A stretch of 24,426 nucleotides of DNA from a virus (lineage: Duplodnaviria > Caudoviricetes), in IMG/VR virus record IMGVR_UViG_3300029775_000018, positions 1 to 24,426 of that record; one strand, given 5' to 3'. The notes under the pieces are model-generated. The model did not search any database. It had not been told where the DNA came from and saw nothing but the letters and a program-made list of their open reading frames with translations. The position numbers and the translations under genes were made by a program. This document shows, piece by piece, positions 1 to 24,426 of the stretch. Every line of letters starts with the position of its first letter. Positions within the stretch are counted from its first letter, which is position 1.

Positions 1-46
1 GATAGGCTCTATTAAAGTTACTCTTTTTTAATCAATTCTTTTAATT

Positions 47-229
47 TTATTTATTTTTTTCTCTTGACATATTACCAGATTGCTTCTTAAGTACTCGGAC
101 CTTATCCGAATAGCGGTGTAGTATTTGCATAAACTCGGTGGTATCTTTTTGTACTAGCCAATCATTAGAATTAAGACTATGTTTTTCTATAAACTTTCTT
201 TGTGCCACAGTGGGGCGTTTTCCTCTCAT
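47..229 (-). CDS. Small phage protein, DUF6906-like
   Basis: 60 aa; GKRPT..Q....I....LN...WLV.K pattern resembles a common small Firmicutes phage family; last gene of the leftward operon in this window. Confidence 0.6.
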   Translation of the reverse strand: MRGKRPTVAQRKFIEKHSLNSNDWLVQKDTTEFMQILHRYSDKVRVLKKQSGNMSREKNK

Positions 230-231
230 AA

Positions 232-504
232 CTAAACCCCACTTTCCAGGTGCCTTACAGCTTCTTTAAGTAGCTTTAGCCTACACGCTTGACAAAGGTC
301 GTCGTATTTCTCTGTGTCCTTTCTACCACCTATTCGAACGTGTACTACCATAGCGTCACACTCTAATACGGGCTTATCTAATCTAACTTCGTTATACAGA
401 TTTTTTACAAAGTAGTTATGTCCTTGGCCGTCGGTGCTTACGTAATCGTCTGGTAGTTCAGCTTTACAAACGTCGCATATATAAGAAGTCGGCGTTATTT
501 TCAC
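232..504 (-). CDS. Hypothetical Zn-binding protein
   Basis: 90 aa; CDVC near the N-terminus and DLCQAC near the C-terminus; GTG start overlaps the upstream TAG. Confidence 0.65.
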   Translation of the reverse strand: MKITPTSYICDVCKAELPDDYVSTDGQGHNYFVKNLYNEVRLDKPVLECDAMVVHVRIGGRKDTEKYDDLCQACRLKLLKEAVRHLESGV

Positions 505-1154
505 TAGTTACCACCACCTTTAGTTATTTTGTGGCCGCATACAGGACAATACTTGTAGTCCTTCCACGTCCTAAGTCTTTCGGCTCTATTGCAATTACTA
601 CAGTATCCGAAGTTCGGGTCGCTTGGTCTTTCTTCAATAGTGGTCGGCGGTGCTGTCTTACGTGCTATGTCATGAATTACGCCGACGCTGTCTACTTTAA
701 GCGGTATTATTAGACCTGTTGTTTTGCCTTTTTCAATGTAGTAGATAGGACTACGCTCTTTAGGGTACCCGTAGTAGTGGTCGTCCTTAAAGCAGTCGGT
801 ATAAGCTTTATTTACAAAGGTGGCGTTGTCCGTACCATGTAATACAGCTATCTGTGTCTTACCCTCGGTAAGCGTTACAGGTGTAAGTTTGTACGGCTCT
901 AGGTCGTACGTTGACACGTCGAATAACTTAGTAAGGTCAGACTTATTCTTAAAGCTGTAATCAAGTTCCATAGCCCCAACTTCAATAAGTTTAGCTACTA
1001 TCTCCGTATCGTACGACGATATTTTAAAGGCTACGTATCCTTCAATCGTGAATAGAATGTCTGTAGCTGGCTTATCGTCTGTAGGTGGGAAGGAAGCACC
1101 GTTAATTCTTACGTTTTTTGTTATCAGTTTCTTAATTTTCGCTACGTTAAACAC
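504..1154 (-). CDS. Hypothetical protein with C-terminal zinc ribbon
   Basis: 216 aa; GGAGG SD before the GTG start; CSNC...YCPVCG zinc ribbon at the C-terminus. Confidence 0.7.
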   Translation of the reverse strand: MFNVAKIKKLITKNVRINGASFPPTDDKPATDILFTIEGYVAFKISSYDTEIVAKLIEVGAMELDYSFKNKSDLTKLFDVSTYDLEPYKLTPVTLTEGKTQIAVLHGTDNATFVNKAYTDCFKDDHYYGYPKERSPIYYIEKGKTTGLIIPLKVDSVGVIHDIARKTAPPTTIEERPSDPNFGYCSNCNRAERLRTWKDYKYCPVCGHKITKGGGN

Positions 1155-1166
1155 TTTAAAACCTCC

Positions 1167-1253
1167 TTATTGTTTCTTACCACGGGACCCTATAATCCCT
1201 AGAAGTACGATAGTAATACAAATAATAATCGTGATAATTACAGCGTCGCTCAT
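1167..1253 (-). CDS. 28-aa single-pass membrane microprotein (not in ORF track)
   Basis: Translated by hand: MSDAVIITIIICITIVLLGIIGSRGKKQ*; ATG overlaps the upstream TGA (ATGA); GGAGG SD; fills the 1155-1249 gap. Confidence 0.7.
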   Translation of the reverse strand: MSDAVIITIIICITIVLLGIIGSRGKKQ

Positions 1254-1576
1254 TCTGATTTACCTCCTTCCGGGAAGAAGACTTCTTTATTCCTTTCAAT
1301 ACACTCTAGGAAACCTACAGCTACGGCGGCCACGTGTATAGCTTCTTTTCTCACGTTCTCATAACCGCCCTTGTCGCTACCGTTGTCAAAGATAGTTTCG
1401 TTTATGGCTTCGCATAATTCCCCGAATTCCTCGCCTAGTATAGGGGTCCACTTTTCTATAGCGTGGTTTTGTTCGCCCCATTTAAGGTCTTGACGGTTAC
1501 GCTCTGCCAGTATCTCTAAAATGGCGTTACGTTGTTTCTTATCCTCGAAGGTTATTTCTGTTGTAATCTCCGCCAT
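1250..1576 (-). CDS. MazG-like nucleotide pyrophosphohydrolase
   Basis: EEFGELCEAI ... KEAIHVAAVAV all-alpha NTP-PPase pattern; ER.RQD.KWGEQNH motif typical of phage MazG-like proteins. Confidence 0.75.
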   Translation of the reverse strand: MAEITTEITFEDKKQRNAILEILAERNRQDLKWGEQNHAIEKWTPILGEEFGELCEAINETIFDNGSDKGGYENVRKEAIHVAAVAVGFLECIERNKEVFFPEGGKSE

Positions 1577-1578
1577 GG

Positions 1579-2064
1579 CTAGTTACTCCCTTCTTGGTCT
1601 AGTTTTATCACGGTCATAATAGCGTAGTTCGCCAGGTCTAAAAGGGTATCCCTTATACTTTCGTCGTTAACCTTTTGGTCGGAACCCGGTTTACATAATG
1701 CTTTAAGTCTGTTGGTCTTATCTGTAATTCTAGTAATAGCCGATACGATACCTAATTCCTTAAACGTATCACCGAAGGCGTTACCATAGTCGGCGTTTTT
1801 AGAAGCGTATAGACCGTTTAAATAACTACAGATTTCGCTATGAATTGCGACCCTAGTATCTATATTTTCTATGGCTTCGTCGATAGGGCAATTACTACAA
1901 TCGTCACAATCGAAGGCGCTACAGCTGTCTTTACCGTCGTCTGTCGGCGTTATTTTGTGTACTACAATTTGTTCTAGTAGTGCGTCTTCTGGAACGATAC
2001 ATCTTAATACTTCCTGTAAGTCTTCTGGTAGATGGCTAATGTCTGTGTCTTTAAATTTCTTCAT
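1579..2064 (-). CDS. DUF1599 / nucleotide-modification-associated domain protein
   Basis: KNADYGNAF ... RITDKTNRL ... DESIRDTLLDLANYAIM; Cys-rich N-terminal extension. Confidence 0.75.
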   Translation of the reverse strand: MKKFKDTDISHLPEDLQEVLRCIVPEDALLEQIVVHKITPTDDGKDSCSAFDCDDCSNCPIDEAIENIDTRVAIHSEICSYLNGLYASKNADYGNAFGDTFKELGIVSAITRITDKTNRLKALCKPGSDQKVNDESIRDTLLDLANYAIMTVIKLDQEGSN

Positions 2065-2093
2065 GGTTTTATATCTCCCTTATCTTTATTTGG

Positions 2094-2723
2094 TTAACCG
2101 TTATAAGCGAAACTAAAATCGTTTTGCTTGAATAATTGATATAGTAAATAGCTTAGTGGTTCTATGATACTTTCGTCGTTGTGGACCTTAAGACAACGGG
2201 CTTCGTATAATATGGCGTGGGCCACTTCGTGTAGGAATACGACGGCCTTACCTTCGTTCTTTAGGTCACCGTGTAACCTTATGGTAAGCTGCGTATAGTC
2301 TACTTCCCCTAGTAGGTCTTTGGCGTCTAAGTAACTGTCCTTATCAAAGGTAACCGTATAAGGCATACCGTTAATAAATACCGTACTAGGAGGTCCAGAA
2401 GCTTCCAGCCCTTTATATAACCAGTCGAAGTTATTTTCCCTTATGAACCTGTAAAGGACAGTTCCGAAGGTAGGGCTAATAGCGTTATTACGTCTTTCAG
2501 ATACCCCGGAAGCGTCTAAAAGTCTTCTTCCAACTTCGCCGATTACGTAGGACAGCTGGCGGGGGAATGGAAGGGTAGACCTAACAGTTATTTGTTGCTG
2601 GGTGTAATCCGATAGACTAACATAGTTACTAGCTTCCATAATCTCGTCGTTATAGACAATTTCAAAAGGGATACCAGCTACTGTAATTTTGTCGGGTAGT
2701 GTTTTTACTTTCTTGTCTGCCAC
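2094..2723 (-). CDS. Zn-metallopeptidase-like (HExxH) protein with internal duplication
   Basis: LHEVAHAIL in the C-terminal half; N-terminal half is a degenerate copy. Confidence 0.65.
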   Translation of the reverse strand: MADKKVKTLPDKITVAGIPFEIVYNDEIMEASNYVSLSDYTQQQITVRSTLPFPRQLSYVIGEVGRRLLDASGVSERRNNAISPTFGTVLYRFIRENNFDWLYKGLEASGPPSTVFINGMPYTVTFDKDSYLDAKDLLGEVDYTQLTIRLHGDLKNEGKAVVFLHEVAHAILYEARCLKVHNDESIIEPLSYLLYQLFKQNDFSFAYNG

Positions 2724-2734
2724 ATTTTAACCCC

Positions 2735-3103
2735 CTAATCTTCCCAGGCGTCGGCGTCTGTGACGTCGTCTTTTAGCTGGTCTATAATTTCGCTTGCTTC
2801 GTCAATCGTAAGGCTGTCTATGTCAGTATCCGTATAGTCTTCTAGGTCAGCCATAAGCATACCTAACAGGTCTTCGATATACTCCTTTTGCCCTACAGTA
2901 GCGTAGACAGTGCGTTTCTTTTTATTACCTACTGTACTGTTTGGTAATTCCATTGATACACCTTCTTTCTCTAGTTCGTAAGGCTTACAGCCGTATGTAT
3001 AACGAATTTCGTCACACTCGGCTTTAAATAAACAATAACAATTATTTTTTCTGTAGTAATTTTCGCAATATGTTTTTATTTCTAGTGCTACAGCGTTACG
3101 CAT
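2735..3103 (-). CDS. Hypothetical protein
   Basis: 122 aa; GGGGGT SD; Cys-rich N-terminal part and acidic C-terminal part (AT..Q..YI..L ... LT..EAS.II..L). Confidence 0.6.
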   Translation of the reverse strand: MRNAVALEIKTYCENYYRKNNCYCLFKAECDEIRYTYGCKPYELEKEGVSMELPNSTVGNKKKRTVYATVGQKEYIEDLLGMLMADLEDYTDTDIDSLTIDEASEIIDQLKDDVTDADAWED

Positions 3104-3117
3104 ACGGCTTTTACCCC

Positions 3118-3315
3118 CTAATATTTAATTTCGTTTTCTATACATTCCTTACACCTAAACTCAGCGTATTCGTGGAAGTATTTACAATATAGGTCACCTT
3201 GGAAACGGTACACGCCGCTACAACTGTTACTACATCTGTCCGGGTGTCCTTTTCTAGTGGAAAACTCTACTATTTGTCCTTCTGGTGTCTTCGTTAATTT
3301 AGCCATCTTTTCCAC
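3118..3315 (-). CDS. Hypothetical Cys-rich protein
   Basis: 65 aa; coupled to neighbours in the operon. Confidence 0.55.
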   Translation of the reverse strand: MEKMAKLTKTPEGQIVEFSTRKGHPDRCSNSCSGVYRFQGDLYCKYFHEYAEFRCKECIENEIKY

Positions 3316-3535
3316 CTTCCAGTATATGTAGCCAGTTACAACGTACCACGCCTATAAGGTCTACCGTTGGCTTACATTTACACTTTTTAAGTTCCACATC
3401 TGTAGCGGATAGAAATACGTGCTTACTTTCGCAATAGGCTACAGGGTCCTTACAAAGTTCATTATTAAGCCCCATACGTGGGTTGTCGGCTATCGTCTTA
3501 TAACGTGTCATTCTTTGTCGTTCCAGCCTTGCCAT
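3299..3535 (-). CDS. Hypothetical Cys-rich protein
   Basis: 78 aa; overlaps both neighbours as expected for coupled genes. Confidence 0.55.
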   Translation of the reverse strand: MARLERQRMTRYKTIADNPRMGLNNELCKDPVAYCESKHVFLSATDVELKKCKCKPTVDLIGVVRCNWLHILEGGKDG

Positions 3536-4137
3536 GCTTTAGCTTTACTTCCGCCTTTGATTTCGGTAGTAGGTTCGACCTCGTTTACGTAGTCGGTAAT
3601 GTATTCATTGGCGGTAGGAACGTCTAGTATTACGTCTGGTGTAATAACTAGGTATTCAGTAGCTGGAATTCCTTCACGCTCTTTATAATGCTGTATCTGT
3701 TGTGCCAGTTCGGAAGGCTTCATAGCGGTATTAGCTGGTTTATCATTAACGATTAAAGGTAATAGATATTCTGTTGTTTCTGTTTTAAGTGCTACGCCCG
3801 TTATTTTGAGTTTTACGCCTAGATATTCACCGAAGTAGGTAAATGGGTAAGGGGTAGTAGGTAAACTGTTCTGTGGGGCGTCTGTGAAGTCTGGGGCTAT
3901 ATTTTCGGCTACTTCATATAACCTAATGCTTTGTAGCTTTGTAGCTTCTTCAATCGTAAAGCTACTAGCTGGTTCGCTTAAGTCAGCGTAAGGCGGCCAG
4001 CCTTTAAAGTCTTCAAGGTTCTTTACGCATAGTCTTATTTTAGTAATGACAATAAATGGGTCTAGTGGCTTGTCTGTGTCTGGAAGTTCAGCTATAAAAA
4101 GTCCTACGTCCGTAAGTATGTCAGCACGGTATTTCAT
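3508..4137 (-). CDS. Hypothetical protein
   Basis: 209 aa ORF; AAGGA SD; ATGA overlap with the extended glucosaminidase frame. Confidence 0.7.
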   Translation of the reverse strand: MKYRADILTDVGLFIAELPDTDKPLDPFIVITKIRLCVKNLEDFKGWPPYADLSEPASSFTIEEATKLQSIRLYEVAENIAPDFTDAPQNSLPTTPYPFTYFGEYLGVKLKITGVALKTETTEYLLPLIVNDKPANTAMKPSELAQQIQHYKEREGIPATEYLVITPDVILDVPTANEYITDYVNEVEPTTEIKGGSKAKAWQGWNDKE

Positions 4138-4925
4138 TCGCTATCAGTCCTTTCTATTCGGTTTACAATGTTATTCATAATCTTAGTAACGTGTTCTTCC
4201 CACGTATCACGACCGTTATAATAAGTGTTTACGGCCGCTACGCTAGTACCTTAGTAGTACTTTCCGTCTGGGGTTAGGTACTCTGTAAGAAGGAAGTTAG
4301 CCACGTAGTCTATACAGTGGTCTAGGCTCTCAAACTGTGGACCATAGAAACCGAATATATTATTTTTTCTAAATTGGTGACGACCCCAGCCGCTTTCTTC
4401 GGCAGCTATTGCGGCCAGGAATACGGCGTCTATACCGTATTTATCCTGTGCCTGTATAAATAATGGGGCTAGTGGTTTTAAGTCGTATAATAAGCCTTTT
4501 TCTAGTTCTTCGGCTGTATAGTAATAAAGGTCTTCGTCTACCGTAACACTGTGAATATTACCAGCCCCACGACTAATAGCCACGGTAGTATCTGTATTAC
4601 TTGGTGTCTTATCAACGTCTTTCGTAGCTTCTTGTTCTGGATTACTAGCCTTTGTATCTGGACTTCCTGTAATTTCATTGTCCTTTGGTAACTCTGTGCC
4701 AGTTCTAAGGCTTGTTCCTTCTCTTTTGTCAGCGTTAATATTTCCTGTTGGTGGTTCATTATTTCCAACTCCATTTCTGCCGTTTGTAGTAGGGACTTCG
4801 GTATCTTCTCCCTCTTGTACGGTGGGCCTTTGCCCCGTTTCTGTTTTCGTTTCGTCATAGATAACTACCCCCAGTAGTACAAATAGTACGATTATGCACG
4901 TTATACGTGCCTGTGTTTTATTCAT
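4134..4925 (-). pseudogene. Membrane-anchored GH73-type glucosaminidase interrupted by one in-frame TAA (4251-4253)
   Basis: N-terminal TM helix, T/N/P/G-rich linker, then KYGIDAVFLAAIAAEESGWG...NNIFG; past the TAA the same frame reads GTSVAAVNTYYNGRDTWEEHVTKIMNNIVNRIERTDSE* and ends in an ATGA overlap with the next gene. Confidence 0.75.
4538..4858 (-). CDS. Candidate nested (overprinted) coiled-coil protein with C-terminal TM helix
   Basis: +1 frame inside the glucosaminidase linker; GGGGGT SD 8 nt before the ATG; basic N-terminus, heptad-like middle, ILPWLLVVGLVIFTVLR tail. Confidence 0.55.
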   Translation of the reverse strand: MTKRKQKRGKGPPYKREKIPKSLLQTAEMELEIMNHQQEILTLTKEKEQALELAQSYQRTMKLQEVQIQRLVIQNKKLRKTLIRHQVIQILPWLLVVGLVIFTVLR

Positions 4926-7410
4926 TGTTCGCCCTTTCTTTTAACCAGTCGTCAAGGTCCTTTTTATTCCCCCAGCTGTAGGCTACCGACGCTTCGGCTT
5001 CCAGCTGTATAGGGAAGTTAGGAAGTGGGGGGATTTCCATAACGCTTTGTTGCCATCTTGCGTATTTCTCTACCAGTTCGACGTCGTCGTCTATCTCGAC
5101 GATAATCTCGTCGTGTACCTGTGATACCATGTCGGTATGTCCGTGGTTCATAAAAGGCTCTGCGCTTAAGGCGTCTAGTGTTGCACGGTCGAAACCGTCC
5201 CATATAGGTACTTGTTTACCTGTATTGAAAAACGCCGTATCAAGACCGCATTTTTCATACATGGTATTCTGTGCTTTTTTCATAACGTCAGCCGCGGACC
5301 CTTGGATAGGTGTATTCTGGGCGCGTCTTTCGTCGTCGCTCCTGTAGTACCTATTACCACCGTTAATATTAGGTAGTAGTCGCTTAAAGCCGAATATCGT
5401 TTCAGCGTAGCCCGTTTCTCTAGCCTTAATCACGGCCGCCCTCTGATAACGTGGGATACCAGGGTAGGTAGTCATAACGGCGTCTACAAGCTTCTTACAC
5501 TCTGGTAACGACTTACGTATACCTTGTTTCTTAAAAGTCTTTTGTAGGGCGTGTTCTGTACCACCATATACAGACCCGAAGTTAGCGGCCTTGGCTCCAC
5601 TACGTTCATGTTTAGTAACTTCGCTTTCTGGTTTACCTTGCATAGTAGCGGCTGTTTTACGGTGTAGGTCTTCGTGGTTTCTAAAAGCGTTTAGCATTAC
5701 ATCACAGCTGGAAGCCCACGCCGTTAAGCGAAGTTCGAAGCCGCTTTCGTCTTCCAGTAACATTACTTTACCGGGCGCTGCCTTGTAGAAGTTACGTATA
5801 CCTAGTTCGTCATTATCTGGCCTTGGTACGTTTTGCCCGTTAGGACTACTAGAAGCAAGTCTAGCGGTTTCCGTCCACGGCTCATACTTTGCGTGTATCC
5901 TTCCTGTAACTTCATTAACGTATTTTTCACGTCCGTTAATATGAGAAGATAGAAGGGTACTGTACTTTTGTATTTCTTGCATAGCTTCAATAAATTTAAT
6001 ACCTTGGTCTTTGTAAGGGTGGAAGTCCCTTTGCGCTATACGAATAGCCCTTCTTTGGTGGGCGTCTAATTCGCCTGGTGCTTCTGGGTCTATGTCTTCC
6101 CAGCCGTCGGGTATATCTACTTCTAGGTATTTTTCTTCGTCTGGGTCAACTAGTTTATGTTCCAGCATAAAAATCATATCCATTAGGGCGTTACTATCTA
6201 AACTAGGGTCTTTAGTCTTATCCGACCACGCCGCCGCTGGTAGTTTCATGGTGTCGAAGATAAAACTTTTAACATCTTTCGTTTTACCACCTTTACCGAC
6301 GTTTAGATTTTCCACGCCTAGGCTAGCCGCTATTTCTTGCATTTCATTAGCTGCCTTTTCCTGTTGTATCTCGGCTTCTTCTCTTTTAATAGCTGCTATA
6401 TCCGTGTCCCAGTACATACCCCAGTACTCCATTAAACCCGTAACACGTGCGAAGGGCATTTCTATACCCTTTAGCCAATCCGAATAAGTAGGGTAGAGGG
6501 GGTTATTATTGCTTATCTGTTTCGCTACCTCGTCCCAATATAGATAGTGCTGTACAGCGTAGTCGCTATCTTCACAGCAGTAACTAATGGCGTCGTTTTC
6601 GTCGTTCGGCAATTCGTCAAAGAATAAAGCGTTATTTTTTTCAAGGACCGTATTAAAGTCGTTCATAGTTACGCCGAATATTTCTTTTGTCATAGGCTTT
6701 AGACCTTTACCTGTGTATGGGCGCTTAGGGTTCACTATCTTATGGGGTAGTAGAAGCTGGCTTATTCTTATCCACGCTAGAAAAGGGTCCACGCAAGGCA
6801 TTAGAATATATTTTCCATACTTAGCTGTAAACTTGGTTTCAAAGGATAGGTTTACGGCTATTTTAGTTATTGCTGGGTTAGTAAAGAATTCAGCTTCCAG
6901 AATGTCAAATATCCTTTTACGTGCTTCGCTTCTAGGTAACCCCGGTTCGAATTGGTTAGCCCCCGGATTGTCTATAAATATCGCTCTAGCTTCGTCGCTA
7001 GCCGCCGATAAACTTAAGGCGCTTACTTCGGCTTTCCATGGGTCTAAGTTCACGGACCTAGTCCAGCTGTCTAAGGCTTTACCTGTTACCGTGTTTCCGT
7101 CTTCGTCTTTGGGTGGTTCTCTGTGGTCTTTATCGCCGCTGGTTTCATAGTCAAAACCACCTAGTCCAGTTTCTTTACATCTTTGTATATAAGCCCGTAG
7201 GTCGTCTTCATTGGTAATAGCTTTGTAATCTTTAAAACCTTGGGGGCGTAACTTAGGCCATTTAATATTCCATACGCCGGGCTGTTTACGGTTCATAACG
7301 TCCTTAAGACTTTCTACAGTGCCTACAGCCTTTGTAGTTGTAGAAGCTGTAGGTTTTTTAACTGTATTAGCTAAACCACCACCCGTAGGAAATAGGCTAC
7401 TTAGTTTCAT
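4918..7410 (-). CDS. Phage family A DNA polymerase (3'-5' exonuclease + polymerase)
   Basis: ExoI GFDYETSG, ExoIII YCCEDS; TETARLASSSPNGQNVP; motif A DESGFELR; motif B RSGAKAANFGSVYG; NTPIQGSAAD; motif C VHDEI; no recognisable 5'-3' exonuclease domain. Confidence 0.93.
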   Translation of the reverse strand: MKLSSLFPTGGGLANTVKKPTASTTTKAVGTVESLKDVMNRKQPGVWNIKWPKLRPQGFKDYKAITNEDDLRAYIQRCKETGLGGFDYETSGDKDHREPPKDEDGNTVTGKALDSWTRSVNLDPWKAEVSALSLSAASDEARAIFIDNPGANQFEPGLPRSEARKRIFDILEAEFFTNPAITKIAVNLSFETKFTAKYGKYILMPCVDPFLAWIRISQLLLPHKIVNPKRPYTGKGLKPMTKEIFGVTMNDFNTVLEKNNALFFDELPNDENDAISYCCEDSDYAVQHYLYWDEVAKQISNNNPLYPTYSDWLKGIEMPFARVTGLMEYWGMYWDTDIAAIKREEAEIQQEKAANEMQEIAASLGVENLNVGKGGKTKDVKSFIFDTMKLPAAAWSDKTKDPSLDSNALMDMIFMLEHKLVDPDEEKYLEVDIPDGWEDIDPEAPGELDAHQRRAIRIAQRDFHPYKDQGIKFIEAMQEIQKYSTLLSSHINGREKYVNEVTGRIHAKYEPWTETARLASSSPNGQNVPRPDNDELGIRNFYKAAPGKVMLLEDESGFELRLTAWASSCDVMLNAFRNHEDLHRKTAATMQGKPESEVTKHERSGAKAANFGSVYGGTEHALQKTFKKQGIRKSLPECKKLVDAVMTTYPGIPRYQRAAVIKARETGYAETIFGFKRLLPNINGGNRYYRSDDERRAQNTPIQGSAADVMKKAQNTMYEKCGLDTAFFNTGKQVPIWDGFDRATLDALSAEPFMNHGHTDMVSQVHDEIIVEIDDDVELVEKYARWQQSVMEIPPLPNFPIQLEAEASVAYSWGNKKDLDDWLKERANNE

Positions 7411-7425
7411 TTATAATCACACTCC

Positions 7426-10400
7426 TTAAATAATGTCGTCGTTGATATTATCCAATAGTCCCATTTCAAAACACTTAGATATATAAGAGTTAAAACGGGC
7501 TGTCTTCCTGTAACCACCAGACGTCATAGTTAACATTCGTAGGCGTACGCATAGGTTTACTATGGCTTTTGTTTCTTCTTTTTCAATGGATAGCATAGCT
7601 TCTACGTCGCCTAGTCTTAAATATTTTTGTTGTGCGAATAGGCTTATAAATTCGCTATACTTTCCAGCACCCTTAAGGGTATCTATTGCCCTTAATTGCT
7701 TTGTTAGGGCTTCGAATTTCTCTTGTGTTAATTCTTCTTCGTTAACGCTTAGGCGGGCGTAGTAGTTCAGACCACAGCCGGGGGCGTTATAAATTCCCTT
7801 TAAATAAGTTAGTATAAATTTTACGTGACCTGGGTACACTATAATACGTTCCCCACTTTCGTCGGTGCTGTTGGTTAGAACGGCAAGCGACACGGCTAAA
7901 CGTGATACCTTGTTACGTTGGTCCGAAGGGGATACTAAGGGTACGTCGTTGGCTTTTCCGTAGATTTTACTTAATTCTGTAGCAACGCTTAATATTTCGT
8001 CTACGGCGCCAGCGGCGAATGTTACGTGTTCCTGTTTTCTGGACCATGCAAAAAGTATATTGTTCTTTAATGCTTCCGAAGTTACAGACGTGGGAAAAGT
8101 CGGTAGTTGTTGGTTATATAGTTCTGGGTTAACGTCGGTCGCTCTCATGAAGATAGCGAAGTCGAACCTACGTATATCCTCGTTATTAAACACATCCCTA
8201 AGACTTTCCACACCTTGGGCGTAGTCCGCTAGCCTTTTACCCTTTGGTACGTTTCCACTAAGTACAGCGCGTACCCTACAAGGGGTTTCAGCGGTTACGG
8301 CTCTTTTAACCTCTAGGCGACCGTCGGAACGTGCTAGGGTCATTTCGCTGTATTCGTCTTTTGTAATTCCTGTATCTTCGTCAATCCATATCATTTCACG
8401 GTCAGCAAGCGGCCACGCTCCCCATACGATATACCAGGACCCACCACTACCAGACTGTTCCATCTTGTAGGTTAGACCTGTACGGCTGGTACTTTCGGCG
8501 TTAACTCGGTTACCTAATCCTGTGAATTTCATTAACTTTTCAATCAAGGCGCTTTTACCTGTACCAGTATCGCCGACTATCTTAAGTTCGACCCAGCCCC
8601 TCATAGCTTCGTCCCATGGAACATTAAATCTAAGGACGCTATGATAAACCAGTAATACGCCTAGTAAGGTTTCGTCACGCTCTACAATACCTGTCACGTT
8701 ATAAGTTAGGTCATTTAATACCGTTCCTAGCTTTTCGGCTATGGCTTCCTGTGTATACTCTGTTGGCTTAAACACGGCTAACTGTTCCTTAACCTCGTCG
8801 GTTAGTTCGAAGCTTTCCACCACGTCCTGTAGTGGTTCGGCTTTCGTTACCAGTATGGTACTTTCTTGGTTCCTAGGGTGGGGATATACGTACCCCGTTA
8901 TTTCGTAATATTTATTAGCGTCAACGGGCATATTACCCATAGAGTATATTTTCCTAAGTACGTAAGTACCTACGCTGTCTACGGCGTCCGTTTCCTCGTC
9001 GTCTGTCATAGGGATAACCAGTAATTCGTCTATGTTCGTGTTCTCTACGATAGTCGTATCGTATTTTTGACAAGCTGGAATACCGCTTAAACCTCTTAGG
9101 ATACCCTTGATATTGTCGTCGCCTGTAGCTGTCATTTGTATAAGTTCCCGGTTATTGGCTGTTAGGTCTTTATACGCCGTCGCTATTGGAATATTGAGTA
9201 GAGGACAGCCATATTTTTTACACTTGTCACGACCCCAGCAACTATATTCAATTTTCTTAGGTACGATATAAGGCGTATGTTTCTTTCCAGCTACCATTAC
9301 ACGGGTCTTAATTAGTTTTCCTGTTAATTCTGCGTTACTAGTAGAGGCTAGGTGTAGGCTTACAGCTTCTTCGTCTGTAGCGTCACGCTTAATTACGTGA
9401 CACAGTTCGCCGCTACACGGTACACGCTCGTAGTCTTTACTACCTCGTTTCTTTTCGCCGTGAAGACTTCGTATAAAGGCGCAACCGAATTTATAGTTAT
9501 TTTCTTTACTGAATACGGCTTCTACAACGCTACGGGTATTGGCTACCCTTTGTCTTACGCTGTAGTTACTTTCGGCGCTGGTATGTTTTACGACCCAGTC
9601 TTCCAGCGTTTTTAAAGTTTCTTCTTTGGTATGACCTGCGGCCTTAAAGTAACAAGCTAACTGTACTGTAGCTTGGTTACGGTCGCCGTCTTTCTTCCAA
9701 CCACCTTCTAAAATATCCTGTACACATACAGGTGGCTTATCTTTCGTGAATACATATTCTTCTTTGTCATACCTCTGGCTAGCTGTAGCCGCCGCGTCTA
9801 TGTATTCCTGTAATTTGTCGTCGTAGAATATCCCAGCCTTTGGGCGTCTTCTTATGCTTTTAGCTTCTTCGCCGTCTAGCCTGTCTGCTGGTACAGCGCC
9901 AACTTTGGCACGTTCTTTTATTTCGTCAAGGGTAAGGGTGTTAAGTTCCGTTACACTTAGTTCTATTTTATAAAGCCCTGTTTTTTGGTGTCTGGAATAA
10001 GGTAAACGTAGCATACGCTTAACTGTGTAAACGACTAAGTCAATAGCCTTAAGTGGTTCGGTATGCTCTACTTCTTTACCGTCTTCATCTATTACCTTTG
10101 AAATATCGCCTAGACGATAACGTAAGTAACCCGCTATATGTTTGTACGCCTTATGTAGGTCGTTCCGTGGTTTTATGCTTAACGCTCTTTCGTCTATGAT
10201 GATATGGAAGCCTTTAGACCCACTAAAGTAAACGTGTAAATCTGTTTCCTTTATGTCTAGTTCTTTTGTAAAAAAGTCTATTAGTTTAATTGCTTCTTTT
10301 TGTGCTACGGTTGGGTCTTGCTCATAGTCAAGGTCAAAGTAGAGGGGGGCGGTGAAGTCTTCCCCCTCGACCTTGCTTTCATTTGCGTACTGTTGGACCG

Positions 10401-10548
10401 TAGCGAAGCAGTTAAAATCTTTAGCTTCTTCACGCTGGAATGTAGGTAGATTAGCTACGTCAATTCGCTTCCAGGGGCTATTTTTACCGTTTTCATCACA
10501 GTAATAGACGTCAACGAATTTATATTGATTTTCAGCTGCTTTCGCCAT
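7426..10548 (-). CDS. Archaeo-eukaryotic primase (AEP) fused to an MCM-family helicase
   Basis: AEP motifs FDLD, FSGSKGFH, RMLRLP; Cys-rich middle (PPVC...FGC...C...C); MCM-like Walker A GDTGTGKS, S..GLT, GAWPLAD...IDE (Walker B), RRFD arginine finger. Confidence 0.88.
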   Translation of the reverse strand: MAKAAENQYKFVDVYYCDENGKNSPWKRIDVANLPTFQREEAKDFNCFATVQQYANESKVEGEDFTAPLYFDLDYEQDPTVAQKEAIKLIDFFTKELDIKETDLHVYFSGSKGFHIIIDERALSIKPRNDLHKAYKHIAGYLRYRLGDISKVIDEDGKEVEHTEPLKAIDLVVYTVKRMLRLPYSRHQKTGLYKIELSVTELNTLTLDEIKERAKVGAVPADRLDGEEAKSIRRRPKAGIFYDDKLQEYIDAAATASQRYDKEEYVFTKDKPPVCVQDILEGGWKKDGDRNQATVQLACYFKAAGHTKEETLKTLEDWVVKHTSAESNYSVRQRVANTRSVVEAVFSKENNYKFGCAFIRSLHGEKKRGSKDYERVPCSGELCHVIKRDATDEEAVSLHLASTSNAELTGKLIKTRVMVAGKKHTPYIVPKKIEYSCWGRDKCKKYGCPLLNIPIATAYKDLTANNRELIQMTATGDDNIKGILRGLSGIPACQKYDTTIVENTNIDELLVIPMTDDEETDAVDSVGTYVLRKIYSMGNMPVDANKYYEITGYVYPHPRNQESTILVTKAEPLQDVVESFELTDEVKEQLAVFKPTEYTQEAIAEKLGTVLNDLTYNVTGIVERDETLLGVLLVYHSVLRFNVPWDEAMRGWVELKIVGDTGTGKSALIEKLMKFTGLGNRVNAESTSRTGLTYKMEQSGSGGSWYIVWGAWPLADREMIWIDEDTGITKDEYSEMTLARSDGRLEVKRAVTAETPCRVRAVLSGNVPKGKRLADYAQGVESLRDVFNNEDIRRFDFAIFMRATDVNPELYNQQLPTFPTSVTSEALKNNILFAWSRKQEHVTFAAGAVDEILSVATELSKIYGKANDVPLVSPSDQRNKVSRLAVSLAVLTNSTDESGERIIVYPGHVKFILTYLKGIYNAPGCGLNYYARLSVNEEELTQEKFEALTKQLRAIDTLKGAGKYSEFISLFAQQKYLRLGDVEAMLSIEKEETKAIVNLCVRLRMLTMTSGGYRKTARFNSYISKCFEMGLLDNINDDII

Positions 10549-10567
10549 TTAATAGGCCCCCTTGTGT

Positions 10568-11371
10568 TTATTTCTGGTAATCTGCTGGATTGAACATTCC
10601 CATAGCTTCGAAGTCTATACCTAACCAGCTAATGGAAGGGTCTTTACCTTTCTTCTCACTTGTACTAATTCTTGTTACGATACTTGTAACGCCTGTTCTA
10701 GCTTTAATACCAGCTGTCTTATAACCACCTTTATATACCTTCATTGCATATTTACCGAAGGCAATAGTAGCGGTAGGTGCGAAACTCATTAAATAAATTT
10801 GTGGCATACCTTCCGGGTCAATGCTATCTACAGGTACTACGAACGCCATGTATCTAAGTTCTAGGTCATTAATAGAATATCTACTAGCTGCTTCTGGGTT
10901 CTCTTGCAGCCAATCGGTTAACATTGCTTCGGCGTCTTCTTTTTCCTTACAAGCTGCGATTAACTGGCCGTCTTCTGGGCTGTTTTGTGCGCCCCATAGG
11001 CTCCAACGTTTTTCGCCTTGTCCGATTACTACGTCGATATGGTCACCATATTTTACGGTTTCGTCGTCCTTCTCTACAAAGTTACCTTTCTTATCCACTA
11101 CTAACCACGAACCCATGTACACGAAGTCCATGTCTAAACCTTCGTTAACCGCCATAAAGTCACTCATTACGCCGTCTAAAATCTGGGTAATATAAGCGGC
11201 TCCTGTAGACTTAGTAGTCGCTATGGCGTTAACCTGTGAAGCCACAATAGAAGTTTCGGCGTTTTGCTCCTGTGAAGGGTCCGCTGTTACGTCTACGCTG
11301 TTGGTTGCTTCCTCTTTAATTACTTCCTCATTTGTTTCTGGTGTTGTGTTTACGTTTTTGTTTTCACTCAT
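10568..11371 (-). CDS. Hypothetical replication protein, possibly ssDNA-binding/annealing
   Basis: 267 aa, acidic, disordered N-terminus; function inferred only from its position between helicase and primase-helicase. Confidence 0.5.
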   Translation of the reverse strand: MSENKNVNTTPETNEEVIKEEATNSVDVTADPSQEQNAETSIVASQVNAIATTKSTGAAYITQILDGVMSDFMAVNEGLDMDFVYMGSWLVVDKKGNFVEKDDETVKYGDHIDVVIGQGEKRWSLWGAQNSPEDGQLIAACKEKEDAEAMLTDWLQENPEAASRYSINDLELRYMAFVVPVDSIDPEGMPQIYLMSFAPTATIAFGKYAMKVYKGGYKTAGIKARTGVTSIVTRISTSEKKGKDPSISWLGIDFEAMGMFNPADYQK

Positions 11372-11396
11372 TGTAAAAACCTACCTTTCATATTTT

Positions 11397-13070
11397 TTAA
11401 AATTTCATGTTACTTAAAAAGTCGTCTATAATGTCACGCTCCGTATTACGGGGCTTTGACACTAGTTTAATACCTAGCCTTTTGTAAACCCTACGACGGC
11501 TGTAATACTGTTGCTTAAATACTCCGACGTTTGCGTCTACATAGTCGTACCAGATGGCTTCTTTATCTGGGTTAGTAGGGTCTGGTCGCATAATACGGCC
11601 GATTTCCTGTTCAAGCCCAGCGCCTGTAGTACTGTTATGGTCGTCGCCCTTTTTAGGGGTTACGCTATGGCCTACTGTTAGGTGGGGAAAGTCTAGTCCT
11701 TCCCTTGCTAACTGTGTAGCGAATAATACGTCAATTTCCTTATCTTCAAAGGACTGTAGTATTTCTTGTCGTTGCTTTTTGGTAATCTGCCAGTCTTTGA
11801 ATTCTTTGTCTGTATACTGTGGGGTCTTAACCTTCCAGCGTCTGGCTTTTTTGTCGTACTTACATTCTGTACCGTGGTATTCGGCTTTGGTTTCTGCGTC
11901 TGCTTTTCCAGAAGCTACACGCCACGTATAACGTTGAATTCCACCATGTACTACAGCTGTACGGACTTTGATACCTTTGTCTTTTGCTATACGCTGTACG
12001 GCTTCCTGTAGTACGAAACAGTAACGTACACTTTCGGCTATAGCTATGGCGTAACCCTCTGGTACGGCTTGTACGATAGTAGAAGCTACTAGGTTAGCCC
12101 GGTCGGTATCAGATATTAGGGTATTTATAAGCCCTACATAGTCTAGGTCTTCGCCGCCAGCGTCTACGTTATCTATCTGGCTGTCGTCGGCTCTATCTGT
12201 AAAGTCGGTATATACGAACCTAACAGATGGCTTTACAAGTTGTTCATTTTGGTATAACGCTGTACGGTCTACTGTATGGACCCTTGGACCTATTCCCATG
12301 TACATATAATCTTCCATACCGTCCTTACGGTCTGGTGTCGCCGTAAGTCCCACAATCCTTTTAGCCTTAAACTTGGCCGCTGTGTCGATAAACTGATTAG
12401 CTGGGAAGTGGTGGGCCTCGTCTATGATTACAACGCCTATATACGGTATTAAGAAGTCTACTAGCGTTGGGTCTGCTCTTAAGGTCTGTACCGTGGCTAT
12501 AATCAACTTACCGTCGCCGTAATCCTTGGTACCGTCGCCCAGCATACCGATTTTACCTACGCCTTTTAGTGTTGCTTCGGCTCTGGTCTTTGTCTGGTAC
12601 ATTAGGTCGGTAGTATGGGTTAGCCATAAGGTAGGGCGTCCTACTTGGTGTATGTAGGCCATTCCCATAATGGTTTTACCACTACCAGCCGGGGCTACGC
12701 CTACGCCGTTATCTTTTAAGATTGCGTTTACTAAAGGCGTTTGATAATCCCTTAAAACGTAAGACTTGTTCCATGCTCCGAAGTCTATAGGCGTACCCTC
12801 TACTAGGTCTGTAGTAAGGTCGTAACGTGTACCTTGTTCTTTTAGTAACGTTAGTAGCTGTCCTTTGTATCCACGTGGTAGTATTAGGTTTCCGTCTTCG
12901 TCATTAAGGTAAAGCTTTAGCTTCTGGTCGATACCCCACGTTGGACGCCGTTGTCTTTTCGCCTTAATAAAAGCTGGGTTATCTATAGTTAGGTCTGCCG
13001 TAATCTTTAACTTTAAAGGTAGACTACACCCCGTAAGCTGTAGGTTGTTGCTGCTTTTTATCTGTAGCAA
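11397..13070 (-). CDS. Superfamily 2 (DEAH) DNA helicase
   Basis: Q motif LRDYQ, Walker A APAGSGKT, DEAHH, GLTATP, AREGLDFP, QEIGRIMR. Confidence 0.92.
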   Translation of the reverse strand: MLQIKSSNNLQLTGCSLPLKLKITADLTIDNPAFIKAKRQRRPTWGIDQKLKLYLNDEDGNLILPRGYKGQLLTLLKEQGTRYDLTTDLVEGTPIDFGAWNKSYVLRDYQTPLVNAILKDNGVGVAPAGSGKTIMGMAYIHQVGRPTLWLTHTTDLMYQTKTRAEATLKGVGKIGMLGDGTKDYGDGKLIIATVQTLRADPTLVDFLIPYIGVVIIDEAHHFPANQFIDTAAKFKAKRIVGLTATPDRKDGMEDYMYMGIGPRVHTVDRTALYQNEQLVKPSVRFVYTDFTDRADDSQIDNVDAGGEDLDYVGLINTLISDTDRANLVASTIVQAVPEGYAIAIAESVRYCFVLQEAVQRIAKDKGIKVRTAVVHGGIQRYTWRVASGKADAETKAEYHGTECKYDKKARRWKVKTPQYTDKEFKDWQITKKQRQEILQSFEDKEIDVLFATQLAREGLDFPHLTVGHSVTPKKGDDHNSTTGAGLEQEIGRIMRPDPTNPDKEAIWYDYVDANVGVFKQQYYSRRRVYKRLGIKLVSKPRNTERDIIDDFLSNMKF

Positions 13071-13570
13071 TTTGTCACCCCCTTTAAGTCGTATCCCCTA
13101 ACAGGTTGGTCGTTCTCATATAAGTCAAGAAGTGGAAGGGGTATACTGTTTATTTTCTGTTGCTGTAGTTCTTCCAGGGTAATATACTGTCTGTTTTGTG
13201 CTTTCATATATACCAGCGCGTCTACAAGGCGAAAGGCGAAGGCAAGGTCTACAGCTTCATTTAAGAAACTTATAAATACCATTCCGATATTACGGTCCAT
13301 AACGCCGTCGAATTCTAGTAACCCTTTTAACTGATTAGGTCGTAAGAAGGATAGTTCGAAACGGTCCCCAGCTGTACGCTTGTCCTCGCTAAGTATGTTT
13401 ATATGCTCTAGTAGGATTATGTCGTCGCCGGGTCTTGTACCAATACGCCCCGCGGCGTCTGTAATTCTCATACGCCAGCAATTAGGAATAAGTCGCCAGC
13501 TACGGCGTAACTCGTCTTGGAAGTCCTCGCCACGTTTTCTACGTTCCGCCTGTTTATCGCTACTGTGCAT
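13058..13570 (-). CDS. RecU-like Holliday junction resolvase (PD-(D/E)xK)
   Basis: RGEDFQ...RPGDDII...SEDKRT...LRPNQLKGL follows the RecU-like motif order. Confidence 0.7.
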   Translation of the reverse strand: MHSSDKQAERRKRGEDFQDELRRSWRLIPNCWRMRITDAAGRIGTRPGDDIILLEHINILSEDKRTAGDRFELSFLRPNQLKGLLEFDGVMDRNIGMVFISFLNEAVDLAFAFRLVDALVYMKAQNRQYITLEELQQQKINSIPLPLLDLYENDQPVRGYDLKGVTNCYR

Positions 13571-14121
13571 TATTTCAGAAACGCCAGTATGTTAGCTTGT
13601 AAATTAGCCTTGATACGGATACCCTGGAAGGCTTCAACTTTAGAGTTGTAAGCGTCTTTAGATTTCGCTAATCCTATATCAAGTTTTACTAATTCGGCTT
13701 CGACTTCGCCTAGTTCTTTACGTAGGTCTTGGCTGGCTGTATGTCTATAGGCGTCGCGGGAAGTATCGTTAGTAAGTGCTACCTTTTTATCGCCTACCAT
13801 TACAAAAGCGTCACGCCCTGTACCTTGAATTTCCATAATGGCGTTGGCTTCTCTTAACTGAATTTCCGTGTCTAATTCTCTGGCTCTCTTTTGTAGGTCG
13901 GCCTTATTACTATAGGCTTCTTCGTTGGCCGTTCCAGCTTCTAAAATATCCGCTATACCTGTATCAAGTTGGTATAAGGTAGCCGCTAGGTTTTCTCCAT
14001 GGACTAGTGCGTTAGTCGTAGGAAGGGGTTTACTGGTCCATTTCCTTACTACCTCTACTACGGCGTCATAGCCGTATGTGTCTACTATCTCTTTTAACTG
14101 TTCTTGGAATTTGTTATCCAT
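13570..14121 (-). CDS. Hypothetical coiled-coil protein
   Basis: 183 aa helical; AGGAG SD; TAATG coupling to the next gene. Confidence 0.7.
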   Translation of the reverse strand: MDNKFQEQLKEIVDTYGYDAVVEVVRKWTSKPLPTTNALVHGENLAATLYQLDTGIADILEAGTANEEAYSNKADLQKRARELDTEIQLREANAIMEIQGTGRDAFVMVGDKKVALTNDTSRDAYRHTASQDLRKELGEVEAELVKLDIGLAKSKDAYNSKVEAFQGIRIKANLQANILAFLK

Positions 14122-14145
14122 TTCGTTACACTCCTTTAAGTTTTA

Positions 14146-14442
14146 TTAATTATCTCTAAACAAGTCAGCTATCCAGTTGTTGGCTTTCATATTTTCCTGT
14201 CTTTGTTGCTCTAGTGCGTTTTTAGTAGCTTGTTCTAATAGTTGAGATTGTGTATAAGCACCCATTAGCTGTACGCTCTCTAGTAATTGCTGTGTATCTA
14301 ATTTACTAAGTTGTTGTCTAAACTCTTGTACATCAGCTTCGCTATTGCCTAAGCTTTTAAAGGTTCTGGTTAGTGACTGTACAATACCGTCCTTGATAAG
14401 GTTGTTAACCGTACCTAGAAACAAGTTATTTTTATTTACCAT
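14146..14442 (-). CDS. Hypothetical protein
   Basis: 98 aa, Q/L-rich; GGGGGTG SD. Confidence 0.65.
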   Translation of the reverse strand: MVNKNNLFLGTVNNLIKDGIVQSLTRTFKSLGNSEADVQEFRQQLSKLDTQQLLESVQLMGAYTQSQLLEQATKNALEQQRQENMKANNWIADLFRDN

Positions 14443-14455
14443 CTATGACACCCCC

Positions 14456-14662
14456 TTAAGGTTTAATGTGTGATTTGATTACTAAAAATTCGCCTGTATA
14501 ACCACCGTCTGTAGTTCTTTGTATCGTGGTACTTTTACACGAAGGGCAAGCCATCATACTACGACCTTCATATCCCCAGTGAAATATAAAGCCTTCTAGG
14601 TCGTCGCTTACCGGGGCGCTATACCCACAGTTCTTACATTGGAAGACCTTACGCCCAGCCAT
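14456..14662 (-). CDS. Small zinc-ribbon protein
   Basis: CKNC ... CPSC; TAATG coupling to sbcD. Confidence 0.65.
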   Translation of the reverse strand: MAGRKVFQCKNCGYSAPVSDDLEGFIFHWGYEGRSMMACPSCKSTTIQRTTDGGYTGEFLVIKSHIKP

Positions 14663-15642
14663 TAGACCACCGTTTCCCTTTGTTGGTCGATTACTTCTAG
14701 GGCTGTTTTTACAACGTCTGGGGCGAAGTTGTTTTCAGCTGCGATAGTGTCTACAATCTGGTTAATATCCATTAAAACCTTACCGCCTGTATGGGTCTGT
14801 ATTAAGGTGCTAAAGGCTTCCATGGCGTACTGCCTTTGTTTTTCTTCTTCGATACGGCTACGGTCTAGGACTTCGTCGCCTGGTCTAGCTGTCGTTAGTG
14901 GTAAAAACTCTATAGTGTGTTTAGCCGTAATAGTGTCTACGTCTATAAGTGCTACCCGTACCTGTCTTTCTATCTCTGATACGCTAGCCGATATACGAAG
15001 CAAGCTTCCCGGATTACAGAATGTCACGCCGTCGGCTCTGTTATAAACGCCATAACCTAAATGGTCGTGTCCTGTAAGCACTATGTCAGCCGTAGAAGGT
15101 ACTTTGTAAAGGTCGCTGTACCTGTCAAAGGGTGGTTTATGGTCTAGTAGCATACCGTGGGCCATGTGTATATTTACGGTGTTCGGTAGTATGTCAACTT
15201 CTGGACTGTACCCGTAACCGTTAATATCCATTTGACGGCTGTAAGGTGTCGCTGTAAGGTAAACCGTGTATCTGCCAGTCGCTAACTCGCAAGCCTTTGG
15301 CTCTGTGATAACGTGTACCTTTGGTACTAACATTTCTAAAAGCCTTAGACTACTACGACCGTAACTATTTAGGTTGTAGCCGTATATATCATGGTTACCT
15401 GGGGTAATATAGATAGGTACGGGGCTTTCGTTTAAGACCTTGGCGTAGCCTAGTAGTACGGCTATTGATACTTCGGGTCTGTCCCATACGTCGCCGGGCA
15501 TTAATATATATTTTGCGTCATGCTCTACAGCTAGTTTAAAAACTTCCTGTAGTTTAGCTACGGCGGTGGTAGGGTAGTCGTCTATTCGGTTTCTGGGGTT
15601 ATTTCCTCTTAGGTGCCAGTCACCAGTAAAGATTAGTTTCAT
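14662..15642 (-). CDS. sbcD: Mre11/SbcD-family metallophosphoesterase nuclease
   Basis: GDWH, GDVWD, GNHD, AHG, GHDH and NPGS motifs; adjacent to the Rad50 C-half. Confidence 0.9.
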   Translation of the reverse strand: MKLIFTGDWHLRGNNPRNRIDDYPTTAVAKLQEVFKLAVEHDAKYILMPGDVWDRPEVSIAVLLGYAKVLNESPVPIYITPGNHDIYGYNLNSYGRSSLRLLEMLVPKVHVITEPKACELATGRYTVYLTATPYSRQMDINGYGYSPEVDILPNTVNIHMAHGMLLDHKPPFDRYSDLYKVPSTADIVLTGHDHLGYGVYNRADGVTFCNPGSLLRISASVSEIERQVRVALIDVDTITAKHTIEFLPLTTARPGDEVLDRSRIEEEKQRQYAMEAFSTLIQTHTGGKVLMDINQIVDTIAAENNFAPDVVKTALEVIDQQRETVV

Positions 15643-16337
15643 AAAGCCGATACCTCACTTTCGCCGTTAGAATGTCGTTTAACGCTTAGTGATACTTCGC
15701 CGATTTCCGCTAGGTCGGCGTTATGCGTAATAAGAATTATCTGTCTTTCAAACTTGGCGCTGTATTCTTTTAAGAAGTAGGCCACGTTTGGGGCGTATTC
15801 TTTGGATACGTGTTTTCCGATTTCATCTAAAAACAAGGGTCCTTGTACGCCTTCCATTTCGCTAATTGCTAACCGAAGGGCTAGGGCTATAATGTCAATC
15901 TTTCCACCGCCACGGTCATAGTCTGGTTTTTCTAGTCTTGTAAGAGTAGTACCGTCGTTTAGCCAGTATTCAGCTACAGGCTGGTTAGCCTTTAAGCCTA
16001 GTTCGATTACGAAACGGTGGTTACCACCGAAGACCACGTTAAGGGCTTCGCTTACGATAGCTTCTATCTGTGATTTAGCTTGACGCCTAGCGTATTCACT
16101 GGTCTTTTGTAGAAGTATCTGTACTTTGTCAAATATCCCTAATTGGTTTTCAGCTTCTAGTTTTCTTTCAGCAGCCTTTACCCGTTGTTCAAGAAGAAGG
16201 TCACGTTTGGCCTTTTGTGCTACCAGCTTGTCACGTGTCGCCTTAAGGTCTGCTTTTATCTTGTTAACACTGTAAGCGCTAACACTAGGCGAAGGGTTTA
16301 TATTATCTGGTGCTTTAAATAGTTCTGTTAATCCCAT
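15639..16337 (-). CDS. Rad50/SbcC ABC-ATPase, C-terminal half
   Basis: Short coiled coil, then signature-like RGGGKIDIIALALR, Walker B LFLDE and H-loop LITHN; no Walker A. Confidence 0.85.
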   Translation of the reverse strand: MGLTELFKAPDNINPSPSVSAYSVNKIKADLKATRDKLVAQKAKRDLLLEQRVKAAERKLEAENQLGIFDKVQILLQKTSEYARRQAKSQIEAIVSEALNVVFGGNHRFVIELGLKANQPVAEYWLNDGTTLTRLEKPDYDRGGGKIDIIALALRLAISEMEGVQGPLFLDEIGKHVSKEYAPNVAYFLKEYSAKFERQIILITHNADLAEIGEVSLSVKRHSNGESEVSAL

Positions 16338-16350
16338 GGGTTAACACCCC

Positions 16351-16584
16351 CTAAACCTGTGGTATGGCTTTTTCGATTTCGTCTAACTCTGTATTTACTT
16401 CATTGGTTAGCCTGTCAATTTCGCCTTGGATTGTTTCCGGGTCAACGCCGTATTCTTTCATGCTGGCGATAACCTCGTCACATTGCTTATTAGCTGTTTC
16501 TAGCTGTGTTTCTGCTACGGTTTTAGCCTTTTCCGCCTTTTCTAAACTAGACTTAGCGGCTTCGATACGTTCTTTTACTGTCAT
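16351..16584 (-). CDS. Small coiled-coil protein (possible Rad50 accessory segment)
   Basis: 77 aa helix-turn(YGVDP)-helix directly upstream of the Rad50 C-half. Confidence 0.7.
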   Translation of the reverse strand: MTVKERIEAAKSSLEKAEKAKTVAETQLETANKQCDEVIASMKEYGVDPETIQGEIDRLTNEVNTELDEIEKAIPQV

Positions 16585-16808
16585 TGTTTTTCGCTCCTTT
16601 CCCTAGTACTGTAGGTTAAAATCAACTTGTTTTTAAAAACGGTATCCGTTTCACCTGTTTCAATGTCTGTCTTTTCTGTAGGTGTCTGAACGATTACGGC
16701 TTCTTCTACAGGTAAAGCGGCGTTTAATGGTGCCTGGCTGTTCAGTAAAACTATTTCTTCGTCGTCTTCCAGCTTATAAAGAAGCTGTCTTAATTCCTTA
16801 ACTTTCAT
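16581..16808 (-). CDS. Hypothetical phage protein
   Basis: MKVKEL...L..L..D.EI N-terminus common in small phage proteins; AAGGTG SD. Confidence 0.65.
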   Translation of the reverse strand: MKVKELRQLLYKLEDDEEIVLLNSQAPLNAALPVEEAVIVQTPTEKTDIETGETDTVFKNKLILTYSTRERSEKQ

Positions 16809-16811
16809 AGG

Positions 16812-17381
16812 TTACACCTTCCTTTTATTTTTATATTTCTTAAAGTATTCTTCTGGTCCTAGTTCTCTAAAGTCCGTGGCTCTTTGGTTGGCTTCTTCTC
16901 TTTTTTCAAGTGGGTAAACCCCTAAGTAGTAGCCTTTACCTTTGTGATATACTCGGACTTCGTAGCGCTGTTTGTCCTTTCGCCAGTGGACGCCCCTAAC
17001 CATAGGTAAGGTCGCTGGGTCGTTCTCTGGTGGCTTATAGACTTGTCCTATAGGTAGGTTTATTAAATTATCCCTTCTACAGTTAAGGCTATCGCCGTCC
17101 TTAAATGCTGTGTTCTCGCCACGTTTTGGTTTAGATAATACGCGGTGTAATAGTGGCTGCTTTTGTGGATAACCGGGTACGGGTTTGCTTTGGGCTGTAC
17201 CTCGTATATAGATAAGGTCGTTAGATGGGTGTACGAAACCGTACCAGCTACCGGGAAACGACTTTATATAATCTAGGTCCTCTACATCTACTAAAACTTC
17301 TAGGTATCCGTAACCCGCATTAGGTGGGGCGTCTACGAAGATAACGCCGACCTTGTCACGTATTACGTATTGATTTTTCAC
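16812..17381 (-). CDS. HNH-AP2 domain protein with degenerate HNH site
   Basis: LHRVL...TAFKDGDSLNCRRDNL (HNH_3-like) followed by AP2-like GVHWRKDKQRYEVRV...YLGVY. Confidence 0.75.
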   Translation of the reverse strand: MKNQYVIRDKVGVIFVDAPPNAGYGYLEVLVDVEDLDYIKSFPGSWYGFVHPSNDLIYIRGTAQSKPVPGYPQKQPLLHRVLSKPKRGENTAFKDGDSLNCRRDNLINLPIGQVYKPPENDPATLPMVRGVHWRKDKQRYEVRVYHKGKGYYLGVYPLEKREEANQRATDFRELGPEEYFKKYKNKRKV

Positions 17382-17393
17382 TCTTTCACCCCC

Positions 17394-19246
17394 TTACGGT
17401 TCTATAAGTGGTAAATTCTCGTCTAAAAATTCCTTTATACGTTCAGCTATAGCCTTGGCTACGGTTGTCGTTACAGCGTTTCCGAATTGCTTGTATGCTT
17501 GGCTATTGCTTACTACTTGGTTCCATGTATCCATTGGGAAGCCTTGAAGCCTTCCGTACTCCGTCGGTGTAAGCTTTCTAACCCTGTAACGGCTATAATC
17601 AAATACTTTTATATGGTGTGTTCCACCAGATACAGCGGTTACGGTAGGGCTTAAACCTTCTGGGTCGTGTACTCGTCGGCTGTGGTCGTGGCTCTTTATG
17701 TCTAACATTCCGACTACATCTATCTGTGGTTCTTCTACTAAAACCTTTGGACCAACACTTCTACCTAACAGGGTGGGGCTTATTCCCTCTGGACTGTAGA
17801 CCCTACGTTGACGCTCGTTATCGTTTAATACGTCTTTTGATATATCTGCAACTTTGATAATCTCACCGTCGGTAGGTTCTAGTATCTTTATCCCTTCGCC
17901 CTTATTAGTGGTTAGGGTAGGGGCTAGTCCGTCAGCGTGAAATACGTTACCGTTCATTCCTCTACCAGATGGATTACTATTAGCTACGTTCATAATTTCG
18001 GGCTGTTTTTCTAGCAATAAATTATCTTTTAGGACTGTAGTAAGCGTGTTACTTATATCATCTGGTCTTGGTTCTAGTTGCCGTATATTAGCCCATTTTT
18101 CTTTTACGTTTCCAGCTTCGTAATCTTTTCGGATAGCCTTACCGTATTCAGTTCTTACAGGTCTAAGTACGGCGCTATCTTCAAGTAGTAGCTTAGGTTC
18201 TTTATAGTCACTAGCCAGTAGCGTAGGGGTTTGTCCTACAGATGGGGTATTTTTACCGAAGTCTTTTGTATTGATAACTACAGCGTCTTCGATTACTTTT
18301 ACGCCTTGCCTACTCTGTCTTAAGGTGGGGCTAGCTTCGTCGTATACTCTAGGTTCTTTGTCATAGCCGAAAGTATCGTCTATAATTACGCCGTGTAGGT
18401 CTTGGGCTGTAAGTGTGAACATTTCTTCTTCGTCAGTCTTTGCACGTCTACCGTTTTGGCGTTTCTCTACCCGGTCGGGGGTAATAGTAGCGTGTACATA
18501 GCCTAGGCTTTCCAGCTTCTTTAAGGCTTGGTCTATAATGGTCCGTGCCTTTTCGTCGCTTATGTAGTACTTTTCGTCTACGTTAGTTTCTAAAACGCTG
18601 GATAACTTCGGTACGTAATCGTGCTGTTCAGTAGGGAATATAAATTCTGCGTCTATGTCGTCCCGGATACCTACAACGAAATACCTTTCCCTGTTCTGCG
18701 GTACGTCCCAATACTTAGAGTTGTAAAGCGTATAGTAGGCTTTATAGCCACGTTTGGCGTATTCCGTTTCTAGTATGGGAAGATATTTTCTTAATGCTTT
18801 TACGTTTTCGGCCATTATTACTAGCGGTCGCTTCTGGCTCTCTCTCTCTCTGTAGCTTCATCAAGTAGTCGCATTATTTCGAAGAACAGACCACTACGAT
18901 TAGCAGCTTTAAAATCGTCGCTTTGACAATTAGGGCAATTCTGATTATTTGTATCAAGTTTCCACTTAGTACCACAGGTGTTACATTCGGTTTCCATTCC
19001 CGCCTGGTTACCAGCGACGCTAAGGTCTTGACAAGGGAAGCCGAAAGTCCACGCTGTGGCCTTTGGTACGTCCTCTATAGTCATTGTGGTAATGTCTTTT
19101 TCTTCTACGTGGTCGCCTACATTTTCTTTGTATGTCTGTACAGCGTATTTATCAAAGTCCCAGGCTTTTTCTATATCAAAACCAGCGTCCTTAAAACCTA
19201 TACCTAGACCACCAGCACCACAAAAGAAGTCGTTTAATGTGTACAA
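17394..19246 (-). pseudogene. C5-cytosine DNA methyltransferase with multi-TRD region, frameshifted at an (AG)7 tract (ORFs 18821..19246 and 17394..18815)
   Basis: Motif I FCGAGG, IV GFPCQ and V RSGLFFE in the upstream ORF (likely TTG start at 19246 after AGGAG); VI ENV, VIII PQNRER, IX RKLTP.E..RLQGF and X YKQFGNAV in the downstream ORF. Confidence 0.88.
18838..18851. repeat. (CT)7 / (AG)7 dinucleotide microsatellite at the MTase frameshift
   Basis: Plus strand ctctctctctctct; removing one unit restores the reading frame. Confidence 0.95.
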
Positions 19247-20691
19247 TGTGTATTGCTCCTTTCTGTAGGCTGTTCGCATAACGGACAAATACCGCCCGTT
19301 TCAGCCCATGCTGTTTGTAGTTCCTCTGTAGCTTTACTAACTTCTAATATCGCTTCGCCTAAAAGCTGCTTACGGTCTTCTACAGTACGGGTTGCGTCTT
19401 CATGCTTACTAAGTAACGCTATAAGACCCTGTATTTTTAATTCTGTAGAAGTACAAGCCGTTATTTTGCCTTTTAAGGCGTTTGTAGGCTCTAGGCTAGC
19501 TAGTCTATCAATTAATGTTTTCTGTGCGTTCTGGGTTACCCTGTGCTTTCCTAGTAGGGTATTAAGCTGTTCACTATTGGTAAAATTCCTTACTACATTA
19601 GCGACAAGATTTATCGTGTCAAGAACCTTGTCAGCGGCCAGTATAGTGGCTTTGTGGCGTTTAATTAGTTCCTGTAAACCCCTGTAACGTGTCTGTATGT
19701 CCTTTAACTCTATTAGCCTAACTTCCCAATGGCTTAGGTCTTTTGTACGCTGTAACAGGCTAGGAACGTCCTTTAAATCTCGTATTAATTGGCTAGCGTT
19801 CTTACTGTCGTTTACGGCCTTCCAAAAGTCGTCTTGTAGCTTTTCTATAATCTGCTTACGGTCTTCCGATAGTCCCACAGCTTTTAGGTTTATTAGAAGG
19901 GCTGGGACCATCTGTAAAGGCTCTAATTTTTGATTAAGTTCTACAATTCGATTAGTTAGGGCTTCGTGTTGGTTCTTTTTCTCTACTAAGTCCTTTTGTA
20001 GGGATAGATTACTTTCTACTGTCTGGAAGCGTATTTCTAATCCCTCTAGGACGTTGTAATAGTCGTCTACCTCTAGGTACTCTAAAAGCTCTACGTCTAG
20101 CTGTCCTATCTGTTTGTCTGCCTGTGCTAATTCGGTTCTAGTATTATGGGTCCGTTTGTTTACGGCTCCTATGGCCTTGTCTACGACCTCTGTACCAGCC
20201 AATTTACCTAATACTTTCGCCCCGGTTCCACCTGTTTCCGATAGAAGGAAGGGGGGGTCTAACTGGAAGGCGAAGTTTAAACAGATTTCGAAGTTGTCGC
20301 CGTAGGTCTGCTTTGTAAGTCCTAGGGCGTCTTTAATTTCCTGTGGTACCTCTGCTTTTTCCCATGGTTCGGGGTATAAACTGTGTATATATGTCGTTTT
20401 ACCTTTGCGTCTGGTCTTCGTGATACTAACGCCGTTGTCAAAGTTAACTGTTACTTCTGCCTGTTCTTCCTGTTCCTTGATAGAACCGTCGGCGTTTCTT
20501 ACTGTGTATAAGAAGCCTTCGCCCTGTGGTTCGTTAAAAGCCAACCAGCGAAGCGCTCTTATAACGGCTGTTTTACCAGCGTCGCTAGGTCCCGTAATTA
20601 CGGTAAGTCCGGGGGATAGGTTAAAGCTGCTTTCCTTGTGGCTTTGAAACCCTTTTATAACTACGTCTTTAATCTCTAGCACTCTGGACAT
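19234..20691 (-). CDS. Rad50/SbcC ABC-ATPase, N-terminal half ending in a zinc-hook-like CxxC
   Basis: IKGFQSH, Walker A GPSDAGKT, Q-loop NFAFQLD, long helical region, CPLC close to the C-terminus; no signature or Walker B. Confidence 0.87.
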   Translation of the reverse strand: MSRVLEIKDVVIKGFQSHKESSFNLSPGLTVITGPSDAGKTAVIRALRWLAFNEPQGEGFLYTVRNADGSIKEQEEQAEVTVNFDNGVSITKTRRKGKTTYIHSLYPEPWEKAEVPQEIKDALGLTKQTYGDNFEICLNFAFQLDPPFLLSETGGTGAKVLGKLAGTEVVDKAIGAVNKRTHNTRTELAQADKQIGQLDVELLEYLEVDDYYNVLEGLEIRFQTVESNLSLQKDLVEKKNQHEALTNRIVELNQKLEPLQMVPALLINLKAVGLSEDRKQIIEKLQDDFWKAVNDSKNASQLIRDLKDVPSLLQRTKDLSHWEVRLIELKDIQTRYRGLQELIKRHKATILAADKVLDTINLVANVVRNFTNSEQLNTLLGKHRVTQNAQKTLIDRLASLEPTNALKGKITACTSTELKIQGLIALLSKHEDATRTVEDRKQLLGEAILEVSKATEELQTAWAETGGICPLCEQPTERSNTHCTH

Positions 20692-20903
20692 ACCCCCTTC
20701 TTAACGCTGTCTTCCAGCCATTGGATTAACATATACTTAGGTATCTTGATACTTGCCCCAATTTTTACGGCTGGGAAACCTTCAGTATGGACCAATTCGT
20801 AAGCCTGTTTTTTCCCTATGTCGAAAAGTACTTTAATGTCCATAACGGTTAACATGGCTGGTAGTTCGTCCATTGACTTATAATATGTTTGCACTTTTAC
20901 CAC
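20676..20903 (-). CDS. Excisionase-family (HTH_17) DNA-binding protein
   Basis: LTVMDI...IGKKQAYELV...FPAVKIG..IKIPK..L..W. Confidence 0.82.
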   Translation of the reverse strand: MVKVQTYYKSMDELPAMLTVMDIKVLFDIGKKQAYELVHTEGFPAVKIGASIKIPKYMLIQWLEDSVKKGVCPEC

Positions 20904-21177
20904 CTTCCTCTATAATCTCTGATATGGTGCCGTCGTTACATTGGACGGCGTAACCTTTAGCGGCTAGGGCTTCGGCTTCTTCTACTGTGAATTCAGAATA
21001 GAATACCTCTGGAACCGTCTTACCTAGGGCGTCCGCTATAAGTTCCATAGTTTCCTTGGAAGGTTGGCGGTTTCCATTTTCAAGGTGGCTAAGGTGACCC
21101 ATAGATAAGCCTGTAGCAATTACCAGGTCCTTTAGCTGTAGCCCTTGCATAATTCGGAAATACTTAATTTTATTCAT
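20878..21177 (-). CDS. XRE-family HTH regulator (Cro-like position)
   Basis: IKYFR...LS.LENGNRQPS...IADALG; start moved to ATG 21177 because GAGGTG precedes it and the track's longer start lies within the promoter. Confidence 0.85.
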   Translation of the reverse strand: MNKIKYFRIMQGLQLKDLVIATGLSMGHLSHLENGNRQPSKETMELIADALGKTVPEVFYSEFTVEEAEALAAKGYAVQCNDGTISEIIEEGGKSANIL

Positions 21178-21227
21178 TACTTTCACCACCTCAATTATTT
21201 GTCTTTGTGACAGATTGCTTTGTTTTA

Positions 21228-21242
21228 TTGTCTGTACGACAA
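21228..21242. promoter_or_regulatory. Operator-like palindrome TTGTC-N5-GACAA
   Basis: TTGTCTGTACGACAA; a second copy with one mismatch at 21199-21213. Confidence 0.65.
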
Positions 21243-21270
21243 GTATAAGGGTAAAAAATATAGCCGTCAA
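21242..21270 (-). promoter_or_regulatory. Sigma-A promoter of the early/replication operon
   Basis: TTGACG-17 nt-TATACT on the minus strand. Confidence 0.75.
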
Positions 21271-21299
21271 TAAGCCACTTGTCTAGGTGTAAACAGATA

Positions 21300-21319
21300 T
21301 TTGTACTCTTTAATACTCT
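21300..21319 (-). repeat. 20-bp repeat, inverted copy of 23822-23841
   Basis: Reverse complement reads AGAGTATTAAAGAGTACAAA. Confidence 0.85.
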
Positions 21320-21390
21320 TTGATAATCCGTCTTTTATCTCTGTTTATCCCTAATTACTTAAAAATAATTTTTTAAATGTAGTACGGCCA

Positions 21391-22128
21391 CTAATTTATA
21401 GCCGTACTAATCATTTTACGATTTACGACGTAATGCGTTCCAGTTCCCATTATAGATTTAAGACGCTCCATAAGGGCGGAATGGTCTGTCGTTTCAAATT
21501 CCTTCTTATTCGTGGCAATAGGTCCGTTGTCAGCATATTCAATTTCCCATGTGTGTAATGTATATTTCATAATTCTTTTCCTCTCTTTCGTTTTAGGTTT
21601 TGGCGTTGCTTGTGCTTCCTGTAGCTGTAATAGTGTTTCGCCCTGTGGTAGACCTCGTATCTGTTCTACGATACTTTTACTAAGTGACTGGTTTATGGTC
21701 TTCATAAATTGAGGGAATAACTGATTAGCCACTTTATTGGCTGCCCTGTCTACTAATTGTTCTGGCGTAAGCTGAACACCTCTTAAGGTTTCTCCCAGCT
21801 TGTTAAAGGCTGTTATATAGTTTTCCTTAAACTTCATAGCCTTTACGCCTGTATATCCGATAGCCACCATAGTAAAGCCGTCACGTGTTAGAATGTACAT
21901 GGGTTGTTCCTTGTTTTGCTCGTTTAGGTAGTAGGACAATCCAAAATTGGATAGTCCGAATTGCTCGGAAACATAAGGTAGTATCTTTTCCCTAATATCC
22001 CTTAGTACTTTATGGTGGTCCTTTTCGAAGTACTCGGCTACCTTTAGACTGGTAGTGACAGGTCTTTCGTTATCCAGTATTACTAATTCGTTGTCCTGTG
22101 CGTATTTGGTAATTTGTTCTAGGTTCAT
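21391..22128 (-). CDS. Rha-family phage regulatory protein / antirepressor
   Basis: VTTSLKVAEYFEKDHHKVLRDIR...QPMYILTRDGFTMVAIGYTG.KAMKFK..YI.AFN; start at ATG 22128 after GGGGGTG. Confidence 0.9.
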   Translation of the reverse strand: MNLEQITKYAQDNELVILDNERPVTTSLKVAEYFEKDHHKVLRDIREKILPYVSEQFGLSNFGLSYYLNEQNKEQPMYILTRDGFTMVAIGYTGVKAMKFKENYITAFNKLGETLRGVQLTPEQLVDRAANKVANQLFPQFMKTINQSLSKSIVEQIRGLPQGETLLQLQEAQATPKPKTKERKRIMKYTLHTWEIEYADNGPIATNKKEFETTDHSALMERLKSIMGTGTHYVVNRKMISTAIN

Positions 22129-22193
22129 GTTTTCACCCCCTTCCATAATCGTTTGTTTTCATCTTATTGTGTCATTTGTAATTCTGTAATGTC

Positions 22194-22222
22194 ATTATAC
22201 ATCTTATAATTTATAGTGTCAA
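22194..22222 (-). promoter_or_regulatory. Consensus sigma-A promoter for the Rha gene
   Basis: TTGACA-17 nt-TATAAT on the minus strand. Confidence 0.85.
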
Positions 22223-22262
22223 GTGTTATTTGAAATAATTTTATTTATTTTGAAATCACAGA

Positions 22263-22291
22263 TTGACAATTGAAACTGAATAATGTATAAT
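22263..22291 (+). promoter_or_regulatory. Consensus sigma-A promoter for the divergent HTH gene
   Basis: TTGACA-17 nt-TATAAT. Confidence 0.85.
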
Positions 22292-22305
22292 TGTCACATA
22301 GACAA
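22291..22305. promoter_or_regulatory. Operator-like palindrome TTGTC-N5-GACAA
   Basis: TTGTCACATAGACAA, starting on the last base of the -10 box. Confidence 0.65.
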
Positions 22306-22325
22306 CTTGAAAGGGGGTGGTGTAT

Positions 22326-22538
22326 ATGGGAATGTCTGAAAAGATAAAGATAGTCTTGCTTAAAAAGAAAATGACAGTAACTAAGTTGGCAGAAAAGATA
22401 GGGTCGTCCTCTCAAAACCTTAGCAACAAACTAAGCCAGGACAACTTTAGGGAAAAGGAATTACAGGAAATAGCCGAAGCACTAGACTGTGACTACGAAG
22501 CGAATTTCGTACTAAGGGATACAGGCGAAAAAGTGTAA
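22326..22538 (+). CDS. Small XRE/Cro-like HTH regulator
   Basis: MTVTKLAEKIGSSSQNLSNKL...EL.EIAEALDC; GGGGGTG SD before ATG 22326. Confidence 0.85.
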   Translation: MGMSEKIKIVLLKKKMTVTKLAEKIGSSSQNLSNKLSQDNFREKELQEIAEALDCDYEANFVLRDTGEKV

Positions 22539-22541
22539 AAT

Positions 22542-22579
22542 AAAAAACCTATTTACTTTTGATAGTAGATAGGTTTTTT
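22542..22579. terminator. Intrinsic, potentially bidirectional terminator
   Basis: AAAAAACCTATTTACT-tttgat-AGTAGATAGGTTTTTT right after the stop codon. Confidence 0.8.
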
Positions 22580-22580
22580 A

Positions 22581-22608
22581 TTGCCATTTTATAAAGTTGT
22601 GCTATACT
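22581..22608 (+). promoter_or_regulatory. Sigma-A promoter with extended -10
   Basis: TTGCCA-16 nt-TATACT with TGn. Confidence 0.65.
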
Positions 22609-22622
22609 TGTCTTAAAGACAA
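22608..22622. promoter_or_regulatory. Operator-like palindrome TTGTC-N5-GACAA
   Basis: TTGTCTTAAAGACAA, starting on the last base of the -10 box. Confidence 0.65.
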
Positions 22623-22644
22623 ATATAGTTAAGAAGGTGGATAG

Positions 22645-22953
22645 ATGTTAGGTAAGAAAATATGTGTATACTGTGGTAAAAAAGCTAAACTTAATACTAA
22701 TAATATTTGTACAGATTGCCAGAAGGTGCTATTTCCGTTATTTCAGCGTGATACGGCTTTAATAAACGAAAGTCTACAGATAATGGAAACGTCGAGAAAT
22801 AAAGAAACAATACTAGGTAGACGTGATTTTATATTAGCTGTATGTAACAGAATTCAGGTAGATTATTTAGATATAGGTATAGAATTATTTGTAGATATTC
22901 CAGCTGTAATAAAGCACGCCAACGACTTACTTATAACAAGATTATCGGAATAA
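22645..22953 (+). CDS. Hypothetical accessory protein with N-terminal zinc finger
   Basis: CVYC...CTDC; AAGGTGG SD; own promoter; AT-rich. Confidence 0.65.
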   Translation: MLGKKICVYCGKKAKLNTNNICTDCQKVLFPLFQRDTALINESLQIMETSRNKETILGRRDFILAVCNRIQVDYLDIGIELFVDIPAVIKHANDLLITRLSE

Positions 22954-23451
22954 TTGGTCGTAAAGTCTACGTAGTTCATGTTTCATAAGTTCGGGTAAAA
23001 CTTCTTCTATTTTCATCATAGATTTATCAAACATATGGGCACCCTCTATAACCTTACCAGTAAGGACCATTCCAGTTTTGTGACCTGGTATGTAATGGAA
23101 GGTACCGCTACGCCATTCGCCGGGAACGAAACGCCCTTTCTTTTGGGTAAAACCTTCCTCTACAGCTGCGGCGTACTCTACGTTAGTTCCGTACACAACA
23201 TAAGAAGTTTTACCTATTTGCAACTTAAAATAACTTTCTGGTGCGCCGAATTGTAAACTGTTCTGCAATCGACCTGTACGTTTAGGTGTTTTGTCGTACG
23301 CTTCTTCCAGCCCTGCCATGGCGGCACTACGAAGTACCCGACTATGTAAAGTTTCTAGTTCAGCCTTACTACAGGTTTTATTTAACCAATCTATCCATTT
23401 ATCGAAATTCTTATCTAACTTAAAATATTTGTTTTTAGCCATACGAAACAC
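22942..23451 (-). CDS. HK97 gp10-like (neck/tail-completion family) protein
   Basis: TPKRTGRLQNS...VYGTNVEYAAAVEEG...G.HMF; start may be ATG 23442 after AAGGAG. Confidence 0.78.
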   Translation of the reverse strand: MFRMAKNKYFKLDKNFDKWIDWLNKTCSKAELETLHSRVLRSAAMAGLEEAYDKTPKRTGRLQNSLQFGAPESYFKLQIGKTSYVVYGTNVEYAAAVEEGFTQKKGRFVPGEWRSGTFHYIPGHKTGMVLTGKVIEGAHMFDKSMMKIEEVLPELMKHELRRLYDQLFR

Positions 23452-23462
23452 TCCTTTAAAAT

Positions 23463-23490
23463 ATTATACCACGGTAAAGGGTGTTGTCAA
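23463..23490 (-). promoter_or_regulatory. Sigma-A promoter for the gp10-like gene
   Basis: TTGACA-16 nt-TATAAT with TGn extended -10. Confidence 0.7.
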
Positions 23491-23821
23491 TAAGAAAACC
23501 AATTGTCTTACAGTCATAAAACGATGGTCAAAAAATATATAAAATCAAAAAATTAAGAAGGGGGTAGTAGGGTCTACTATTAAAACAACCAATGTAAAAG
23601 TTATATACCCCCCTAAAAAATTTAACAACCAATATATTATATAATATATATATAAACTAATAAATAATATATTATATATAGTATATAGTTAGTATCTATT
23701 AAGTATAGTATGAAATACTAGAGGGTTTTATAGCTGTAGTTCTTCTTGTTTTAGGCTTTTAAATTGTACTTCGTTTTACTACATTCCGTACTACGAAGCC
23801 CCAATAAACAGGGTATAAAAT

Positions 23822-23847
23822 AGAGTATTAAAGAGTACAAAAGAGTA
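23822..23847 (+). repeat. Three AGAGTA direct repeats at 10-bp period
   Basis: AGAGTAttaaAGAGTAcaaaAGAGTA. Confidence 0.8.
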
Positions 23848-23862
23848 ATTCACAAACAAAGG

Positions 23863-23906
23863 TAAACCCCTACAAGTTCAGCGTTTAAGCCACTTCTAGG
23901 GGTTTA
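23863..23906. repeat. 15-bp inverted repeat near the putative prophage end
   Basis: TAAACCCCTACAAGT-14 nt-ACTTCTAGGGGTTTA, one mismatch. Confidence 0.75.
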
Positions 23907-24018
23907 TATAGATAGTTTTAATGACATTATACCGGGTGAACTTAATCACGATGAAATTACAATATTTCCACCACATCCAAGGGATATAATGTAGTTATTG
24001 TATCAATACAATAAATTG

Positions 24019-24062
24019 AAAAAAATCTCTTCACTTACAAAATAAGATGAAGAGATTTTTTT
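24019..24062. terminator. Intrinsic bidirectional terminator
   Basis: Perfect 15-bp arms AAAAAAATCTCTTCA / TGAAGAGATTTTTTT. Confidence 0.85.
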
Positions 24063-24136
24063 GTAAGCTACTATAAACGGGTATATAGTTATCATACTTA
24101 AGCAAAGTAAATAATTTTTTTTATTTTCTATAATGC

Positions 24137-24165
24137 TTGAAAAATTTGTAATAAAATGTTAAAAT
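24137..24165 (+). promoter_or_regulatory. Possible sigma-A promoter
   Basis: TTGAAA-17 nt-TAAAAT with TGn; AT-rich context lowers specificity. Confidence 0.45.
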
Positions 24166-24208
24166 TGGACGAGGACTATAAAATGAATTTAGTTCTGGAG
24201 GAAAGATT

Positions 24209-24424
24209 GTGAAAAAATTAATTACTTTTTTAGATGCTGGAAAATATGAAAATGTTTTTTATAGTTATAATGATAAAAAGGTATATACTAAGTTTGTACA
24301 AGAAGCAGTATGTAATATTGTTGGCAGCGATACACAAGTTATAATATTTATTTTTAAAAAAAATGCTTGTATAGGTGAAATAAAAAACAGTTGTCCTGAT
24401 TATTGGATAGATGATAATATATAA
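24209..24424 (+). pseudogene. Short ORF resembling the N-terminus of TM1812/Csx1-type CARF CRISPR-associated proteins
   Basis: GGAGG SD; KKLITFLDAGKY..V.Y....K...TKFVQEAV recalls the FLGxGxY...TxFVQEAL start of that family; stops after 71 aa. Confidence 0.45.
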
Positions 24425-24426
24425 TC

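Follow-up and report, generated by a model that had tools for sequence, protein, structure and literature searches.

Fully nested genes are known in tailed phages mainly from lysis genes; the nested gene considered here lies in a replication arm. The locus raises the question of whether an open reading frame (ORF) that runs through the linker of a cell-wall hydrolase gene is a gene in its own right and, if so, whether its product serves that hydrolase. The stretch of DNA analysed (the window) is a 24.4-kb virus record that carries the replication arm of a phBC6A51-like phage with its genes on the minus strand, among them SbcC/D-like genes, a resolvase, a helicase, a primase-MCM and a family A DNA polymerase (PolA). 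A sequence-only reading had described a 106-codon ORF in the +1 frame of the hydrolase linker, preceded at a distance of 8 nt by a GGGGGT Shine-Dalgarno (SD) sequence, and both were confirmed on the minus strand (Table 1).

Table 1. Features of the hydrolase locus in the window (TM, transmembrane; SD, Shine-Dalgarno).
Feature	Position	Strand	Remarks
Hydrolase gene as it stands, 224 aa	4251..4925	-	N-terminal TM, linker, truncated GH73 (LytB-like) domain
Hydrolase N-terminal TM helix	4857..4904	-	residues 8-23; kept in homologues
Low-complexity linker and start of GH73 extension	4539..4856	-	out-of-frame shadow of the inner gene
Premature TAA	4251..4253	-	in-frame; Lys codon in relatives; shortens the GH73 gene by 39 codons
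Untranslated GH73 remainder	4134..4250	-	past the premature stop; includes conserved Y-N-G..W and the last helix
Inner gene, 106 aa, +1 to the hydrolase frame	4538..4858	-	ATG 4858, TAG 4538; basic head, long helix, C-terminal membrane anchor
Inner-gene SD, GGGGGT	4867..4872	-	8-nt spacer; written in hydrolase TM codons (Leu-Gly-Val)
Head motif GKGPPYKRE	4808..4834	-	conserved; clostridial type PYKRE, other type GKGY[EK]RR
Predicted C-terminal TM helix of the inner protein	4547..4597	-	residues 88-104; basic residues before, 2 residues after
Family A DNA polymerase gene	4918..7410	-	directly upstream; 8-nt overlap with the hydrolase start
209-aa gene, no known family	3508..4137	-	downstream of the hydrolase; conserved, 18/20 loci

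The inner ORF covers hydrolase codons 23-129; it begins where the TM helix ends and stops where the catalytic region starts. As had been stated earlier, its SD is of a form that other genes use: GGGGGT also stands upstream of 7 of the 26 other window ORFs examined. The predicted pairing of the inner SD (-9.8 kcal/mol) is equalled or exceeded at 4% of 277 minus-strand ATGs. Recodings that chose codons at random for an unchanged hydrolase protein had an open +1 frame in 145 of 100,000 cases, and in 117 of 30,000 with PolA-only codon usage. An open frame combined with an equal C-terminal hydrophobic stretch arose in 3 of 30,000 recodings of the window, and in none of seven loci did more than 3 of 30,000 synonymous recodings give an open frame with a TM segment. 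The longest +1 open run among 11 other window genes is 77 codons.

Variation within the overlap, a check proposed in the sequence-only reading, points to selection on the inner frame. Among the 39 distinct overlap variants listed, 20 leave the inner protein unchanged and 8 the hydrolase, against an expected silent share of 0.23-0.30 for both frames. The inner frame thus has an excess (p 1e-4 to 4e-3, values that are approximate because strains share variants and same-codon neighbours were scored singly), and the hydrolase frame has none. Inner third positions hold 19 of the 39 overlap variants listed; in the GH73 domain outside the overlap, hydrolase third positions hold 14 of the 19 variants listed. 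The test pools distinct strain substitutions among the variants listed, and it leaves out two X13 rows beside a compensating indel pair in the overlap, as well as one row of that kind from the GH73 part. Between L015 and L019, six of the seven base differences fall at inner third positions, changing one inner and six hydrolase residues. One X7 contig has 172 overlap bases replaced by 121 (a loss of 51) with both frames kept. T occupies 1-11% of third positions in nested copies versus 13-28% in stand-alone copies; through this avoidance the hydrolase frame stays open, which also explains the composition of its Thr/Gly/Glu-rich linker.

All eight PolA-adjacent GH73 genes with an intact start (L010, L013, L014, L015, L017, L018, L019 and the window) are nested: each holds an open +1 ORF with an SD, an ATG and a C-terminal TM segment, and the third frame contains 8-14 stops. 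Of the remaining loci, L020 is a partial ninth GH73 case, L012 and L016 duplicate others, and the L025 sequence stops within the polymerase. In more distant relatives a 3D domain takes the place of GH73 and the nest is still present. The 24 3D loci examined have it in 8/8 cases linked to this polymerase (three of which repeat L030, L032 and vB_BboS-125) and in 0/16 others; no nested ORF was found in any of 23 hydrolase controls, i.e. these 16 other 3D loci, the 3D genes of four named phages and three other GH73 genes. In 16/16 nested loci both frames are open, the start codon is kept, an SD-like run lies 7-10 nt upstream and the inner gene is wholly inside the hydrolase gene, so that the check on homologues suggested earlier also came out in favour of a gene. 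The layout is fixed: the SD is written in the TM codons of the hydrolase, and the first conserved codons of the catalytic region form the inner stop in all 14 loci examined.

Gene callers usually miss embedded inner genes like Rz1 (PMC6139136). The isolated phage vB_BboS-125, which infects Bacillus bogoriensis, offers a case in its published annotation, where the inner gene was overlooked: within the gene for the annotated 3D protein gp54 lies a 133-aa inner ORF, at 36510-36911 of the record, that was not annotated, and the terms '3D domain', 'overlap' and 'holin' are absent from the main text of the genome paper (PMC6375668). From proteins alone, the shadow that the PYKRE head motif casts in the hydrolase frame (T-V-Q-[TE]-G) is seen in 24 of 28 GH73 homologues of at least 237 aa versus 1 of 27 shorter ones, the pattern having been defined after alignment. 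In one GH73 homologue, P0023 (208 aa), the shadow motif is kept but the linker has only about half the length; this nest has been shortened or is decaying. All 20 loci surveyed contain an inner-type ORF, 18 contain the 209-aa gene and 14 a hydrolase. Five of the 20 inner-type ORFs failed to cluster at E 1e-4, and position and anatomy were used to assign them; one of these five, L014, matches the inner profile at E 5e-5. The inner gene follows PolA directly or one gene later in the clostridial group; in 3D-type and Bacillus phages it lies several genes past the polymerase, among accessory genes.

The inner gene also occurs without a hydrolase, in 10 loci in which the hydrolase frame is closed by 5-13 stops. 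In L009, L024 and L026-L029 (five of these six copies being near-identical) a clear homologue with 6-9 hydrolase-frame stops stands directly between the polymerase and the 209-aa gene, and a second type of stand-alone gene is found in L011, L031, phBC6A51 (BC1866) and PHBA67-T. Searches of five stand-alone genomes, three of them represented by records only 54-61% complete, gave no 3D gene and a single GH73 domain, that of the L009 endolysin beside the holin in the lysis cassette. The L009 genome, 97% complete and with this endolysin as its sole GH73, and the complete phBC6A51 record are likewise devoid of a 3D gene. The inner gene is therefore the conserved partner, which persists when the hydrolase is swapped or lost, and its product very probably functions without the hydrolase. 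That no gene exists and the frame is open by chance is scarcely credible: linker composition alone does leave the +1 frame open in up to ~4% of recodings for some relatives, but inner-frame selection, the kept SD and start codon, stand-alone homologues called as genes and the 23 empty controls oppose it. The inner ORF is almost certainly a real gene and belongs to a previously unannotated family, with an open frame, an SD, purifying selection and retention across GH73, 3D and hydrolase-free loci.

On a PolA tree of 17 rows, the nested and stand-alone arrangements are separated by four state changes, with stand-alone loci in four separate lineages. The window groups with L009/L027 at 98/96 in this tree and at 93/92 in one of 19 rows, and the other members of the clade as well as both outgroups are nested. 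A quick tree left this grouping of the window open, and a single nested-GH73 clade was not rejected by the AU test (p 0.27). This history rests on the polymerase tree, the root of which is uncertain; phage genomes are mosaic, and the tree need not track the inner locus. The simplest reading is one old nest, one 3D-for-GH73 swap and repeated loss of the hydrolase. On balance, temperate phages of Bacilli and Clostridia appear to carry an old dual-coding cassette of a core, tail-anchored effector gene and a hydrolase spacer, in which 3D and GH73 domains were exchanged at the inner stop and from which the hydrolase was deleted at least four times, freeing the inner gene. If this is true, the locus provides a traceable natural history of an overlap kept, re-partnered and undone, and it brings to light a family, so far unannotated, whose role would be to anchor phage replication or to stall host division. 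Since the gene is nested in two unrelated enzymes and also free-standing, the origin and the loss of the overlap are directly testable. The hydrolase linker would be largely a by-product, i.e. the other-frame reading of the inner gene, which supplies a free spacer for the catalytic domain that follows; what looks like a low-complexity linker can be a second gene read out of frame.

The hydrolase of the window matches PF01832 at 34.2 bits (cut-off 30.2). Its catalytic Glu motif is present: E177 is invariant in 33 sequences, and its A-x-E-S motif aligns with the nearest solved structures, 7pj3 and 4q2w, which we take to be pneumococcal LytB. A premature TAA, missed in the sequence-only reading, cuts off the C-terminal aromatic motif and helix, leaving the domain incomplete in the window and complete in relatives, and the inner gene is intact despite this stop. 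Three close homologues are 263 aa long with Lys at the stop site, where runs X5 and X7 also have a sense base; L016, probably of the same assembly source as the window, shares the TAA. Recoding of the codon was rejected, as relatives simply carry a Lys codon. The 3D/Sps domains (PF06725) that replace GH73 elsewhere belong to muralytic enzymes linked to growth resumption, and a 3D-domain protein, YorM, is encoded in prophage SPbeta (PMC1084345). In contrast to known GH73 and 3D enzymes, the linker here doubles as a second gene and the GH73 domain of the window is shortened by a stop.

Some other GH73 loci deserve mention. In L020 (190-240) the GH73 frame breaks just past the inner stop with the inner ORF intact, perhaps through an assembly error. 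Closely similar GH73 domains that share the GAG..NV.V extension and have no nested ORF occur in L021 (1183-2208) and L022 (4446-5426), in contexts that do not look like phage; the domain that entered the phage gene by the swap may have come from such a type.

Two features described earlier were confirmed in the inner protein: a basic N-terminus, with a net charge of +9 over 25 residues, and a C-terminal TM helix (residues 88-104, KD 2.42). The coiled coil that had also been proposed holds in part: AlphaFold2 (18-row alignment) predicts one long helix over residues 21-105 (pLDDT 77, pTM 0.32), whereas heptad support is only moderate in the window, where the score is reached by 23 of 200 shuffles. 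The heptad signal is uneven among relatives (0 of 200 shuffles for L017 and L041). The most hydrophobic 17-mer lies at most 6 residues from the C-terminus in 22/22 inner-type proteins scored. Since in these same 22 proteins basic residues precede the TM helix and at most 6 residues follow it, the helix and head are predicted to face the cytoplasm; the hydrolase domain would face the wall.

Family searches with the inner protein (Pfam, PHROGs, NCBIfam and PDB sequences) returned coiled-coil noise or unnamed families only, and its best ESM Atlas match (0.89) is likewise unnamed. Two stand-alone copies from Bacillus cereus match phrog_24365, a PHROG without assigned function. A profile search of 1.8 billion representatives yielded 24 proteins, most of them with the anatomy of the inner protein; scans of viral contigs with the hydrolase protein alone or with a 4-row inner alignment gave no useful loci. 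The sequence link between the PYKRE and GKGY types is weak (probability 8%), and few cross-scores exceed all shuffled decoys. Homology is favoured because both motifs are combined in the window (GKGPPYKRE) and in P0088 (GKGTPYKRE..WEQEK). P0088 (190 aa, a single sequence on one 39.9-kb contig) joins an inner-type protein and a 3D domain and is a candidate fusion or a frameshift error.

A literature search that covered sources outside the subscription journals found no paper on the inner/hydrolase pair. An overlap of comparable form is Hol187, which was reportedly described by Loessner et al. in 1999 within ply187 of Staphylococcus aureus phage 187. That pair consists of an endolysin and a holin-like protein, whereas here an anchored or exported hydrolase is encoded in the replication arm, with lysis cassettes elsewhere; unlike Hol187, the inner gene is found with either of two catalytic domains and also with no enclosing gene. 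The comparison with lambda Rz/Rz1 made in the sequence-only reading fits as regards gene layout, a +1 gene embedded in an envelope gene, and fails as regards the products. In Gram-negative hosts the lipoprotein Rz1 sits in the outer membrane and binds Rz in the periplasm (PMC6139136). The inner protein has no lipobox, carries a C-terminal TM helix and a body predicted to be cytoplasmic, so that its soluble part and that of the hydrolase lie on opposite sides of the membrane in the prediction, and it occurs without its partner. Membership of the spanins was rejected: the window inner protein has neither Cys nor an N-terminal hydrophobic stretch, its TM helix being at the C-terminus, and its gene lies in the replication arm rather than a lysis cassette and is separable from the hydrolase gene (10 stand-alone loci). 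PMC3111421 concerns an in-frame nest and does not apply as a precedent.

Across this phage group the inner protein is more constant than the hydrolase, which makes it a promising candidate for a phage-host or phage-membrane function not yet described. Of the three functions put forward earlier, membrane anchoring of replication is the best guess and division interference the second. By analogy, we tentatively regard the inner protein as a replication tether. It would be translated from the replication-operon mRNA via its own SD and form a tail-anchored helical rod that may oligomerise via the helix. The basic head (PYKRE..LE) would sit ~60-70 residues from the membrane and bind a cytoplasmic target, and the rod would likely hold phage DNA or the replication machinery at the inner, cytoplasmic side of the membrane, with no need for the hydrolase. 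The tether is preferred because of the replication operon, the basic head and, in the clostridial group, a place after the polymerase like that of phi29 gene 1. The location in a replication operon rather than a lysis cassette, as claimed in the sequence-only reading, was borne out: the GH73 gene follows the polymerase, and lysis cassettes lie elsewhere in three genomes. The model for the inner protein, phi29 p1, is a small protein encoded directly after the DNA polymerase gene; it is reported to be membrane-associated, needed for efficient replication and FtsZ-associated (PMC11476376). Homology to p1 is not detectable, however (probability 0.3%), and membership of its family was rejected. The gene for p1 is not nested, the protein has no comparable C-terminal hydrophobic run or clear tail anchor and no basic head, and it is tied to protein-primed replication by a terminal protein, which is apparently unused here (PolA, primase-MCM). 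The location of the inner gene several genes past the polymerase in 3D-type and Bacillus phages also speaks against a tether.

Unlikely, and second to the tether, is a division inhibitor, in which the anchored helix would offer the basic head to a divisome or wall-synthesis protein and stall septation. The tail-anchored helical anatomy, the position of the gene in the middle region and its independence of the hydrolase all suit such a role, and the two readings may overlap because phi29 p1 itself associates with FtsZ (PMC11476376). No match to a division-protein family rose above noise, though, and the head motif differs by type, which could follow a phage partner as well as a host partner.

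The two-component envelope module proposed in the sequence-only reading, where the inner protein would bind, position or activate the glucosaminidase via TM-TM contact, is quite unlikely. The two are co-encoded in 14/20 loci, the nest is old, and P0088 unites an inner-type protein and a 3D domain in one chain, although it is a single sequence from one contig. The claim went unsupported because the conserved gene is the inner one: it stands alone in 10 loci of four lineages, it tolerates a swap between unrelated catalytic domains (3D for GH73), and its ORF is intact where the hydrolase is truncated (window) or frameshifted (L020).

A role in lysis timing, as an XhlA-like holin helper or a Hol187-like embedded holin, is improbable. 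SPP1 gp24.1 and PBSX XhlA are also proteins of ~90 residues with a single C-terminal TM helix (PMC6316719), one of 15 inner-type proteins matches PF10779 weakly (E 0.016), and 4 of 18 members match PHROG 1193 'hemolysin' (best E 3e-4). Yet XhlA and gp24.1 are encoded in lysis cassettes and act with the holin (PMC6316719), unlike the inner gene. Membership of PF10779 was rejected, even with a C-terminal TM helix as in that family: the best score (15.8 bits) is below the cut-off of 34.7 and no better than other coiled-coil matches, and the gene is not beside a holin or endolysin. In phBC6A51 the holin and endolysin are adjoined by a true XhlA (BC1909), and the genome also holds the stand-alone BC1866, which the XhlA model does not match; vB_BboS-125 and the L009 genome carry separate lysis cassettes. 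Lysis roles are less likely on account of these three genomes and the true XhlA.

Superinfection exclusion by a membrane protein made during phage growth is very improbable. It would suit a small membrane protein from a temperate phage group, but at most 6 residues lie outside the membrane and the gene is inside the replication operon, where a scan for promoters and terminators near the inner gene gave 12 signals versus 8.8 expected, i.e. chance level. Such a site without signals above chance makes expression in the lysogen unlikely. Most improbable of these roles is that the overlap serves a frameshift from the inner to the hydrolase frame near the inner stop, yielding a cytoplasmic helix-TM-hydrolase fusion: the inner stop coincides with the first conserved catalytic codons in all 14 loci examined and P0088 has exactly this layout, but the 14 junctions share no slippery run by eye, P0088 is a singleton known from protein alone, other matches of the same search (P0081, P0082 and P0093) look like chimeric assemblies, and stand-alone copies exist without a hydrolase.

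The nearest named relatives of the window are the Bacillus phages phBC6A51, PHBA67-T and vB_BboS-125 (polymerase 47-50%, primase-MCM 66%), and still closer relatives are found in Clostridia genome bins. Of 399 host-class genomes scanned with a polymerase profile, only the starting genome gave a match. The phage group is temperate; phBC6A51, for example, is a prophage that encodes a recombinase. The 209-aa neighbour carries a C-terminal KAW.GW motif, lies 0-2 genes after the inner gene or its enclosing hydrolase and has no Pfam, PHROG, NCBIfam, PDB or Atlas match. It was ruled out as an obligate partner, as it was not found in phBC6A51 or PHBA67-T.

Several further observations concern these genomes. 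The window contains a C5 cytosine methyltransferase split over two adjacent ORFs of 155 and 473 aa (17394-19288, minus strand), which an HNH/AP2 gene adjoins (16812-17381). At 22645-24426, upstream of Rha and HTH regulators, lie a plus-strand 102-aa ORF, an HK97-gp10-like ORF (22942-23451, minus strand) and a long ORF-free stretch. In L030 (7525-8238), ~700 bases split the polymerase gene, possibly an intron or an inserted endonuclease. L071 (208-1956; G404:C1:50207-51955) holds two ORFs that immediately precede the lysis cassette in the L009 phage, one of 116 aa and one of 376 aa that resembles a reverse transcriptase; judged by eye, they form a diversity-generating retroelement.

Follow-up and report, generated by a model that had tools for sequence, protein, structure and literature searches.

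A candidate AG-repeat contingency switch in a multi-module phage C5 methyltransferase gene

In a 24,426-nucleotide stretch of caudoviricete phage DNA (IMG/VR record IMGVR_UViG_3300029775_000018; the whole analysed stretch is called the window below), an orphan C5 cytosine DNA methyltransferase gene is split just 5' of motif VI by a perfect (CT)7 run on the plus strand at 18838-18851, which is (AG)7 on the coding minus strand. The reading frame depends on the number of AG units, and breaks at this site are, among the loci listed, confined to genes that carry the tract. Because tract length differs among near-identical copies, both in and out of frame, we consider the locus probably (roughly 0.6, judged from sequence comparison) to be a phage contingency locus, in which a reversible AG slippage switch before motif VI is now OFF.

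The split gene and its AG tract

The sequence-only reading had claimed that two methyltransferase ORFs meet at an (AG)7 tract near motif VI and that 6 or 9 units would join the halves into one enzyme. We located the tract where that reading had put it, and the second claim was borne out when both frames were read. The features of the locus are:

17394..18815, minus strand: C-terminal ORF, 473 aa from MAENVK, with motifs VI and VIII, the module array, and motifs IX and X (PF00145, E 1e-28)
17598..18497, minus strand: array of ~7 repeated target-recognition-like modules (TL-type motifs; modules counted by eye)
18742..18864, minus strand: third-frame ORF of 40 codons, the run-out frame for 5 or 8 units
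18821..19279, minus strand: N-terminal half of the C5 methyltransferase, C terminus ERERARSDR before the stop (PF00145, E 1e-22)
18838..18851, minus strand: (AG)7 tract, placed in the linker that precedes motif VI; unit counts in multiples of 3 are in frame, 7 is out
18926..18985, minus strand: CxxC...CxxC insert after motif IV (weak HypA match under the cut-off)
19028..19039, minus strand: catalytic motif IV, FPCQ (sequence motif)
19208..19225, minus strand: SAM-binding motif I, FCGAGG (sequence motif)

The upstream frame ends ...RLLDEATERERARSDR, that is, ATERERARSDR followed by a stop at 18823-18821. The downstream frame is open through the tract (...RERESQKRPLVIMAENVK) and runs ESQKRPLVIMAENVK into the 473-aa ORF at 18815-17394 (minus strand), so that 6 or 9 units would fuse both halves. 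On its own, the C-terminal ORF is without the PLVI residues that precede ENV. The 40-codon third-frame ORF matches the truncated tails of three related proteins (P0130, P0132, and P0244). For the N-terminal half, TTG at 19246 behind AAGGAG is more likely the start than ATG at 19279, because relatives begin MYTLNDFF. The tract is the longest dinucleotide repeat of the window, and all other dinucleotide runs in these 24.4 kb have at most 5 units; a run of 7 units arose in 2 of 400 order-1 and 0 of 400 order-3 Markov simulations. A simple repeat thus lies inside the coding region, with its length setting the reading frame, as in SSR phase-variable genes.

Motifs I, IV (PCQ), VI (ENV), VIII, IX, and X occur in the order expected of a C5 cytosine DNA methyltransferase (PF00145, TIGR00675), spread over two frames in the window and on a single chain in its intact relative P0002. 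Between motifs VIII and IX sit consecutive, homologous modules, the arrangement of multispecific phage C5 methyltransferases of the rho11s/SPR type. The rho11s and SPR methylases are multispecific. The last module aligns with the recognition region of M.HhaI, on whose sequence alignment our statements about the fold rest, and others match modules of the phage rho11s methylase (51% over 41 aa and 44% over 86 aa); the SPR and H2 methylases are also matched by the array. Module content varies among close relatives by gains, losses, and swaps. Nearby on this partial-genome contig we found no cognate restriction enzyme, in keeping with the rho11s/SPR type. Taken together, the window enzyme is predicted to be a multispecific-type C5 methyltransferase. 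The CxxC...CxxC insert, probably a zinc ribbon, marks one subfamily and is missing from others.

We examined the tract in Logan contigs of four runs (X1-X4), which represent four samples of one study, three of them possibly the source of the window itself. Contigs of X1-X3 cover 17300-19400 without any difference from the window, and a 235-nt contig of X4 crosses the tract gap-free with 7 units. RNA runs contained only 0.05-0.13 of the words and were excluded from analysis. The sequence-only reading had allowed that (AG)6 might be the true state and the seventh unit an assembly error; the contigs carry 7, not 6. Repeats are indeed error-prone, and the possible shared source weakens the agreement of three runs; however, all four samples agree, one of them on a second haplotype that differs from the window at 17755, diverged lineages (L012, P0129, and P0131) again have 7 units, and tract lengths are mostly well below the k-mer size. 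Assembly or sequencing stutter is therefore largely refuted, and we give it almost no weight. As to the proposed ON/OFF slippage switch, frame dependence and length variation in relatives (below) stood up, but switching within a population was not seen in these contigs, which drop rare alleles and carried 7 units in 4 of 4 runs. At 17755, one module of the window encodes Val (GRSVGP), and relatives and run X4 encode Asp (GRSDGP); the Val is possibly drift after switch-off.

Tract length and reading frame among relatives

Near-identical proteins imply 6, 9, and 12 units where the gene is intact and 7 and 10 units where it is broken, with unit numbers near the window mostly back-read from protein translations rather than DNA; alleles spanning 5 to 12 units exist. 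The C-terminal half of the window clusters with the intact proteins P0002 (627 aa, ATERESQ, 6 units) and P0123 (12 units), and the N-terminal half clusters with 7-unit stubs and the 10-unit stub P0239. The OFF C-terminal half P0125 matches intact P0002 at every one of its 473 residues, and P0239, its presumed N-terminal half, assigned to it because their contigs are equally long, differs at 1 of 134. Likewise, OFF P0129 (7 units) equals ON P0243 (6 units) across 146 residues, and OFF P0241 differs from ON P0123 at 1 of 146. In a sister lineage, P0005, P0127, and P0130 imply 6, 9, and 5 units. DNA confirms 6 (L128), 7 (L012), and 8 (L132) units in the same ATERE context. Length therefore varies in and out of frame on near-identical backgrounds, as in a contingency locus, and the expansions to 9 and 12 in-frame units would be the expected outcome of repeated slippage. 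The concerns raised beforehand, that homologues might lack the tract or be invariant in length and that the gene might carry other decay lesions, did not materialize: homologues have the tract and its length varies both ways, and the window copy shows 5 residue differences from P0002 and no second break. Records of the window's phage are mostly OFF (23 contigs with a truncated N-terminal half versus 2 intact), an excess that possibly reflects repeated assemblies. An exact-flank DNA scan of viral contigs gave no match; a metagenome scan gave 13 loci, of which 11 were chance matches, 1 was an identical copy (L014), and 1 was a distant 7-unit locus (L012).

Across the family, a tract-blind scan of viral sequences, using a pattern upstream of the tract, returned at least 87 loci. 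Nine of those listed were without a readable motif VI (7 chance matches, 1 contig end, and 1 tract-to-tract deletion). Among the remaining 78 listed loci, the frame was shifted before ENV in 2 of 15 with a tract (at least 10 nt) versus 0 of 63 without one (p 0.035). When tract-selected loci were added and 19 refetched or identical loci removed, a frameshift at the tract was found, among the matches listed, in 10 of 30 tract loci versus 0 of 64 tract-free loci (p 3e-6); these loci are non-independent, the tract loci occupying 10 of 50 clusters. Two clusters at 85% identity contained both states (OFF in 3 of 15 and 3 of 7). Relatives with the tract occur in genome records of Clostridia, Lachnospiraceae, and Firmicutes (6 loci), and truncated forms are recorded from Blautia massiliensis and Blautia producta. 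At the equivalent linker of a distant short-linker enzyme (L090), a (GA)6 run, likely of independent origin, is in frame.

These counts also bear on whether 7 units is OFF at all. A two-chain enzyme could be made by re-initiation at ATG 18815, or a two-base slip of the ribosome or RNA polymerase could yield some full enzyme. The second ATG lies 5 nt past the stop, many relatives appear naturally split later in the gene, and, by sequence logic, a two-base slip on GAG/AGA would re-pair perfectly. However, a restart would lose PLVI, the counterpart in the alignment of the conserved residues that lead into motif VI of M.HhaI; no stimulatory structure was detected (z -0.4); tract-free loci are split here in 0 of 64 cases among the matches listed; and DNA length variation already accounts for the pattern. 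We regard such leaky or split expression as unlikely. Programmed ribosomal frameshifting as the main mechanism was considered separately and rejected, since the layout varies and there is no downstream structure.

To place the tract in the history of the family, we used a tree built by a quick method from 69 rows without the linker, in which some protein rows were tract-labelled by amino acids only. Rows with the tract made up 13 of 17 in the clade holding the window (support 96); the remaining tract rows were an ETERERE clade apart from it and two isolated rows. A single origin of the tract was only marginally rejected (AU p 0.046, for a group chosen after the tree was seen). The tract is perfect even though four-fold sites differ at 8 of 17 to 12 of 14 positions when the window is compared with five lineages of its clade that also carry it; the L012 rows, misaligned by a 6-nt indel, were left out of this comparison. 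Its codons are rare in the window phage, where GAG makes up 17% of Glu codons; the expectation for a perfect ERE is 0.008, and none of the 25 other ERE tripeptides is a perfect repeat. Because slippage alone generates perfect repeats, this perfection is support rather than proof. Repeats of all kinds numbered 30 in 47.6 kb of methylase gene versus 6 in 120 kb of flank (39 representatives), a density ~13-fold above the flanks in which glycine-rich loops may inflate the G runs. These figures replace a first estimate of enrichment (93 in 63 kb versus 4 in 101 kb) that was partly circular.

Decay of the gene is also evident in the family. Among 39 loci with a readable core, we counted 9 breaks in repeat-bearing segments and 6 elsewhere, and 2 of the latter 6 belong to AG-OFF copies; L131 has an additional stop absent from this count. 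The protein P0126 is in frame, yet FHCQ replaces FPCQ, and the module region of P0094 is reduced. Given the non-repeat lesions, the FHCQ of P0126, and the excess of OFF records, the gene can sometimes be dispensed with, and the neutral-hotspot account is a live rival: the tract would slip in a dispensable gene, neutrally or as one-way prophage decay, rather than as a selected hedge. Glu-Arg linkers can seed AG runs (relatives without the tract have ETREN), and L081 retains the amino acids with an interrupted tract. Against this reading, eight breaks fall within one 14-nt site versus six across 31 kb, the tract stays perfect despite ~50% silent-site change and in rare codons, repeats are ~13-fold denser than in the flanks, and the window copy has no second lesion. 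We therefore consider the neutral hotspot a serious but distinctly less probable account than a reversible switch.

Two results go beyond the earlier reading: the enzyme is a multi-module methylase of the multispecific type, and several tracts of this kind are present in its relatives. In one lineage from the gut (L046, L050, L119-L121, and L130), each methylase gene has four AG tracts of 10-30 nt, all of which vary from contig to contig. Which of the module sequences, stacked in two frames, is selected depends on the second tract, and likely internal starts precede the third and fourth. Some shorter proteins (P0017, P0141, and P0142) and L080 resemble tract-to-tract deletions, whether real or assembly-made. 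Another lineage has poly-G at module borders. In a separate gut phage subfamily (L021, L033, L037, L048, L049, L070, and L076), a G6-G9 run lies just past motif VI (ENV); among the matches listed, loci with poly-G there were shifted in 6 of 14 cases versus 2 of 77, one of these two probably a motif mis-hit. The cultured relative Roseburia phage Shimadzu (L134:1489-3207, orf41/orf42) carries one G8 and one G10 tract, each out of frame, and its methylase is apparently split into two chains; the main text of the preprint (10.1101/575076) makes no mention of these tracts. The window gene itself carries only the master tract before motif VI. On the basis of the extra AG and poly-G tracts in relatives, we tentatively suggest that this family of multispecific C5 methylases in Clostridia phages might work as combinatorial repeat switches, with an AG master for on and off and AG or G tracts at module borders choosing which modules are translated. 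If so, progeny would receive many different methylation patterns from a single gene, in a phage parallel to host restriction systems that shuffle their specificity.

Genome setting and possible purpose

The window represents the replication arm of a phage, with PolA, primase-helicase, helicase, resolvase, SbcC/D-like, Rha, and HTH genes. The methylase sits within a one-strand run of replication genes, with SbcC-like and HNH-like genes as neighbours. The SbcC-like ATPase appears to be encoded as separate N- and C-terminal genes (14662-16337 and 19234-20691), with an SbcD-like nuclease, and the methylase and HNH-like gene interrupt this split region. A search of viral contigs for relatives of the neighbouring SbcC-like gene found none, and the 29 window proteins gave only ATPase, HTH, and helicase-domain matches in PADLOC. 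At 22194-22582 are two perfect divergent sigma-70-type promoters, a 19-pair terminator, and a plus-strand ORF of 73 codons that is small-repressor-like, with no NCBIfam or PADLOC match. The AT-rich DNA past 23.5 kb may be a prophage edge. The divergent promoter pair and the Rha/HTH genes near 20.7-22.5 kb suggest that the phage is temperate.

Positions 1-22200 of the window are wholly without GATC, GANTC, GDGCHC, GCATC, GTCTC, CATCG, and CCTGA, and are depleted of GGCC, CCWGG, CCGG, GCGC, and CGCG, at the top of 268 patterns tested. GGCC, CCGG, CCWGG, and GDGCHC are targets of the SPR and rho11s enzymes. Such absence and depletion point to restriction pressure on the phage and are circumstantial evidence for a hedge.

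Under a reversible switch, replication slippage would add or delete AG units and so produce ON and OFF progeny. With 6, 9, or 12 units, a single multi-module enzyme would be made, every three further units inserting Glu-Arg into a linker that appears tolerant. Other lengths would give a stub and a C-terminal half without the residues leading into ENV, and for that reason the out-of-frame states would be inactive. The purpose may be that ON genomes, 5mC-marked at several sites, evade Type II nucleases, and that OFF genomes evade methyl-directed Type IV nucleases and spare the lysogen the cost. Such a hedge between the two types of restriction would fit the genome's avoidance of restriction sites and the precedent described for T2 agt in the main text of PMC12633550.

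The switch could instead serve the lysogen as a phasevarion, flipping the host methylome and gene expression. The signs of a temperate phage noted above (the promoter pair with Rha/HTH genes), the OFF forms in Blautia genome records, and the listing of AG-repeat methylases as phase-variable candidates in Helicobacter pylori (cited passages of PMC3411764) are in its favour, but the position of the gene within the one-strand replication run would probably make it lytic-early and silent in lysogens. We consider this role very improbable.

Comparison with known systems

The window enzyme resembles the rho11s, SPR, and H2 methylases as an orphan phage C5 enzyme with arrayed modules. It differs from them in its ~7 modules, its CxxC insert, and its candidate repeat switch; the rho11s record is without such a repeat. 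In Bacillus temperate phages, arrayed recognition domains are described as protecting against many restriction systems (cited passages of PMC12707154).

AG repeats that set the frame of a methylase are described in bacteria. M.HpyAVIB of H. pylori is a C5 enzyme with AG repeats in its coding region whose unit number sets the frame (PMC3411764, cited passages), and M.MmyCI of Mycoplasma mycoides, a Type III adenine methylase, is active with 10 AG units and inactive with 12 (PMC3498834). As described there, they share frame-setting AG repeats with the window but are chromosomal bacterial genes without a module array. Among phages, the methylase of the phages BPP-1/BIP-1/BMP-1 of Bordetella has a poly-G tract, as cited in passages of PMC4791379 and PMC12633550; one of these papers calls it an adenine methylase and the other a thymine methylase, and neither passage points to further study. 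As cited, that gene is like the window's in having a variable repeat in a phage methylase gene with proposed control of expression, and unlike it in that the repeat is poly-G.

Our literature search, which covered sources other than subscription papers, turned up no description of a phage C5 methylase with a repeat switch; the supplementary repeat tables of Gomez et al. could list methylase genes. A word search of PMC10477858 likewise gave no match, and neither "methyltransferase" nor "dinucleotide" occurs in the main text of PMC12633550. The contingency-locus concept is already published (T2 agt, main text of PMC12633550), and for the window's enzyme family no report was found in these sources.

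The first demonstration of contingency loci in phages dates from 2025 and concerns homopolymers of coliphages: in the main text of that study, T2 agt and T4 rIIA are A homopolymers of lytic coliphages with measured reversion (Gomez, Barrick, and Waters 2025, PMC12633550). If the window locus is such a switch, many database entries for "truncated" phage methylases probably represent switch states rather than pseudogenes. The locus would be a conserved dinucleotide type acting on an anti-restriction methylase in phages of Firmicutes from gut and digester, where ON and OFF alleles found in nature can be compared, and would open the idea of bet-hedging between restriction of Type II and of Type IV to testing in a second class of enzyme. 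As T2 agt is described there, the two share a repeat-driven frameshift in a phage DNA-modification gene that would hedge between two kinds of restriction; relative to T2 agt and T4 rIIA, the window combines a dinucleotide repeat, a C5 methyltransferase, and a likely temperate Firmicutes phage, and is known by comparison only.
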